IMG/VR virus record: IMGVR_UViG_3300028569_002824
Coordinates: 60,474 to 124,473 of that record
DNA length: 64,000 nt
Reading direction: 5' to 3' (one strand)
DNA from: a virus
Shown piece after piece: positions 1-64,000 of this stretch. The notes beneath the pieces are model-generated. The model did no database searches. It was not told the DNA's origin and saw only the letters and a program-made list of their open reading frames with translations. Both the position numbers and the translations under genes were made by a program. Positions within the stretch are counted from its first letter, which is position 1, and each line of letters opens with the position of its first letter.

Positions 1-49
1 CTGCTTAAAAACGAGACACCATTCATTACAGCGTTTTTTATTAAAGCTA

Positions 50-154
50 TCATAATAGTGAAACAAAAGCAGCTCCAGTTAAAAATCCTAAAGTAAATAC
101 AATCTTTGTTGGGTGATTCCAAAACAATTCTGTTATTTTCTCTTTAATATCCAT
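50..154 (-). CDS. small membrane peptide (34 aa, MDIKEKITELFWNHPTKIVFTLGFLTGAAFVSLL)
   Basis: Hand-translated ORF below the track cutoff; starts 4 nt after the stop of 159..779; one hydrophobic segment. Confidence 0.45.
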   Translation of the reverse strand: MDIKEKITELFWNHPTKIVFTLGFLTGAAFVSLL

Positions 155-158
155 AATT

Positions 159-779
159 TTATAAAATTCCTTTAATTCGCAAATACGTCGCTCCGCCTAT
201 TGCTATTAACAACCCCACAATAATTAAGTTTCTCTGGAGAAGAGCTAGATCTTTTTCGACTAACTTTTTTTGCATTATATTGAGATCGTTTATCATTTTA
301 TCTCTATTTTCAGCTTGTCTGATTAATTCTTCATCAACCTGCTTTTTAGCATCAATCAGTCCGATAGTATCTCTCTGAATTTGAGCAAACGTTTCTTTAT
401 CCTTTAATAATTGTTGGTACTCTTCAGTATTAACAACTACGACAGTATCATGTCTGTATCTTTCTGGAATTACAATCATTCGTTGTTTATTAACAGGAAC
501 TGAGTCAAACTTACTACCGCTCGATACGGTGCTTATGTGTATGTCAATTTTTTTATAAACAGCTTCTATAGGAATTCTGTTTTTTGGGGGTTTTACAATT
601 CTCGTAGCTTCTGTAATATATTTGTCCGTTAAATCTATCCTCGCTACTTCTAAAGAATCTTTAGACGCATATACAACTTTCGACAAAGCTTCGGACTGTT
701 TTTCAGTGTATACAGTACAGCTAGATGTTATTAACAACACCATTATTGCCATGCAAAGAGTCTTGTGATATTTACTCAT
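159..779 (-). CDS. putative lipoprotein with coiled coil and C-terminal TM (unimolecular spanin-like topology)
   Basis: Signal peptide ending LLITSSC, helical charged middle, C-terminal LIIVGLLIAIGGATYL. Confidence 0.5.
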   Translation of the reverse strand: MSKYHKTLCMAIMVLLITSSCTVYTEKQSEALSKVVYASKDSLEVARIDLTDKYITEATRIVKPPKNRIPIEAVYKKIDIHISTVSSGSKFDSVPVNKQRMIVIPERYRHDTVVVVNTEEYQQLLKDKETFAQIQRDTIGLIDAKKQVDEELIRQAENRDKMINDLNIMQKKLVEKDLALLQRNLIIVGLLIAIGGATYLRIKGIL

Positions 780-833
780 TACAAATACTTATGCTAAACT
801 GTAAATTTAACTTAGATGAAACTTAAAACCACG

Positions 834-1037
834 TCACATCGTACCCAACTCTAAGTTCGTGTCAATAATTTTTTGCAGTTTTTCCTCATGCAACTCAACA
901 AGAGCGTCAATTGATTGTCTTTTAGACCACATTTTAAATCTAAACTTTTCAACGATTGCTGCTAAATCATCCGTTAGTTCGTCAAGTGGAGGTTTAGTTA
1001 GCAAAAAATGAGCGACTTCTTCTATTGTCATGTGCAT
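834..1037 (-). CDS. hypothetical protein
   Basis: 67 aa ORF with TTGACA/-10-like promoter directly upstream. Confidence 0.6.
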   Translation of the reverse strand: MHMTIEEVAHFLLTKPPLDELTDDLAAIVEKFRFKMWSKRQSIDALVELHEEKLQKIIDTNLELGTM

Positions 1038-1081
1038 ATAGTATAATAATAATTTGAGTTGTCAATACAGCAGTTTTAAAA

Positions 1082-1523
1082 TGGTGGAGGTGAGGGGATT
1101 CGAACCCCTGTTTTTATAATCTCTGCTAAAAGATACTACATGCTTTAATGAATTTGACATTTGTTGACTAAAGGCTGTCTTGGCTCATTGACCATGCTTT
1201 TTAAGTCTGCCTGTATGTGTGAATAAAGATCACATACTACCTATGACTAGTTTTACCGCGTTAGTCATCTCACGCAAGAACCTCTGCGTTTCAAAATACT
1301 TTTAGAGGATCCAGTATTAGGCTCTTAAGCTTCGAGAGAATAAGCTTCATCAGCGGTAACGAGAAACTCGCTAGCGTTGTTAAAGATATACTCCGCCTCA
1401 GCAAAGAGGTCAGAATTATCAAGTTCTGCATTTAGGTTTTTAATAGATGTTTAAAGAGGCCAACTATTATCCTCTACATGCACTTTTAGTTTTTAATTAT
1501 AAATCGAAAACCAGTACACCCCC
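1082..1523 (-). ncRNA. ssrA: tmRNA
   Basis: 5' GGGGGTG pairs with 3' CACCTCC-ACCA including the G3:U70 alanine determinant; T-arm GGGGTTCGAATCCCC; 442 nt; internal tag frame starting at GCA after TAAAT. Confidence 0.95.
1325..1429 (-). other. tmRNA tag reading frame AELDNSDLFAEAEYIFNNASEFLVTADEAYSLEA*
   Basis: Resume codon GCA at 1429, 34 sense codons, TAA at 1327-1325. Confidence 0.75.
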
Positions 1524-1545
1524 AAAATTTCAAAGATCTGTTTTT

Positions 1546-1573
1546 ATTGTATTACTTAATCTAAAACTGTCAA
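1546..1573 (-). promoter_or_regulatory. sigma70-like promoter for tmRNA
   Basis: TTGACA-16-TACAAT; spacer also contains the TTAAGTA late-type motif. Confidence 0.7.
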
Positions 1574-1582
1574 CAGCTAATG

Positions 1583-2065
1583 TTATTGGACGTGAGTTGG
1601 AATGTGTAATTGCAAAATAGTATCATCACCATATTTCTCAAATGCTTCGTCAACATCCTTATTGTGTGCAGTTATGGCGTCATCAATAACAGAAAGCGTT
1701 TCACTTAAATCGCTTACTGATGGATGGCTCGTGCTAAACAATGACTCGATTCCGCATCTGTTTATTAATAATTCCTCTAAGAAGGAGCTAGTGTGTTCAT
1801 CGAATTCAAAATTCCACCCAATTACAATCGGCCATTCACCTACTCCTCTCCACGAACACTGCAAGCTAACCAGCCGCGGAATATTTACGTTTATTGGACG
1901 TTGAGTATCCATCAATAGATTACTTCTGGACTTCTGTAACGTCGTAACAAGAGCGGTAAATTCTGGGTTTTGCTCTTCAAGCACACGAACTTCTTGTTGT
2001 ATACAGGCTATTTGCGCAGCTAACTCTTCGAGTTGTTTTTGCTTCTGTAGTATATTTAACTGCAT
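1583..2065 (-). CDS. hypothetical protein, N-terminal coiled coil
   Basis: 160 aa ORF, Q/E/L heptads. Confidence 0.65.
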   Translation of the reverse strand: MQLNILQKQKQLEELAAQIACIQQEVRVLEEQNPEFTALVTTLQKSRSNLLMDTQRPINVNIPRLVSLQCSWRGVGEWPIVIGWNFEFDEHTSSFLEELLINRCGIESLFSTSHPSVSDLSETLSVIDDAITAHNKDVDEAFEKYGDDTILQLHIPTHVQ

Positions 2066-2134
2066 ATCTTGATCATTGCTTATAGCAAAACTACAAAAAA
2101 TTCAACTGGTACACACAAAACATTAAATAACATT

Positions 2135-2686
2135 ATGAAGTTTATTGATACATTACTAGCAAATAGCTCTCAACAAGAAGCAAAATTATACGGACCCTCA
2201 GAAAAAGCTGCTGTTAAACCTGATACAGGAATAACAATACAAAATCCTGGAGCATTTCATGTAATAAAAGATTGTGCAAGACTTGCTCATGGTTATATTC
2301 CGTTGTTTGTATTCGAATACTTTCCATCTCCATTTGATACATTAAAAGGAAAATTTACAAAGGAAGATATAATAGAATTAGTTGACGCAGCAAAAACAGA
2401 TGTGTTTATAAAACATTTAATAACAGTTATTGTGATTAAAGCCGCTCAAATATTTCCAGAAGTCATCTTAAACTCTTCTGGTAGTTATGTGCCACCACCG
2501 GTTCCAGCACCGTTAGATTACATTCCTTTTAATCAAACCGATAATGTTAATTTAGACGAAATTCATGATCCGTACGGAGAATATAGTGTAAGCGAACAGA
2601 AGACCGTTTCTATAGGAACTCCAGAGGTATTGGACAATACACAAGCTAATATAGCTCTTTTAGTGAGAGCGTTTGATTGCAAATAA
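2135..2686 (+). CDS. hypothetical protein
   Basis: ATG at 2135 preferred (TTAAATA 5 nt upstream). Confidence 0.65.
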   Translation: MKFIDTLLANSSQQEAKLYGPSEKAAVKPDTGITIQNPGAFHVIKDCARLAHGYIPLFVFEYFPSPFDTLKGKFTKEDIIELVDAAKTDVFIKHLITVIVIKAAQIFPEVILNSSGSYVPPPVPAPLDYIPFNQTDNVNLDEIHDPYGEYSVSEQKTVSIGTPEVLDNTQANIALLVRAFDCK

Positions 2687-3379
2687 TCAGGGTTGCAACT
2701 TATTATAACCAAACAATGTAAAATCGTCGTGGTAAAGATCATTAATCAGTTTTATTGATTCGCTGTCAAGAAAATTAAAATAGTTAGGAGATTCCCTTTG
2801 ATGTTTTACTGGGTGACTTTGATTCCAAAAACGATTAAATTTGGAAAACACACACTCAAGTTGTCGCAAGCTATCTGTTAATGCTTCGGTTTTTAATACA
2901 ATAAACCGATCATCGATTGTGTTTTGTTGATTTAATAAAAATACATATTGAGGGAAAACATGATATGCTCCCCAATTTGGTGTTTTAAGCAATATACGTA
3001 ATTGTTTGTTTATTACGTCAACTGAATCTGTAGGAACCGCACTTTTTCTCCAAAATAACTCACTAATAGCTCGATTGTATGGGTTTCTAACAACACTTAA
3101 AAATAGATCTACCTCGTCAATTTTTACGTCAAGTTGCTTTTCGTGGGTAATGATTGTATTAAATGACTGATGCTGTGAATGAATTTTTTTTAAATTACAA
3201 TCTGAAAACTCACGTCTTTCTGAAAGGGGCGTTCCGGCCGGAGTAAATAAAGTCTCTGTGTATTTGCCTGTACTTCTTATGTGAGACTCAATAGAAGTTC
3301 CTCCTGTTTTTGGAATATGTATAAATAATATTTTATTAAACTTAACATCAGAGTCAGCAATTGACGTATAACAAGGCAT
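2687..3379 (-). CDS. sulfotransferase family 2 protein
   Basis: 5'-PSB FIHIPKTGGTS, 3'-PB VRNPYNRAIS, C-terminal YHDDFTLFGY. Confidence 0.85.
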   Translation of the reverse strand: MPCYTSIADSDVKFNKILFIHIPKTGGTSIESHIRSTGKYTETLFTPAGTPLSERREFSDCNLKKIHSQHQSFNTIITHEKQLDVKIDEVDLFLSVVRNPYNRAISELFWRKSAVPTDSVDVINKQLRILLKTPNWGAYHVFPQYVFLLNQQNTIDDRFIVLKTEALTDSLRQLECVFSKFNRFWNQSHPVKHQRESPNYFNFLDSESIKLINDLYHDDFTLFGYNKLQP

Positions 3380-3386
3380 ACTTTAT

Positions 3387-3590
3387 TTACCACCCCTCAT
3401 CAAACCATCCAGCTTCTTTTCCGTTCTCCAAGCACGGTGAACACACAGCATATTGATTATTATTTATTAATGAGCCGCACATTGTGCATAGAGTATCATG
3501 CTTCGTGGAGTTCTGTTGTTGTGTGTGAGTGGGAGAGTTAGATTTGTCTAGTGACTTGCAACTATCTAAATAATCTTGAATAGATGGCAT
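3387..3590 (-). CDS. small Zn-ribbon-like protein
   Basis: CTMC and CSPC pairs. Confidence 0.5.
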   Translation of the reverse strand: MPSIQDYLDSCKSLDKSNSPTHTQQQNSTKHDTLCTMCGSLINNNQYAVCSPCLENGKEAGWFDEGW

Positions 3591-3623
3591 ATGAATTTAA
3601 TTAACGAATGGTAGTAAAAAATT

Positions 3624-4169
3624 TTACGACCACCCACCAGTAAACAATTCCTTTCCTGTTTCTTTTTTCCATTTAGTAACAGGCTCTATTAAGTCTACTT
3701 TTAGACGGTCAGACGCAAACCTAAGCATCCTTAAGTTGGGCCAAGCTTGGTAACGGACCTTAATAATTTCACGCAGTGCTTGTTCGGGGGTTTTACCCTG
3801 CATAACCCACGCAATAATTCCTATTGCAGTAGATCTTGACACTCCAGCAAAACAGTTGACCCCAAGATTAAAAATTTTGTCTGAGTCTATTAAAGGTTGG
3901 ATGAACGATATAATGCTATTAACGTGTTGAACTTGTGGTCCCTGTTCTTCTATATGTTTTTGAATATACACATCATTATCTTCATCCGACCAATCAAAAA
4001 AGTATTGAGCAAAGTGTGGCGTTCCTCGTTGACTGAAGTTTTTCTTAATCATACGAATTTTATTTTGATCAGCCTCATCAACAGCAGATATCCACGCGTT
4101 TTGTTTAATTTCTTTAAAGGAAGCTGAAACAGCTGTATCTAAGTCTGTAATAATTATACTATGTATCAT
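3624..4169 (-). CDS. protein tyrosine/dual-specificity phosphatase-like protein
   Basis: CX5R loop NCFAGVSRS; later WPNLRM motif. Confidence 0.8.
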   Translation of the reverse strand: MIHSIIITDLDTAVSASFKEIKQNAWISAVDEADQNKIRMIKKNFSQRGTPHFAQYFFDWSDEDNDVYIQKHIEEQGPQVQHVNSIISFIQPLIDSDKIFNLGVNCFAGVSRSTAIGIIAWVMQGKTPEQALREIIKVRYQAWPNLRMLRFASDRLKVDLIEPVTKWKKETGKELFTGGWS

Positions 4170-4366
4170 AAAGAGTTTAAAAATTGTTTGAGATCCCAGG
4201 CATATACTCCATGATCACCATTATCAAGAATAGGACACGTTTTACCTCTCATAAAATTATCCCACAATTCTACCAGCTCAAATGGAAGAACATACAGTAT
4301 GTCGCTTTCTCTGATGTTGCTGGATTGGTGTGTTTTTTGTTCTAAGTGATTAATCCAGTTTTCCAT
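4166..4366 (-). CDS. hypothetical protein
   Basis: ATGA-coupled to 3624..4169. Confidence 0.6.
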   Translation of the reverse strand: MENWINHLEQKTHQSSNIRESDILYVLPFELVELWDNFMRGKTCPILDNGDHGVYAWDLKQFLNSL

Positions 4367-4616
4367 TAGGGCCTAATAACGTTATTGCTTTTTTTGTGTC
4401 AAATTCGACTTTTGTATACTCACTTATTTTATTCAACAACTCTTTAGCAGAGGACTCGTATAAGTTATTGTGGTTAGACAAAATTACTTTACGTTCATTG
4501 TTTTGTTCGGTAATATATCCATATCCATCTCCTTCCCAACCGTGATGAAGAACAGGAAATTTGTAAACAATAGTCCCAAATTGATCTTCTATACGTTGTT
4601 CTAATGAGGTCTTCAT
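4350..4616 (-). CDS. hypothetical protein
   Basis: In a tight co-oriented run. Confidence 0.6.
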   Translation of the reverse strand: MKTSLEQRIEDQFGTIVYKFPVLHHGWEGDGYGYITEQNNERKVILSNHNNLYESSAKELLNKISEYTKVEFDTKKAITLLGPNGKLD

Positions 4617-5231
4617 TTATAAAGGTTGTCCAACATTACGCTGTTGTTTAAATTTATCGTATAAAGATTTAATTTCTGGTGATTCCAACCAATTCAAAAA
4701 ATCTTTGTCTAATAAATCATATTTAGACACAAAGCCCCATGTTGTAACGGGCTTAGATGGAGCATCCTGTAACGTGTCTGACCAATTAAGTTTAAATCCG
4801 TATTCATCAACCACGTCCTCTTTGTTTTTATCCCAAGATCCAATAATACTGGGATATGGAGGATATGTAAATTCTGGATCATATTGACTTTGATCACTAA
4901 TATAATCTTGCGTAAGCAATGAATCACAAACTACGCTTGACAGATTAAAACTAAACGTATCCAAAGAATCAGTGGTATTGAAGGGTTCGTCATACGGACT
5001 AGCAAAAGCAGTCTCTAAATCAGGCTCAGACAAAATATTTAAACTAGGAGAGTATAAATGATTATACATATAATCTGTAGACAATCCCGAATTAGTTGAA
5101 ATAGATTCTGATGCATTGGCATAGTTATCTACTCTGTTCATTTTAGGCAAAGTAGATAATTTGCTTTTTGCTTTAATTAGGCTAATTTCTAGCTCTAAAT
5201 CATCTACGCGTTCTTCGATATATTTTTTCAT
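4617..5231 (-). CDS. hypothetical acidic protein
   Basis: 204 aa ORF abutting the next gene. Confidence 0.65.
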   Translation of the reverse strand: MKKYIEERVDDLELEISLIKAKSKLSTLPKMNRVDNYANASESISTNSGLSTDYMYNHLYSPSLNILSEPDLETAFASPYDEPFNTTDSLDTFSFNLSSVVCDSLLTQDYISDQSQYDPEFTYPPYPSIIGSWDKNKEDVVDEYGFKLNWSDTLQDAPSKPVTTWGFVSKYDLLDKDFLNWLESPEIKSLYDKFKQQRNVGQPL

Positions 5232-5264
5232 AACATGTATAGTATATCCTTACTGAGAGTTTAA

Positions 5265-5549
5265 TCAACTTAGATCAAGCTGTTGTTGCAAATCTTCGTT
5301 TACAAAATCGTTATAATCTTTGCCTAAGTTCTCTAAGTGTTCAGTAAACATCAGATCTATGTTCGAATCCTCGTTATATACATAATCAAATATCCAATCA
5401 TGCAGGCTTTCGTCTTTCAAATTTAATTCATCTATTAACCCGTTAAAATAATTTTCTTGTACCGCTTGTAGTTCATTAATGAACGTTTTGACTTTTGTAA
5501 TTACATCATCTGGATGATGTCCTGTTTTTGTATAATACTTTGGTTTCAT
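5265..5549 (-). CDS. hypothetical protein
   Basis: ATGA overlap with upstream gene. Confidence 0.65.
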   Translation of the reverse strand: MKPKYYTKTGHHPDDVITKVKTFINELQAVQENYFNGLIDELNLKDESLHDWIFDYVYNEDSNIDLMFTEHLENLGKDYNDFVNEDLQQQLDLS

Positions 5550-6298
5550 AAATTTTGATCTAAGACATACGGCTCTTCTACAATAACGTAGTAACCTTCG
5601 TCACACTTTTCTATTCTTGAAGTTTTACCTTTAGGCAAAGGCGTTTTTTTAAATGCTTTATCAACAATAGACCACATGTCTTTATAATTTTGATTTTGCA
5701 TGTGTAGCTCTATGCTTTTTTGGTATTGTTTTGGAATAATAAAAGATTTTTGAGGTTTCCAATAACCATTATTTTCAAAAATTTTTGGAATAGGTACATC
5801 TGATATCTGCATCGCTCCATCTCCAGACACATCACAAATTCTTCTCGTTCCGTCATTTCTTTGATAGTGCTCGTATTGTTCAATAACCTTTTTAATTTCC
5901 CATGCAACAGTACCATCTTTGAGCTCTTTACATCCTACACCAAATGAAGAATTGGGATGGTCTAAATGCGGTCTGTTTTTTTTATTTTTCCATTCGTCAC
6001 TTTCTTCTATAACAGATCCGTTGTCATCGTATATATTATCGTATAGATCATAGAATCCACCATGCCCGTCATATTCTCTGTTTGGCGTAGGAGGAAAAAC
6101 AATACACCTGACAACATTTTCAATAAATTGACTCTCGTCGTAAGTAATATTCACATCCACAAACGCGTGATCAATCGCCATTTTAATTTGTCCGCTTCGA
6201 AGACGGCTGTAAACCTCCAATGCTGTCGTAAGAGTAGACAAATGTTTCTCATCAAACTCGATTAACACTTTTTTGAATTCAGTTTTTTTCTTTTTCAT
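5546..6298 (-). CDS. hypothetical protein
   Basis: 250 aa ORF in operon. Confidence 0.7.
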   Translation of the reverse strand: MKKKKTEFKKVLIEFDEKHLSTLTTALEVYSRLRSGQIKMAIDHAFVDVNITYDESQFIENVVRCIVFPPTPNREYDGHGGFYDLYDNIYDDNGSVIEESDEWKNKKNRPHLDHPNSSFGVGCKELKDGTVAWEIKKVIEQYEHYQRNDGTRRICDVSGDGAMQISDVPIPKIFENNGYWKPQKSFIIPKQYQKSIELHMQNQNYKDMWSIVDKAFKKTPLPKGKTSRIEKCDEGYYVIVEEPYVLDQNL

Positions 6299-6453
6299 TG
6301 TATGTGATGATATTGATCTCCTACGTTAAATTTAAGAAACGTATCTCCATCGACTATTACTTCAGTAAGTCCCTCAAACTCATCTTCTACTATCATTGAA
6401 TACCGCTTGAATATCCAAAATCCGCAAACGTCTTTGTGTATTATTTTATTCAT
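6295..6453 (-). CDS. small hypothetical protein (52 aa)
   Basis: Hand-translated; ATGA overlap with 5546..6298; resembles 9934..10092. Confidence 0.6.
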   Translation of the reverse strand: MNKIIHKDVCGFWIFKRYSMIVEDEFEGLTEVIVDGDTFLKFNVGDQYHHIQ

Positions 6454-6517
6454 AATCTTATATGATACTCAAAAAATCCTCTATTGTTTTGCAATAAAAT
6501 CTAGCATTAGATTAGAT

Positions 6518-7183
6518 TTATTTCTCATGGTGTTTTAGAGTTATGACTCCACAATCATCAATTATAGCATACGTGATAGGTAGTTCACATTGAGATCCAA
6601 GATTTACGCACTCTATACCGCCAATATAATATTGTTTTGGGACATGCGTGTGGCCAAAACAAACAGCATCATAATTGTTATTGTAACAATGTTGGGAAAT
6701 TCTAATAGTTAACTCGTGGGCCGCTCCATGCCAAGTCTTTATGTATTTTTTTAGTTTTCTCGTAAAATGTTGTTTTTTGTCTAATTTTTGCAATAGGTAA
6801 TATACACCTGACGCAAGCTCCGTTAACACTGGTTTAGTGGTGATAAAGAAGTCCCATTTATCACCATGAGTAAATAAAATTCTCTTTTTATTTACTGTGT
6901 GCACATATTCTTCCACGAATTCAAAACCAAGAAGAGCAGAAACTGTCTCTAAATCCTTGTCGTGGTTTCCTTTAATGAACACACAATGTTTTTTCTTTGA
7001 AATCTTTCTTAATTCTGAAAGCACTTTCCACTGCTTTTTGCATAGCCTATGAATATTATAACTATCTAATAAATCTCCGCATAAAATGAACGTGTCATAA
7101 TTGTCTTGCTTGAGTATCTCTAGTGTGAGCTCAGCTTGACAAATTGGACTGCCGAGATGGATATCAGACAATGCTAGAATCAT
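6518..7183 (-). CDS. calcineurin-like metallophosphoesterase (LpxH/YbbF-like)
   Basis: SDIHLG, GDLLD, GNHD, HGD and GHTH motifs. Confidence 0.85.
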   Translation of the reverse strand: MILALSDIHLGSPICQAELTLEILKQDNYDTFILCGDLLDSYNIHRLCKKQWKVLSELRKISKKKHCVFIKGNHDKDLETVSALLGFEFVEEYVHTVNKKRILFTHGDKWDFFITTKPVLTELASGVYYLLQKLDKKQHFTRKLKKYIKTWHGAAHELTIRISQHCYNNNYDAVCFGHTHVPKQYYIGGIECVNLGSQCELPITYAIIDDCGVITLKHHEK

Positions 7184-7184
7184 A

Positions 7185-7802
7185 TTATGTCCAAAAATAA
7201 TCCCGACGAGCGATTAATTGCGTTAAAATTTCTGTATCTTTTTCTTCTATTAGCTTTTCTATGCGATTTACTTCTCCGTACTTTACCTCGTAAGGAATAC
7301 CATCATCTTTAAATTGATATAGTTTTCTTCCTTGTTCGTCTGTAGTTTCCTCGAACATATCAAACAAATCGCCCTCTCTTTCTGGATAGGCGTTGTCTTT
7401 CTCCTTTTCTAGCTCAGGTCTTCTTTTAGTTATCCATTTATAGGAAAGTTCTAACCAACGTGCAAACTCTTGATGATGCTCTGTTGCAGACCAATCAACG
7501 ACACCATCAACATATTCATCTTCATAAAAGGCTTTAATAAATTCAAAATTAACATTAACGATCAAACCGGATATATCACTCCATTGTTTAGGTATGGCCT
7601 TACGTATTCTAGAATTGCTTGGTTTAAAAATAGGTTTAATACTATCATAATACCACATATTCCATTTATACGGAAGAATATCCCACATATCCCAAATACC
7701 AAACTTTTCGAATAGAAAACTGCGAACATTGTAACACACGCTTTTGTTTTCTGTAAATTCTTTTAAACAGTGATTTTTTGCCATAAATTGTTCGTTGGTC
7801 AT
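7185..7802 (-). CDS. hypothetical protein
   Basis: 205 aa, Trp-rich, in operon. Confidence 0.7.
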   Translation of the reverse strand: MTNEQFMAKNHCLKEFTENKSVCYNVRSFLFEKFGIWDMWDILPYKWNMWYYDSIKPIFKPSNSRIRKAIPKQWSDISGLIVNVNFEFIKAFYEDEYVDGVVDWSATEHHQEFARWLELSYKWITKRRPELEKEKDNAYPEREGDLFDMFEETTDEQGRKLYQFKDDGIPYEVKYGEVNRIEKLIEEKDTEILTQLIARRDYFWT

Positions 7803-8113
7803 ACCTCAGGGGATGTTGTATTTAAGTTGTGTTTTACTTCCTCCCAGAGTGAAGGAATGTCATAGCAAATTTCGTTTCCGTCTTTATCGTTTGCTAAATT
7901 AACTTTGTTTGTGAAGCCGATTCTTTCGTATAAATACCAATCGATCCAGTCCTTACCTTCTGTATCAAATACAACATTCAACAAATTTGTAATAACAGTT
8001 TGATATATATCATCATAGTCTATTAAGTTTACACCTAGCGTATATAGGGTATGAGACCGGTCTCTTGCTTTCTCTAAACTCTCGATGCTGATTTTAAATT
8101 GTTCGTAATTCAT
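7799..8113 (-). CDS. hypothetical protein
   Basis: ATGA overlap; DWIDWYLYE motif. Confidence 0.65.
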   Translation of the reverse strand: MNYEQFKISIESLEKARDRSHTLYTLGVNLIDYDDIYQTVITNLLNVVFDTEGKDWIDWYLYERIGFTNKVNLANDKDGNEICYDIPSLWEEVKHNLNTTSPEV

Positions 8114-8115
8114 GT

Positions 8116-8712
8116 TTATGTGTGGTCTGATAAGCGTTCATATTCGACTTTAGCATCCACTGCTTCTGAATAAAGTCCAGGACCAATAACCAAAATTTTA
8201 GAATCTTGAGCAATTGCCAATAAATGCAAAACTACTCCATAAAGCTTTTTAGCAACATTTTCCCAATTTTGCTTTTCTTCTTGTTCTTTATGCCATAGGG
8301 CGTCAGTCTTAGATAAGATAGAGCATAATGATGTGACCTGACTTTTCACGACATCAACATCACAAGATTCTAACTCCTTTATTCGTGTTTCTAACTCTAC
8401 ATTTAGTAGAGCAACTGGCTCACACGCATAACAACATCCTTCAAATCCGGACTTGAGGTCAACAATCCTCTGCTTAAGCTCCTCAATTGCTGATTTTGCA
8501 TTATCTATATCAAAGGTGTCGTAGTTTGCGCGTAAATTAAGATATTCTTTTTTTGCAAACATTTGCTCTTGTAAAATTTGCTCTTTTAGATTGTCAATTT
8601 CTTGTTCTGCTGCTTGTAGTTTATTGCTGCAACTTATAAAATAACTATCAGCTAATTTTAAGTCTTCTTTAAGAAGCGTGAGTTTTTCTTTTAATTTTCT
8701 TTCCGTATTCAT
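8116..8712 (-). CDS. coiled-coil hypothetical protein with CCYAC motif
   Basis: Heptad pattern interrupted by GCCYACEP. Confidence 0.65.
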   Translation of the reverse strand: MNTERKLKEKLTLLKEDLKLADSYFISCSNKLQAAEQEIDNLKEQILQEQMFAKKEYLNLRANYDTFDIDNAKSAIEELKQRIVDLKSGFEGCCYACEPVALLNVELETRIKELESCDVDVVKSQVTSLCSILSKTDALWHKEQEEKQNWENVAKKLYGVVLHLLAIAQDSKILVIGPGLYSEAVDAKVEYERLSDHT

Positions 8713-8740
8713 ACTTGAGTATTAACATTAACGATTACGT

Positions 8741-8959
8741 TCAAAGCACAGTAATCCTTTTGTGTGATGCTTCTGCTAGTTCTTCGGTTTGATCATCAAC
8801 AGATTCAAAGATTCTCATGACAAGCGGAGATTCAGGATTTGCGTTAAACAAAACGTCGTTGATAAGAGGAAGGGTTTTTTGTGCCTTCTCTTTAGTTGAA
8901 AAATTACCTATAACAGTTACCCAATTCCCTTTATTTATGTATTGTATGTCGTATGTCAT
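8741..8959 (-). CDS. hypothetical protein
   Basis: ATG at 8959 preferred. Confidence 0.55.
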   Translation of the reverse strand: MTYDIQYINKGNWVTVIGNFSTKEKAQKTLPLINDVLFNANPESPLVMRIFESVDDQTEELAEASHKRITVL

Positions 8960-8991
8960 GCTGTGAATAATACGAGTTAATATAGGACACG

Positions 8992-9192
8992 TCAATCAAA
9001 AAAACCTTCTTCTTTTAAATAATTGTCGATTCGTAAAACATCACTTTCTGATACATCACAACATTCACATCGCAAGGAATTCATGTAATTTAAAGTCAAA
9101 TTCAAAGATGCAACGCACCTCTTTCCGTTATAGTCAAAAACTATATTTCTTCGCACACAACTATTCAGCATAAGTTGAATGTCACTCATCAT
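8992..9192 (-). CDS. hypothetical protein
   Basis: Ends YLKEEGFFD, like 25962..26153. Confidence 0.55.
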   Translation of the reverse strand: MMSDIQLMLNSCVRRNIVFDYNGKRCVASLNLTLNYMNSLRCECCDVSESDVLRIDNYLKEEGFFD

Positions 9193-9275
9193 TCATGTGA
9201 TTTTTACAACTCCAAATGACGTAAGCACATATTAAAAAGCTAATTAAAGCTATAAATGCGGTTATTTTGATCACA

Positions 9276-9944
9276 TTAAACGTTCCAAGCAGATAAAGTG
9301 AATTTAAAGGGATTTTCTTTGATGTTTTTTACTAGATCCAACATTTGTTGAGCAATTTCTCTAATTTCTGTTTGAGCATGTTCGTTGTTTCTCAACTTAA
9401 GAAAGTTTGCAAAACTACGTAAATTGAACATAACATCGGATTGTATTTGCGAGTTGTAAGTCTTAAAAAATCTTGCGGATTCCTTTGCTCTTTTTCTTCC
9501 AAGAACGGGTTCTATGTCTTTAATACATTGGTGATAGAGAGTATTTCCAAGCTCTGTATAATCTTTAAGTATGTTTCTCCATTTATCATCTGCGACCCCT
9601 AAAATATTATCATCAATATTAAAATTAGATTTAATATCGTTCCAATCTTCTGGAATATAAAACTTATTTTCTTTTAATTCTTTATACCTTGCTGACTCTG
9701 CATTTATACTTGCAATGCGGTGTTTCAATAAATGAATGTGGCTCGCAATATCGCAATCAATTAAAAAATGAACAGTTGCTTTTTCAAATGGTGTTTCGTG
9801 TCCATTTTCCCAAAGGTTTTTGATCAGTTTGCCTATTCTTAATTTTTTTTCCTCTGTTAATTCTCTAGATGTAGAAGTCCACGCTGAACAAGCAATAACC
9901 TCATCAGATCCATAATACCCCAATAGTTCTACGTTATTTTTCAT
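9276..9944 (-). CDS. thyX: FAD-dependent thymidylate synthase
   Basis: GHETPFE, KHRIASINAESARY (ThyX motif), NLRSFANFLKLR, HAQTEIR; ATG at 9944 preferred. Confidence 0.92.
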   Translation of the reverse strand: MKNNVELLGYYGSDEVIACSAWTSTSRELTEEKKLRIGKLIKNLWENGHETPFEKATVHFLIDCDIASHIHLLKHRIASINAESARYKELKENKFYIPEDWNDIKSNFNIDDNILGVADDKWRNILKDYTELGNTLYHQCIKDIEPVLGRKRAKESARFFKTYNSQIQSDVMFNLRSFANFLKLRNNEHAQTEIREIAQQMLDLVKNIKENPFKFTLSAWNV

Positions 9945-10092
9945 TATATTCGTCTCGCAAGCCATACTGCATCCACAATTCTTTATCCACTTCAATATCT
10001 CGCACGTATTGTTTAGATTTGTTTTCTAATCGTAAAAAATATTTGTCTCCAAACAAGTTGGTTCGTATTAGTTTATCGATTATTTTTTCCAT
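9934..10092 (-). CDS. small hypothetical protein (52 aa)
   Basis: Hand-translated MEKIIDKLIRTNLFGDKY...; overlaps the thyX start. Confidence 0.55.
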   Translation of the reverse strand: MEKIIDKLIRTNLFGDKYFLRLENKSKQYVRDIEVDKELWMQYGLRDEYNEK

Positions 10093-10153
10093 TTATTAAA
10101 AGTGATTTTGATGTTCAAGAATAATTACGTATTTGATGGGTTTGTTGTTTTTA

Positions 10154-10411
10154 TCATTCAACTTTCCATCCCCACCTTAGATCAAACCACGCGTGCTCTT
10201 TTTCCAACATTTGCTTGTTAAATTTAAGATCTTTTTTGCCCTCTGTGATAAACCATTGTTTAAAATCCGCAGATTGGTCTGCTGACCAGCACTTTTGATT
10301 GTACCAGTCTTCATGCTGTTTAGTAAATTCCTCATTAAAAGTATCAAATCCAACATAAGTGAACATCTTATCCAACGCCTTTTTTACAAATTTATCAAAT
10401 TTATTTCTCAT
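10154..10411 (-). CDS. hypothetical protein
   Basis: 85 aa ORF with its own promoter. Confidence 0.7.
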   Translation of the reverse strand: MRNKFDKFVKKALDKMFTYVGFDTFNEEFTKQHEDWYNQKCWSADQSADFKQWFITEGKKDLKFNKQMLEKEHAWFDLRWGWKVE

Positions 10412-10417
10412 TTGTAA

Positions 10418-10445
10418 ATATTAACTCATCAACAGAAAATGTCAA
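10418..10445 (-). promoter_or_regulatory. sigma70-like promoter
   Basis: TTGACA-16-TAATAT, 6 nt before ATG. Confidence 0.65.
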
Positions 10446-10492
10446 ATATTTTTTTTTTGTTTGTTGTTTAATAAATTGATGTGCGCGTGTTA

Positions 10493-10759
10493 TCAAATAT
10501 TCCAAATCATTGAAGACACCGTATCTCCACATTGGTCGCAAGGTTCTGGATCGCACTCATAAAAATCATATTGGAAAAGCTTTACTACTTCAGATAATTG
10601 AATGTGGTTTTCTTTAACTTGTTCTTTTAATTTATTTATCACATGATTTATAATCTCTTCTTGTTCTTGTTCTGGTAAATTTACTAAACTTTCTCCGTTT
10701 ACATAAAAACCAAAAGCAGTACATCCTTCAGTTTCTTGAAATTTATATTTAGTTTTCAT
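10493..10759 (-). CDS. hypothetical protein
   Basis: CDQCGD motif; in operon. Confidence 0.65.
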   Translation of the reverse strand: MKTKYKFQETEGCTAFGFYVNGESLVNLPEQEQEEIINHVINKLKEQVKENHIQLSEVVKLFQYDFYECDPEPCDQCGDTVSSMIWNI

Positions 10760-10937
10760 GTTTAGGTTCAGGTTGCAAAATTTTTAACCGATTGTCTGTT
10801 TTTAGTTGATTGTTGATAGGGTTTTGTTTGTTAATAAAATACCCAAATACTATAGCTATTATTATTATTAACCACACAGTCACTCCAAATATTACATTTA
10901 ACCACATCTTTTTCATTACTGTATCTAAATTATTCAT
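10749..10937 (-). CDS. small membrane protein
   Basis: Single TM segment. Confidence 0.55.
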   Translation of the reverse strand: MNNLDTVMKKMWLNVIFGVTVWLIIIIAIVFGYFINKQNPINNQLKTDNRLKILQPEPKHEN

Positions 10938-11163
10938 GTGATACCGTTGAGACGTTTAAGTCATCAGTTGAATATAGTTTTTCTTTATAAGATCTCAAAA
11001 GAATTCGACCATAACGGGTGATGCTTTGTTTAGCATAATCATCTAACCTATCAAAACAACCATCAGCAATTAAACCGCTTTCGTACAAAGCGTGTTCCTC
11101 CATTACCTCCAAGTCGCTTTGGGTTAGCTCATGTTGCAATAATTTATGCTGAAAGTGATTCAT
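10930..11163 (-). CDS. hypothetical protein
   Basis: Overlapping operon gene. Confidence 0.6.
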   Translation of the reverse strand: MNHFQHKLLQHELTQSDLEVMEEHALYESGLIADGCFDRLDDYAKQSITRYGRILLRSYKEKLYSTDDLNVSTVSHE

Positions 11164-11644
11164 CGTCTTTTACTCCGGTATCTTTTTCTTTCCAATAGGC
11201 TTCTAGTGATTCGTCACAAGCAACATACCCATCTTTCCTAGCTTGTTCATAAGATAGAGTTCTGTACCAACCACCTCGTTTGCAGGATTCTCCATGTTTT
11301 CCGGTTACTTCACAAGTATATGCAGACCTTCTTTCTGCTTGGTCAATAATATCATTAAGAATATCACTTTCGATATTGTCTGCATTATTGATGGTTGTAT
11401 AGAAGGATAGAGTCCCAAACTTTTCTTTAATCTGATTTGCTACAACCTGTACTTGCATTCCACTTCTATAAAAACAGAGATCACAGAAATATTGCATTTT
11501 TCCCATGCATTCATCAAGAAGGTTATACCATCCATCATCACATTCCATTCCCCATGCCATACAAGTTTGCGTCTTATCTCCTTTATAGTCTCTGAGAATT
11601 TTAGGATATTTTTTAACGAGTTCTAGTTCTAGTTCTTCTTTCAT
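11144..11644 (-). CDS. conserved phage hypothetical protein
   Basis: ECDDGWY, QIKEKFGTLSFY and TCEVTG motifs typical of a widespread phage family. Confidence 0.75.
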   Translation of the reverse strand: MKEELELELVKKYPKILRDYKGDKTQTCMAWGMECDDGWYNLLDECMGKMQYFCDLCFYRSGMQVQVVANQIKEKFGTLSFYTTINNADNIESDILNDIIDQAERRSAYTCEVTGKHGESCKRGGWYRTLSYEQARKDGYVACDESLEAYWKEKDTGVKDDESLSA

Positions 11645-11647
11645 ATA

Positions 11648-11965
11648 TTAAAATCCATCAAAATTGTTTTTTATCATTTCGTTTTCATTTTTTTCTTCCC
11701 AACATTTTTTGTTATAATCCCAATGCCTTGAGTCATAAAAATGTATCTCTAGTTCTAAGCCACAAAAGTTCAGCTTCAATCTAATACCAGCGTGATCTTT
11801 GCCTGTAAGTTTACAGTCAAACTCAAATGAGAGTAAGTTGTAATTTGAAAAAAAGGTCTCAATTTCTAAGTGTTTATTTTTAGATACCTGTTTATGGAAC
11901 GATTTAAGCTTATACCAAAAATTTGGCTTCTTCGTAAAGTTATAAATTGTAAAATTAAAATACAT
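11648..11965 (-). CDS. hypothetical protein
   Basis: DHAG...YDSRHWD motif. Confidence 0.65.
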   Translation of the reverse strand: MYFNFTIYNFTKKPNFWYKLKSFHKQVSKNKHLEIETFFSNYNLLSFEFDCKLTGKDHAGIRLKLNFCGLELEIHFYDSRHWDYNKKCWEEKNENEMIKNNFDGF

Positions 11966-11974
11966 AAAAATAAC

Positions 11975-12187
11975 TTATCTCATTAGATGAAAGGCCTTTA
12001 TTGCATCTGGGTTATCTTCAGAACAATCTTTATACTCTCCGTAATACCACTTGGCTTCATGAGGACCGGTTATGTGCTTTAATTTTACTGCTTTTGGAGC
12101 GCTGTAATCTCCTTCATAACCGTCCACTACTACCAGAGTTTCTGGATCTAAGTTTTGCAACATGTCAATTAATTCTCTTGCTTTCAT
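11975..12187 (-). CDS. small phage hypothetical protein
   Basis: MKARELIDMLQNLDPE...VDGYEG; ATG at 12187 preferred. Confidence 0.65.
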   Translation of the reverse strand: MKARELIDMLQNLDPETLVVVDGYEGDYSAPKAVKLKHITGPHEAKWYYGEYKDCSEDNPDAIKAFHLMR

Positions 12188-12272
12188 ATATATTGGATTA
12201 AGAATACATCTAAACAATAAACAATCAACTTGCAAATTTTTCTGTGTATTTAAATTAACATTTCAAGGCATA

Positions 12273-13937
12273 CTACACTTCCAACGGAGGTTTGTTAGTA
12301 GTTGTCAGTAAGTTTATAGTAGAAGATTCTTTGCAATATTTATTATAAATTAAACGATCCCATTTAGTACGCTCCAAAAAAATGGTTTGTGTCTCCTGGC
12401 TCAGATCAGTAAAGTTTATTTCAGCTAAAGTATTATTAGAATTTTTTGAGATAGTAGCAAATATTTTATCAGCAAGAGAGTATGTTAAGTTGTAACAACA
12501 CGAAAATACAAAATTTAATAAATTGTCTATATGAGATATGTTGGAAATTGTATACTCGTCTAACATAGAGATTGCTGAGTCCACATGAGATTGGGATATT
12601 TCTACCTCATCAGCTACTCCAACCAGCTTTCTGATTAACCAACTATCTTGCATTTCACTCGACATTATATATTCATTAAAATTATTAGAAACAATCTTGC
12701 GCCGTTTACGCTCATGAGAAGAATTGTCACTTTTAAGGTAATTGAAGAATGATATTGTCTTTGAAAAACACTCTCTTAATGCAGCATAAAACATAGGAGA
12801 TGCGTCATTAGTTTTACATATTATTTCGAATAATTTAGACCGGATTAATTCAACTCCTGACGATTCAACGGAAATAGCAAACACAAAAAACTTCCAATTA
12901 TTATTGAATCCCTCTAATAAATTACTCAATAATATCTCTTTAATCTTAGATTCTGAGTTAACTGTTCGAAATTGCTTATTGTCATTAGAGACGCCATTTA
13001 AATCATGTACTAAAAGAGTAGCAACAACAAGACCTCTGTCATTTAAAACGCAAATATGCATCAGATCAGAATGCCTCCACTTGTGTAATTCACAATATTT
13101 AATCATCAATCGAAACATGACAGAGACCGCATACGTGCCTGCACATTTGGGAACATGAACAAAAACAGGAATTTTACGACAATATTCTGTTGAGGAAGGT
13201 TGCAGTGAGTTGTTTAGCGATCTTCTTAAACATTCGATTGCTGATCCTTTGGTTGTATAATTTGTACACTTTGTGTGAATAATTACAGAAGCGGGCTTTA
13301 TATTCTCATGTCTCAAAGTAATATCCATGGGATCAGATATGTTTAATATAAGCTCGCTATCCATGCACCTAGTTTGGTACATATGTTTAATTGACTCATA
13401 ATAAGCAAAATCGTAATTAGTTTTAATTTGCTCCAAACCTCTATTTACAAACACTTGATTTAAATGAGACAAAAACTCGTCTGTTCGGTTGTAAACTGCC
13501 ACTCCGTTAATATGATCTTTGTTTGGATCATTCTGAAAGGATGCATTTCCAAAATAACGAGATCCGTATATAAACCATTTATCTCCAGGGAGCTGACTTA
13601 ATTTTTCATTAATGTATTTATCAAACCCGTGTATCAATATACAATCAGATTCTAATACCAACACCCGTTTATATTCTTTTGTCTTATAATTCATTAAAAA
13701 ATGAAATATACGAGTAGTTGGATTAATTACATTGGAGTCATCAATGATAACAAAGTTAACAACAGAAGACATTCCAATTAACTTATTATAATATTCAGGG
13801 GTATATGTTAATTCATCTAAAAAAACGTATATGCTAATTTCTGTTACCAATGAATGGAGAATGCGGTTGATTAAGTCAAATAAACGACCATCCACCAATT
13901 CTTTATGATACGATTGAATAAATATTGCTTCGATCAT
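12273..13937 (-). CDS. GT-A-like domain fused to a sulfotransferase-like domain
   Basis: N-terminal VLESDC and HINGVAVY; C-terminal KIPVFVHVPKCAGT and SEMQDSWLIR, shared with 38562 and 49998. Confidence 0.7.
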   Translation of the reverse strand: MIEAIFIQSYHKELVDGRLFDLINRILHSLVTEISIYVFLDELTYTPEYYNKLIGMSSVVNFVIIDDSNVINPTTRIFHFLMNYKTKEYKRVLVLESDCILIHGFDKYINEKLSQLPGDKWFIYGSRYFGNASFQNDPNKDHINGVAVYNRTDEFLSHLNQVFVNRGLEQIKTNYDFAYYESIKHMYQTRCMDSELILNISDPMDITLRHENIKPASVIIHTKCTNYTTKGSAIECLRRSLNNSLQPSSTEYCRKIPVFVHVPKCAGTYAVSVMFRLMIKYCELHKWRHSDLMHICVLNDRGLVVATLLVHDLNGVSNDNKQFRTVNSESKIKEILLSNLLEGFNNNWKFFVFAISVESSGVELIRSKLFEIICKTNDASPMFYAALRECFSKTISFFNYLKSDNSSHERKRRKIVSNNFNEYIMSSEMQDSWLIRKLVGVADEVEISQSHVDSAISMLDEYTISNISHIDNLLNFVFSCCYNLTYSLADKIFATISKNSNNTLAEINFTDLSQETQTIFLERTKWDRLIYNKYCKESSTINLLTTTNKPPLEV

Positions 13938-16618
13938 ACATTACAGCATTTATTTTTTTTGGTTAGTGAAACAAAATCACCACCTTCATTAGTATCACCC
14001 TCATTAGCATCAACTTCATGAAAGTTAATTTTTACGTATTTTGTGCTATTATCATATCCGTTAGTTAAAAACGCGGTTCTTTTAAAGAATTTAAATTTTC
14101 CGATCTGCTCTAGTCTGTGAATATGTTTGTTGCACGAATCAATTGAATCTTTATTTAAAGCGAGTAAAGGAGAGCTTTCCGTGTTAATTCCATATTTTAA
14201 TTGACATCTTTTTATCTCTTCAATTTCTTGTTGTTGTGTAGTAACGCTTTTTAATTTCAAAACGTTGGTTATAAACGGAAAAAATATTGGATCTACACAC
14301 TCTTCGTCTACAACACATTCGTTACCGTCTAATACAGCCAACTGCTCGAAAATGTCAGTAAGCCCAATGGACTTCTTTGAAAGAGCTTTCCAAAAATTAT
14401 AAACCCCAACTATTGATTGATTTCTAATACAAAAATCAGACGAAAAAAAGTTCTGCTGTTCAATAAACTTGCGTATTCGAGTCAGTATATTCTCCGAACT
14501 AATAAATATACTATCATTTAAGTGTTGAATAAATAGATTTATAGTCAACGCAGACACAGTATTGTCTGGAGCTGTCTCTATTCTTTTACAAAACTTGTAT
14601 TGTATTTCTTCAAATATATTGTTAACTAATAATACAACTCGAAGATTTATTGAATGTTGGGTTATTTTGTTGATAAATGAATCTATATACATTTCTCCGT
14701 TTATAAGAAACTGATCACCCAATAAAAGAATACTTCCGGATTTTGTGTTATTAAACGCAAAATCCAACAGATGCTCATGAGCTTCTGCTTCAGATCCCCC
14801 ACTGGATACTTTTATTTTGTCTACTGTTCGGTTATGTCGGAGAATAGAAGAGCCGTTCGAAAGCATAGTCGTAAATCTAGGGGGTGATACGCCCAACATT
14901 TGAGCTATATCTCTATTCATGAATGATATGTTGTTATTAGCAATTAAGCTGTTCATTAAACTGTTTATTTTTTTTGCTGAATAGCAGATAATGCAAAGAA
15001 TACTTTTATCTTTAAGGCTGTTGGTCGATAATAGTTGGTTATAATCACAAGTTAATTCAGCTATATGAGTCGATTCACTTAATACGTTGTTGTGGTTATA
15101 TACTCCGATGACATCTTCATCAAAGATAAACACGTTTTCAACCGAAGTGTGTTTATCACAAACGTTTGTTGTAATGTTCCCATTAGACTCTCTTTCGACG
15201 AAAGTTATGCTGTTACGTTTAAACATCGTTTGAATTGTATCACTGTTGACGTCCTTGTTATTAATACTCAATGTTCCGTTTACAACGTTATTTGTTACGT
15301 TAAAAAGTGACGATTCTAGAGACAACCGAATATGCAACGACGAATCAGAATTCGCCACAATAGTGTTTTCTGAAAACAAGACTCCTCTGCAATGACCAAA
15401 CGAAGAAAGCAGTGAATTAGAATGATCACAAAACCCACTAATATTAAAATAATTGTTGTAAATATAAGTGTATTTAATTGGGGATTTAATTGGTTGATTA
15501 AAATCATGATCCCATCCAACATAATCAGAAAAAGACACGCTTTTACCGGGAATAAACTGGCGAGCAGCATCCTTTACTCTTTCTCCGTCCCCAATAGAAA
15601 CATTATATCTGACGCAATTATTAGCCGTTCCTCCTAAAAACATAATAAACCCACCAAAATTGTTGGTTGATTTATTTTTTTGTATTAGCAATAAATGGCT
15701 ATTCGGTCCAACAACAATTGCAGTAGAGCGCTTAACTCCATATGACCCACTAATTATATTACCTTCTATTATAATACTATCACAATTGCTCAACGAAATT
15801 CCTGAGGACTCCGACTGTGCACAATCATCAAAAAATTTTCCTGAGTTTGATATAACATTATTAACAACAGAACCTCTCGTTATATATGTTAACTGAAACG
15901 AAGAAGATGTAGTATTTATGGTTTCGTTATTTGTTAGTGTCACATCAGAAAAAACGGCACCGCTTAAGTCAGTCGCCTCGTCGTTAGGTTTGCTGTGGCT
16001 TAGAGAATATACGACGTTGAATAACACAGAATGACATCTAATTCCTTCAAATGCACATTTTTCTATTGTTATATTGTTGATGCAATTGCTGTTAATTTTA
16101 GTTGCAGTAAACATCAATGCTCCAGAAGAGACATTCGATGGATCCACACCATGGAAATACACTCGTTTAAAAATAATTCCAGAATAATCGTAGCTACTAA
16201 TTCGATCGTCATTAAAACTAACACATACGTTGCCTCTTTTAATCTCAAGATTACTGAAAATGACGTTGGAACAGTTTTTAAAATGAACGCTTCGAATTGC
16301 AGTTCTATCGTTTAATCGAGGCATAATAACTGGTCTATTCAAATCACTATCGCCGATTGCTTGATACGAACTAAACGTTATTTTTTCATTTTTTGTTCCG
16401 TGTACGTCACGTAAGACTAACGATCCAACGAAAGTCTGTCCATTCCGCAATAAAATACAGTCTCCCGGTTTGAACGGACAAATTGTGTGATGATCATTTA
16501 CTTTGCATAATGTTTTCCATGCCAGCGTTTCAGACTGGCCAGAATTTTCGTCTGAACCGTAAAGCGAATCAACAAAAAATGTTTGGGCATTTGTTGTGTG
16601 GGCCTGTTGTACTATCAT
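13934..16618 (-). CDS. right-handed parallel beta-helix (pectin lyase-like) protein with unknown C-terminal domain
   Basis: FFVDSLYGSDENSG...AWKTL...PGDCILL start and Asn-ladder repeats. Confidence 0.75.
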   Translation of the reverse strand: MIVQQAHTTNAQTFFVDSLYGSDENSGQSETLAWKTLCKVNDHHTICPFKPGDCILLRNGQTFVGSLVLRDVHGTKNEKITFSSYQAIGDSDLNRPVIMPRLNDRTAIRSVHFKNCSNVIFSNLEIKRGNVCVSFNDDRISSYDYSGIIFKRVYFHGVDPSNVSSGALMFTATKINSNCINNITIEKCAFEGIRCHSVLFNVVYSLSHSKPNDEATDLSGAVFSDVTLTNNETINTTSSSFQLTYITRGSVVNNVISNSGKFFDDCAQSESSGISLSNCDSIIIEGNIISGSYGVKRSTAIVVGPNSHLLLIQKNKSTNNFGGFIMFLGGTANNCVRYNVSIGDGERVKDAARQFIPGKSVSFSDYVGWDHDFNQPIKSPIKYTYIYNNYFNISGFCDHSNSLLSSFGHCRGVLFSENTIVANSDSSLHIRLSLESSLFNVTNNVVNGTLSINNKDVNSDTIQTMFKRNSITFVERESNGNITTNVCDKHTSVENVFIFDEDVIGVYNHNNVLSESTHIAELTCDYNQLLSTNSLKDKSILCIICYSAKKINSLMNSLIANNNISFMNRDIAQMLGVSPPRFTTMLSNGSSILRHNRTVDKIKVSSGGSEAEAHEHLLDFAFNNTKSGSILLLGDQFLINGEMYIDSFINKITQHSINLRVVLLVNNIFEEIQYKFCKRIETAPDNTVSALTINLFIQHLNDSIFISSENILTRIRKFIEQQNFFSSDFCIRNQSIVGVYNFWKALSKKSIGLTDIFEQLAVLDGNECVVDEECVDPIFFPFITNVLKLKSVTTQQQEIEEIKRCQLKYGINTESSPLLALNKDSIDSCNKHIHRLEQIGKFKFFKRTAFLTNGYDNSTKYVKINFHEVDANEGDTNEGGDFVSLTKKNKCCNV

Positions 16619-16652
16619 TTGAGTTTATTTATCCAGTAACGGAGAAAAACTG

Positions 16653-17630
16653 TTATGAAATAGTATTTATAGTAGCATTATATAATTGTAAGTTATTTTC
16701 ATACACTAAGCTAAGTTCTGAATCCCAAAAGCTTGATGTAGCAGAATTTACGTAATTTTTATACTCAGAGCTATTATTCCAATCTTGATTTCTGTCTATT
16801 CTAACTTGAAATACGTCTATTATATTAGGTTTAACATACTTAAAATGAGCAATTGCAAAAACATCTTTAAAAAATTTCAAAAATTGATTTGTTTCACTCC
16901 AACCTTTGTATGCACTTTCTGGAGGCCACCAACACGTAAAGTCATTAGGAAGAATCCAATGCATACCTACAGATAAATGGTGTGTTTTATAAAAATCGTA
17001 CTTAAAAAAACTTTTTTTGGACAGACACACAGATGAAGAGTTTGGTCTTTTTGACCCGTTTGTTATTATGTGGCGAACCCCTCCTTTTACGTCAAGCGAT
17101 CCATCCGGAGCTATTGTAGCACGAATTGTATCTTCTGTAAATTTATGAAAGCAATTTGACTGAGCTGAAAACGGCTCACCTTCTTTAAGAATGTTTTGAT
17201 TAAACGAAGGTGGATAAAAGTCGACGAGAACGGTTTGTGCAATATTGGCGTTAGTGTCTTCCATAGATGAAACGAGTTGTGGAAGCGACATACCATCTTT
17301 AAGGAGTAAAATTTCGTCTATATCAACGACTAAACACCACTTGTCCAGAAGCAAATTATTTAAGATTGAATTTACCCAATCAATTCCAAATTTAGCATCA
17401 GCATAAGAACTGTTGTTGCTGTATACCTCTACATTTAAATTATCTATTGTCATTAAATATTCAACGGATCCGTCACTAGAGTTGTTGTCGATAAAAACAA
17501 AGTGAGTTACTCCTAACTTTTTATAATAATCAATAAAAAACGGAAGCAATAAAAGCTCATTCCAAATGACACATATTAATATTATACTCATGTCGTCAGG
17601 CGCTGAGTGAAATCGAATGGCGGTTTTCAT
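16653..17630 (-). CDS. glycosyltransferase family 2-like protein
   Basis: NELLLLPFFIDYYKKLGV, IDNNSSDGS, WCLVVDIDE. Confidence 0.8.
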   Translation of the reverse strand: MKTAIRFHSAPDDMSIILICVIWNELLLLPFFIDYYKKLGVTHFVFIDNNSSDGSVEYLMTIDNLNVEVYSNNSSYADAKFGIDWVNSILNNLLLDKWCLVVDIDEILLLKDGMSLPQLVSSMEDTNANIAQTVLVDFYPPSFNQNILKEGEPFSAQSNCFHKFTEDTIRATIAPDGSLDVKGGVRHIITNGSKRPNSSSVCLSKKSFFKYDFYKTHHLSVGMHWILPNDFTCWWPPESAYKGWSETNQFLKFFKDVFAIAHFKYVKPNIIDVFQVRIDRNQDWNNSSEYKNYVNSATSSFWDSELSLVYENNLQLYNATINTIS

Positions 17631-17648
17631 TAATTGTTTGTTTGAATA

Positions 17649-18380
17649 TTAGATTTGGGTAACAGGAATGTCGTTTATTGTTGCCAATAATTCAGCACAC
17701 GGTCTTTTATACATAAATGAAGGAAGTACCTTACTATTAGGCTTAAGAGCTGAATGTGGAAATTTTTGATCAATTTTTGTCATGTCGTCTAAGATCTGAG
17801 TTATCTCAGAATCAGATTCGTATAAATTACTCAAGCATTCATGGACGTTAAAGTATTTCCAGCGAACGTCAGCAGTAAAAGTCTTAATGACTTCTGTCTT
17901 CCACTTTTCTATTAAAGCAAACGCAGGTTGTGTGCATACCAAAAACCAGCTTGGAGCTATTCTGTTTCCAGCTATTGGATTTATACTCTTTGTAGAAAAC
18001 CAATAACTAAAAAACTTATTGGAGTCATCTACTAAAGAATTTATAAAATTCTCAAGTGGAAACATTGGATACACACTTGCGTCAACCCAAACTCCGCCAA
18101 ATTTAGACAACAACAGTAACCGCAACAAATCAGACTGACCAGAGCCAATCGGTCGCTCTCGAGCAGAGCATTTCAGTATATCAAAAAATTCAGGAACATG
18201 ATCTCTGATAGTGTTCCTGTTTAATACTCGGACCGACCATGTATCTCCATTGAACGCTTTCCAGCGATCAATACAAAGCTTGTTTAATGGCGGAACACTT
18301 TGATCATACTCTCCTTGATCCCAATACATCCAGATTATTTTATGAGTTATATTGGTTGTAGTAAATGTTGAGTGGTTCAT
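17649..18380 (-). CDS. capsular polysaccharide synthesis / GT32-like DxD glycosyltransferase
   Basis: IIWMYWDQG, SDLLRLLLLSKFGGVWVDAS. Confidence 0.85.
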   Translation of the reverse strand: MNHSTFTTTNITHKIIWMYWDQGEYDQSVPPLNKLCIDRWKAFNGDTWSVRVLNRNTIRDHVPEFFDILKCSARERPIGSGQSDLLRLLLLSKFGGVWVDASVYPMFPLENFINSLVDDSNKFFSYWFSTKSINPIAGNRIAPSWFLVCTQPAFALIEKWKTEVIKTFTADVRWKYFNVHECLSNLYESDSEITQILDDMTKIDQKFPHSALKPNSKVLPSFMYKRPCAELLATINDIPVTQI

Positions 18381-18397
18381 AACAGAAAACGTGATGG

Positions 18398-19018
18398 TTA
18401 TGTTGTTTTTTCAAATGTGTAGTTAAACAGTTTAATATCATTAGCAAATCGTTCTTCGACAAACTTTGCTGTATCTGGAGTATATAACTCAGAATAATGG
18501 ATGTTGCTGTGAGTTGAGTTTAATCTTTTTATTCGCCCTCCATTAATACCAAACAAGTCACACATCAATTTAAAATAAACATCAAGTTCTTCGAAGCGAC
18601 CAATAAAATCGACATCAATATTACCTTTATTATCAGTGAGATATTGAGACGATTGATTGAACACCCAACTCGGAGCAGAATGCACAAATTCTTCAAAAGA
18701 CATATTTTGATCAATTGTATGGACGCTGTGTTTGTTTACTTTAAGATAGTTAAACCACGAAACTACTTTGTCCCACGGGTTTCTGACAAACCCAGCAGTA
18801 ATTACATTTTCGGTTGAATATGTTGTTTTTATAGCAGAAATTGAAACATGTTTACCTTCGATGTTGTGCAATTGAGTATTAGATTTATTTGTTTTAATAA
18901 ATGTCACGTCTTTGCTGTTACAAAAATCCACTAAAAAACGCTCAATCGATGTGGTACCGGTTTTAGGTACAGCAACGTAACAAAATGATAGTTCCTTACA
19001 ATAAATCATATTGTGCAA
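18398..19018 (-). CDS. sulfotransferase family 2 protein
   Basis: VPKTGTTS, VRNPWDKVVS, DFIGRFE. Confidence 0.85.
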   Translation of the reverse strand: MHNMIYCKELSFCYVAVPKTGTTSIERFLVDFCNSKDVTFIKTNKSNTQLHNIEGKHVSISAIKTTYSTENVITAGFVRNPWDKVVSWFNYLKVNKHSVHTIDQNMSFEEFVHSAPSWVFNQSSQYLTDNKGNIDVDFIGRFEELDVYFKLMCDLFGINGGRIKRLNSTHSNIHYSELYTPDTAKFVEERFANDIKLFNYTFEKTT

Positions 19019-19767
19019 ATTATACCTCTGTTTTTATAAAAATTCAATTCGTCCGCTACTAAATTATCTGCTGTCAATTTTAATTTATTAGAGAAAAACG
19101 ACGCAGTATCAAGCATAACGTTGCTGCTTATTAATAGGTTGAGTTGTTCGGGCATAAGTTTATACAGCGACGACGAACATTTTTTTGCATTTAATAATAA
19201 CGGTGCTTTGTCGTTTGAAAATAAATGATCTATTTGTAAATATAAATTTTTTCTCCAGCAAAATTTATAAATTTCTTGAACTGAGATTTTGTCATGAAAT
19301 ACCATATTATCCGGTAATGGACTATCAGGGAGCATTACTACATGTGTTGTACGTTTATTATTATGTTTATTAATTTGTTGACAAAGACTGTCAAAAGATT
19401 CAAACCCAGCTTCAGTTTGATTGCTTGTGCTATTAATGAATTGTTCGAAAGTTAATGTAAAGTCTGTGACAGATCCTTCTGAATTCAAAAACACATATTT
19501 GCTCAAATATCGTGAAACTAAGTTGCAATACGGATTTCTGCCAAATAAAACTAACTTATAATTACTGTAATCAACACCTTCGACTAGCGGACTTTTATAA
19601 AAGGTTTTGTAAATTTTAGAATTTATGTCTAAAAATCTAGCACAAGTATTATTTAGTATGGGACCTTTACTAAGATGGGTTATTATACTCAACAAAGAAG
19701 CGAATCCACAATTCTCATCCCATGCAAAAATTACATTGATTGGATTATTAATAACATGATACGTCAT
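19006..19767 (-). CDS. degenerate sulfotransferase-like protein
   Basis: FGRNPYCNLVS retained, 5'-PSB altered (WDENCGFAS); paralog of 27416. Confidence 0.55.
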   Translation of the reverse strand: MTYHVINNPINVIFAWDENCGFASLLSIITHLSKGPILNNTCARFLDINSKIYKTFYKSPLVEGVDYSNYKLVLFGRNPYCNLVSRYLSKYVFLNSEGSVTDFTLTFEQFINSTSNQTEAGFESFDSLCQQINKHNNKRTTHVVMLPDSPLPDNMVFHDKISVQEIYKFCWRKNLYLQIDHLFSNDKAPLLLNAKKCSSSLYKLMPEQLNLLISSNVMLDTASFFSNKLKLTADNLVADELNFYKNRGIICTI

Positions 19768-20419
19768 AAATTGCTTTTTTAATTTTATCCATTAAATCAC
19801 CATCGGTTGTAATGTCTCCGCTAACAACATTGGATGGGGTTTGCTTTTTTATAAAGTTCTGTATAATTTCTTGTTTATTTAAAACCCTGGTTCGTATTTT
19901 AGGAGCAACCTCCTCATCTTTATTTTCAGCAAAATCTGCACGAATTGAGCTAGACACTATGTTGTCAATGTTTCTAGTCAGATTAATATACACCACTCTA
20001 TCATAGTATTTGTTTAGCACATTTAAAAAACTTAAATCAGCAAACAAGTCCCACCGTATCTCTTTAAATCCAGTAACGGGCGAGTTAAAACATCTGAGTA
20101 AATATTTTTCTGCGCTATTTTTAACATTCTCGTGAAAGTGAGCATCAAAATAAAATTCGTTTCCAATATACGAAGAAGCTTTGTGAAGCTGACGGTTAAG
20201 TGCTTCCGAAGAAACCGTTTTCGGGGAATACATAACTGCTGGGTGTTTACGTATATGGTCTGTTCTATTACTTATTCTGAACAATAGATTTAACAAACAC
20301 AAGGTAGAGCCCATATCTTCTCCAAATATATTCACGCCGCTGTGTTCATTCAATTTATTCATTACAAAGGTAGAACCACATCTACCGGCTCCCATAATTA
20401 CCACAAACGTTGATTTCAC
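19748..20419 (-). CDS. sulfotransferase (P-loop-like GxxRxGST type)
   Basis: GAGRCGSTF, GFKEIRW, LTRNIDNIVSS. Confidence 0.75.
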   Translation of the reverse strand: MKSTFVVIMGAGRCGSTFVMNKLNEHSGVNIFGEDMGSTLCLLNLLFRISNRTDHIRKHPAVMYSPKTVSSEALNRQLHKASSYIGNEFYFDAHFHENVKNSAEKYLLRCFNSPVTGFKEIRWDLFADLSFLNVLNKYYDRVVYINLTRNIDNIVSSSIRADFAENKDEEVAPKIRTRVLNKQEIIQNFIKKQTPSNVVSGDITTDGDLMDKIKKAIYDVSCY

Positions 20420-20428
20420 AGCGTTGAT

Positions 20429-22288
20429 TTAATATGTTTCTGGCTGTAACAGGGTATCAATTAATTTACTTATATTTTCAGCAGGCAATTGCCAAAGATG
20501 ACCAATGCCTCCGTCAATATCCGACGCAGAATATAACGGGTTTATATCCACACACGGATAATTAATACACTTCAATTTAACTGCTTGATCACATTTAGGG
20601 TCGCAACACATAGACAGAAACTTATCAGCAGGCGCAATAATACTGTGTGGTAAGTATGTGCGCTCTTTTGCTTTTATTCTTTTGGTTCGTTTGACTTCCA
20701 TTACTCCAGGAGCTTCGTTGTGGATAACATACTCAAGATATTCTGGGTGGTGTGTAGCCTCTATTAATTTTTCTGCTCCTTTTAAACTGACTATATAACT
20801 CTCTGTTCCATGAAACATCAACCTGTGCTCTGGCTTAACATAGCTGAATCGTTTGTTTAATTGTACTAACTCATATCCACTAAGATTCACTAAGCAATTA
20901 TTTAAAAAATTAGTCAGAGAGGTCATGTCTGCATCATCCTCAGTAATAAGAGTATAAGGAATTTGCTCTTTTACTATTTGTTGCCATATTAGATAGTGAC
21001 TCAAATAACAGCCAACAGCTCCTGGAGCTCCTTTAAAATATAAGTCATACGTCAGTGTTGCTGGTCTGACGTGTAACCCGTATTGTTCACATATTAGCGG
21101 GTCTTTACGGGTATCAATGGCTTCGAACTTTCGAGTTGACGGAATCGACTCAGAAAACAATTTCCATCTATCTTGTTTTTCTGCCAAAGTAACACAGAAT
21201 ACACTGTTTACAACAGGTGCTGCGTCAAACGTTACACGTGTTACGTGTTTATTTTTATTCTCAGAGTTGTATTTAAATCGATTTATTCCTACATTGGGCT
21301 GATGGCAAATTAATCTGTTGTCGTAATTTGTCTTGGCCTTGTCAACAACTCGATACTTGCTGGTCCTTAGCTTGTCGTCATGATTAATATGAGAAACAAA
21401 CAATCTAGCATCACTCCAAATTACCTCTTTAATTCTTGGCTTTGTTTCCACTATTCGCCTAGCCAAATCCAAATCATCAAATCCCCAGCCAGTTAAATCT
21501 TCTCTGTAAAAAACAAAATCGCGTTTGTCACAAAACAACAATCCACTCATTGAGTGGCCAAATCTCCAATCTCCTCTTATAAAAAAACACTCACGAGAGT
21601 CATAAGATGAGCTATTTAAATTATCTAACCAGTCTCCATTTAAACAAAGGTGATCACAGTCTACTTTTAATATTTTATCATTGGTAGCAAAATCGAATGC
21701 TATATTATATGCTTTACCTAAATTAAAGGTAGATTCTCCTTCAACTCTAATCAGTTTAATTTGTCCGCTTTTGATCCATTTTTGTATTTTAGAATTCATC
21801 TCAAGCGGAATTTCTGAACTATAATCAACCAATACAATTTCAGTAATCAGCGAAAGTCCCATCCAAGACTCTAAACATTGAATTAAATGATCTTCTCTAT
21901 CCATGCACGCTACTACCAATGAAATTTGAATGTCAGTTGTTTTAACGTGACTTTTTATTGAAATTAATTGTGCTTGATTTGTGTCGTTTACCCAAGCACG
22001 CAAGCGGGATAATTCACACAGCACTTCCTTGTCAATATCTGTATGTTGACCGTTACTTACATCGTCACACTTACTTAAAATTAAGCTGACCAACTGATGT
22101 TTCTTCATTTGTACAAGAAGCGATCCAACCGAAACAAGAGTCTTTACGTCATTATTAGGAATGGTGCTAATCCAATCTTTTAATTCTGTTAAATTGTGTT
22201 GTCTGTTCTTAATTTGTACAGAAACTGTCTCACTCATTTCTTTTGCGATTTGGCTTGCATTAACGTTTGTTGATATTTCTGCTGTCAT
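20429..22288 (-). CDS. GT2/GT7-like plus GT25 fusion glycosyltransferase
   Basis: ACMDR, VDYSS, KVDCD, GWGFDD; then GAVGCYLSH and ITEDDA. Confidence 0.8.
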   Translation of the reverse strand: MTAEISTNVNASQIAKEMSETVSVQIKNRQHNLTELKDWISTIPNNDVKTLVSVGSLLVQMKKHQLVSLILSKCDDVSNGQHTDIDKEVLCELSRLRAWVNDTNQAQLISIKSHVKTTDIQISLVVACMDREDHLIQCLESWMGLSLITEIVLVDYSSEIPLEMNSKIQKWIKSGQIKLIRVEGESTFNLGKAYNIAFDFATNDKILKVDCDHLCLNGDWLDNLNSSSYDSRECFFIRGDWRFGHSMSGLLFCDKRDFVFYREDLTGWGFDDLDLARRIVETKPRIKEVIWSDARLFVSHINHDDKLRTSKYRVVDKAKTNYDNRLICHQPNVGINRFKYNSENKNKHVTRVTFDAAPVVNSVFCVTLAEKQDRWKLFSESIPSTRKFEAIDTRKDPLICEQYGLHVRPATLTYDLYFKGAPGAVGCYLSHYLIWQQIVKEQIPYTLITEDDADMTSLTNFLNNCLVNLSGYELVQLNKRFSYVKPEHRLMFHGTESYIVSLKGAEKLIEATHHPEYLEYVIHNEAPGVMEVKRTKRIKAKERTYLPHSIIAPADKFLSMCCDPKCDQAVKLKCINYPCVDINPLYSASDIDGGIGHLWQLPAENISKLIDTLLQPETY

Positions 22289-22295
22289 ATACCTT

Positions 22296-22324
22296 ATATT
22301 AAGAATAGTATATTGCTAAATCAA
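22296..22324 (-). promoter_or_regulatory. sigma70-like promoter of the minus-strand glycan operon
   Basis: TTGATT-17-TAATAT, 7 nt before ATG. Confidence 0.6.
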
Positions 22325-22345
22325 CACATCAAACAGAACGTAGTC

Positions 22346-22373
22346 TTGAATTTTTTATAAATTACATTAAGAT
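22346..22373 (+). promoter_or_regulatory. sigma70-like promoter of clpC
   Basis: TTGAAT-16-TAAGAT, 6 nt before ATG. Confidence 0.55.
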
Positions 22374-22379
22374 TAAATT

Positions 22380-24908
22380 ATGTCCCAAAACTTTACTCCT
22401 CGAGCACAACAATCGTTAGCGTTAGCTAGAAAAGAAGCAGAAGCTCTTAATCATAATTATATCGGTACTGAACACTTGTTACTCGGTCTCCTCAAGCTCG
22501 GTCAAGGATTAGCGCTAAAAGTTCTGCAATCAATGGGTGTAGGCTCAGAAGAGGTGTATGAGCTGATAAAAGAAAATACAGAGCCGAGTGAAAATCAACC
22601 GAAACAATTAAAAGGAGAAAACATTCCGGTTACTCCGCGAGTTAAAAAGGTGCTAAGCATCGCTCAAAAGGAATCAGTAAAAATGGGACATACTTACATT
22701 GGTACGGAACATTTGCTGCTAGGATTACTCAGGGAAGAGGAAGGAATTGCTGCAAAAATTTTACTTCAGGATTTTGGCATAAGTTTCGAAGAAGTTAAAG
22801 AGCAAATTTTAAGAGAGATTGATCCAAATTATCAGAACAGCGAACCCGTTTTAGCAGGAGGAGAAGAAACTTCACAAAAACATCAATCAAAAAAAACTCC
22901 AGCATTAAAAGCGTATGGAACAGACTTAACTGAGCTAGCCGAGAAGGGAGAGTTGGACCCTGTTATAGGAAGAGAAAGTGAGATTGAGAGGACGATACAA
23001 ATTTTGTGCAGAAGAACTAAAAATAATCCAGTTTTAATAGGTGAAGCGGGCGTTGGAAAGACATCAATAGCCGAGGGTCTTGCTATTGAAATAGTATCAA
23101 AAAACGTACCTGATCTATTATTAAACAAGAAAATAATAACATTAGATTTAACCTCATTAGTTGCGGGCACTATATACAGAGGACAGTTCGAAGAAAGAAT
23201 CAAGTCTGTAATGAACGAGGTAAAGAAAAACAAAAACATAATTTTGTTTATAGACGAAATACACATGATGGTCGGGGCAGGTTCTGCTTCCGGCTCTATG
23301 GATGCATCTAATATATTTAAACCAGCTTTAAGTAGAGGGGAATTACAATTGATTGGAGCAACGACGTTAGCGGAATACAGAAAATATATAGAAAAGGATG
23401 CTGCTCTTGAGCGAAGATTTCAGCAAGTTAAAGTAGAAGCTCCAAGTATATCTCAAACAACACAAATCTTAAAAGGAATTAGAGCAAAATATGAACAACA
23501 CCATAATGCTAAATTTACAGATGAATCACTAGAAGCAGCTTCTGTGTTATCAGAGAGATATATTACCGACAGGTTTCTTCCAGATAAAGCAATTGATCTA
23601 ATCGATGAGGCAGGATCAAGAGCCAGAATAACATCAAGAGTGCGCCCTCCAAATCTTACCGACATTGAAAATTTAATTAAAGAGATGAGCGAGAAGAAGC
23701 AACAAGCCATCAAAAACCAAGAATTTGAACAAGCAGCTTTATTTAGAGATAAAGAGAGGAAAGCAAATACTGAGATGCAGAATTCTATAGCTCAGTGGAA
23801 TAAAAACAACAAAGAAACGGTCGTTGTTGTAGACAAAGATGACATTGCACAAGTGATTGCTAAATGGACAGGAATACCATTGTCTAGAATAGATCAAACT
23901 GAAGCAGACAAAATACTAAACATGGAAGCGGAGTTAAGCAAACGGATTATTGGTCAACCTGATGCAATCGATGTTGTGTGTAAGGCAATTCGAAGAGCTA
24001 GAGCTGATTTAAAAGATCCAAAAAGACCAATAGGTAGCTTTTTGTTTCTTGGTCCAACGGGTGTTGGAAAAACGTTTTTAGCTAAAGGTATTGCAGAAAT
24101 AATTTTTGGAACAAAAGATTCAATTATACAAATAGATATGAGTGAATATATGGAAAAATTCTCAGTATCAAGATTGATCGGATCTCCTCCCGGTTATATT
24201 GGATATGAAGATGGTGGACAACTTACTGAAAAGGTCCGCAGAAAACCGTATTCCGTGGTTTTATTTGATGAAGTTGAAAAGGCCCATCCAGAGGCATTGA
24301 ATTTGTTGTTACAAATATTCGAGGAAGGAACGATTACAGACTCGATTGGTAGAAAGATAGACTTCAGAAATACGGTTATAATATTAACATCTAATGTTGG
24401 AGCAACAATGGCCGTTAAACAAACTAGTCTCGGATTTGGAATAAAGGAAGAACCATCAGGCAGCTATGATATAATGAAAGAAAAGACAATGGTAGAAGCA
24501 AAATCGTTTTTTAAACCCGAATTATTAAATCGAATTGATAGTGTTGTTGTTTTTAAGTCTCTCAGAAAAGAGGACTTAAAAAAAGTAGTTGAGTTAGAAT
24601 CAGATCAACTCATCATGCGCCTCAAAGAGAATAAAGATATAGAATTAGTTTTAGATGAATCTGCAAAGGAGTTTGTTGCAGAAAAGGGATTTAGCACAGA
24701 ATATGGAGCACGTCCAATTAGACGCGCTGTTGAAACTTATTTGGAAGATCCTATAGCAGAAGAATTACTTAAAGAACACATAAAAAGTAAAGACAAAGTT
24801 ACAGCAAGCTGTGTTGACGGTAAAATAGTTTTTATTAAAAAAGATGTTTTTGTTGATCTGCCTGCAAACAAACGCAACCCTTCAAAAAAATTAAAAAATC
24901 CAAAATAA
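22380..24908 (+). CDS. clpC: ATP-dependent Clp protease ATP-binding subunit ClpC
   Basis: Two Clp-N repeats (GTEHLLLGL), Walker A GEAGVGKT and GPTGVGKT, UVR-like middle domain, LGF ClpP-docking loop, GARPIRR. Confidence 0.95.
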   Translation: MSQNFTPRAQQSLALARKEAEALNHNYIGTEHLLLGLLKLGQGLALKVLQSMGVGSEEVYELIKENTEPSENQPKQLKGENIPVTPRVKKVLSIAQKESVKMGHTYIGTEHLLLGLLREEEGIAAKILLQDFGISFEEVKEQILREIDPNYQNSEPVLAGGEETSQKHQSKKTPALKAYGTDLTELAEKGELDPVIGRESEIERTIQILCRRTKNNPVLIGEAGVGKTSIAEGLAIEIVSKNVPDLLLNKKIITLDLTSLVAGTIYRGQFEERIKSVMNEVKKNKNIILFIDEIHMMVGAGSASGSMDASNIFKPALSRGELQLIGATTLAEYRKYIEKDAALERRFQQVKVEAPSISQTTQILKGIRAKYEQHHNAKFTDESLEAASVLSERYITDRFLPDKAIDLIDEAGSRARITSRVRPPNLTDIENLIKEMSEKKQQAIKNQEFEQAALFRDKERKANTEMQNSIAQWNKNNKETVVVVDKDDIAQVIAKWTGIPLSRIDQTEADKILNMEAELSKRIIGQPDAIDVVCKAIRRARADLKDPKRPIGSFLFLGPTGVGKTFLAKGIAEIIFGTKDSIIQIDMSEYMEKFSVSRLIGSPPGYIGYEDGGQLTEKVRRKPYSVVLFDEVEKAHPEALNLLLQIFEEGTITDSIGRKIDFRNTVIILTSNVGATMAVKQTSLGFGIKEEPSGSYDIMKEKTMVEAKSFFKPELLNRIDSVVVFKSLRKEDLKKVVELESDQLIMRLKENKDIELVLDESAKEFVAEKGFSTEYGARPIRRAVETYLEDPIAEELLKEHIKSKDKVTASCVDGKIVFIKKDVFVDLPANKRNPSKKLKNPK

Positions 24909-25714
24909 TGAATTTTAATAATTCAGATCTGAATTTAGCTTTAAGCAAGATTACTGATCCAACTGTTGTGATAACGTTCGTTGATAAGGAGTACGTTCAG
25001 TTGCTTGCTGTGTTTTCTTTTTTTTGGACAAAATTAAAAATTAGTAATTTATTGATAATTTGTTTGGATCAAATATCGTTGGACAGAGTAACAAAGTTGG
25101 GATTGTTGGGAGTACACATTCCTTATCAAATACGCAATCGTCATTGTTTTTGGAGGGAGCGTTTCGAAATTATTAATATTATTTTCAAAAAAACTAAAAA
25201 GCATATCGTACATACAGATATTGATTGTTTTTGGTTTAAAAATATCATTCCTCAACTAGAAACAGATGATGGGGATATATTTTACTCTAGAGGAAACACA
25301 TATCCCAAAGATATAGCCGAAACATACGGATTTGTATTGTGTTGTGGGTTCTTTTTTGTGAAATATCACACTCACACAAAGGAATATTTTGACGATATAC
25401 TAACAAACAGCAATTCAAAGGACGATCAAGTAATGACTAATACGTACGTTTTAAATAACGCTGAATCGATTACAAAGATTGTGTCTGTCGATAGAATGTT
25501 TGATGAGGTAATTATACTAAAAGAAAGAACAATTAAAACGATAAGACAAAATATTATTCCCAGATGGCATGGGGGAATTAGAGAAGCTAGCTTATTTCAT
25601 CCGTTTTTGACTGGACCCATTAATGAAAAGGTTGATACAATTACAAATCAATTATTGCACTACTTGAATGAAAACTCTCTATACAACGAATTTAAAAATT
25701 TGACTGTATGTTAA
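24908..25714 (+). CDS. nucleotide-diphospho-sugar transferase (GT77-like)
   Basis: HTDIDCFWFKN, LCCGFFFV, DDQ. Confidence 0.75.
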   Translation: MNFNNSDLNLALSKITDPTVVITFVDKEYVQLLAVFSFFWTKLKISNLLIICLDQISLDRVTKLGLLGVHIPYQIRNRHCFWRERFEIINIIFKKTKKHIVHTDIDCFWFKNIIPQLETDDGDIFYSRGNTYPKDIAETYGFVLCCGFFFVKYHTHTKEYFDDILTNSNSKDDQVMTNTYVLNNAESITKIVSVDRMFDEVIILKERTIKTIRQNIIPRWHGGIREASLFHPFLTGPINEKVDTITNQLLHYLNENSLYNEFKNLTVC

Positions 25715-25716
25715 GA

Positions 25717-25920
25717 TTAAAGTTTCACACTATGAGGAAAAGCGCGAAAACCGTTCTTCCTCCACGTTCCACGGTAACGTGTGATCCACTCTACCAGGGC
25801 CCTGTCGAATCCAATATCGCTTCCTAATTTTTCGCTTTCAATCCATTTGTGTCGCAATATTTCGTCTCGCTCAGCAAGAAATTCTCGGTATATACTACTT
25901 TCTGTTATATAGTGTTCCAT
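25717..25920 (-). CDS. DUF4032-like small protein
   Basis: EILRHKWIESEKLGSDIGFDRALVEW. Confidence 0.75.
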   Translation of the reverse strand: MEHYITESSIYREFLAERDEILRHKWIESEKLGSDIGFDRALVEWITRYRGTWRKNGFRAFPHSVKL

Positions 25921-25961
25921 TTCAATTTTAAATATGTTGTGGTATAAAAGACTATATTTAA

Positions 25962-26153
25962 TTAATCTAAAAATCCTTCAACTTCTAAGTAATGTATTAA
26001 TCTGCTTGTTGCTATAATCGTTAAAGCATTAGTTGGCTTTATCTTAACGTTGGGTGGTTTGCCTGTGTTGGTCATGTGTTTTGCGTCAGAGGGTAATATA
26101 AATAATTGCAGATCTACGTCGTTAAATCTAAAAGGAAACCAAACTTCTTTCAT
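25962..26153 (-). CDS. hypothetical protein
   Basis: ATAAGTA 8 nt upstream; ends YLEVEGFLD. Confidence 0.55.
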   Translation of the reverse strand: MKEVWFPFRFNDVDLQLFILPSDAKHMTNTGKPPNVKIKPTNALTIIATSRLIHYLEVEGFLD

Positions 26154-26267
26154 AGTATATATACTTATTATTTTAACTCCTGTTTATGCAATTTGACCCG
26201 ACCAATAGTGTCATAATAACGCGCTTATAGCTGTAGCACTTGAATTCGATTTCGCTTAATTAATCCC

Positions 26268-26483
26268 ATGAAAACGCGTTCAAAAACCTTATCCGACAAT
26301 GCAATCCCTCTTGATGCTGAAACAATTAAAGAAAACATCAGAAAAAAAGTCAAAAATTCACTTGCAGATGCTTTAATTGAGCTGCTAAACATTCTTAATG
26401 CGGACTACAATCTACAAAGTAGTAAAAAATCAGAACGAGTGATTAACGTAATACATCAAATACACGCATTTGCATCGCAATAG
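26268..26483 (+). CDS. hypothetical protein
   Basis: 71 aa ORF heading a + strand run. Confidence 0.55.
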   Translation: MKTRSKTLSDNAIPLDAETIKENIRKKVKNSLADALIELLNILNADYNLQSSKKSERVINVIHQIHAFASQ

Positions 26484-26504
26484 ATAAAACAGTCCCACTC
26501 GATA

Positions 26505-27419
26505 ATGAATATTGACTACCCCATAGTATCTATAATTACAGCTGTAAAAAACAGAGAGAGCGTAATTAACCGTTGTGTACAATCTGTAAATGATCAAACA
26601 TATACAAACATTCAACACGTTATAGTAGACGGAAATTCCACAGACAACACAAAATCAATATTATTAAATTCTGATTTACGCCACCAAACGGTGTTTACGT
26701 CAGAAGATGATTTAGGTATATACGACGCTATTAATAAAGGAATTAAATTGTCAGAAGGGAATTTTTTGTTGATACTTGGTTCTGATGATTGGTTAGAGCC
26801 AACAGGAATCCGTATTCTGATGGATAGCATAAAGCACAACGATGCTGATTTTGCAGTGGGATCAGCAATGGTGCGTTCCGCTATAAATCCTCAGCTAAAC
26901 AAACTATGGAAAATCAACAATTTTGATTTTAGATTACTCACTAGTGGAATGCCATTTTCTCATCAGTCATTATTAGCATCAAGAGATTGTTATGAGGTAT
27001 GCGGATTATATAACATGGCCTATAAGATATCAGCTGATTACGAATGGGTAAAATCTTTGTTTTTAAAAAAACTGAAGATTGCGATAGTTGAAGAATGTGT
27101 AGTAAACGTCTCAGCAGACGGTATATCTGCTAATAGTTCTCTTTGGAAACAAGAGCACCAAGAACAAATATATGAACATTACAAAAATCCTCTATTGTTG
27201 CGCTCTATAATGAGTTACATTGAATATATGAACGGCGAACGTCAACTAGAAGAGCAAGAGATCCGTAAAATAATATCAGAATCTACAAACATTGATATTA
27301 CTAAATCGATTGCGTTAATAATGTTAGATCGACTATGTAGAAAAACCCATCACAATCCTCTTAATATCGACCTGAAACAACTTAATTTAAATCAAACGAG
27401 AAATAATCATTCTAAATGA
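26505..27419 (+). CDS. glycosyltransferase family 2 (WcaE/WfgS-like)
   Basis: VSIITAVKN, VDGNSTDNT, GIYDAINKG, LGSDD, ISADYEW. Confidence 0.9.
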   Translation: MNIDYPIVSIITAVKNRESVINRCVQSVNDQTYTNIQHVIVDGNSTDNTKSILLNSDLRHQTVFTSEDDLGIYDAINKGIKLSEGNFLLILGSDDWLEPTGIRILMDSIKHNDADFAVGSAMVRSAINPQLNKLWKINNFDFRLLTSGMPFSHQSLLASRDCYEVCGLYNMAYKISADYEWVKSLFLKKLKIAIVEECVVNVSADGISANSSLWKQEHQEQIYEHYKNPLLLRSIMSYIEYMNGERQLEEQEIRKIISESTNIDITKSIALIMLDRLCRKTHHNPLNIDLKQLNLNQTRNNHSK

Positions 27420-28210
27420 ATTGTCACAAAATAACAGCATCGAATCTCATTGTGTTATGGGGTCAAAAGTGTGGAGCTACTCATTTGAAAGAAATTTTAA
27501 TGCACATTGAGTCAGGGTCATATTATAACAATATAGGCAATGATCACGTAACTCATAGTATATATCAACGATATTATAAAAGCCCCTTAGAAGATAATCT
27601 TGATCAATATACAAATAATGAGGTGTTGTTATTTGGTCGAAATCCCTACTATAGAATATTGTCTTTGTATGTAGACAAATATGTAATGACAAATTCACCA
27701 ACGCCGGATATAGGAGATCGTATACAAACATTTAATGAATTTATTCAAGGACTAGCCAATACGGGGTTTGATAGTCGAGAATCACACCGACGTATATTTT
27801 CCGGCTTCTTTCCTTTAACTAAAAGTCGGTATTTTAATTTTTACAACTCTCATTGTCACATTAAACCAATATTGCTTGATGAAAACATAATACCGGATGC
27901 AAAGCTTACACATAATATAGATGCAATTAAATTATTATACGATTTATCGGGACGCTCAGACAAATACAGCGAGGTTCAACTCTTATTTGAAAAACAATGG
28001 AGCGTGAAACAAAATAAAAAGACCGAAAAATGTGACCTTTATGCCGACCTTGAACATGCACCATTGAACGAGTTAAGAGAGATATTAAAAACACACCGCC
28101 TAAATTGTGAGAGTTTTTTTTCTCCAACACTCAAAGAACAATTTGAGTTATTATATCAAGAAGAGTTTAGTTTATACTCGAAATGGGGAATAAAGTTTGG
28201 TCTGAAATAA
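27416..28210 (+). CDS. sulfotransferase family 2-like protein
   Basis: WGQKCGATHL, FGRNPYYRILS. Confidence 0.7.
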   Translation: MNCHKITASNLIVLWGQKCGATHLKEILMHIESGSYYNNIGNDHVTHSIYQRYYKSPLEDNLDQYTNNEVLLFGRNPYYRILSLYVDKYVMTNSPTPDIGDRIQTFNEFIQGLANTGFDSRESHRRIFSGFFPLTKSRYFNFYNSHCHIKPILLDENIIPDAKLTHNIDAIKLLYDLSGRSDKYSEVQLLFEKQWSVKQNKKTEKCDLYADLEHAPLNELREILKTHRLNCESFFSPTLKEQFELLYQEEFSLYSKWGIKFGLK

Positions 28211-28236
28211 CATACTGCCAATCCACCAAAATAAAG

Positions 28237-28265
28237 TTGTCTTTAAAGAGGGTTTAATATATTCT
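28237..28265 (+). promoter_or_regulatory. sigma70-like promoter
   Basis: TTGTCT-17-TATTCT, 6 nt before ATG. Confidence 0.55.
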
Positions 28266-28271
28266 TTACTT

Positions 28272-28802
28272 ATGAATATTTTTGTGACTAATATTAATCC
28301 TGTTATTGCAGCTCGTGAGCTATGTGACCAACATTGTCGTTCTAAAATGCAAATTGAATCTGCAATACTTCTCCAACATTGCTTTAACGATCAAATACTT
28401 TTAGCTGCTCCACCTACAAAAAAAGGACAACCTCGCAAGGCAGGCAAAGGGTATTTTAACCATCCTTGTGCTGTTTGGGTAAGAGAATCCAAACAAAACT
28501 TCGAATGGTTGGTTGAACACACTTTAGAAATGTTTAACGAACGAGATCGCCGATGGCCTCAATCTGCACCGCACTTTACAAAAACATTTATTGAATGGTG
28601 TAAAGATAATATAACCCGTACTGTTTATTGTAAGCAAGCAAAATTGACTCCGTTTGCTGTAGCTATCAACAAAGACTCAGTTTGTAGAACTCAAGTAGCA
28701 GGATTTTCTAATACTCCTATTACAGAACAATACCAGCGGTACATTAAGTTTGATAAGCCGTTTGCAACGTGGACCAACACCCCAAAGCCGCATTGGTATT
28801 AA
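28272..28802 (+). CDS. pyrimidine-dimer DNA glycosylase / endonuclease V-like protein
   Basis: MNIFV, LCDQH..KMQIESA, NHPCAVWVRES. Confidence 0.7.
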   Translation: MNIFVTNINPVIAARELCDQHCRSKMQIESAILLQHCFNDQILLAAPPTKKGQPRKAGKGYFNHPCAVWVRESKQNFEWLVEHTLEMFNERDRRWPQSAPHFTKTFIEWCKDNITRTVYCKQAKLTPFAVAINKDSVCRTQVAGFSNTPITEQYQRYIKFDKPFATWTNTPKPHWY

Positions 28803-29362
28803 TTATTGATGACGAAGGCTTCTGTAAGTTGTGCTTTTAAAAATAACGAAAGTGTCTTAGCATCGCTAAAACTATCTGTGCGCATTTCTACAGCAACTCC
28901 ACCAGCATCTCGCCAATGTTTTATATAAGGAGGAAAGTCATCAACTAATATGTTTGGTGAACCATCATCATCAATCGCGTAAACTGCTTTGTTTTGAGGA
29001 AATAATATTTCTACTGGTTGGGGACTCAAATGCTTTTTGATCCACGAAAGCTTTCCTTTTTTTGATTCGTCTCTGTCTATTGAAGCAGGACATGAGCATA
29101 TTTTATATTCTCCAGCAACAGAAACTGCAGCATTAATAACTGCTATGGTTTTGTCTTCAAATGTAGGAAGATTTGTAAAAAATTGTTGTACTCCTCCATG
29201 CTTTTTAAAAAACTTTGTTGCATCGCTCTTCGTTGTCCAAATTTTTTTAGCCTCGGTTTTCTCTTTTAGCGTTAGAACTTTATATGGCTTTTGATGAATT
29301 TCTTGAGCAACAAATCCAAATAAATCTGCAAGCACTCCATCCATATCTAAAAATATCTTCAT
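28799..29362 (-). CDS. HAD 5'(3')-deoxyribonucleotidase-like protein
   Basis: IFLDMDGVLADL, GKLSWI, ILVDD, WRDAGG. Confidence 0.85.
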   Translation of the reverse strand: MKIFLDMDGVLADLFGFVAQEIHQKPYKVLTLKEKTEAKKIWTTKSDATKFFKKHGGVQQFFTNLPTFEDKTIAVINAAVSVAGEYKICSCPASIDRDESKKGKLSWIKKHLSPQPVEILFPQNKAVYAIDDDGSPNILVDDFPPYIKHWRDAGGVAVEMRTDSFSDAKTLSLFLKAQLTEAFVINN

Positions 29363-29392
29363 TCAAATTAAGAAGGTATCTTTGGATATTTT

Positions 29393-29677
29393 TTACTTTG
29401 CATCAAATTCGGATTGCTTTTTTTTCCTAGCAAGTTGAGCGGCCTCTCTAGCTAATACTTCTACTTGTGGGTTTTTATTAACATCCTGTGGGAATTTCAG
29501 TCCAGCAGCTTCATACACAGCTTTTTTCGCTACTCGCCCCGCAATCCGTATTGCTTCTTCCTGGTTGATTGTATTTGTGAGGTCGGTTGGAGAGTTTACT
29601 GTCAACTCTACATCTTTTTGGTTCTGTTGTGGCTTACTTTTACTCGCAAAAAGTTGTGCTGTGGTTTGTGGTTTCAT
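29393..29677 (-). CDS. hypothetical protein
   Basis: ATG at 29677 with TATAAATA 5 nt upstream. Confidence 0.6.
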   Translation of the reverse strand: MKPQTTAQLFASKSKPQQNQKDVELTVNSPTDLTNTINQEEAIRIAGRVAKKAVYEAAGLKFPQDVNKNPQVEVLAREAAQLARKKKQSEFDAK

Positions 29678-29685
29678 GAGTATAT

Positions 29686-29841
29686 TTATAAAGAATTGCA
29701 ATTGTTTTCAATATCTTTTAATTCGTCCGCGATTTCATTTTCAGTTTTCAATCTGTAGTTGCCGTTTTCCAATTTAATTACAACTCCCTCGGATAGTAAG
29801 TAATCCAAGTGAAGTTGGACTTGTTGTTCTGTATTGTTCAC
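29686..29841 (-). CDS. small hypothetical protein (51 aa, GTG start)
   Basis: Hand-translated MNNTEQQVQLHLDYLLSEG...; own promoter. Confidence 0.6.
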   Translation of the reverse strand: MNNTEQQVQLHLDYLLSEGVVIKLENGNYRLKTENEIADELKDIENNCNSL

Positions 29842-29848
29842 ATATTAT

Positions 29849-29876
29849 ATTATATTGGGTTTTATTTGTATGTCAA
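29849..29876 (-). promoter_or_regulatory. sigma70 consensus promoter
   Basis: TTGACA-16-TATAAT, 7 nt before GTG. Confidence 0.75.
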
Positions 29877-29933
29877 ACGAAACACCAAAATTATATAAAC
29901 TAAAACCGTCTAAAGTCCGACTTATCTTCGTGG

Positions 29934-29990
29934 CTAAAATACTTTAATAATCAATGCATAAGCTTCTTCTAGTGATTTTTGGTCACTCAT
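29934..29990 (-). pseudogene. leader-only micro-ORF MSDQKSLEEAYALIIKVF
   Basis: Matches the DQxLLEEAY N-terminal motif, then stops after 18 codons. Confidence 0.5.
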
Positions 29991-29995
29991 ATATC

Positions 29996-30214
29996 TTAAT
30001 ATTTATTATAATAGTCTAAATTTTCACGCAAATTATCAAGAGCCATGTCCTTAGCTACTGCGTTGTTTTTAATGTACTTCATCTCTATCTCGATGCCCTT
30101 GATTAATTCTCGATTAAAATCTTCTTTGCTCATTTTGCGTCTATTAGACGGTCCTTTTGCAAACAAACAAAGAAAAAATTTGTTATAAATTTTCTTTACG
30201 AATAATTTAAACAT
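29996..30214 (-). CDS. DUF5661-like small protein
   Basis: ELIKGIEIE...AKDMALDNLRENLDYY. Confidence 0.55.
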   Translation of the reverse strand: MFKLFVKKIYNKFFLCLFAKGPSNRRKMSKEDFNRELIKGIEIEMKYIKNNAVAKDMALDNLRENLDYYNKY

Positions 30215-30218
30215 ACTT

Positions 30219-30407
30219 TTATTTAAATCTGTTTATTAAGCTTCTGTTTTGCTCTAGCATTTTTCCTAAAGTTAAACAACAAAAATCAATAAATTCTTGT
30301 GGTGCTATTTCGTTGCGTTTAAATTTGTCCAGAACAATAAAATACTCCCGAGCCATATTAATGTTGATCGGAATAACCACTTCATCGTTTTTGTGTTCAA
30401 ATTTCAC
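30219..30407 (-). CDS. hypothetical protein
   Basis: GTG start, ATAAGTA 6 nt upstream. Confidence 0.55.
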   Translation of the reverse strand: MKFEHKNDEVVIPININMAREYFIVLDKFKRNEIAPQEFIDFCCLTLGKMLEQNRSLINRFK

Positions 30408-30475
30408 ATAAATTACTTATCTAATTAGACCTATAAAATACGAGAACCCGCATAAGCACGGGGCATTTTAGTGTA

Positions 30476-30829
30476 TTAATAATCCTCAAACCGTTTCGGA
30501 ACCGAGTCTGCTGGAGAGGGATAGTCAGCATCGTTTTTTCTGCTATTATTACTAATATTGGCAGCTATCCTTGATATTTCATACGCAACGTTGGCTGCTA
30601 CTTTTTGTCCGCCTGTCATTGCTGGGTGTAAATCTACTATTTCTGATATGTTTTGATTGAGTTCTTGTAACTGTGATAAAGATTTGACTCGACAGTCTTC
30701 TGCTCCTATCATATCCGCAGCGGTTCTGTACTCCATTAAAAGCACATCTACTATCTTATGCAAGTCATCAACTTTTGATTTAGTGTGAGCGATTAATTCG
30801 TGTATTGTGTTGAATTTAGTTGATATCAT
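30476..30829 (-). CDS. hypothetical protein
   Basis: 117 aa helical ORF. Confidence 0.6.
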   Translation of the reverse strand: MISTKFNTIHELIAHTKSKVDDLHKIVDVLLMEYRTAADMIGAEDCRVKSLSQLQELNQNISEIVDLHPAMTGGQKVAANVAYEISRIAANISNNSRKNDADYPSPADSVPKRFEDY

Positions 30830-30850
30830 AACGCATTTTATGTATTTAGG

Positions 30851-31045
30851 TTATCGGCTTGGTGGCCTATAGTCTCCGGAATTTGTATAAGACGAATCTG
30901 TTCCCAAATCAGCACACCATTCACCAGCGCATGAAAAATCACTACCAGCACCGGTTAGCGTTCCTCCAATAGTTCCACACCCCGTCAAATAAGTAGTTAT
31001 AAATACTACAAAAGTCACCAGCAATATTAGTAATAAGTGTTTCAT
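30851..31045 (-). CDS. entericidin-like small lipoprotein
   Basis: Lipobox LTGC followed by GTIGGTLTGAGSDF. Confidence 0.6.
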   Translation of the reverse strand: MKHLLLILLVTFVVFITTYLTGCGTIGGTLTGAGSDFSCAGEWCADLGTDSSYTNSGDYRPPSR

Positions 31046-31118
31046 GTGAACTCTACTCTCAACTAAACTTAATTTAAGTCAACCAAACTTAACCATCACC
31101 TCAATTTTTCCTCAAATA

Positions 31119-31682
31119 TTAAGTGTACTTTTCACACTCTTTAAACGTTTTTGCTGCAGAGTCTTTTATAGAAACCGTTGGACAAATTCCCCCAATTAAA
31201 GGCCACTGAACATTAATGGTTTCATCGTTCCAAAGAAGAGACTGATCTAATTCTGGTCTGTAAGGAGCAGACACTTTATAGTGAAAATCAGCAAAATCGC
31301 TTAGCACAAGAAACCCATGAGCACAGCCAGGAGGAACCCAAATGCGGTCATGATCCTCAGCATTCAACCAAAATCCTGCCCACATAGCATATGTATCCGA
31401 ACTCTGTCTTAGATCGACAATTACATCAAAGACGGTTCCAGATGTTACCCAAACAAGTTTGCCTTGGGCTGCATCTCCTGATTGGTAGTGCAATCCTCTA
31501 AGTACATGCTTTGGAGAGCGACTGTGATTGTCTTGCACAAAATCGACATCCAGACCAATATCACGAAACGTTTGGCGGTTCCAGGTCTCTAAAAAAAATC
31601 CTCTACCATCATTAAATGTTTTCGGTTTTAATAAAAACGCATCTTGAATTTTTGTGCTGTATATTTTCACGGTTGAAGTCAA
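31119..31682 (-). CDS. rfbC: dTDP-4-dehydrorhamnose 3,5-epimerase
   Basis: DGRGFFLETWN, FVQDNHSRS, VLRGLHYQ, QGKLV, AHGFLVLS. Confidence 0.93.
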   Translation of the reverse strand: MTSTVKIYSTKIQDAFLLKPKTFNDGRGFFLETWNRQTFRDIGLDVDFVQDNHSRSPKHVLRGLHYQSGDAAQGKLVWVTSGTVFDVIVDLRQSSDTYAMWAGFWLNAEDHDRIWVPPGCAHGFLVLSDFADFHYKVSAPYRPELDQSLLWNDETINVQWPLIGGICPTVSIKDSAAKTFKECEKYT

Positions 31683-31742
31683 AGATATTTGTTAAAATTA
31701 ACAACGTCAGCGAAAGCAGGACAATCAAATATCCAGCAAACT

Positions 31743-32075
31743 TCATGTTGTTATATTAGTTAACTCGCTGAATGCACCTTCTGAATCCTCAAAAATAAAC
31801 TCTTGCTCTTTTTCAGTCAATTCTTTTAAGTCGGAGATCAACTCTAGTGCATATTCGGAAGCGCCCGTCAAATGAACGAGTGTTTCAATTAGTTGTTTTG
31901 TTTTCTCACTTGCAGCAACATGAACAGACTTGACCGCAGAATCAAGTTCTTCTCCTGCCTCAGTTTTCTTATAAATTTTATTTAATTCGTAATTAACTTG
32001 TTTAGTTAGTTCACTATATTCTGTTAGGACATTAATCATTGTTGTGTTGTGTGTTATGTGCGGTGTTGTTGTCAT
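31743..32075 (-). CDS. hypothetical protein
   Basis: 110 aa ORF; TTGATC-17-TAATAT upstream. Confidence 0.6.
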   Translation of the reverse strand: MTTTPHITHNTTMINVLTEYSELTKQVNYELNKIYKKTEAGEELDSAVKSVHVAASEKTKQLIETLVHLTGASEYALELISDLKELTEKEQEFIFEDSEGAFSELTNITT

Positions 32076-32149
32076 TGTGTATACATATTAAAGATATTGG
32101 TTGGACAGATCAACGTTAAAAACAGAGTAAACAGATAAATAATCAATAT

Positions 32150-32446
32150 ATGAAAAAAGAAAAAGCTACTACTAAAGCAACAACCGCGAAGAGAGGTCGT
32201 CCTCCTCTAAAGAATAATGCAACCTCTTCTAATAAGAAGACTGCAATACTTTCCGAAAAAAAACCCAAAGTTGCAAAAAAAAGTAAAGTAGACACAAACA
32301 AAAACGAAGAATGTATTGACCTAACAAGAGGACATTCTATTAATCCCGAGTGTAATAGAGGCACGTGCAAAAAAAATCACGGAATATTATCTGCTCTAAA
32401 AACAGTATCCGCTAGGCTGATTGAAAAGATTAAGAAAGCTCTCTAA
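32150..32446 (+). CDS. basic Lys/Ala/Thr-rich protein with AT-hook-like KRGRPP
   Basis: Composition and KRGRPP motif; ATAAATA upstream. Confidence 0.55.
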   Translation: MKKEKATTKATTAKRGRPPLKNNATSSNKKTAILSEKKPKVAKKSKVDTNKNEECIDLTRGHSINPECNRGTCKKNHGILSALKTVSARLIEKIKKAL

Positions 32447-32546
32447 GTTTTCTTAATCTATTCTTCGGCTTTATTTTGAACTCGGAAATTAAACAAGCAG
32501 TAATACTAATAATAGTATCAATATTGCTTTTTTTACTAGGAGTACG

Positions 32547-33509
32547 CTAGTAAACAATTCTTGAGGATATGATTTGGGTAGTAATATCTTCGTGAATATA
32601 ATCTTGTGCAGATTGTACTCTGCGATTAACTTCATCCTGTGCTGATTTGAATGACTGATTACTGTTATCAGCTTTAGTAATGTTCGCTGTTGTATGATAC
32701 CACTCGAGCCAACCTTTTGGGTCTTCACTGTTATTAGCTTTAGTAATGGTTGATGTTGTATGTGGACGTATATTACTACGAACAACTTGTATAACTTCTT
32801 TCTCTACATCACTAATGGAAGATAGCTGATTCTTAATTTTTAAAAATTCAGACTTTAACGCTTCTTGATTTATTTGAGGAGATTTAACAGTAGTAGTTTT
32901 TGAATATACTGTTTGGGGTTTGCTTTTATTGGGCTGCGGCGCAGCAGCAACGCGACTAGCAGCTTTGTTATTTAGTGTTGTTTCTACGGAGTTTAATTTT
33001 TGTTTAGCAATGGGCTTTTTAATATCAGGAACGAACGAAGATCGTATAGCGTTCGGATTGGGACAAAACCCTGCCTTAAAATTGCTGTCGTCTGCTGACG
33101 CAATTGGTTGTTTTAATGCAGGGGAGGAAGCTGTTAAAGAGTGTATGATGTTAACTGCTTTTTGAACTAAAGCATCAAGAGCCAGCTGTGCAATTGTATT
33201 TACAGCCTTTTTAATTGGAGATTCTTCTGAATACTTCTCTTCAATCTTTGTTGGTTTAAACGGGGAAAGGGCAACTACAACAGGCTTGCCTCTCTGTGGA
33301 AACATACTTGACGTATCCTTATTAATCATTCGTTGAAGCTCAGCTTCCTCTTGTTTTTTTACTATTAGCGCTTGTTTACGCTTCTCTGCTCTATAGGAAG
33401 AATACTTAGATATTGCGCAATATCCACCCACGTGTAGTAGAATTACTACAACGAGTGCTTGTTTAAATGAAATTGCTTTTCTAAATCTTTGGTGAAACAT
33501 AACACTCAT
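32547..33509 (-). CDS. membrane-anchored low-complexity protein
   Basis: N-terminal TM ALVVVILLHVGGY; K/A/S/P-rich body. Confidence 0.65.
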   Translation of the reverse strand: MSVMFHQRFRKAISFKQALVVVILLHVGGYCAISKYSSYRAEKRKQALIVKKQEEAELQRMINKDTSSMFPQRGKPVVVALSPFKPTKIEEKYSEESPIKKAVNTIAQLALDALVQKAVNIIHSLTASSPALKQPIASADDSNFKAGFCPNPNAIRSSFVPDIKKPIAKQKLNSVETTLNNKAASRVAAAPQPNKSKPQTVYSKTTTVKSPQINQEALKSEFLKIKNQLSSISDVEKEVIQVVRSNIRPHTTSTITKANNSEDPKGWLEWYHTTANITKADNSNQSFKSAQDEVNRRVQSAQDYIHEDITTQIISSRIVY

Positions 33510-33512
33510 TCT

Positions 33513-34124
33513 TTACATGAACTTAAGAACTTGTCCTACTTTAAGTTGTTTTGGGTCTTTTATTCCATTAATTTTCATTAGACGGGCAGAAACTAGATGA
33601 TACTTTTTTGCAATACCGTAAACTGTATCTCCGCTCTTAACTACATAATTTTTTACTAGTTTGTTTTGAACTTGCTTTGGAGGATGAGTTTCTACCTTTG
33701 GAACTGAAGGAGCTACTTGAACTTGCTTTGGAGGATGAGTTTCTACCTTTGGAACTGAAGGAGCTACTTGAACTTGCTTTGGAAAAAGATTTGATGGTGC
33801 TGCTATTTTAGTATGTGAACTGAGCGCTGCTGTCTGAGGTAAGGAGGGTTCTGCAGGCTTAGTATCCATTGGAACATCGCCTCGGTTTTTACTGTTTGTT
33901 TGAACCACTTCTTGCTTATTTTTATCTTCAGCGGACTTTTGAGCTGCATTAGAAGAAGAAAACCCAAGCACGCAGGCCGCACATACAACATGTGCAGCAA
34001 TGATTGCTCCTGTAATAACAAGAGTACGAGGTTCTTTGATTTTTGGTTCAGTTCTTTGTTTCTTCATATCAAACATATGTTCTTCTTCAGGAGTTACGTC
34101 AATGTGGTAGTGTTTATCATTCAT
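33513..34124 (-). CDS. membrane-anchored LysM peptidoglycan-binding protein
   Basis: TM, Pro-rich linker, C-terminal YVVKSGDTVYGIAKKY...LKVGQVLK. Confidence 0.88.
   Translation of the reverse strand: MNDKHYHIDVTPEEEHMFDMKKQRTEPKIKEPRTLVITGAIIAAHVVCAACVLGFSSSNAAQKSAEDKNKQEVVQTNSKNRGDVPMDTKPAEPSLPQTAALSSHTKIAAPSNLFPKQVQVAPSVPKVETHPPKQVQVAPSVPKVETHPPKQVQNKLVKNYVVKSGDTVYGIAKKYHLVSARLMKINGIKDPKQLKVGQVLKFM
33666..33783. repeat. 51-bp tandem repeat (about 2.3 copies) encoding PKQVQVAPSVPKVETHP
   Basis: Identical units at 33666 and 33717, partial at 33768. Confidence 0.9.
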
Positions 34125-34411
34125 AAATTAGAATTAACGTTGGTTTTGGAGGACACATCAACTGTTAATTTGGATTTTTGTTTAGATGTCAAAATACGTC
34201 GCTCGGGGAAATTGCATTCCAGTGCGTCAGAATAAGGTCCGATTTTCCAAAATTTTTGTGAGGGAGTACACGGAAAGCACTTAGAAATCAAAAAATCTTT
34301 ATTGCTACACACAAATAAAAATCCCCAAAAAGAAGCTACTAACAATACATGTAGAATTACCGAAACACACGAGGTTATAAGCGAAGGGAGTGGTTGTTCT
34401 TTTCTAATCAT
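34121..34411 (-). CDS. small membrane protein
   Basis: TM VSVILHVLLVASFW; ATGA overlap with the LysM gene. Confidence 0.55.
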   Translation of the reverse strand: MIRKEQPLPSLITSCVSVILHVLLVASFWGFLFVCSNKDFLISKCFPCTPSQKFWKIGPYSDALECNFPERRILTSKQKSKLTVDVSSKTNVNSNL

Positions 34412-34429
34412 ATGTTTGGGCGAATCGTT

Positions 34430-35440
34430 TCAATTGTCTTTATAATTTCTGTTAAGGATTTTAAATCCCAGAGGTCTTCTGGAATGTGTGAATCGTGGAT
34501 AGGAAGAAGGTCGGATCACAATTCCTTCCGCCTGTTCCTTAGAAACATACGTTTGCATATCAGCTAATTCCTGAAGTTTATTGATAGCAGTTTGCACATC
34601 ACAACCAATAAAAGAGCATTCAGAAATAAACGGGACAACGTGACATTTAAGTTCTACATTACAGAACCCTTTCATCTCTTGATAATTCATATATTCTCCA
34701 GAAGATTTTTTTATTTGAAACACAATGAACTCGTGATTCTCTAGTCGTAGAGGATTCTTCTGAATGCTAGGACCAACCAACTCACCTTGAAGTATTCCAC
34801 TAAACCCACACGATAAATTAAGCTTCTTAGCAACTTTCCAGAATAAGCTATTTTCTGTGTCTTTCTTTGACAAATTTCGAGAACAAACTTTAACAACAGT
34901 TCCACTTTCAACAACAACAGTCATAGAACTACCGTCAAGCTTTTGTGTAATCGTAACTGACGGAGATTTAATTACCTCTTCCACAATATCGAGATTAGAA
35001 AGACCGTTGTCCTCATCCGTTTTGGAGATCAAGTCTGTTGGAAAATCTCCAATATTTTCTCCAGCAAGATTAGCAGGAAGATCTTTTATGTATTTTTTAA
35101 TACCCAATAATTCAGTTACATCTGTACTCACCTCATACAAACTAAACGAATCTGGAAATTCAGATAGAGGAATGACTAAACCTGCTGAGTATTCTCCTCT
35201 GAGATTTATCATTTTTAGTCTAACTGGTTTATCTGGAGAAGATTTGTTTATTAAAAATTGTGCCCAAGGAGCATTGTGAGGAAGCAATGTATCAATTACG
35301 ATAAACACTACTTTGTCGCCCTCTTTATGTAATCCAGATTGTACAACTGATTGCCAGCCCATTACATGAGCTAATTCTAGTCGATCCGCATTTGAATGAG
35401 GCCGAATCGATTTGATTTTTTCAATAGAGGCTAGTTTCAT
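34430..35440 (-). CDS. RNA ligase, Rnl2/DRB0094-type, with N-terminal OB/tRNA-binding-like domain
   Basis: HSNADRLELA, motif I TQKLDGSS, VCSRN, QGELVG, EGIVIR, FKILN. Confidence 0.88.
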   Translation of the reverse strand: MKLASIEKIKSIRPHSNADRLELAHVMGWQSVVQSGLHKEGDKVVFIVIDTLLPHNAPWAQFLINKSSPDKPVRLKMINLRGEYSAGLVIPLSEFPDSFSLYEVSTDVTELLGIKKYIKDLPANLAGENIGDFPTDLISKTDEDNGLSNLDIVEEVIKSPSVTITQKLDGSSMTVVVESGTVVKVCSRNLSKKDTENSLFWKVAKKLNLSCGFSGILQGELVGPSIQKNPLRLENHEFIVFQIKKSSGEYMNYQEMKGFCNVELKCHVVPFISECSFIGCDVQTAINKLQELADMQTYVSKEQAEGIVIRPSSYPRFTHSRRPLGFKILNRNYKDN

Positions 35441-35474
35441 ATTATAATAAGCGTTGAATGTAACAAATTAACGA

Positions 35475-35500
35475 AACAGCCTGAGAATTCTCAGGCTGTT
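35475..35500. terminator. perfect 26-bp palindrome (hairpin, probable terminator)
   Basis: AACAGCCTGAGAATTCTCAGGCTGTT, 10 nt after the stop of 35511..36350. Confidence 0.55.
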
Positions 35501-35510
35501 AACATCGGTC

Positions 35511-36350
35511 TTACTGTTGTATATTACGAGCAAGTCTAAAGCCAAGCCCTGGAGTTTTAATATCAGGAGTGTCGTGGAAACTCAGCTCGTTAAATTGATT
35601 TGAAAACCATTTATGAGTAGAATCAAAGTAACCTCCTGAACGATAGGAACGAAGCCGATTCCCTTTTAAATCCCAACACCATTCAGTTACGTTTCCAGAC
35701 ATGTCATAAATGCCTAGTTCATTTGCTAGCTTCGTTCCAACTTCATGTGCTGTGTCGTTACTGTTACCTTTATGCCAACAAACGTCATTTATTTCGTTGC
35801 TGCCGGAATATATAAATCCCTTTGACTTAACTCCTCCTCTAGCTGCCCATTCCCACTCAGCTTCAGTAGGAAGACGGTACCCATTAGCATTGACGTTTTG
35901 ATTTACAACAAAAGACCCACTATTTCCAAAGTCGAGTCTTTTGTACACTTTTCCCTGTACTTCATACACCGGAAGCAGTCCTTCCATTTCACTCTTTGAG
36001 TTACACCACTCGACAGCATCATACCAACTTATATGAGTGACTGGATATTTGTCTCCTAGTCCCTGTCCTACGTTTGATAGGCGATATCCATTTTTTACTG
36101 CCCATTGCATTACCGCTTTCCACTCACCCCAAGTCACTTCGTGTTTACTAATTTCAAATGATTTTACTAATTTTTCTGAAACTTTTGACTCTGCTGGCAA
36201 CTCTCCCTCCTTTACTTCGATTAATTCCGAAACATACACATCACGCAAAATGTCAGTGTTTGGTCTCATCTCTGGTGAAGACTCGACACCGTAACTTAAC
36301 GTCAAACAACTAACTGTAATAAATGCAATTAAATAATTTATTGTTTTCAT
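35511..36350 (-). CDS. secreted FGE-sulfatase (SUMF1-like, C-type lectin fold) domain protein
   Basis: Signal peptide; HEVT, YRLPTEAEWEWAARGG, GIYDMSGNVTEWCWD, GFRLAR. Confidence 0.88.
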   Translation of the reverse strand: MKTINYLIAFITVSCLTLSYGVESSPEMRPNTDILRDVYVSELIEVKEGELPAESKVSEKLVKSFEISKHEVTWGEWKAVMQWAVKNGYRLSNVGQGLGDKYPVTHISWYDAVEWCNSKSEMEGLLPVYEVQGKVYKRLDFGNSGSFVVNQNVNANGYRLPTEAEWEWAARGGVKSKGFIYSGSNEINDVCWHKGNSNDTAHEVGTKLANELGIYDMSGNVTEWCWDLKGNRLRSYRSGGYFDSTHKWFSNQFNELSFHDTPDIKTPGLGFRLARNIQQ

Positions 36351-36510
36351 AGAATTACTATCCTACAAAAAATAAACATTTAGTCAACAATCTGATTTGT
36401 GTTTGTACATATACTAGATAAAATTACCGGAATATCAATCGTTTAAAATTTACTGATACTATGTTGTCTGTCGTTTCGTAGTTTAAATGCATATCGACGA
36501 TGCAAATAAT

Positions 36511-36849
36511 TTATACTTTACCTACGTTAAAACCACTATTTTTTTCATTCTTATGAACAAAAAAAGCATAGAGAGTCAACTCTTCTGTTACTTTGCCTTC
36601 AGACGATTTAAGAGTAAGCACACTTCCGTCCAGCATACATACTTCATTATCCCCCTCAGTAAAAGTTACAATTACGTGTACCTCGTTATCTTCTTCGTCC
36701 ACATCAGTCCAACTTAACGATAAAAATTCATTAAAAGGATCTCCGGTAAAATTGTATATTTGAGTTTCTAACAAACGACCTTCCAGTTCAACTACTGGAC
36801 ATTTTTGTAAAATTTTGTATACACCGTTAATAGGAATTAGTTGTTTCAT
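36511..36849 (-). CDS. hypothetical protein
   Basis: 112 aa ORF. Confidence 0.6.
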   Translation of the reverse strand: MKQLIPINGVYKILQKCPVVELEGRLLETQIYNFTGDPFNEFLSLSWTDVDEEDNEVHVIVTFTEGDNEVCMLDGSVLTLKSSEGKVTEELTLYAFFVHKNEKNSGFNVGKV

Positions 36850-36957
36850 TTTAATACTATTGTATTTATCTCAACTCACGTTCTCGATAAGGTGAGTACG
36901 AAACTAATTTATTAAGAGTTCACTTTTAATCTTAATACGCTTAATATAATAGTTGGT

Positions 36958-37113
36958 ATGAACAAGATCGCAAACGAAGTTAAGCAACAAATTCAAGAAC
37001 GTATAAAAACAATAAACGAAAGTGTTCACACAAAAATTACACACGAGTTTAACTCAAACATGACCCGTTATTCTGCATTTAAAGCTCCTTGTATATCTAA
37101 ACAAAAGAAATAA
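36958..37113 (+). CDS. small hypothetical protein (51 aa)
   Basis: Hand-translated MNKIANEVKQQIQERIK...; TATAAT 7 nt upstream. Confidence 0.45.
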   Translation: MNKIANEVKQQIQERIKTINESVHTKITHEFNSNMTRYSAFKAPCISKQKK

Positions 37114-37115
37114 AA

Positions 37116-37187
37116 CATCTCCAAGGGGATTTGAACCCTTACTATGTCCGTGAAAGGGACAGGTGCTAACCATTACACTATGGAGAC
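37116..37187 (-). tRNA. tRNA-Glu(TTC)
   Basis: Cloverleaf; anticodon arm TGTCC-CTTTCAC-GGACA. Confidence 0.9.
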
Positions 37188-37190
37188 ATT

Positions 37191-37265
37191 TGGAGCACTG
37201 GGTCAGAGTCGAACTGACCATAAAGGGTTTTGCAGGCCCTCGCCTAGCCGATTAGCTTCCAGTGC
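37191..37265 (-). tRNA. tRNA-Cys(GCA)
   Basis: GCACTGG/CCAGTGC acceptor, U73, CCA, loop CTGCAAA. Confidence 0.85.
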
Positions 37266-37306
37266 GTAACTGATTTATCGTCTAGTTTTAAAAATAAACA
37301 ACAGAA

Positions 37307-37654
37307 TTAATCGTTAAACCAACCCAACACGTCATTAAACGCTTCTTCGAAGCGTGTCATGTGTTGTGCAGGCTCAAACGATTCTTTGACTTTTGCTTTC
37401 TTTTTCTTGTTTTTTGATGCAGCAAAATCTGCTCCTGTAATTTTATTAAAGGGAGGGGCTTTTTGAGCAAGTTTTTTCTGTTTAGGAGAAAGTTCCTTTT
37501 CGTCTTCTGACTTTTTGTTTTCTTCCTTTTCTTTGTGTTCTAAACACTCTTCGCACTCCTCACATTCACATCCATTCACAGCATACCTACAATGCTCTGC
37601 TTTTTCGAGCATAGTTGCATAAGCTTCACTAAGGAGTTTTTCATCATTATGCAT
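37307..37654 (-). CDS. highly charged small protein with NDxKLLxEAY leader
   Basis: MHNDEKLLSEAY; Cys cluster; ELSPKQKKL motif. Confidence 0.7.
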   Translation of the reverse strand: MHNDEKLLSEAYATMLEKAEHCRYAVNGCECEECEECLEHKEKEENKKSEDEKELSPKQKKLAQKAPPFNKITGADFAASKNKKKKAKVKESFEPAQHMTRFEEAFNDVLGWFND

Positions 37655-37779
37655 AATATTTTACTTAATCAAACATCTAATGAAAAAGCATCCTTGCTTT
37701 GAAACCAGCTTATACAGCTTCTTTTACTGTATCACACAGATTAGTATTAAGAGCAGCAAGCCTACCAAACACCAAAAGA

Positions 37780-38055
37780 TCAGTCTTCAAAATAATTCCA
37801 AAAATCTTCGTACAATCTTTCGAAACTTTCTGCTACTTTTTCTTTCTTCGTCATCTTCTTCTTCTTCTTCATAGCAGCTTGAAGAGCTGGTGGCAATTTC
37901 TTTTGCTTGGCGGTAAGTTCACTCCCACCCTTTTCTGCTTTCTCTTCCTTCTCATCTTCCTTCTTAGCCCAAGGTGGGACCCAATCTTTCCCCTTTCCTT
38001 TCTTCTCTAAGATTAATTCATATGCTTCAGCTAATAGCTTTACGTCGTTGTTCAT
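37780..38055 (-). CDS. highly charged small protein with NDxKLLxEAY leader
   Basis: MNNDVKLLAEAY; ELTAKQKKLPPALQ; related to 37307. Confidence 0.7.
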   Translation of the reverse strand: MNNDVKLLAEAYELILEKKGKGKDWVPPWAKKEDEKEEKAEKGGSELTAKQKKLPPALQAAMKKKKKMTKKEKVAESFERLYEDFWNYFED

Positions 38056-38103
38056 AATGCTATTTAAGGAAAAGGCTGTATATTTATGATGTAAAATAAG
38101 CCG

Positions 38104-38175
38104 AGCCGGGTATCGGATTCGAACCGATGACCTACGGTTTACAAAACCGTTGCACTACCACTGTGCTAACCCGGC
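38104..38175 (-). tRNA. tRNA-Thr(TGT)
   Basis: ACGGT-TTTGTAA-ACCGT. Confidence 0.93.
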
Positions 38176-38188
38176 AACACGAAAAAAA

Positions 38189-38261
38189 TAGCGGGTGAGA
38201 GAATCGAACTCTCCTAAAGATGCTTATGAGACACCTGAATTCGCCAGAATTCTAACCCGCA
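38189..38261 (-). tRNA. tRNA-Met(CAT), initiator-like
   Basis: Loop CTCATAA; U1:U72 mismatch, A11-U24. Confidence 0.8.
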
Positions 38262-38274
38262 TTATAAATCTTAC

Positions 38275-38457
38275 TTATCTACAAACAGGAGCACAAACTG
38301 CCTTGCAGTCTTTCGGTTGTTTGCATGACTTTTTGCTGCAAGCACACGCACAAACTGCCTTGCAGTCTTTCGGTTGTTTGTATGACTTTTTGCTGCAAAC
38401 ACACGCAGAAACAACTAAGAGAATTACTAAAACAAAAAGAATATTGATGATTTTCAT
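38275..38457 (-). CDS. small cysteine-rich putative lipoprotein
   Basis: Signal peptide ending VSAC; 10 Cys in 60 aa; internal duplication. Confidence 0.65.
   Translation of the reverse strand: MKIINILFVLVILLVVSACVCSKKSYKQPKDCKAVCACACSKKSCKQPKDCKAVCAPVCR
38291..38407. repeat. 57-bp tandem repeat (2 copies, 19 aa unit)
   Basis: Near-identical units at 38291 and 38348. Confidence 0.9.
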
Positions 38458-38561
38458 ATATCAATATATTATTGCCTTTTAATAAAAAGACAACAAAGGA
38501 CGTGTTTATTTTTTACTGGGTAGTGTTGCTAAAACACCTGCCGTCGAAATAAGTAACAAGA

Positions 38562-39446
38562 GTGCAAACAACAAACGACGATACAGATAAAATAAGAAAA
38601 ATACCAGTTTTTTATCATATACCAAAAAATGCAGGAACGTATGTTTCTGATTTGTTTCTTATTGCTTTTAGATATTACAGAAGAACATACACGGATTGGC
38701 TGAGAACACATATTCCAGAAAGAGATTCCATTAAATGTCTGCAATTAATTAAAGACGGCTTTCTGGTAGCAAAACTATTAGTCGGAGATCCAAATTCGTT
38801 TTGTGAGCACAATTTAAAATTCATAAAAAAACACTCTAAGACAGAATGGGACATTCAACTTGAAGACATACTCCCAGAGGCGTTAACGAATGTTTTTTTA
38901 TTTGGGGTTATAGTCGAAGGAAGAGGGTTGAAGATAAATAATCTCGTTTTAAATTTATTAAATGAATATATTCCACATCAGTTTCTAATATTAAGAGAAC
39001 CGTTTTCAAGAGCCCAATCACTTTACAATTATATTAAATCAGAAAGTTCGATTCATGAACGTACTCACGGACTTATTAAAGCTGACACGTTCGAAGACTA
39101 TATAATGTCAGAACAACTTGAGGATAGCTGGATAATAAGAAATTTAATTCAAGTCGAAAATTCAATTCCACTTAACGAACAACACTTTAATGACGCTGTT
39201 AATATATTATCTCGATTTAACATATATCCCATTAAAAACATAATACTGGCAGTTCAAGAAGCATTTTTAACCTGCTATGACTTTGATATCCTAAAAGTTA
39301 AACTTAACAAGTCGGATGAAGTCCATAAAAATGAGGGCAAAAAGGTTTGTAAACTACAACTGGAAAACTTTTCACCAAAAATTCAACAGACTTTCAACAA
39401 TAGAACTTTTTTGGATAACAAGCTATACAACACTTTTATAAAATAA
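38562..39446 (+). CDS. sulfotransferase-like protein
   Basis: FYHIPKNAGT, LREPFSRAQS. Confidence 0.75.
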   Translation: MQTTNDDTDKIRKIPVFYHIPKNAGTYVSDLFLIAFRYYRRTYTDWLRTHIPERDSIKCLQLIKDGFLVAKLLVGDPNSFCEHNLKFIKKHSKTEWDIQLEDILPEALTNVFLFGVIVEGRGLKINNLVLNLLNEYIPHQFLILREPFSRAQSLYNYIKSESSIHERTHGLIKADTFEDYIMSEQLEDSWIIRNLIQVENSIPLNEQHFNDAVNILSRFNIYPIKNIILAVQEAFLTCYDFDILKVKLNKSDEVHKNEGKKVCKLQLENFSPKIQQTFNNRTFLDNKLYNTFIK

Positions 39447-40081
39447 TGTACGATATTAATAAAAAGTTTATATTTACACATCCACCTAAATGTGGAGGAA
39501 CGTCTATTGAAGAACTTGTTGGGTTTTTAGCCTTAAGAGACAAATTTCCATCAGTTGCGCCGTTTAAACACGCTTCTTTAGAAACTCATATACAAAAATT
39601 AACAGAAAAAAAAGTACCACTCGAAGATATTTTTAAGGTATCGATAATAAGAAACCCATGGGCAAGAGTTGTGTCATTTTACAACCACCATAAACACAAA
39701 GCATATGATTTTTATACAAACGAACAACCAAATAACCCATTACCTGCAATAGTTGTTGATGCGAGAAAATTAACATTTAATGAGTTTGTTTGCAAATATT
39801 GCAAACATAACTTTAATTTCAACACAGTTACTAAACCGTATATGTTTGCTGATGATAATTTTTTCGTAGATTACGTAATTAGGGTAGAGCACATAGAAGA
39901 AGACCTTTATAAAATAAAAGATAAGCTACAAATTAATTTACCTTCTGTTATTCCTTGCAGAAATGACATGAATCAATTTACAGCACGAAAACCGTATTCA
40001 GAGTATTTTGATCAGAAAACAAAAAACTACATAAAACAGCTGTTTGAATGGGACATCAATAATTTTGGTTATACATTTTAA
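39446..40081 (+). CDS. sulfotransferase family 2 protein
   Basis: FTHPPKCGGTS, IRNPWARVVS. Confidence 0.85.
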   Translation: MYDINKKFIFTHPPKCGGTSIEELVGFLALRDKFPSVAPFKHASLETHIQKLTEKKVPLEDIFKVSIIRNPWARVVSFYNHHKHKAYDFYTNEQPNNPLPAIVVDARKLTFNEFVCKYCKHNFNFNTVTKPYMFADDNFFVDYVIRVEHIEEDLYKIKDKLQINLPSVIPCRNDMNQFTARKPYSEYFDQKTKNYIKQLFEWDINNFGYTF

Positions 40082-40089
40082 GTAAGGCT

Positions 40090-41091
40090 ATGGAAAAAAA
40101 CACCAATGATTTCATCTTAAAGCGAGAGTTTTCTGCAACCCACAAGCCTGTCGAATGGAAGAGTCGTGATGTTGTGATGATACACGAAAAGCTAAATTCT
40201 ATTATTTTACATATAGAACCTAGCTGGGCTCCAACCGCAAATGCTAGGCTGTCTTTGTTAAAAACTATAACATCAAAAAATATATTGATATTAAACTTGA
40301 ATAATTGTTCAGCGTATGGTCACATATACAGCGAAGTTTTATCAGAACTATATGCTGTTAGCGAAACGTACTCAGAATATGATTGTGTTATTACTGTTTT
40401 ATCATCAAGGATGAAAGATTTAATTCAATTTTTTGATTTAAAATTATCAAACAAAATCAAATTCATCGAAAAAAACCAAGAGGTTTTGTTGAATTTTGAA
40501 GAGCTACGAATTGTTAATCACTCCCCAAGATCATATGTAAATAAAGCTAAAAACGTTATCGCGTTGAAAGAGGCTTTTCATTCTTCAAAACCAATTGCAA
40601 AAAAAGACCGAGAATTTTTGTTATACTGTTCCAGAAACTCTCCTACTGCTAAACACGGCAGAAGATTAACTCAAGAAACTGAAACAAAAATTATTGAAAT
40701 GCTGGAGCAATACGCTAATAAGAATAATTTAAACTTTTACTTATTAACAGGACAAGAAGCTGACGGTACAATTACTCCTATTTCAAAACAATATGACCTC
40801 TTCAGTAATGCAAAATTAGTTGTTGGAGTTCATGGTGCAGTTATGTCGAATTTAATTTTTCTTGACCCACTAAAATCTTCTAAAATTATAGAAATTTGTC
40901 CAGCTTCCGGAAAATGCTTTAAGGAGCTTTTTGATGGAGCAATTGACACTTTTGCTGAATATCACACAATTTTATATAAAACGTCTCCTAAAACAGCAAC
41001 ACTTGAAGGGCGAAGTTTTTTTAATGCTTTAAGTAAAGAAGAATCTACAATAGATATACATGAATTAAAACAATTACTGGATACAATATGA
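40090..41091 (+). CDS. GT61/DUF563-like glycosyltransferase
   Basis: YGHIYSE, QYDLFSNAKLVVGVHGAVMSNLIF, IIEI. Confidence 0.8.
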   Translation: MEKNTNDFILKREFSATHKPVEWKSRDVVMIHEKLNSIILHIEPSWAPTANARLSLLKTITSKNILILNLNNCSAYGHIYSEVLSELYAVSETYSEYDCVITVLSSRMKDLIQFFDLKLSNKIKFIEKNQEVLLNFEELRIVNHSPRSYVNKAKNVIALKEAFHSSKPIAKKDREFLLYCSRNSPTAKHGRRLTQETETKIIEMLEQYANKNNLNFYLLTGQEADGTITPISKQYDLFSNAKLVVGVHGAVMSNLIFLDPLKSSKIIEICPASGKCFKELFDGAIDTFAEYHTILYKTSPKTATLEGRSFFNALSKEESTIDIHELKQLLDTI

Positions 41092-41924
41092 AAAATATTT
41101 CTTCACCAATACTTAAAACTACCCACAACCGAACGGCTGGTTTTTTTTCTAATTGCTCGGTCCGATTAGAACAAATTAAAAAGTATTTCAACGAAAAAAA
41201 CGAACCTCCTCATGCGATAGACTCAAGCGGACAGTTTAGAAATTACAAGGAAAATATTGATGATCTAGATGAAGATTTAGCAAAGTATTTTTTTGAAGAA
41301 AAACTTTTTGATAAAAATACAGAAAAACACACATATTCAAATGTCAATCAATTTCAAGACTTCAAAAATATCGATTTTAAAAATAATACACTGATTGTAG
41401 AAGCGTATTTTTCCCCCAGCATTACAATAAGAAACATTATAGAAGTTTTCGAAAAAAAATATTCATTAGATTATGATAATATATGTTCCGTTTACTATAG
41501 AGGAAACGACAAGGAGACCGAAACGGGGTTAGCTGACTATGAAGAATTCTTTAATAAGACTGAGGAAATTTTGCAAAAGAATCCACAAATAAAATTCTTA
41601 ATACAAACAGACGAGCTCGAATTTGCAGAAGCATTTAAACAGAGGTTTCCAAATAGTTTTTGGTTTGATGAAATGTCTATGATAAATCATGATCCGAAGT
41701 CATCTGTTCATCATTCTATACCAAGAAATAAGAGAAAGGAACATGCTTCATATTTTTTCGCCGCTGTTCTTATTATGTCAAAAACAAAACATTTAATAAC
41801 ATATTCAGGCAATTGCGGTCTTTGGGTAGTTTTGTATAAGGGTAATACAAAAAACGTACATCAATATTTAAAAACCAAAAATCAGAAAACTGGTGAAATT
41901 AAAAAAGATTGGGGATGGATATAA
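41088..41924 (+). CDS. NodZ/GT23-like fucosyltransferase-fold protein
   Basis: AGFFSN, SVYYRGNDK, FLIQTDE, MSKTKHLITYSGN. Confidence 0.65.
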   Translation: MKNISSPILKTTHNRTAGFFSNCSVRLEQIKKYFNEKNEPPHAIDSSGQFRNYKENIDDLDEDLAKYFFEEKLFDKNTEKHTYSNVNQFQDFKNIDFKNNTLIVEAYFSPSITIRNIIEVFEKKYSLDYDNICSVYYRGNDKETETGLADYEEFFNKTEEILQKNPQIKFLIQTDELEFAEAFKQRFPNSFWFDEMSMINHDPKSSVHHSIPRNKRKEHASYFFAAVLIMSKTKHLITYSGNCGLWVVLYKGNTKNVHQYLKTKNQKTGEIKKDWGWI

Positions 41925-42820
41925 TGATCAATTCTATTAGTGATATTCTTAATTTTAGGTACGATCCACGTTTTTTAACGTGGTTTAAGCCAAATTTATT
42001 ATCACAGCAAGAAATTGAAAAACACTTATTAATAGCACCGCTCGTGTTTAAAAACTTCGACATTAGTATAATTCATCAACAAATAAATGTTAATACTGAC
42101 TTTACGACAAATGATGTTTATTGTGACGTTGTCCGACTTCGTAGGATAAAAACCATTCTTACGAATCATCCAGGTGAATTTGATAATCTTGTGTGCTCTG
42201 GAGATGATATACATTTAAGTAGAAATATTGAATATTTAAAAGAAGTTAAACATTTATTTAAACATATTTATTACGAAGCAAAAGACATAGAATGTGATTG
42301 GGTAACCACCATACCAATGGGTACAATTATGGCCTATATGTTAAGATGTGGAGGAGATCAAATACTACACCATATAAACAAACCAAAAAATAAAACTAAG
42401 CTAATTGGTTCTGCTTTTGGTAGTAGATGGCCTTTAGTAACCAAAAAAGTTCAAGACAGAGGATTGTTAGCAGAGTTCACGCAAAGCTCTCCATTTATGG
42501 ATAATATGTTTTGCAATCCATTAGATTATTTTGAAAAGCTAAGTGATTATAAATTTTTTGCTTGTCCATTAGGGAATGGTATTCAGACTCCTAAGATATG
42601 TGAATCTATTCTATGTGAAACAGTACCTGTAGTAACAAATCATATTGCGCACAGAGAACTAAGAGACATTTACAATTTACCACTCTTAATAGTAGATAAA
42701 TGGGAGGACTTAACAGAAGACTTCTTAAACGAAGCTTATGACAGTAAGTATAAACATATAGATTGGCAAAAAGAAAAAGCAAAGTTTTTAGTAGAAAACT
42801 TTAAAAATCTATTAAAATAA
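41924..42820 (+). CDS. exostosin/GT47-like glycosyltransferase
   Basis: YKFFACPLGNGIQTPKICESILCETVPVV; ATG at 41924 coupled to the upstream TAA. Confidence 0.65.
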   Translation: MINSISDILNFRYDPRFLTWFKPNLLSQQEIEKHLLIAPLVFKNFDISIIHQQINVNTDFTTNDVYCDVVRLRRIKTILTNHPGEFDNLVCSGDDIHLSRNIEYLKEVKHLFKHIYYEAKDIECDWVTTIPMGTIMAYMLRCGGDQILHHINKPKNKTKLIGSAFGSRWPLVTKKVQDRGLLAEFTQSSPFMDNMFCNPLDYFEKLSDYKFFACPLGNGIQTPKICESILCETVPVVTNHIAHRELRDIYNLPLLIVDKWEDLTEDFLNEAYDSKYKHIDWQKEKAKFLVENFKNLLK

Positions 42821-43525
42821 ATATGAAAAAAATACTCTTCCACGGAAATTGTCAAACTTGTGCTATATCAAGATGGTTTGAGCAAAATTATTCAACCAAA
42901 TATCAATTTATTAATTGTACAGAAGCTAATTTAGCTATGTATTGGAGTCGTAGTAATCCAACATTTGCTTTGTGGACTCCTCCCAACGTTAAGAAATTAC
43001 AGAATACAAAAACCAGGAAAGCCGTACAAGAAAAAATAAGAGAGGCTGATATTTTTGTGTTCATGCATCATACAACAAACATTGACGAACTTAACACTGT
43101 TAATCTACACGATAACGTAGCACGGGGCTTGAAAATATGCCTTCCTAATAACAGATTTAGTGCATATCCAATATGTAGCCGGAGCTTAAAAATTTACCTC
43201 GAGTATATAAGACAAAATATAACTAAAGATCCTGTAAAAATAGCAGAGTATATTAAAAATGAAGACGATCCAGTTTTTACTGAATTATTATACACACAAT
43301 ATCCATTTGAGGGATATACAGAAAAAAGTTTATCCCAAAACCCAAGCCAACACGAAAAATGCGTTGAGCTATATGACAAGGTAATACCCATAAACGATTT
43401 TGTTGAAAAAAATTGGAAAGACCATTTGCTATTTTCTAGTTTGAATCATCCAACAGAAATGTACTACAGAGAGCTAATTTCAAGGTTGTTGACTCTGTTA
43501 GGAGAAGATCTCGATTTATTAGAAA
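42272..43525 (+). repeat. 1.25-kb direct repeat, copy 1
   Basis: Aligns to 48527..49780 at offset 6255; appears identical from about 42516 onward. Confidence 0.9.
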
Positions 43526-43674
43526 AAACGCCCTTTATCAAGCACCCTGAAGGAGAAGGTGAAGGTGGCGTTTCTATAGATATAACTGAATTTTTATTTT
43601 TTAAAAAACACGTTCCGAACTTATTAATCCCAAAAGACATTAAACTACAAAGTTTCAATGGATATCTACAATGA
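42823..43674 (+). CDS. WcbI-family polysaccharide biosynthesis protein (putative acetyltransferase)
   Basis: FHGNCQ, LFSSLNHPT. Confidence 0.75.
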   Translation: MKKILFHGNCQTCAISRWFEQNYSTKYQFINCTEANLAMYWSRSNPTFALWTPPNVKKLQNTKTRKAVQEKIREADIFVFMHHTTNIDELNTVNLHDNVARGLKICLPNNRFSAYPICSRSLKIYLEYIRQNITKDPVKIAEYIKNEDDPVFTELLYTQYPFEGYTEKSLSQNPSQHEKCVELYDKVIPINDFVEKNWKDHLLFSSLNHPTEMYYRELISRLLTLLGEDLDLLEKTPFIKHPEGEGEGGVSIDITEFLFFKKHVPNLLIPKDIKLQSFNGYLQ

Positions 43675-43748
43675 AGAAAATAAACATGAGATCTTACAAA
43701 CAATTTAACTTGCCAACTCAATCACTGAACAGTTAATTAAAAACCAAT

Positions 43749-44435
43749 ATGATAACAGCCCTACTAGTATCAGTGAATTATTCAGATTGTTTAAAAGTAG
43801 CTTTACCATACAATGTTCTCCAATTCGATCAAATTATTATACTGACGATAGAAAGTGATAAAGCATGTCAAGAAGTCTGCAGTAAGCATTCCAACGTTAA
43901 GTGTTTAGTCTTTCCAGACAATCTTATAAAAAAGAATGGAAGACAATTTAATAAAGGAGCTCTTATAAACAAAGGGTTTGAATATCTAAATGAGATTGGA
44001 TATTCAGATTGGCTTGTAATGACAGATTCTGATATCGTCTTTCCAGAAAACTTTAAAGAATTGATCCTTAGTAAAGAGAAAGACCCAAACATATTATACG
44101 GAATGGGAAGAAAAACGTGCAATTCATCAACAGATATAGAAAATCAAATTCGTCTCATCGATAATACAAACACCAAAGAAGCTTTTTTTGGATTTTGTCA
44201 AATTTTTATGTATAAAACTAATGAGTTTAAATATGAAGAGCACAACGTAGTTAGAGGTGACGTAATATTTTTGTCACAATTCTCTGAAGAGCTTCGAAAA
44301 TTACCAATACCAGAACGGTGGCGTCAAAAAACCTTTAAAAATATCCCTAATTTTATTACCCTACCAATAAACGTCATTCATTTAGGAGAGTCTGGAGTAA
44401 ATTGGACTGGTAGAAAATCTCAAACGTTTGTTTAA
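43749..44435 (+). CDS. GT-A fold glycosyltransferase
   Basis: FNKGALINKG, MTDSDIVFP, GFCQIF, IHLG. Confidence 0.7.
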   Translation: MITALLVSVNYSDCLKVALPYNVLQFDQIIILTIESDKACQEVCSKHSNVKCLVFPDNLIKKNGRQFNKGALINKGFEYLNEIGYSDWLVMTDSDIVFPENFKELILSKEKDPNILYGMGRKTCNSSTDIENQIRLIDNTNTKEAFFGFCQIFMYKTNEFKYEEHNVVRGDVIFLSQFSEELRKLPIPERWRQKTFKNIPNFITLPINVIHLGESGVNWTGRKSQTFV

Positions 44436-44467
44436 ATTCGATAAACGACTACTAAAAACACAAAAAT

Positions 44468-45412
44468 ATGATTATAACAACATATAAAGGACAGCTGGAC
44501 GGATGCGCCTATATTCAAAACCAATCGCATATAATTGACGAGCCAACGATAAACGAAAGCGAAAGAGAAACAATCAAAATAGTTGCGGAAAATATACTTG
44601 TACTCAAACTAAACCGTCCTTTTGCGCACGGTCATATATATACTGACGCTCTTCCGGAATTATATGCAGTCGATGAAATGTTTCCTGAATATGATTGTAT
44701 ATTAATACAATTTTCGAAGTTTGTTAAGAATAAAATAGACTTTTTTAACTTAAAAATATCAGATAAAATTAAGTTTATTTCTCCTACTCCTCTCAACGTA
44801 TATTTATTAAATTTTCAGCGATTAGACATTGCCACTCCCGATCCGAAGAACCTCGCTCAATCAAAAAATATTTTAAATTTAAAAGCAGCCTTTCATGAGT
44901 CACGGCCTATAATAAATACGTCCAAGCCTTTTGTGTTATTTTGCTCAAGAACTACTCCTGGAGCTAGAGGAGGTAGGAATATAACCAAACAAAACGAAAA
45001 CGAGGTTGTCGAGCATTTAAAACAATATGCAGAAGAAAACAATCTGGAATTTTATTTTCTAACTGGTCAAGAGCCAGACGGGAGCTGCGTTACGCTTGCG
45101 AAGCAATATGAGCTATTTAGTAATGCTAAGATCGTAGTTGGTTGCCATGGCGGAGCTTTTTCAAATTTAATTTTTTTAGATCCTGCAAAAAAACCAAAAG
45201 TTATAGAATTTTGTCCTCATCCATATAAAAGTTTTAAGTATTTGTCTGATCATGCATTTGGAACATTTGCGGAATATTGTCAAATTCCTTATATATTACC
45301 ACCTGAAGTAGAATCAGAAACTAAAAATATGCCTGATATTAGAAAATGGAACAAGATTGTAAAAAACATAAACAGAAAAGAATCTACTATAAGTTTGTGC
45401 AAACTTGAATAA
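44468..45412 (+). CDS. GT61/DUF563-like glycosyltransferase
   Basis: Paralog of 40090: QYELFSNAKIVVGCHGGAFSNLIF. Confidence 0.8.
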   Translation: MIITTYKGQLDGCAYIQNQSHIIDEPTINESERETIKIVAENILVLKLNRPFAHGHIYTDALPELYAVDEMFPEYDCILIQFSKFVKNKIDFFNLKISDKIKFISPTPLNVYLLNFQRLDIATPDPKNLAQSKNILNLKAAFHESRPIINTSKPFVLFCSRTTPGARGGRNITKQNENEVVEHLKQYAEENNLEFYFLTGQEPDGSCVTLAKQYELFSNAKIVVGCHGGAFSNLIFLDPAKKPKVIEFCPHPYKSFKYLSDHAFGTFAEYCQIPYILPPEVESETKNMPDIRKWNKIVKNINRKESTISLCKLE

Positions 45413-45426
45413 CTACTACCATTAAA

Positions 45427-46125
45427 ATGATTACAATTAAAGACCACGGCAGGTTAGGAAATGCAATTTTTAGAAATTGTGCGGCTAGCATAATGTCAAA
45501 AAAGTTTAACATTAAAGTTGAAAAATATGCAAAACTTGAAAAAATACAAATATTACAGCCCAGATTCCACCAGCAAGGAACTCGAATATTTGAAAACATA
45601 ATTACAGTTACTGGAGTAAACTTTAACAAAATCTTAGAAACCCCTAGTATTGATTATGGTTTGTATTTATTTTATCACTGTCAAAACAAACATTTTATAT
45701 TAAATTATAAACAAGAAATTTTAAATCAATTCAATTTACAATATGATCAACATCACAAAGACGATTTGTTTGTTCATGTGAGATTGGGTGATTGCATCCC
45801 GAATAATAGAGTCCCCAACCTTAATTATTATGTTCAAGCTATCGAACAATCTAAATTCAAAAAAGGATATATTAGTAGCGACGACCCTTCTAACGAAATT
45901 ATAACATATTTGATTAATAAATTCAATTTAACTTTGTATGAAAATAAACCAGCAGAAACTATAAATTTCGCAAAAGATTTTGGTAATTTAGTTTTAAGCA
46001 AAGGAACGTTTAGTTGGTGGATGGGATTCTTAAGTAAAGCTGGAAGCGTTTTATATCCTAAGGGTGGTCCTCGATGGCATGGAGACATATTTGTGTTTGA
46101 CGAGTGGACACCAATTGAATTTTAA
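45427..46125 (+). CDS. alpha-1,2-fucosyltransferase-like protein (GT11)
   Basis: GRLGN, VHVRLGD, SSDD, GTFSWW. Confidence 0.8.
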   Translation: MITIKDHGRLGNAIFRNCAASIMSKKFNIKVEKYAKLEKIQILQPRFHQQGTRIFENIITVTGVNFNKILETPSIDYGLYLFYHCQNKHFILNYKQEILNQFNLQYDQHHKDDLFVHVRLGDCIPNNRVPNLNYYVQAIEQSKFKKGYISSDDPSNEIITYLINKFNLTLYENKPAETINFAKDFGNLVLSKGTFSWWMGFLSKAGSVLYPKGGPRWHGDIFVFDEWTPIEF

Positions 46126-46156
46126 AAATCCGTATATTCTAAATAAATAATATAAT

Positions 46157-46738
46157 ATGAACAATGTAAATATTAACAAAAGAGGCTTTTGGGAAGATCC
46201 TATCAGTAAGCACTCTCGACACGTACATGATCGTGCTTTAAATGCTGAAATTATCAAATTACTAAAAGATTTAAATGTTACTTCTATCCTGGATTTAGGT
46301 TGTGGACCTGGATTGTATAGCAAAAACTTTATTGAAAATGGATTTGATTGCAAATGCTATGATGGAAATCCGTATACAGAAGAGGATACTAACGGAAGAT
46401 GCCAAGTATTAGACTTATCAACGTTGGTTGAATTAAATAGAAAATTTGACTGCGTATTATCTTTGGAGGTAGGGGAACATATACCAAACCAATACGAAGA
46501 TATTTTTATCCAAAATATAACAAACCATTGTTCTAATATTATTATATTGTCTTGGGCAATTCCAGGTCAATCTGGGGACGGACATGTAAACTGTCAAAGC
46601 AATGATTACATAGAAGTTTTGTTGAAAAATAAAAATTTTTTGCGTAACTTGGAGTTAGAAAAATCTCTTAGAAAAAGTGCAAAACGTCGGTGGTTTAAAA
46701 ATACTTTAATGGTATTTGAAAAAAATACTAATGAATAA
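46157..46738 (+). CDS. class I SAM-dependent methyltransferase
   Basis: LDLGCGPG, SLEVGEHIP, GQSGDGHVNCQ. Confidence 0.88.
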   Translation: MNNVNINKRGFWEDPISKHSRHVHDRALNAEIIKLLKDLNVTSILDLGCGPGLYSKNFIENGFDCKCYDGNPYTEEDTNGRCQVLDLSTLVELNRKFDCVLSLEVGEHIPNQYEDIFIQNITNHCSNIIILSWAIPGQSGDGHVNCQSNDYIEVLLKNKNFLRNLELEKSLRKSAKRRWFKNTLMVFEKNTNE

Positions 46739-47495
46739 TAACATAAAAATATATTGTATAAATCTTGTTGATTCGCCGAGACCATCTTACAACAATCCTT
46801 TATTTCATTGTGAAAGAATTGAAGCCGTAGATACAAGATTAAATCCTGATATTTGCGTGGGCTATGGATTAACTGTATCACCAGTAAACAGCACATGGAA
46901 AGTGCTTTTAGAAACCTGCCCAGGAGCAATAGGTTGTTATCTTAGTCATTACAAAATTTGGCAAAAAATAGTAAAAGAGAACATTTCTCAGGCTTTAATC
47001 CTCGAGGATGATGCTGACTTTTTGGATGTGGATAAGTTTTTACAGCAAGACTTGTCTTTACTTAAATATGAGAATTATGATTTAGTGCAATTGAATAAAA
47101 GACCAAAGTATCACCACGGGATATTCGGCACAGGAACCGAGAGTTATATTCTAAATAATGAAGCAGCAAAAAAATTAATAAAACTTACTCACGAGCCAAT
47201 TTTATTAAAAAACGTTGCTGCTACTCGGGATGCTACCAACGTATTTAAATTTTTTAAAGACAATCCGTCCGTAAAGCCTATCGTTCATAAGTACCCCAAA
47301 ATGAGCATTATTTGCCCTGTTGATATTTTTATGGGGATGAGCTGCGATAAAAACGTTGACAAAAATATACGATTGACTTGTCTATCATCTGAACATATAG
47401 GTTTGAATAAACGTTATAGCAAAAAGTCAAACATAATTAGAGAGATACCGGTATGGCGAATGACACAGAGTATGTTATCTCGTTATTTAAAATAA
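46731..47495 (+). CDS. glycosyltransferase family 25
   Basis: YCINL, GAIGCYLSH, LILEDDA. Confidence 0.85.
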   Translation: MNNNIKIYCINLVDSPRPSYNNPLFHCERIEAVDTRLNPDICVGYGLTVSPVNSTWKVLLETCPGAIGCYLSHYKIWQKIVKENISQALILEDDADFLDVDKFLQQDLSLLKYENYDLVQLNKRPKYHHGIFGTGTESYILNNEAAKKLIKLTHEPILLKNVAATRDATNVFKFFKDNPSVKPIVHKYPKMSIICPVDIFMGMSCDKNVDKNIRLTCLSSEHIGLNKRYSKKSNIIREIPVWRMTQSMLSRYLK

Positions 47496-47532
47496 TTACG
47501 ATTATTAATTCAGTTAAAACCCCCTTTCTCAT

Positions 47533-48162
47533 ATGATCTCTCACGAACTAAAATGCATATTTATTCATATCCCTCGAACAGCAGGGTCCAGTATTGAGCG
47601 AGCATTAATCAATGACGATTGGTGGCAAATTGAACGTAAAACAAAGCATCTAGTTGCAAGTCAAGCTAAGAAACTTTATTCTGAATATTGGAATGACTAT
47701 TTTAAATTTTCATTTGTCCGCGATCCATATTCAAGAATGCTGAGTATGTCTACTTTCAATCCCATGCGTAAAATATACTTTGGGGATACCGTTCCGTTCG
47801 CTGGTATAATTACGGATCAACATATAAATGAGTATAAAAAATTATTTGGAACACCTATTTTAATAGAGCATGATTACCGATTTTATAAAAGGGAAGAAGT
47901 CGAGAATGAAACACACAGAGAAAATTGCGTATATGGAAATATACTAGACGAACCAATTGATTATATTGGAAAATTTGAAACACTAGAAGAAGATTTTAAA
48001 AATATATGCAATACGCTCGGATTGAGAGAAAAAGAGTTGGGAAAATTTGGTCATAGCCCACATGGGCATTCTTTGAGTGTAGAAGCTAAAGTTCTTATAA
48101 ATAAACTTTACGAAGAAGACTTTTTAAAATTTAATTACCATCAAGTAACATATCCAGATTAA
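47533..48162 (+). CDS. sulfotransferase family 2 protein
   Basis: FIHIPRTAGSS, VRDPYSRMLS, DYIGKFE. Confidence 0.85.
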   Translation: MISHELKCIFIHIPRTAGSSIERALINDDWWQIERKTKHLVASQAKKLYSEYWNDYFKFSFVRDPYSRMLSMSTFNPMRKIYFGDTVPFAGIITDQHINEYKKLFGTPILIEHDYRFYKREEVENETHRENCVYGNILDEPIDYIGKFETLEEDFKNICNTLGLREKELGKFGHSPHGHSLSVEAKVLINKLYEEDFLKFNYHQVTYPD

Positions 48163-48172
48163 GTAAACCCAA

Positions 48173-49075
48173 ATGATTAATTCTATAAAAGAAATTCTGA
48201 ATTTTAGGCATGGCGTCAGATTTTATAAGGGGAATTGGACTTATCCTGCAGTGTCAATAGAAACGATTAACGATATGTTAATTCCAAAGCCACTTGTCAG
48301 CAAGCACTTTAAATTAGTTATTTTTGAAGATGGTGTGCATATTAATTATGATTCAACATCCAACGATGTGTATTGCGACCGCCTCAGCATGGGTAATTTA
48401 AAAAAAGCACTTAATAATCTCAATGGGATACAGTTGAACAATGTTGTATGTGCAGGACGCGATCCACACTTAAGCGTCACACTTGAACAATTAAAAGAGG
48501 TAAAACATTTATTCAAAAAAATTTACTACGAAGCAAAAGACATAGAATGTGATTGGGTAACCACCATACCTATGGGTACGATTATGGGATATATGTTAAG
48601 ATGCGGAGGAGACAAAATACTTCATCATATAAACAAACCAAAAAATAAAACTAAGCTAATTGGTTCTGCTTTTGGTAGTAAATGGCCTTCAGTAACCAAA
48701 AAAGTTCAAGACAGGAGATTGTTAGCAGAGTTCACACAAAGCTCTCCATTTATGGATAATATGTTTTGTGATCCATTAGATTATTTTGAAAAGCTAAGTG
48801 ATTATAAATTTTTTGCTTGTCCATTAGGGAATGGTATTCAGACTCCTAAGATATGTGAATCTATTCTATGTGAAACAGTACCTGTAGTAACAAATCATAT
48901 TGCGCACAGAGAACTAAGAGACATTTACAATTTACCACTCTTAATAGTAGATAAATGGGAGGACTTAACAGAAGACTTCTTAAACGAAGCTTATGACAGT
49001 AAGTATAAACATATAGATTGGCAAAAAGAAAAAGCAAAGTTTTTAGTAGAAAACTTTAAAAATCTATTAAAATAA
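48173..49075 (+). CDS. exostosin/GT47-like glycosyltransferase (paralog of 41924)
   Basis: C-terminal two-thirds near-identical to 41924..42820. Confidence 0.65.
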   Translation: MINSIKEILNFRHGVRFYKGNWTYPAVSIETINDMLIPKPLVSKHFKLVIFEDGVHINYDSTSNDVYCDRLSMGNLKKALNNLNGIQLNNVVCAGRDPHLSVTLEQLKEVKHLFKKIYYEAKDIECDWVTTIPMGTIMGYMLRCGGDKILHHINKPKNKTKLIGSAFGSKWPSVTKKVQDRRLLAEFTQSSPFMDNMFCDPLDYFEKLSDYKFFACPLGNGIQTPKICESILCETVPVVTNHIAHRELRDIYNLPLLIVDKWEDLTEDFLNEAYDSKYKHIDWQKEKAKFLVENFKNLLK

Positions 49076-49780
49076 ATATGAAAAAAATACTCTTCCACGG
49101 AAATTGTCAAACTTGTGCTATATCAAGATGGTTTGAGCAAAATTATTCAACCAAATATCAATTTATTAATTGTACAGAAGCTAATTTAGCTATGTATTGG
49201 AGTCGTAGTAATCCAACATTTGCTTTGTGGACTCCTCCCAACGTTAAGAAATTACAGAATACAAAAACCAGGAAAGCCGTACAAGAAAAAATAAGAGAGG
49301 CTGATATTTTTGTGTTCATGCATCATACAACAAACATTGACGAACTTAACACTGTTAATCTACACGATAACGTAGCACGGGGCTTGAAAATATGCCTTCC
49401 TAATAACAGATTTAGTGCATATCCAATATGTAGCCGGAGCTTAAAAATTTACCTCGAGTATATAAGACAAAATATAACTAAAGATCCTGTAAAAATAGCA
49501 GAGTATATTAAAAATGAAGACGATCCAGTTTTTACTGAATTATTATACACACAATATCCATTTGAGGGATATACAGAAAAAAGTTTATCCCAAAACCCAA
49601 GCCAACACGAAAAATGCGTTGAGCTATATGACAAGGTAATACCCATAAACGATTTTGTTGAAAAAAATTGGAAAGACCATTTGCTATTTTCTAGTTTGAA
49701 TCATCCAACAGAAATGTACTACAGAGAGCTAATTTCAAGGTTGTTGACTCTGTTAGGAGAAGATCTCGATTTATTAGAAA
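48527..49780 (+). repeat. 1.25-kb direct repeat, copy 2
   Basis: Aligns to 42272..43525. Confidence 0.9.
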
Positions 49781-49950
49781 GAACTGAAAATATTGAACAC
49801 CCCAAAGGAGAACGAACAGGAGAATTTATAAACATAAACGAATTTGCATTTTTTAAAAAACATGCTCCAAATTTAATAATGCCAAGAGAAACGGGAACTA
49901 ATCAGATGATAAGTTTTAATGGCATATTCGCACCATTTAAATCAAAATAG
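49078..49950 (+). CDS. WcbI-family protein (paralog of 42823)
   Basis: Identical to 42823 up to EDLDLLE, then a diverged C-terminus. Confidence 0.75.
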   Translation: MKKILFHGNCQTCAISRWFEQNYSTKYQFINCTEANLAMYWSRSNPTFALWTPPNVKKLQNTKTRKAVQEKIREADIFVFMHHTTNIDELNTVNLHDNVARGLKICLPNNRFSAYPICSRSLKIYLEYIRQNITKDPVKIAEYIKNEDDPVFTELLYTQYPFEGYTEKSLSQNPSQHEKCVELYDKVIPINDFVEKNWKDHLLFSSLNHPTEMYYRELISRLLTLLGEDLDLLERTENIEHPKGERTGEFININEFAFFKKHAPNLIMPRETGTNQMISFNGIFAPFKSK

Positions 49951-49997
49951 CTCTAATGTGAATTTAAAACAACCAATAACATTACCAAGCTCTTTAA

Positions 49998-50816
49998 ATG
50001 AAACTTCCAATCCCGATATTTTACCATGTACCAAAAAACTCAGGCACTTATCTGTACAATTGTATCTTAAGCGAAATTAAAAAAATTAATAAACCTACTC
50101 ATGTCATTAGAGTAATAGACGGCCAATATATTTTAGCAAAAATAGTTATAAATAGCGACTTATCCTTTTTCGAAGATAAACTCACTTCAATAAATAATAC
50201 AAACGTAGCTCGAAATTTAAACGTTTCAGATTTAACAGAAGACCTTCTCAAAAACTTATCTGTTGTGTTTGTTTCTGTTGAAGCAAGAGGGTTTAGACGT
50301 TTACACGATTCATTAAAATCACTTTTTTTGTTTTTATCAAAATTTGTTTTACACAAATTTATAATATTAAGAGACCCCTTTTCTAGAGAGCAATCGTTAT
50401 ATAGTTATTTAACTTCAGAGAAATCCAAACACGAACATACTCACAACAGATTCAAATCACAGTCGTTCGAAGAACATGTAATGTCGAAACAGCTTCAAGA
50501 TAGCTGGATCATAAGAGTGTTGTCAGACATACCAGCTGGAACAACATTAACCGAAGAACACTTTAATAAAGCCTGCAATTTTTTAGAAACGATTGAAACA
50601 TACGATATAAATCAAACAGATAAAGCAATCCGAGATGTGTTATTGAAGTGTTTTGATGTAATTAACTTCGATCCACACGAAATTGGTTCATCCAAAATGA
50701 ACAAAAACGAATATAATAAACTTAAATTTAGCGAACTTTCATTAGATACGCAAAAAAGATTTAACGACCATAAGTATTTGGATCTGCAATTATATAAACG
50801 GTTTGTGAATAAGTAA
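49998..50816 (+). CDS. sulfotransferase-like protein (paralog of 38562)
   Basis: FYHVPKNSGT, LRDPFSREQS, QLQDSWIIR. Confidence 0.75.
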   Translation: MKLPIPIFYHVPKNSGTYLYNCILSEIKKINKPTHVIRVIDGQYILAKIVINSDLSFFEDKLTSINNTNVARNLNVSDLTEDLLKNLSVVFVSVEARGFRRLHDSLKSLFLFLSKFVLHKFIILRDPFSREQSLYSYLTSEKSKHEHTHNRFKSQSFEEHVMSKQLQDSWIIRVLSDIPAGTTLTEEHFNKACNFLETIETYDINQTDKAIRDVLLKCFDVINFDPHEIGSSKMNKNEYNKLKFSELSLDTQKRFNDHKYLDLQLYKRFVNK

Positions 50817-50820
50817 TGTT

Positions 50821-51402
50821 ATGGAACATTTTTATGAAAATATTAGAGGGTGGTTTTCATTTCCTAATCTCTACAAGCAAGTTGTGGCAAAGCACCAATC
50901 AGAAGCTCATTTTGTAGAAGTTGGTTCTTTTTTAGGAAAAAGCACTTGTTGTATGGCTGTTGAGATTATTAACTCAAACAAAAACATAAAGTTTGATTGT
51001 GTAGATATCTGGACTGACGACTCAATTAATTATTTGGAAGGAAATAAAAACAACAAGTTAGACTGCATTGAGAACAACAGGGCGTACAACGAGTTTTTAA
51101 AAAACACAGAAACTGTCCGCTCGACCATTAATCCGATTAGATTGCCTTCCACTGAAGCATCTAATTTATATGCTGATAATAGTTTAGATTTTGTTTTTAT
51201 AGATGCCAACCACTCTTACGAGTTCGTAAAAGATGATATAAAACATTGGTATCCCAAAGTCAAAAAGGGTGGCATTTTAGCTGGACATGATTATAGACCA
51301 GCATGGCCAGGTGTTATACAAGCAGTCAATGAGTTCATTTCAAAAAACAACTATTCGTTAGAAATAAAGTCTGAACATTGTTGGGGATTCACTAAACATT
51401 AA
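50821..51402 (+). CDS. SAM-dependent methyltransferase (Methyltransf_24-like)
   Basis: VEVGSFLGKS, DFVFIDANHSYE, GGILAGHDY. Confidence 0.88.
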   Translation: MEHFYENIRGWFSFPNLYKQVVAKHQSEAHFVEVGSFLGKSTCCMAVEIINSNKNIKFDCVDIWTDDSINYLEGNKNNKLDCIENNRAYNEFLKNTETVRSTINPIRLPSTEASNLYADNSLDFVFIDANHSYEFVKDDIKHWYPKVKKGGILAGHDYRPAWPGVIQAVNEFISKNNYSLEIKSEHCWGFTKH

Positions 51403-51429
51403 ACTAGTTGTTTAACACAGCTAAAAAAG

Positions 51430-51502
51430 CTACGGAGATAGGACTTGAACCTATAACCCTCAGATCCAAATTCTGATGCACTACCAATTGTGCTACTCCG
51501 TA
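51430..51502 (-). tRNA. tRNA-Gln(TTG)
   Basis: TACGGAG/CTCCGTA acceptor, G73, TCAGA-ATTTGGA-TCTGA. Confidence 0.88.
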
Positions 51503-51512
51503 TTAAATTAGA

Positions 51513-51893
51513 CTAAGAGTTGTTTGATAAAAAGACGTTGTTGCAGCGATTCATAATCGGCAGGGCAATCGGAAACTTTAAAGGCTTAATAATAATTATT
51601 TTTGAAGATTTATCTTCGATTAATTTATGAAATTGTTTTTGATCTGGATCTACAACAAGATTTACTCGATCTGCAAGAGCTGAAGGAATTGAAACTTCAC
51701 CAAACGTTATAATGGTAACTGATCTTTCATTTTTGTAATGATCAACAAAAATATAAATCTGTTTGAAAGGAATGTCAGTTTGATTGGTAAATTGTATACA
51801 AGCTGGATCATGAGATTCGAGAGCATCAGATAGGCTCGTGCCATTTACTTTTTCGTAGGCTTCTTCTAATAATATTTGATCTTTTGTTTTCAT
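51513..51893 (-). CDS. hypothetical protein with MKTKDQILLEEAY leader
   Basis: ATG at 51893 preferred; TTAAATA 8 nt upstream. Confidence 0.7.
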   Translation of the reverse strand: MKTKDQILLEEAYEKVNGTSLSDALESHDPACIQFTNQTDIPFKQIYIFVDHYKNERSVTIITFGEVSIPSALADRVNLVVDPDQKQFHKLIEDKSSKIIIIKPLKFPIALPIMNRCNNVFLSNNS

Positions 51894-51964
51894 GTACATT
51901 ATATTTAAGGTATTTTGTTTTTTTTTTGCAGCATTATTGAACAAATTTGTATTTAATCAAAATA

Positions 51965-52037
51965 TCCTCATGGAGGGACTCGAACCTATAACACTTAGAT
52001 CCAAATTCTGATGCACTACCAATTGTGCTACTCCGTA
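51965..52037 (-). pseudogene. chimeric pseudo-tRNA (5' Gln-TTG, 3' Leu-TAG)
   Basis: 5' two-thirds match 51430..51502; 3' end GAGTCCCTCCATGAGGA matches tRNA-Leu 52229..52310; acceptor stem cannot pair. Confidence 0.85.
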
Positions 52038-52043
52038 TTAAAC

Positions 52044-52118
52044 TGGCACTCCCAAGGGGACTTGAACCCCTGCTACCTCCGTGAAAGGGAGATGTGCTAA
52101 CCGCTACACTATGGGAGC
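52044..52118 (-). tRNA. tRNA-Glu(TTC)
   Basis: TCTCC-CTTTCAC-GGAGG, CCA encoded. Confidence 0.92.
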
Positions 52119-52125
52119 AAAAATT

Positions 52126-52210
52126 CGGAAGAGGAGAGATTCGAACTCTCGGAGGCGTTCGCCTCGGCGGTTTAGTAAACCGCTGCAATAGACCACTCTG
52201 CCACCCTTCC
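52126..52210 (-). tRNA. tRNA-Ser(ACT)
   Basis: GCGGT-TTACTAA-ACCGC, long variable arm GAGGC-GAAC-GCCTC, G73. Confidence 0.88.
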
Positions 52211-52228
52211 TTTTATTTAATTAAAATA

Positions 52229-52310
52229 TGCTCATGGAGGGACTCGAACCCACATTCCTCGCGGAACCAGATCCTAAGTCTGGCGCGTCTGCCAATTTCG
52301 CCACATGAGC
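52229..52310 (-). tRNA. tRNA-Leu(TAG)
   Basis: CCAGA-CTTAGGA-TCTGG, long variable arm, A73. Confidence 0.93.
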
Positions 52311-52317
52311 TTTAAAA

Positions 52318-52393
52318 TGGTGCTCGGGGTGGGACTCAAACCCACGATAGCCTGCGTGTAAAGCAGGTACTTTAGTCGCTAAGTTACCCGAGC
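52318..52393 (-). tRNA. tRNA-Val(TAC)
   Basis: CCTGC-TTTACAC-GCAGG, CCA; atypical D and T loops. Confidence 0.85.
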
Positions 52394-52401
52394 CTTAAAT
52401 G

Positions 52402-52475
52402 TAGACCTGGTTGGGCTCGAACCAACGACCTGTTCATTATCAATGAACTGCTCTAACCAACTGAGCTACAAGTCT
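52402..52475 (-). tRNA. tRNA-Ile(GAT)
   Basis: GTTCA-TTGATAA-TGAAC. Confidence 0.93.
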
Positions 52476-52480
52476 GAAAA

Positions 52481-52554
52481 TGGTGCAGCATGAGAGAATC
52501 GAACTCTCGTCTGGGCTTTGGAAGAGCTCCGTTCTACCATTAAACTAATGCTGC
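52481..52554 (-). tRNA. tRNA-Gly(TCC)
   Basis: Loop CTTCCAA, CCA encoded. Confidence 0.9.
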
Positions 52555-52559
52555 AAATT

Positions 52560-52633
52560 TCGAGCATGCGGGATTCGAACTCGCGACCTCCTGGTCCCAA
52601 ACCAGGCGCTCTACCAAGCTAAGCTAATGCTCG
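52560..52633 (-). tRNA. tRNA-Pro(TGG)
   Basis: CCTGG-TTTGGGA-CCAGG. Confidence 0.93.
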
Positions 52634-52639
52634 TCAAAA

Positions 52640-52724
52640 TGGTGGGCAGTGCAGGACTCGAACCTGCGAAGCCCGAAGGCAGGAGATTTACAGTCTCCGG
52701 TAATTGCCGCTATACGAACTACCC
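52640..52724 (-). tRNA. tRNA-Tyr(GTA)
   Basis: GGAGA-CTGTAAA-TCTCC, long variable arm, CCA. Confidence 0.93.
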
Positions 52725-52751
52725 ATTATTGTTTTTATTTAATCTATTAAG

Positions 52752-52828
52752 TGGCGTTTCCAGCTGGGCTTGAACCAGCAACCTACGCTTTAGAAGAGCG
52801 TTGCTCTATCCAATTGAGCTATGGAAAC
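52752..52828 (-). tRNA. tRNA-Arg(TCT)
   Basis: ACGCT-CTTCTAA-AGCGT, CCA. Confidence 0.93.
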
Positions 52829-52832
52829 AAAG

Positions 52833-52907
52833 TGGTACCCCAGGTAGGAGTCGAACCTACGTTCGCGGTTTATGAAACCGACGTTCTAACCGTTGAACTA
52901 CAAGGGT
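52833..52907 (-). tRNA. tRNA with CAT anticodon, probably tRNA-Ile2
   Basis: Loop TTCATAA, C4-G69, A73, CCA; 8 nt downstream of the tilS stop. Confidence 0.75.
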
Positions 52908-52915
52908 ATTAAAAA

Positions 52916-53575
52916 TTAATTCTTTACTACACTATCTAAATGTTCTTTCGTCTTCTTGAAGACTACTTTGTGGAGTCCTTTATATTTCTTATCAATTATT
53001 GGAAGAACTACTTTTCTAGTCCAGTTTCTCATTAGAGTCATATCAGAGTTTAGTTCGTCCTCTCTGATATACTCAACTAAATTACTATCCATTGCATGCT
53101 TGGCGAAGTCAATCTTTTTGTTTAATAAAAATGGACGAAATACAGTTACTTCAGGATACTTGCAGTAGAATTGGATTGGCACAAACTCTGGATGTCCTTT
53201 TAAGAAGTTCAAGAAGTAAGATTCTACACAATCATCTAGGTGGTGTGCTGTGCAGATGAAATCAATTCCTTGACTCTTTGCATATTCTCTAAGAGCTTTG
53301 TATCTTAGATTTCTGCAGAAGTCTTCTTTGCTTCCTTTGGAATATTTTTCAGTAGCTGTGATTGTGTGTAGAGGGATTTGTTCTTTGTAGCAAAATCTTT
53401 GAACGTCCTCTGCAATTTGGTCATCTTGTTCAATGAACTTGTTGTTAATGTGTACTGCAATAAAGTTGAAGTTTTTCTTTTTGAGGGAGTGGCAAGCTGC
53501 TACGCTATCGATGCCTCCAGAGAGTGCAAAGATAAACTTTGTGTTTGGAAAATATGATTTATTATATTGTAGCAT
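52916..53575 (-). CDS. tilS: tRNA(Ile)-lysidine synthetase, catalytic domain only
   Basis: ALSGGIDS PP-loop, RNLRY, TAHHLDDCVES, RPFL, EDELN...RNWTR. Confidence 0.88.
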   Translation of the reverse strand: MLQYNKSYFPNTKFIFALSGGIDSVAACHSLKKKNFNFIAVHINNKFIEQDDQIAEDVQRFCYKEQIPLHTITATEKYSKGSKEDFCRNLRYKALREYAKSQGIDFICTAHHLDDCVESYFLNFLKGHPEFVPIQFYCKYPEVTVFRPFLLNKKIDFAKHAMDSNLVEYIREDELNSDMTLMRNWTRKVVLPIIDKKYKGLHKVVFKKTKEHLDSVVKN

Positions 53576-53587
53576 TTAATTTGAAAG

Positions 53588-53673
53588 TGGTACCCAGGGC
53601 GGGACTCGAACCCGCACACCATTACTGATAAGGGATTTTAAGTCCCTTGTGTCTGCCATTTCACCACCTGGGC
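53588..53673 (-). tRNA. tRNA-Leu(TAA)
   Basis: AGGGA-CTTAAAA-TCCCT, long variable arm, CCA. Confidence 0.93.
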
Positions 53674-53734
53674 TTTTATAAAATGTATACTCTATTAATA
53701 AGAAGGATTGGTCAACAATGTTTTTATAAAAAAA

Positions 53735-53806
53735 CTCCTGAGGTAGGATTCGAACCTACGACCAATCGGTTAACAGCCGACCGCTCTACCACTGAGCTAC
53801 TCAGGA
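53735..53806 (-). tRNA. tRNA-Asn(GTT)
   Basis: GTCGG-CTGTTAA-CCGAT. Confidence 0.93.
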
Positions 53807-53951
53807 ATAATTTATTTTCTCCGATTTTTTTATCCGGTTCATCGGGAACCTTTTTTTGTCACTGTCAAAGATCGTTGTTAGATTCAGTTGAATCTTGAAT
53901 AGGAACCATCCTTTAATTACCACAAAAAGGCAACAATTATTATTTAAAAAA

Positions 53952-54024
53952 TGGAGGCAGGGGGATTCGAACCCCCGACATCCAGCTTGCAAAGCTGGCG
54001 CTCTACCAACTGAGCTATACCCCC
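53952..54024 (-). tRNA. tRNA-Ala(TGC)
   Basis: G3:U70, CCAGC-TTTGCAA-GCTGG. Confidence 0.93.
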
Positions 54025-54207
54025 GTCATTCATAATACTTTTTATCATAAACTGCTGTGTGATATACTTAATATATAAGGTTGTCTATTACCTGAATCAC
54101 CCAACTATAATTTATTATTTGTTAATCACATCTACATTGATTTGAGATGCATGGTATGTTAATTATAATATGTAGCACGTAATTTTCAAAACAAATAATT
54201 TAAACAA

Positions 54208-54945
54208 ATGAAACCAACTATCTATGTTCTTCACGTAGGAAAAACTGGAGGGACCGCATTAAAATTAGCATTACTTGAAGGACAAAAATTAAAGAATTGT
54301 ACAGGAGAGCAAAACAATATTTTCCTTTATAACAAACATTTCAACAGAATAAACAAAATACCGTTAAGCAAACAGAAAGCCACTATCTTGCTTTGTGCTC
54401 ACTCTACTTCTATTGAGGATATTCCAGTGGGAGACAAAATAGTAATATTCTTAAGGGATCCTATAACCAGATTCGTCAGTGCATTTTATCATCGAAGGAG
54501 AATGTATAAAAACCAGTCAGAGCAAGAGAAAATATTGTTTAGTTATTTTCGTACACCAAACCAACTAGCAGCTTCTCTGTCAAATGTGTGTTGTGATAAA
54601 AATAAATTAGCATTGAGTGCACTACACGAGATTGGCCATATACACCATCTAATCCACTGGTACAAGAGCATAGAATATTTCAATTCTCGCATTGACGATA
54701 TACTTTTTATTGGGTTTACAGAAACGTTAGATAGTGATTTTGATAAGTTAAAAAAACTGTTAAATCTTCCGTCTAAAATAACTCTCCCTAAAGACTCCAT
54801 AGGAGTTATGAAAGGACCAACTAGGATACGAGAGCAAGACAAGATAATTCAAGAGCCTGGATTGACATTCCTAAAAGAGTGGTACAAACAAGATATTGAA
54901 TTCGTGGCTCTATGCAAAGAGATAATGGCGAGCAGAACTTTATAA
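54208..54945 (+). CDS. sulfotransferase family 2 protein
   Basis: LHVGKTGGT, LRDPITRFVSAF. Confidence 0.8.
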   Translation: MKPTIYVLHVGKTGGTALKLALLEGQKLKNCTGEQNNIFLYNKHFNRINKIPLSKQKATILLCAHSTSIEDIPVGDKIVIFLRDPITRFVSAFYHRRRMYKNQSEQEKILFSYFRTPNQLAASLSNVCCDKNKLALSALHEIGHIHHLIHWYKSIEYFNSRIDDILFIGFTETLDSDFDKLKKLLNLPSKITLPKDSIGVMKGPTRIREQDKIIQEPGLTFLKEWYKQDIEFVALCKEIMASRTL

Positions 54946-54983
54946 AAGCATATATCACCACGTGAATTACGTAGATGGTTATT

Positions 54984-55754
54984 TTATGTGAGTTGGGGAG
55001 CACCAGGCTGCTCCATTAAGTCTGTATGTTCTCTCATAATCCAACTTTTCAGTTCTTTATAATTAGTAAAAAGAGATTCAATTGGTTCGGTTGTCTGTTT
55101 TCTGAACGAGGAAACAAGATCTGTTCGCGGTGGGCACGTAATGCCTAAATCACGTATGATTAATTCAACTCCACTTAAATTAACCACGTCATCATAATCC
55201 ACTACAGTAATCAAATTGTCTGGTTGAGATTTCACACGATCCACAATTGATTGAAATTTACGATGACTCATCAAAATTGTATTAAACATCTTTACATTAA
55301 AAGTTAGCATAGGAGTAGACGAATCACTGTCTGAGAGTTTGCACCATTTGCCTGTTGATACAGCTCTAGCATGGGATATATATCTACTGACTGGGTGTCT
55401 GTTGAGAATTATTTTTCTGAATTCACTTGAATGTACGACGTGATGTATTACATCCGAGTGATGTCCATGTAGGAGTTTGAATCCCACTGCCTTACAATGT
55501 GTATTCATGGCGAGAATCTCGTTCATATATTTTAACGGATTCTGTTGAACTTCTTCTTTCCAGTCAGAGTATCTTCCGCTGTTTGCTTTGAGCCAGTTCC
55601 TATCAGTATATTCCGTGTAAGGCTTGAACAGCTCACAATAACATTTAATATCAGGAACTCTATCTAGTAAGTCAACAAGCAATGAGGATCCGGACCTATG
55701 AAGGGATAATACAACGAATTTAGATTTAATTTGAAAGGGTAAGTTAGGCATCAT
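54984..55754 (-). CDS. Stf0/NodH-like sulfotransferase
   Basis: LSLHRSGSSLL, CELF, VGFKL, RYISHARA. Confidence 0.78.
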   Translation of the reverse strand: MMPNLPFQIKSKFVVLSLHRSGSSLLVDLLDRVPDIKCYCELFKPYTEYTDRNWLKANSGRYSDWKEEVQQNPLKYMNEILAMNTHCKAVGFKLLHGHHSDVIHHVVHSSEFRKIILNRHPVSRYISHARAVSTGKWCKLSDSDSSTPMLTFNVKMFNTILMSHRKFQSIVDRVKSQPDNLITVVDYDDVVNLSGVELIIRDLGITCPPRTDLVSSFRKQTTEPIESLFTNYKELKSWIMREHTDLMEQPGAPQLT

Positions 55755-55822
55755 GTTGGTGCTACATTATATCAATATTCGTTAACAAATCAATAAAAAA
55801 ATTTTAGCTGCAAATAAAGGTA

Positions 55823-56020
55823 CTAATGGACTTTTGTGAAAGTAATTCCCCAACAATTATTTCTAATTTGTATGCCGCGAAAAATTACTCTTTTGTTCAT
55901 ATTGTTTCTCACCATAAATGACATTTCATCCACCTCAATAATACGATTAGCTTTTTTAGCTTCTTGTAGTAATTCTTTTACAGCAGCGTTTTGAACTAGC
56001 TTTACGACTTCATCACTCAT
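55823..56020 (-). CDS. hypothetical protein
   Basis: Overlapping operon gene. Confidence 0.55.
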   Translation of the reverse strand: MSDEVVKLVQNAAVKELLQEAKKANRIIEVDEMSFMVRNNMNKRVIFRGIQIRNNCWGITFTKVH

Positions 56021-56585
56021 TGTTAGATTTAGTCAAATCTTTAATAGAACGTGTCTGCTGTAGTCGACTCAATAATGATGCCAAGATATTTTTAATTATG
56101 TTTTTTGTGTTTGTGTAAGGACATTTACTAATAAATTTTGTGTGGTCGTCTTTCATAATATTTTGAAGTTGTTCTGTTGTCCAATTCTCATAGTATCCAA
56201 TTTTCTTGAGATGCAAACGTGCTAAACTCATTTTTGCTCTCGGCTGACAAAAAACTATATTATACACACAATTATTTGTTTGGACGTTTTTTATAAAGGT
56301 AGCTTTTTCTCTTGGGTCGGGAATGAATATAAATTCTGGAAATTTAATATTACAACAGTCAGTAAAATTTTCTACGTCTTCAAGTGAGTAAGAGTGCGGC
56401 AATATATACAAAATAAGTTCGAATCTACCACAGTCCGGCACGAATGCATTTGTGTCCACAAGCTCGATAATGTTATATTTTGCTGTCTTAGCAAAAGGAC
56501 ATACGGAGTGCCCGTTAAGAGAGGTATGTTTCTCTGAAACCTCTTTTATCCATTTTTTAATGTGTTTACTTACACTGCTTTGCAT
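56013..56585 (-). CDS. hypothetical protein with CPFAK motif
   Basis: IKKWI...VCPFAK; GYYENW. Confidence 0.6.
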   Translation of the reverse strand: MQSSVSKHIKKWIKEVSEKHTSLNGHSVCPFAKTAKYNIIELVDTNAFVPDCGRFELILYILPHSYSLEDVENFTDCCNIKFPEFIFIPDPREKATFIKNVQTNNCVYNIVFCQPRAKMSLARLHLKKIGYYENWTTEQLQNIMKDDHTKFISKCPYTNTKNIIKNILASLLSRLQQTRSIKDLTKSNNE

Positions 56586-56604
56586 ATATTCAAGGCAATC
56601 AAAC

Positions 56605-57798
56605 TCAGTTTATTGCTTTCGTGTTAGTACGAGCGGATTTTGTTGAGATCAACTTGTCGTTAACTCTCCTTTTTATTTTGGTGTAGTTTGAATGATTGTT
56701 TTTCCACCAAGCTAGATGCCATGTCATGAATAACTTAATTAATTCTTTGTAGTCTCCTCTTTTAATTTCAGGAAACCATCTCCAATATGGAACACTGCAT
56801 CCTACTTTATGAGTTCTATGCAGTATTTCATCAGGGAGTAAGTGATCAAAAGCGTTCAACAATACAGTTTTTGGTTTACCGTGAGTATAGTCTAATTGTT
56901 TATCATAACTAAAAGCAAACGTTTCAACCGCCTCACTTTTAAACGGATCAATCAAAGTTAATCCATAATATTCTTCCAGAAAACACTCGTTATACTGTTC
57001 CTGATCATCACAGTTACCCATAATATCATGCAATCTATTTGTAATCGGTCCGCCTGTAGTATTAAATTCGGTTTTTATTGTGTCGGACATTCCAAGCAAT
57101 CGTAATAAAATTTTATCTGGCGAGCCGATAGCTTTTTCACACATTGTGTTGTAACCGCTAAACATAGGACTATCGTGTATTAGCTTGTGAGTTTCAAGTG
57201 CGAACCCTATTTTAAAATGTCCAAAACAATAATCAGCATGAGACCCAATTAAAATATTCTTGTACCCAGCCTCTTTAATTTTTCTCATTAAACAATCAAG
57301 TGCAAAAAATCCTGAATGTCTACTTAACAACCCGTTTTTTGCTATGATCTTTTTAAGATGAGGAAGGTCTTTTTGTGGAGTAACTAAATTCATTTTAGCT
57401 CCTATTTTATTTGCTACCACTTTAGCAAAATGAACCTCTCCGAGCCCTTGCTCAGTTCCGTTATCAAGAGTCCAAACTTCTTTTGGTTCCCATAACATAG
57501 TAATTATTGATGAGTCTACTCCACCGCTTAAAAGCACAGCAGTGTCGTCTCCATATTTATTTTTCAATGAACAAGTCCGTTCTTGGATTATTTCTGTTAA
57601 CGTATTCCCAGAAAGCTTGTCGTAAAAATCCTGATTTTCTTCTTTTTTATAAAAAACATTTTCGTATGGAGTTGTGCCATTACTCAGTGGAGATCCATTT
57701 AAAATGGTATTTATTTTAATAAAAAGCGGATTTTCTACTACATCCATCAGGTTTGTAGAACTCAATCCTGTTTTGTTGTTAGTAAAATAATATTTCAT
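56605..57798 (-). CDS. asparagine synthase-like synthetase domain protein (no glutaminase domain)
   Basis: LLSGGVDSS, GSHADYCFG, DPF, LPDEILHRTHKVG. Confidence 0.75.
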   Translation of the reverse strand: MKYYFTNNKTGLSSTNLMDVVENPLFIKINTILNGSPLSNGTTPYENVFYKKEENQDFYDKLSGNTLTEIIQERTCSLKNKYGDDTAVLLSGGVDSSIITMLWEPKEVWTLDNGTEQGLGEVHFAKVVANKIGAKMNLVTPQKDLPHLKKIIAKNGLLSRHSGFFALDCLMRKIKEAGYKNILIGSHADYCFGHFKIGFALETHKLIHDSPMFSGYNTMCEKAIGSPDKILLRLLGMSDTIKTEFNTTGGPITNRLHDIMGNCDDQEQYNECFLEEYYGLTLIDPFKSEAVETFAFSYDKQLDYTHGKPKTVLLNAFDHLLPDEILHRTHKVGCSVPYWRWFPEIKRGDYKELIKLFMTWHLAWWKNNHSNYTKIKRRVNDKLISTKSARTNTKAIN

Positions 57799-57828
57799 TG
57801 AGATTAATTAAACAAAAACCGTATTAAG

Positions 57829-58539
57829 TCAAACGGAATCAGAGGAGTTGTTCTTAAAGTGAGTAGTAATAACACGTCGGTCTGAGCAACGAAAACGGCC
57901 ATGTTCGTCTATAATCTCTCCAATAAAAGCAAACTCATCTAAACATCTGGATCGCTTTATCTTAGTGCTTATACCTTCATAATTGAAAAATTCATCATGC
58001 ACGAACAAATCAGAAACAATAAGTTTGTAAATCACATCAGCTAAAAAACGTTGATCTACTGTACAGTCTCTTTTTCTGGTATTTTTTTGGATATATGTAG
58101 ACATTAATTCAGAAAAATTTGGAATTGAGTTTCCTTTAGCTCCCCACATACCAGCATTAATTAGATAGCGATGTCCTTTTGGATGGTCTCTTATTATGTG
58201 AAATTTTTTTTCTGAATTAATCCATTCGTTTACAGCAATTTCATCTCTAATACTTATTCTGGAATCACAATCTCTAGATATGAAACGCTCTACTTGCTGG
58301 TCTGCTAAGGGCCTAAAACGCCAAAGTGACCCTAAAAATCCACTATTTTCTTCTCGTGTGTTTATTAGACGTACATTTAATGCAGCTAACTCATCTAATA
58401 CGATAGACGGTACGGAATTGTTGTGGTATACCCACATTTTCCAGTCTCGAAAATAAGTTTCTTTGAGTTCAGCGTTTTTGATAGCACCCGTTGTATAAAT
58501 TGGGTTGTCTCCATATAAAGAAAAGCTAATAACTTTCAC
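57829..58539 (-). CDS. conserved glycosyltransferase-like protein
   Basis: VISFSLYG, WRF, SRDCDSR, HIIRDHP, AGMWG, DQRFL; GTG at 58539 preferred. Confidence 0.65.
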   Translation of the reverse strand: MKVISFSLYGDNPIYTTGAIKNAELKETYFRDWKMWVYHNNSVPSIVLDELAALNVRLINTREENSGFLGSLWRFRPLADQQVERFISRDCDSRISIRDEIAVNEWINSEKKFHIIRDHPKGHRYLINAGMWGAKGNSIPNFSELMSTYIQKNTRKRDCTVDQRFLADVIYKLIVSDLFVHDEFFNYEGISTKIKRSRCLDEFAFIGEIIDEHGRFRCSDRRVITTHFKNNSSDSV

Positions 58540-58540
58540 A

Positions 58541-59074
58541 CTAAATCTTGTTGTATGTTTGATCATACTCGAGCTGAGCAATACGGTAATAACCTTGATC
58601 TCCGTCTTTTACGAGATAATCACCCTTCTTAAGAACCATGTCTTCTCCCCACGGAGCTTTAAATGTAATTGGTTGTTCGATGTTATCCACTCTTGCTACT
58701 GTTCTAGGACTTTGTTCAGGAATTACTGTCTCTCCAATCTTGCCTGTATATAATTTAGGAAACTTAGCTACCTTTACAACATATTGTTCTTTACTTGGCC
58801 CAGACATTATAACATCTTCGGGTTGTGCGACATTTTGCGTTTCTTTACCGTCCGCAGTATTAGTAACAACTTGTTGTTGTTCTTTTGCTACAGCGTATGA
58901 CATCGCAGGCATATTTTCCGTACTGTTAGCAAACGCATATTTCTTTGGTTGTTTTGTTGTTTGCTTCCATTGCAAAGACGGAAGTATAGACTCAAGACCA
59001 TTACCTCCCTCATTCTCTTTAATATATATGGATTGGTATGCTTCTTCTAATAATGTTTGGTCTTTGGATTTCAT
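58541..59074 (-). CDS. PGDYG-like protein with MKSKDQTLLEEAY leader
   Basis: FKAPWGEDMVLKKGDYLV; TATAAATA upstream. Confidence 0.65.
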   Translation of the reverse strand: MKSKDQTLLEEAYQSIYIKENEGGNGLESILPSLQWKQTTKQPKKYAFANSTENMPAMSYAVAKEQQQVVTNTADGKETQNVAQPEDVIMSGPSKEQYVVKVAKFPKLYTGKIGETVIPEQSPRTVARVDNIEQPITFKAPWGEDMVLKKGDYLVKDGDQGYYRIAQLEYDQTYNKI

Positions 59075-59081
59075 GTGAAGT

Positions 59082-59089
59082 TATTTATA
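59082..59089 (-). promoter_or_regulatory. T4-late-type promoter TATAAATA
   Basis: Exact T4 gp55 consensus 7 nt before ATG; also at 29683..29690. Confidence 0.55.
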
Positions 59090-59116
59090 GTAGGAATGTG
59101 CATTTTAATGTACAGG

Positions 59117-59380
59117 TTAAATCAGATCAACAAATACAGGAGTGGACTCTCCGACATAAGCTCCTTGTACGTTGAAGTCAAAATACTCCATTGCCTCTTC
59201 TTCTGACAGCGTTTGCTGAAGAATATGCAAACATTTGCTCTTGTCGTATAACGCAAACGGAGGTTTAGTGAATTGTCTTCCTATACCTAAAAATGCATCT
59301 TCAAAACCAGAAGCTAACATAACTTTCTCTTCTGGAGAAATCATACGAGAAGCTACAGCTTCTAATTCTTGTTCGGTCAT
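59117..59380 (-). CDS. conserved phage hypothetical protein
   Basis: GFEDAFLG...EAMEYFDFNVQGAYVGESTP. Confidence 0.75.
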   Translation of the reverse strand: MTEQELEAVASRMISPEEKVMLASGFEDAFLGIGRQFTKPPFALYDKSKCLHILQQTLSEEEAMEYFDFNVQGAYVGESTPVFVDLI

Positions 59381-59516
59381 TACCCAGCCTTATCAATAAT
59401 ATTAGAACTCGAAGTGATGGTCGGATCAATGTCCGTAACTGAAATTGTGCTTGTAATTTCTGCAATGTTTACACCATACTTCCAATGGTATGTTTCGTCT
59501 GTTTGTATATGTTTTT

Positions 59517-59762
59517 TCATAAGTTGTTATCTGTTATTATATTAATTAAAAAATTGTTAGTTTCTATCATTTCAGTTAGTTCCTCCCGAAATGACTCGAG
59601 GTATTGTATAGCGGTAGTACCTGGCAATGTTCCGTTTCTGTATCGAGTTACTATGTCTTGTATGCGCGTGCTTTTTGGTAATTCATCAAAAGGCACATCA
59701 CGCAACAGGAAAAGCTTTGCTTGTTCGATAGATACAGTTAAGTGTGCTTCTTGGTTAGTCAT
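59517..59762 (-). CDS. hypothetical protein
   Basis: TAATG coupling. Confidence 0.55.
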   Translation of the reverse strand: MTNQEAHLTVSIEQAKLFLLRDVPFDELPKSTRIQDIVTRYRNGTLPGTTAIQYLESFREELTEMIETNNFLINIITDNNL

Positions 59763-60037
59763 TAAATTGGTGAGTCATTTTGCTCGTTGCGAGAATTTAA
59801 TCCTTCGTTAAGAAGAGATGGAATATCTTTAACGGTTTCTGGAGTAAGGCTGAAATTTCTTCCTGTATTAAAAAAGTGCTTCGGATCTTTATTGAGCTCC
59901 GTTATGCAACATTTCAGCAAACGTTTATGTTGTCTTTCTTCTTTCCAAAGTGTACTTATGTGGCACTTTAGCGAACGTTTGCGTTGTCTTTCTGCCTTCC
60001 AAAGAGTTAGTTGGCTGTAAATTTTTTGTAGGATCAT
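59762..60037 (-). CDS. hypothetical protein with short internal duplication
   Basis: TLWKAERQRKRSLKC and TLWKEERQHKRLLKC. Confidence 0.5.
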   Translation of the reverse strand: MILQKIYSQLTLWKAERQRKRSLKCHISTLWKEERQHKRLLKCCITELNKDPKHFFNTGRNFSLTPETVKDIPSLLNEGLNSRNEQNDSPI

Positions 60038-60107
60038 TTTTAAATGATCTACTAAATTAAATAAAATTCAACGCTCGCAAACAGAAAAATTGGTAACTCC
60101 CATAAAT

Positions 60108-60431
60108 TCACTTAATTAGAAATCTGTTAAATTGTTTAACGCCTAACACCTTTGCAGCTTGTTTCACGGCGTTACTGGATTTACCTCCAACATTCCACTT
60201 ATAGATTCCCATGGGAGTTTCGTTCGTTTTCCAGTCATAAATAGTAGCTACTGACTGATCTTCAAACTCCAGAATCCACTCAGCTGTAACTTTCCCGTCA
60301 CCGCACGTTCGTCTAGGTTCTCCGAGCTTCTCTACAAGTTGGTTGTAAGTTGTAGTAATATACCCCTGCAAAGAAGTTCCGTTTGCTGTTTCGCTGTTAT
60401 TATCGACTTTAAATTTAGGAACAATAATCAT
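60108..60431 (-). CDS. conserved phage hypothetical protein
   Basis: GTSLQGYI, LGEP, DGKVTAEW, ATIYDWK, WNVGG. Confidence 0.75.
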   Translation of the reverse strand: MIIVPKFKVDNNSETANGTSLQGYITTTYNQLVEKLGEPRRTCGDGKVTAEWILEFEDQSVATIYDWKTNETPMGIYKWNVGGKSSNAVKQAAKVLGVKQFNRFLIK

Positions 60432-60508
60432 ACCAGAATAGTATATGGCATTATTATGTTAAATCAATTACCAACTTTTATAAAAGCGTTTTTTTTGTAT
60501 CATTTGAT

Positions 60509-61054
60509 TTAAAATTTATAATTAAACCGAATAAGATCATCTTGAAAATGCTTTTCTACTAATTGTATTGTCTCTGGAGTGTGATGTGATCTGTAGTCTT
60601 TTTCTCTAGGATTTGCTCTTTCTTTGGCGTGTATGTCTTTATTTATTTTTAAATTATATCTTTTGTTGATTTCATCAATGTCGTCATTTCTAGTTTCAAA
60701 CTTTATAATATAATCCAATTCTTCATCTATATAATCACAACACGTTAAACCCGCTTCCCATGGAACTTTAGGTATAGAGGTAAGAAATTCTTCTAAAGTT
60801 TCAAATTTTATTCCTCTCCGTCTGGTACTATACCACGTTGAACGATACATGGATATAACTCTATCAAATGGATTTCTGACGACAGCAAATTTAACACTAT
60901 TTGTCCACACATCAGGTCCACATAGGTTCTTTGCAAAACTGGCAGTATGATGCTTTTGATGGAGGGTAATTGAGCGGTCAGCAACAAGAGATCTTTCTAT
61001 TGAAGTGCCACTACATCTAGGAGGATGTATAAAGATAATATTGTCTATAATCAT
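60509..61054 (-). CDS. sulfotransferase family 2 protein
   Basis: FIHPPRCSGTS, VRNPFDRVIS. Confidence 0.85.
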   Translation of the reverse strand: MIIDNIIFIHPPRCSGTSIERSLVADRSITLHQKHHTASFAKNLCGPDVWTNSVKFAVVRNPFDRVISMYRSTWYSTRRRGIKFETLEEFLTSIPKVPWEAGLTCCDYIDEELDYIIKFETRNDDIDEINKRYNLKINKDIHAKERANPREKDYRSHHTPETIQLVEKHFQDDLIRFNYKF

Positions 61055-61063
61055 ATATTGTTT

Positions 61064-61474
61064 TTATTTAATTTGTTCTGATAACATAATCTCCGGACGA
61101 TCCTCATGAAAGTAAGCACTCTCTACTGGAGTCTCATCATATCTCCACTTCATCCAAGCCTCAGCAATATCTTTCGGATCACTCCACCATGCTCTCAACG
61201 GAATTGATTGCCATTGACTATCCCATACCCACAACCGATTCTTTCCTGGAGGATAGAGATAAGCACAAGTAGCATGTCCCCAATTCTTTGTATGAATTGA
61301 TAAAACCTTTGCTTGTACACCACCCTTACGCAAACCTTGAGCCACAGCAATTGCTTCTGGAAGACAAGCCTTCCTGTACGAGCCAGCCCATTCAGGAACT
61401 CCTGTTGGAGGAGTACTCGTACAACCGATCAAAAAAAGCACTAAACACATACAGAGTTTTGACAAAATATTCAT
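61064..61474 (-). CDS. lipoprotein with transglutaminase/papain-like Cys-His-Asp signature
   Basis: Lipobox LIGC; ACLPEA, GHATCAY, WVWD. Confidence 0.55.
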   Translation of the reverse strand: MNILSKLCMCLVLFLIGCTSTPPTGVPEWAGSYRKACLPEAIAVAQGLRKGGVQAKVLSIHTKNWGHATCAYLYPPGKNRLWVWDSQWQSIPLRAWWSDPKDIAEAWMKWRYDETPVESAYFHEDRPEIMLSEQIK

Positions 61475-61479
61475 AAATA

Positions 61480-61527
61480 CTATTTAACAAACTCAACAAG
61501 TTTTAATAATTGTTGATCTTTATTCAT
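61480..61527 (-). pseudogene. leader-only stub MNKDQQLLKLVEFVK closing the EGIF array
   Basis: ATG directly after the TAA of 61528..61893; stops after 15 codons. Confidence 0.6.
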
Positions 61528-61893
61528 TTAAAATATTCCTTCTAGTTCTGGAAGCTTTTTAATAAGCTCATCAAAGTTTGACTCCAGTGTTATCCGCATG
61601 TCCGATTTGTTAATATAATTGCTGATTGATGATCTCTCAATTGCATTTGTAAGGGTTGTTAATACAAGTTCTTTAAACTTGTCTAAATTTATTTTACCGT
61701 CTTCCTCTGTAATATCATAAATGATAAGAATAGGTCCTTTATCGGTTGTTTTAACAATTTCGTGACGAAAGTTAAATCTTTCTATAAATTTTTTGACGAG
61801 AGTCATGTCAAGAATATTTTCAAGCCAAATTTGAGCTTGCTTAGGAGCTTTTATTATTGAAGGATAGCTTATTTCTAGTTTAAACGTTTTCAT
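61528..61893 (-). CDS. EGIF-array protein, unknown domain
   Basis: Ends KKLPELEGIF. Confidence 0.75.
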   Translation of the reverse strand: MKTFKLEISYPSIIKAPKQAQIWLENILDMTLVKKFIERFNFRHEIVKTTDKGPILIIYDITEEDGKINLDKFKELVLTTLTNAIERSSISNYINKSDMRITLESNFDELIKKLPELEGIF

Positions 61894-62393
61894 TAAAATA
61901 TATCTTTCAATTCTGGTAACTTGTCTTCCATCCGACGTACTTTTCGTCTCATACTTTGGTATTTACTTATATCTTCTTCTGAAAAGCCATTCATTTTTAT
62001 TGGTCCTACGACTCTTAAATCGTCTGGAAGTTGTTCCAATCTTTTAATTCCACTATGTTCTAAATTTAAATATCCACCCACTTTTAAATTTGTCGGAAGT
62101 GATTTAAGTTTTTCACAACGATGCAAATTCGCGTTTCCTATTACTGTTAAATTATCAGGAAGAGATTCAAGATTTGCGCAATTGCTGAGTATTAAGTTTC
62201 TTCCAACTAACTTCAATGTAGAAGGAAGTGATTTAAGATCCAAAGTTCCAGGTAAATATAAATGTGATGTACTTCCATTTTTAATGTACTTTTCTATTGC
62301 TGAATCTGTAGTTTCTCCAGGATAGTGACAATTTTCTTGCTTGTTTGACACTTCTTCATAAAGAAGTTCTAATTGCTTCTGATCCGTATTCAT
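61893..62393 (-). CDS. EGIF-array protein with LRR-like LPxNLxV repeats
   Basis: MNTDQKQLELLYEE; LPSTL, LPDNLTV, LPTNLKV, LPDDLRV; ends KLPELKDIF. Confidence 0.8.
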   Translation of the reverse strand: MNTDQKQLELLYEEVSNKQENCHYPGETTDSAIEKYIKNGSTSHLYLPGTLDLKSLPSTLKLVGRNLILSNCANLESLPDNLTVIGNANLHRCEKLKSLPTNLKVGGYLNLEHSGIKRLEQLPDDLRVVGPIKMNGFSEEDISKYQSMRRKVRRMEDKLPELKDIF

Positions 62394-63020
62394 TTAAAAT
62401 ATTCCTTCTATTTCTGGAAGTTTCTTCCTCAGCCCTTGAAGCTTTTCTTCTTCTTTTCTCCACTCATAGGCTTTACGGACCCATTCTATTTCATTTTCAA
62501 TTTCTTTAATACTGGTTTTGTCGGTAAAAGCAAACTTGATATGGTGTTTGATGTATTTTTCAAAAGCTTCCGTGAGTTTAGAAACATCTTCTGCTGAAAC
62601 GGTTTCAACAGCGCCTGCTTGAAGTGGATCGAAAAACGTCAAACAAATTTTACTTTTTGAATTTGAGACAATCCTTTGAAATGTGAGCATCGTGTTTTTT
62701 GCCATTATTCTTACGACATACCCCTCATAAAGAGAATTAAAGTATTTTGTTATTTCTGGACCTAGGTTCAACTTTGCTAGCGTTTCATCAGGAATGTCAT
62801 GATGCATTTTCGTTAGCTTTATCCAAAATGCGGTATAAAGCGAAGTTGGTAAAAAATGAAAGCGCTTTTTAGTGTTTTCTGTTGATGTAATTGTCGAAGC
62901 AATTGTCGTTGCAAATCTCTGTGAAAGGTCTTTAGCAAGCAACTCTTCTTCTTTAGTAAAATTGAAGTCATTGACCGTCGACTCACCAATCGGTTTTAAT
63001 TTCTTTTGATCTTTGTTCAT
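62394..63020 (-). CDS. EGIF-array protein, unknown domain
   Basis: MNKDQKKL; ends KKLPEIEGIF. Confidence 0.75.
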   Translation of the reverse strand: MNKDQKKLKPIGESTVNDFNFTKEEELLAKDLSQRFATTIASTITSTENTKKRFHFLPTSLYTAFWIKLTKMHHDIPDETLAKLNLGPEITKYFNSLYEGYVVRIMAKNTMLTFQRIVSNSKSKICLTFFDPLQAGAVETVSAEDVSKLTEAFEKYIKHHIKFAFTDKTSIKEIENEIEWVRKAYEWRKEEEKLQGLRKKLPEIEGIF

Positions 63021-63592
63021 TAAAATATTCCCTCTATTTCCGGAAGTTTTTTCTTTAGTTCTTCATACTTCTTGAGCCTCTCATTATGCTCTTTGAATTC
63101 TTCGTTAGAAAAATTGGAAGAATGAACCTTGCCTTTTACATCAACATAATGCTTTATGTCTTTTAGTTGCATGTCGGTTGCAGTCATAAATAGATCTTCT
63201 CCAATTTTTAAATTTTTAGGTAAAGCATTGATATAGGTATAACCAATGATTAAGTTCTCTCCAACTGTTAAGTTGTCTGGAAGGGAGGTTAATGACGAGC
63301 TTCTTAAGTCTAATCTTGCTGACACCTTCAAGTTTTTTGGTAAAGTTTTAAACTTTGAGCCTTCTGCGTCCATAGTTCCGGTTACGGTCATGTTATCTGG
63401 AAAGCGTTTAATTTTTGCATATCTCATTTGCAAATTTCCTTTGACTATAAAATTATCTGGAAAAGAAACTCCGTTTGCCCTTGTTAAATCTAAGTCTCCT
63501 ATGTTTCCAAAAGTGATATATTTGTCAATTATTGTTTGAGTTTCAACTGTGCTATAAGCCTCTTCAAGCAACGTTTGATCTACAGTTTTCAT
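63020..63592 (-). CDS. EGIF-array protein with LRR-like LPxNLxV repeats
   Basis: MKTVDQTLLEEAY; FPDNFIV, FPDNMTV, LPKNLKV, LPDNLTV, LPKNLKI; ends KKLPEIEGIF. Confidence 0.8.
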   Translation of the reverse strand: MKTVDQTLLEEAYSTVETQTIIDKYITFGNIGDLDLTRANGVSFPDNFIVKGNLQMRYAKIKRFPDNMTVTGTMDAEGSKFKTLPKNLKVSARLDLRSSSLTSLPDNLTVGENLIIGYTYINALPKNLKIGEDLFMTATDMQLKDIKHYVDVKGKVHSSNFSNEEFKEHNERLKKYEELKKKLPEIEGIF

Positions 63593-64000
63593 TTAAAATA
63601 TTCCCTCTATTTCCGGTAGCTTAGCTTCCATCTTCCTAACCTTTGGAGAGTTTTCATCTATATCAGCATTTGCAATAATTTTTTGGCTAGCATAATATTC
63701 CATTCCATCCATCCAATAGTCAAGATTTTCAATTGCTCTGTCTAATTCCAACAAATAATCTTCTACAATATTTGTTGGAATATCAATAATTTTGAATCTT
63801 AGAGAATTTTGATCTATTTTAGTGTCAAATGCATATTTTTTTGTTGGATTATAATATTGCTTCATTAGAGTTTCTGCGTGCCTTGTAAGTCTCCAAGCAA
63901 TGCCATCTACGAGTTCTGGTGTTGTTTTGTTTCCATGCATGTCTGTTGAATTCATCTGTACTATAATATCAGCAACTGCACTGGTTTCTTCTCCTTTCAT
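63593..64000 (-). CDS. EGIF-array protein, possibly 5'-truncated by the window edge
   Basis: Ends AKLPEIEGIF; the ORF reaches the window boundary. Confidence 0.7.
   Translation of the reverse strand: MKGEETSAVADIIVQMNSTDMHGNKTTPELVDGIAWRLTRHAETLMKQYYNPTKKYAFDTKIDQNSLRFKIIDIPTNIVEDYLLELDRAIENLDYWMDGMEYYASQKIIANADIDENSPKVRKMEAKLPEIEGIF

Follow-up and report, generated by a model that had tools for sequence, protein, structure and literature searches.

A five-gene array with a recurrent C-terminal tail

The window (the whole 64,000-nt stretch of DNA that we analysed) ends in five consecutive genes on the minus strand, arranged back-to-back from 61528 to 64000. A sequence-only reading of this DNA had pointed out that the products of all five end in KLPE[IL]x[GD]IF followed by a stop, and these endings are real. 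A degenerate pattern for the tail gave 5 matches in the window and 0 in 100 dinucleotide shuffles, and the whole 124,473-bp record contains none beyond these five copies. The features of the array are listed below.

63593..64000, minus strand: cassette 1, 135 aa, module family F5, ends AKLPEIEGIF, without leader
63593..63622, minus strand: junction 1, 27 tail-coding nt plus stop, TAAATG
63020..63592, minus strand: cassette 2, 190 aa, module family F2, LRR-like solenoid, leader MKTVDQTLLEEAY, tail KKLPEIEGIF
63020..63049, minus strand: junction 2, 27 tail-coding nt plus stop, TAATG; foreign-metagenome joints or loose ends at 63022 and 63046
62394..63020, minus strand: cassette 3, 208 aa, module family F4, degenerate leader MNKDQKKL, tail KKLPEIEGIF
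62394..62423, minus strand: junction 3, 27 tail-coding nt plus stop, TAAATG; joints or loose ends at 62389-62393
61893..62393, minus strand: cassette 4, 166 aa, module family F2 (LRR-like), leader-like MNTDQKQLELLYEE, variant tail DKLPELKDIF
61893..61922, minus strand: junction 4, 27 tail-coding nt plus stop, TAATG
61528..61893, minus strand: cassette 5, 121 aa, module family F9, without leader (MKTFKLEISY), tail KKLPELEGIF
61528..61557, minus strand: junction 5, 27 tail-coding nt plus stop, TAAATG, then the stub; joints at 61557-61560
61480..61527, minus strand: leader remnant (stub), MNKDQQLLKLVEFVK-stop, 3' part conserved in locus L059
61064..61474, minus strand: predicted lipoprotein, 136 aa, conserved downstream boundary of the array

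The array does reach the window edge, as had been stated, but this edge is also the end of the contig and the 135-aa gene is whole. We regard this gene as complete because its ATG forms the last three bases of both window and contig and because a cluster of proteins of the identical length, P0025, exists. Three window genes start M-x-x-(x)-DQ, as claimed, but among five complete genes rather than four. Cassette 1 is homologous to the last module of the polyproteins P0014, P0018 and P0004 described below, and a low-confidence model of a fused homolog gives it an alpha/beta fold. The dead stub proposed to follow the last gene is present; its 3' end carries a TAAATA hexamer, 12 nt upstream of the ATG that opens the next gene.

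Structure prediction and alignment agreed with the suggestion that two of the five proteins have LRR-like middles. The AF2 model of the 190-aa protein (pLDDT 92.3; about 65 over the last 10 residues) consists of an N-terminal helix, an LRR-like solenoid and a C-terminal helix plus tail, and the 166-aa protein aligns in the same family. VIA-align matched the 190-aa model best to 8z5u_0 (Z 15.8, rmsd 3.2 over 154 residues) and to many LRR proteins at Z 9-11, where values below about 13 may mean a common arrangement only. Foldseek against the PDB returned a best E of 0.02 for the LRR-like model and nothing at E <= 0.001, and no window protein matched the Pfam LRR family. A two-copy complex prediction for the 190-aa protein scored 0.00, which gives no answer in either direction. 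As had been proposed, the other three proteins show no obvious similarity to each other: where their profiles match one another or the LRR family, the match is anchored in the tail only.

Database searches placed none of these proteins in a named family. For the five window proteins and the polyproteins P0004 and P0021, no match in Pfam or PHROGs rose above noise at the thresholds used. Neither blastn of the array nor tblastn of the 1215-aa polyprotein P0002 found a match in 50,697 phage records, and a search of viral contigs for relatives of the 135-aa protein's locus found none. In the ESM Atlas, P0021 had no usable feature match and structure rows of TM < 0.4, with one exception, a 183-aa viral cluster that matches the LRR-like part.

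Conservation of the tail and its junctions

We collected relatives of the tail and retained matches to the pattern at 30 of 64 metagenome loci and on 2 viral contigs. A profile search of 1.84 billion representatives returned 37 proteins. The other 34 metagenome loci were dropped as chance matches, and the 7 of them that we inspected encode oxidoreductase, dehydrogenase and other bacterial proteins. Loci L011-L013 (single matches within RNR-like and other ORFs) and proteins P0062-P0067 were likewise left out as chance, as was P0071, an ankyrin/NACHT protein with KYPELK repeats. The strings LPELEGIF and LLEEAY were mentioned nowhere in the main texts of the literature searched. The tail-bearing proteins thus form a rare, unnamed, lineage-restricted family.

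Across 102 distinct instances the tail is strongly conserved (K in 98, L in 97, P and E in 102 each, L/I in 99, G in 97, I in 90 and F in 99), and these instances use 4 Pro codons and 6 Leu codons. Within the window the copies already vary in Leu (CTA/CTT/TTA) and Pro (CCG/CCA) codons. Selection at the protein level, which had been read from synonymous changes in the five copies, is therefore clear: K, L, P, E, G, I and F are fixed despite differing Pro and Leu codons. The conserved element spans about 15-25 residues and consists of an amphipathic helix followed by K-L-P-E-[LI]-x-G-I-F. The position after it is a stop in 63 of the 102 instances and Glu in 34.

The N-terminal leader did not hold up as the other half of a constant frame. 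It occurs on only 24 of 93 distinct stand-alone tail proteins and also on about 20 genes without a tail. In the 190-aa protein the leader lies inside the N-terminal helix (residues 4-27, pLDDT 85-89).

The window junctions are built as the sequence-only reading described: TAAATG in three and TAATG in two, an invariant ATA TTT TAA in all five, and E-G codons resembling a Shine-Dalgarno sequence in four (GAGGGA twice, GAAGGA twice; AAAGAT in the fifth). Among the split junctions, the next ATG abuts or overlaps the stop in 22 of 63. Split and fused tails alike favour the codons GGA (73-76%, relative to 50% genome-wide) and ATA (70-74%, relative to 36%). These features are consistent with translational coupling at split junctions, although they do not prove it. 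Stop read-through or recoding was rejected, since two junctions are TAATG and the next gene is hence in another frame.

Fusion and shuffling of modules among relatives

The relatives revealed a form of the family that the window does not contain. In the window the modules are separate genes; in relatives they are also fused in frame into polyproteins of up to 1215 aa, with Glu (GAA) in place of the stop (TAA). The relatives carry 2-8 modules per ORF in varying order. A polypeptide can hold up to 8 tails, and after each internal one come Glu and a polar linker. The full tail is also retained where it ends the protein, on the final module of each polyprotein and on every stand-alone gene. Cutting 142 proteins at their tails yielded 250 modules, which fall into 28 families unrelated by BLAST, some of them LRR-like solenoids, and families F5, F1, F12, F6 and F7 occur both stand-alone and fused. 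The tail element is thus found on at least 28 BLAST-unrelated module families, either as the C-terminus of a separate gene or as an in-frame polyprotein joint.

Each cassette is a self-contained module, with LRR-like, alpha/beta and, in relatives, SH3-like folds. The F3, F15 and F5 modules of P0018 were all modelled as beta-alpha-beta-beta-alpha-beta plus a C-terminal helix, at low confidence (pLDDT 66, pTM 0.45), and we used this AF2 model solely for the order of secondary structures and for the low confidence of its linkers and tails. The tail does not dock confidently on its own module in either model (pLDDT about 65 in the 190-aa protein and 57-69 in P0018), and the linker that follows it in P0018 is predicted to be disordered.

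Cassette order differs among loci. The window reads F5-F2-F4-F2-F9, whereas L024 reads F4'-F9-F5-F22-F2. Cassettes common to loci are 84-95% identical in nucleotide sequence, yet they stand in another order or beside other neighbours. The lipoprotein gene that bounds the array is 87% identical at the nucleotide level in L028 and L059 and is preceded there by other cassettes; L028 has different cassettes between F4 and this gene. Joints in contigs from other lake metagenomes (61559>63022, 61560>62391 and 63046>62389) fall within tail-coding DNA. Permuted order, together with block edges and contig joints in the approximately 30 tail-coding nucleotides, supports the earlier proposal of a swappable library that recombines at its junctions. 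We conclude that the tail-coding sequence of about 30-50 nt is where relatives gain, lose, permute and fuse cassettes. RNA run X24 yielded only diverged contigs (85-95% alike) covering parts of the region, and its library may hold DNA.

Whatever the mechanism, the tail defines a family without a name that is confined to one lineage, comprises at least 28 module types and has operon and polyprotein forms that interconvert. It represents exon-shuffling-like phage evolution: one coding 30-mer is peptide and recombination site and may also couple translation.

Candidate functions and known systems

The source of the record is a deep-branching, uncultured T4-like lake phage. Its gp43 is 32% identical to the protein of Pelagibacter phage HTVC008M, and sheath, tube and TerL genes are present. 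The hexamer TAA[AG]TA lies upstream of 27 of its 174 genes, sheath and tube included, with its start 10-14 nt from the ATG. We take it for a late-type promoter motif, from its presence before these two genes and from what is known of T4. In relatives, 6 of 11 array or first-gene starts have the hexamer at a distance of 11-15 nt, and the other 5 lack it. The three tail-carrying viral records hold no head gene (major capsid protein, scaffold, prohead protease or portal). Pfam searches for gp21 (PF03420) and gp23 on these records (G000-G002, fragments of 26-58%) found no match, and the controls were likewise unmatched. The record encodes clamp-like, GroEL, GroES-like and DnaK-like proteins and a ClpC-like ATPase with an LGF loop and a UVR-like motif. 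The arrays are embedded in a large glycan toolkit.

By analogy with T4, the tail may be a C-terminal signal for head targeting and processing, a reading that we find plausible but hold somewhat short of probable. The tail element would do at the C-terminus what the capsid-targeting sequence does in T4: by attaching to the core or shell of the prohead during assembly, it would bring in a set of binders or effectors that varies with the population. The prohead protease would then cut after Glu (that of LPE, and that of IFE in fused forms), and the freed modules would be ejected along with the DNA. Where the array is split, translation of the next cassette would also be coupled through the E-G-I-F codons (GAAGGAATATTT) and the TAAATG or TAATG that follows. 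A broader version, in which the cleavable tag (helix-KLPELEGIF) would be a universal head-loading signal whose DNA doubles as recombination and ribosome-binding site, appears to us rather doubtful. Any module could then be inserted or relocated, or joined into a polyprotein through one TAA/GAA change, and each population would have its own ejected library.

Several observations, all circumstantial, bear on the head-targeting reading, and the same holds for the docking, head-packaging and anti-defence roles that had been suggested from the sequence. The cited excerpts describe T4 gp21 as cleaving after L/I-X-E, the T4 internal proteins as having only a 10-residue targeting sequence in common, and Alt and gp21 as processed at the C-terminus too (PMC9026906, PMC3012670). 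Candidate L/I-X-E sites in our family are LPE (102 of 102 tail instances), IFE where modules are fused and, in the leader, LLE; the T4 gp23 propeptide contains LLE, LPE and IFE. The leader MKTVDQTLLEEAY resembles the start of T4 IPII/IPIII, MKTYQEFIAEA, without statistical support. We counted in favour of head targeting that the tail is not confidently docked on its own module in the models, that a linker predicted to be disordered follows it, and that the late-type promoter motif lies upstream of several arrays. However, L/I-X-E is so short that it arises by chance in proteins rich in Glu and Leu, and it does not account for K, G and F being so strictly conserved. The position of the leader in a confidently predicted helix is as compatible with a structural function as with that of a propeptide. 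The modules are not basic (median pI 5-9), unlike the T4 internal proteins; this, the 5 of 11 starts without the hexamer, and the missing head genes count against the reading.

We weighed four other explanations. The tail might be a docking peptide for a hub outside the head, such as the sliding clamp, a ClpC-like unfoldase, another phage chaperone or a host protein, with the modules as intracellular effectors recruited to the hub or degraded through it. Candidate hubs are encoded in the record, and the tail-carrying G002 has a 73%-identical ClpC-like gene, although G001, a 26% fragment, shows none. The C-termini of the phage DNA polymerase (TDLFELFGDN) and of a 110-aa protein beside the clamp gene (NLDYLYKN) show L-x-x-hydrophobic-aromatic, as does the tail (E-L-E-G-I-F); the polymerase tail lacks the invariant K, P and G, so one pocket would leave the strict conservation unexplained. 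Up to 8 tails per polypeptide would be easier to accommodate on a lattice than on a trimeric ring or hexamer, and the late-type promoter motif suits virion proteins better than takeover factors. We consider this explanation unlikely. The chance is slim that the tail instead anchors modules to the virion exterior (capsid, neck or fibres), where LRR-like and SH3-like modules would be variable adhesins or decoration and polyproteins multivalent chains. Folds of the protein- or ligand-binding type, hypervariability at the population level, late-type promoter motifs and the surrounding glycan toolkit fit such a role, and at L022 a polyprotein adjoins large structural-looking genes, one with a ConA-like lectin domain. 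No structural neighbour gene is conserved across loci, however, and the conserved Glu and flexible linker after internal tails point to processing. Known decoration proteins bind via folded domains of about 80-130 residues, unlike a 9-residue peptide, and short peptides are typical of interior cargo loading.

A dedicated protease outside the head, from phage or host, might cut cytoplasmic polyproteins into effectors at the tail, which split arrays would keep only through TAA/GAA interconversion and the roles of its DNA in recombination and ribosome binding. Such an enzyme would account for the 2-8 joints of the polyproteins and for the Glu and the polar linker, predicted to be disordered, that come after each joint, and the over-use of GGA and ATA in split and fused tails alike also suits it. 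It is nonetheless very unlikely: the full tail is under peptide-level selection on last modules and stand-alone genes, where nothing follows it, and we saw no protease gene adjoining any array. Finally, there may be no common partner. Helix and tail would then be a structural cap or self-association element of one ancestral domain, kept uniform by gene conversion in tandem arrays with ordinary paralog turnover. The similar models of F3, F15 and F5 (at their pLDDT of 66) mean that several families may be one diverged fold, and the biased codon choice in the tail's 3' half points to homogenisation at the DNA level. One tail nevertheless occurs on clearly different folds (LRR-like solenoid and alpha/beta), profile comparisons align the tail region only, the tail has low model confidence and is unpacked on its module, and the free drift of Pro and Leu codons argues against simple gene conversion. 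We give this explanation little credence.

A role in loading and processing would make the tail the first natural, C-terminal plug-in tag for phage heads and would reveal how T4-like phages assemble and reshuffle a library of co-injected proteins, with a bearing on the phage-host arms race and on the engineering of cargo-carrying capsids. Resemblances of the tail to sortase LPXTG, the ClpX IGF-loop and the SSB tip found no support and were set aside, as was mimicry of the GroES mobile loop (the loop of the phage's own GroES-like protein is GGIIIPD).

We compared the tail with known systems. In encapsulin cargo-loading peptides and the P22 scaffolding C-terminus, a short C-terminal peptide or helix-turn-helix directs unrelated cargo to the inner face of an HK97-fold shell. 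Neither resembles the tail in sequence, and encapsulin cargo genes adjoin the shell gene, whereas the array is known without one. T4 IPI, IPII, IPIII and Alt offer another parallel. In the cited excerpts these are unrelated cargo proteins with only a short terminal peptide in common and an L/I-X-E site within it, their gene sets vary among related phages, and Alt is processed at both termini (PMC9026906, PMC3012670). Here, by contrast, the element is C-terminal, longer, far more conserved and placed after a helix, its packaging and cleavage are putative, and it also serves as in-frame polyprotein joint and recombination point.

Two further systems resemble the shuffling of the modules. PeSLs are short conserved sequences at cassette borders in the hyperplastic regions of T4-like phages, linked in the cited excerpts to genes without known function being inserted, deleted and replaced (Arbiol et al. 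2010, PMC2839356; Comeau et al. 2014, PMC4122927). As described there, they are non-coding promoter-terminator motifs between genes, whereas our element is coding and selected as a peptide. The TAAATG and TAATG junctions leave no intergenic DNA, and we met no intergenic early promoter with stem-loop terminator of the PeSL type. Polyvalent proteins of phages and conjugative elements carry 2-15 domains in variable architectures, and the excerpts cited suggest delivery and processing of these proteins (Iyer et al. 2017, PMC5512222). Relatives of our array likewise have several domains per polypeptide in variable order. The domains of polyvalent proteins are described as recognisable, with enzymatic or anti-defence functions and often a peptidase embedded among them (PMC5512222), whereas the five window proteins, P0004 and P0021 gave no Pfam or PHROG match at the thresholds used. 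In the present family, one peptide forms all the joints, and the modules exist as separate genes too.

An array of tail-bearing genes at the contig end

Five minus-strand genes fill positions 61528-64000 of the window. Each product ends in a variant of one peptide, KLPE[IL]x[GD]IF (the tail), behind a module assigned to a BLAST family (F-number). Listed from position 64000 downward, the genes are:

135 aa, minus strand, family F5, C-terminus AKLPEIEGIF
190 aa, minus strand, family F2, C-terminus KKLPEIEGIF
208 aa, minus strand, family F4, C-terminus KKLPEIEGIF
166 aa, minus strand, family F2, C-terminus DKLPELKDIF
121 aa, minus strand, family F9, C-terminus KKLPELEGIF

The last base of the window is also the last base of the contig. 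The ATG of the 135-aa gene occupies the final three bases, and an equal-length database cluster (P0025, 135 aa) exists, so we count this gene as complete. The sequence-only reading found an M-x-x-(x)-DQ start (the leader) in three of four complete genes. The three genes do have one, but with the 135-aa gene complete the ratio is three of five. Its account of the junctions held up: ATA TTT TAA is the same in all of them, the E-G codons are GAGGGA or GAAGGA in four, the Leu and Pro codons vary among the window copies, and a dead 15-codon stub, MNKDQQLLKLVEFVK, lies past the last array gene. The junctions read TAAATG three times and TAATG twice. A degenerate tail-plus-stop pattern matched five times in the window and never in 100 shuffles, and the 124,473-bp record (G000) holds no further copy of the motif outside the array.

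The tail family and its modules

The tail is under peptide-level selection, is attached to many unrelated cargoes, and occurs in interconverting split (separate-gene) and fused (in-frame polyprotein) forms, with rearrangement confined to its junctions. Pattern scans of viral contigs recovered two more tail-bearing contigs (L004 and L005); three other viral matches were rejected as chance. One metagenome scan gave 64 loci, of which 30 (26 contigs) were retained on the basis that the motif closes an ORF or repeats inside one. The other 34 were lone matches in unrelated ORFs or lacked an ORF-level motif, and the seven inspected were ordinary bacterial enzymes. A profile built on the C-terminal 40 residues (A1) matched 67 proteins at E <= 10 (8000 candidates scored) and 37 at E <= 0.001 among 1.84 billion cluster representatives; one of the 37, P0071, was a false positive. 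No Pfam domains are on record for the matched proteins, a tblastn search of polyprotein P0002 against 50,697 phage records found no match, and the motif strings were not found in the literature text searched.

The strongest profile matches were ORFs of 600-1215 aa built from modules of ~80-200 aa, each ending in KLPELxG[IV]F, after which come Glu and a few polar residues. Among 102 distinct nucleotide instances of the tail, P and E are invariant, and the other positions are nearly so (K 98, L 97, L/I 99, G 97, I 90, F 99). The motif extends upstream, with L/M at position -3 in 99/102 and a hydrophobic or aromatic residue at -6 in 95/102, which carries it back into a predicted amphipathic helix. 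A stop codon comes next in 63 instances, 59 of them TAA, and a Glu codon in 34, 31 of them GAA; the next ATG abuts or overlaps the stop in 22 of the 63 split junctions. Leu is written with six codons, and Pro with four at genome-like proportions. GGA (73-76% in tails vs 50% genome-wide) and ATA (70-74% vs 36%) are in excess in split and fused forms alike, which points to an extra DNA-level constraint or homogenisation. In the database protein P0076 a leader-like SDQKLLEEKY directly follows the tail in frame, so tail and leader can act as one junction unit.

Cutting 142 proteins at their tails gave 250 modules, which, after the last 12 residues were trimmed, formed 28 BLAST families (E <= 1e-4, >= 50% coverage). 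Five families (F1, F5, F6, F7 and F12) are seen as stand-alone genes and also fused in frame. Profile-profile alignment of the window-gene families was confined to the tail region (probability 68-85%). In the model of the 190-aa protein (pLDDT 92.3), a solenoid lies between an N-terminal helix (residues 4-27) that takes in the leader and a C-terminal helix (163-182); the last ten residues score ~65. VIA-align matched this model almost exclusively to LRR proteins (Z 9-11; top 8z5u_0, Z 15.8), and Foldseek matches were weak. The fused homolog P0018 gave a poor model (pLDDT 66), in which three modules run beta-alpha-beta-beta-alpha-beta and then close with a C-terminal helix; tails score 57-69 and the linker below 50. 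The leader had been proposed as a constant frame of the array proteins, a view that does not stand: 24 of 93 distinct stand-alone tail proteins have one (F2 12/16, F4 5/15, F1 0/20, F9 0/11), as do at most one of 25 fused proteins and ~20 tail-less genes.

Cargo order differs among relatives with block borders at junctions, in line with the swappable library first suggested. The window order F5-F2-F4-F2-F9 becomes F4'-F9-F5-F22-F2 in metagenome locus L024, where the shared cassettes are 95% (F5), 85% (F2) and 84% (F9) identical in nucleotides and the shared blocks stop 8-30 nt past gene borders, within the neighbour's tail or start. The lipoprotein gene downstream of the array is 87% identical in loci L028 and L059, where F26-F21-F23 or F23 precedes it. 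Polyproteins vary by inserted, deleted or permuted whole modules (F3-F15-F5 vs F3-F15-F11-F5; F7-F13-F3-F12-F10-F6 vs F7-F13-F11-F3-F12-F1-F5). In other lake metagenomes, assembled contigs connect 61559 with 63022, 61560 with 62391 and, running backward, 63046 with 62389; any one of these joints may be an artefact of assembly. By eye, two window tails share at most ~17 nt of uninterrupted identity, which would be below typical assembly word size. Loose contig ends cluster at tails (61527-61568, 62389-62393, 63046, 63588). Each of the three viral records carries its array close to or at an end of the contig, as expected of a hypervariable repeat-bearing region.

PeSL-mediated shuffling works alike, but its joints are intergenic, whereas those here are coding. 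Polyvalent proteins are also similar, but the modules here lack recognisable domains.

Possible roles of the tail

The arrays may work in the manner of the T4 capsid-targeting sequence and the variable loci of T4 internal proteins. We tentatively read the tail as a head-targeting and processing signal, which would direct modules to the phage head and be processed there. This reading draws on T4: three accounts (PMC9026906, PMC3012670, PMC5694885) state that gp21 cleaves after L/I-X-E, that a 10-residue targeting sequence is the sole common part of the internal proteins, and that Alt and gp21 are also C-terminally trimmed. The tail holds an invariant LPE, and its fused form adds IFE. Further support comes from the T4 gp23 propeptide, which has LLE, LPE and IFE, from the similarity of the leader to MKTYQEFIAEA of IPII/IPIII, and from a hexamer, TAA[AG]TA, found before sheath and tube genes and several array starts. 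It is position-locked, beginning 10-14 nt upstream of the ATG in 27 of 174 called G000 genes, including those for the sheath and one tube protein, several sulfotransferase/glycosyltransferase genes and leader-bearing genes. Two examples lie in the window:

61475-61486, TAA[AG]TA
59075-59090, TAA[AG]TA

Among 11 array or first-gene starts in relatives, four have the hexamer 11-14 nt upstream and two at 15 nt; three of the remaining five directly follow an upstream gene. It may be a late promoter, like that of T4 (TATAAATA); as the -10 element of one it would leave a 5' UTR of only a few nt.

Against a head role, L/I-X-E is too permissive a pattern to account for the invariant K, G and F. The leader sits inside a well-modelled helix, and module pI values are unremarkable. 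No head genes were seen on these incomplete viral fragments; the Pfam searches for gp21 and gp23 found none in the control genomes either and are uninformative. The tail might instead bind another hub, such as the clamp or ClpC, which we regard as unlikely; external decoration of the virion seems somewhat less likely again. Recognition by a non-head protease and a tail that has no common partner are both improbable.

The phage and the genes beside its arrays

G000 is a 58%-complete fragment (34.6% G+C) with genes for TerL, a tail sheath and two tube proteins. The family-B DNA polymerase that it encodes shares only ~32% identity with the enzymes of Pelagibacter phage HTVC008M and cyanomyophages. 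Because of this gene set and polymerase divergence, we classify the source, on predicted proteins, as a deep-branching, uncultured T4-like phage. The sequencing runs in which pieces of the locus turned up are metagenomes of lakes and fresh water. Contigs from two other metagenomes (runs X2 and X5) continue beyond 64000, where the G000 contig breaks exactly; ~37-43 nt of the extension match the tail-coding junction 62389-62431 in reverse orientation and run right up to the start codon of the 135-aa gene. This could be an assembly artefact, a scar left by an inversion, or a divergent array whose first element is what remains of a tail. At L004 1039-1103 two tail-bearing genes converge, tails facing, with 5 nt between their stops, an inverted repeat of tail-coding sequence that could mediate inversions.

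Several genes adjoin the arrays or stand out elsewhere in the genome:

61064-61474, minus strand, 136-aa predicted lipoprotein with a signal peptide ending in Cys; bounds the array downstream and is conserved in L028 and L059
60509-61054, sulfotransferase-like gene adjoining the array
22380-24908, plus strand, ClpC-like ATPase with a double Clp_N repeat, UVR-like motif and LGF loop

A Pfam search gave no match for the lipoprotein. We take its Cys...His...Asp spacing to recall transglutaminase-like cysteine peptidases. Sulfotransferase-like genes also adjoin arrays at L005 11036-12034 and L031 1110-1727, making three independent loci; the window gene alone has a Pfam match, those in L005 and L031 being called by motif. 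The adjacency may be chance, the genome being rich in such genes. In two related metagenome contigs, a 63-aa ORF that is bS21-like by eye (L020 2398-2589, L073 2041-2232) lies beside the arrays along with an ATP-dependent DNA ligase; of the two, only the ligase has Pfam support.

The ClpC-like gene is present at 73% identity in G002, another tail-bearing viral record. GroEL, a GroES-like protein (mobile loop GGIIIPD) and DnaK lie within G000 20545-24434, giving the phage its own chaperone set; these and a clamp-like protein were called from N-terminal sequence. The C-termini of the DNA polymerase (G000 32968-35520; TDLFELFGDN) and of a 110-aa protein adjoining the clamp-like gene (G000 17842-18174; NLDYLYKN), both encoded outside the window, are probable clamp-binding tails of this phage lineage.
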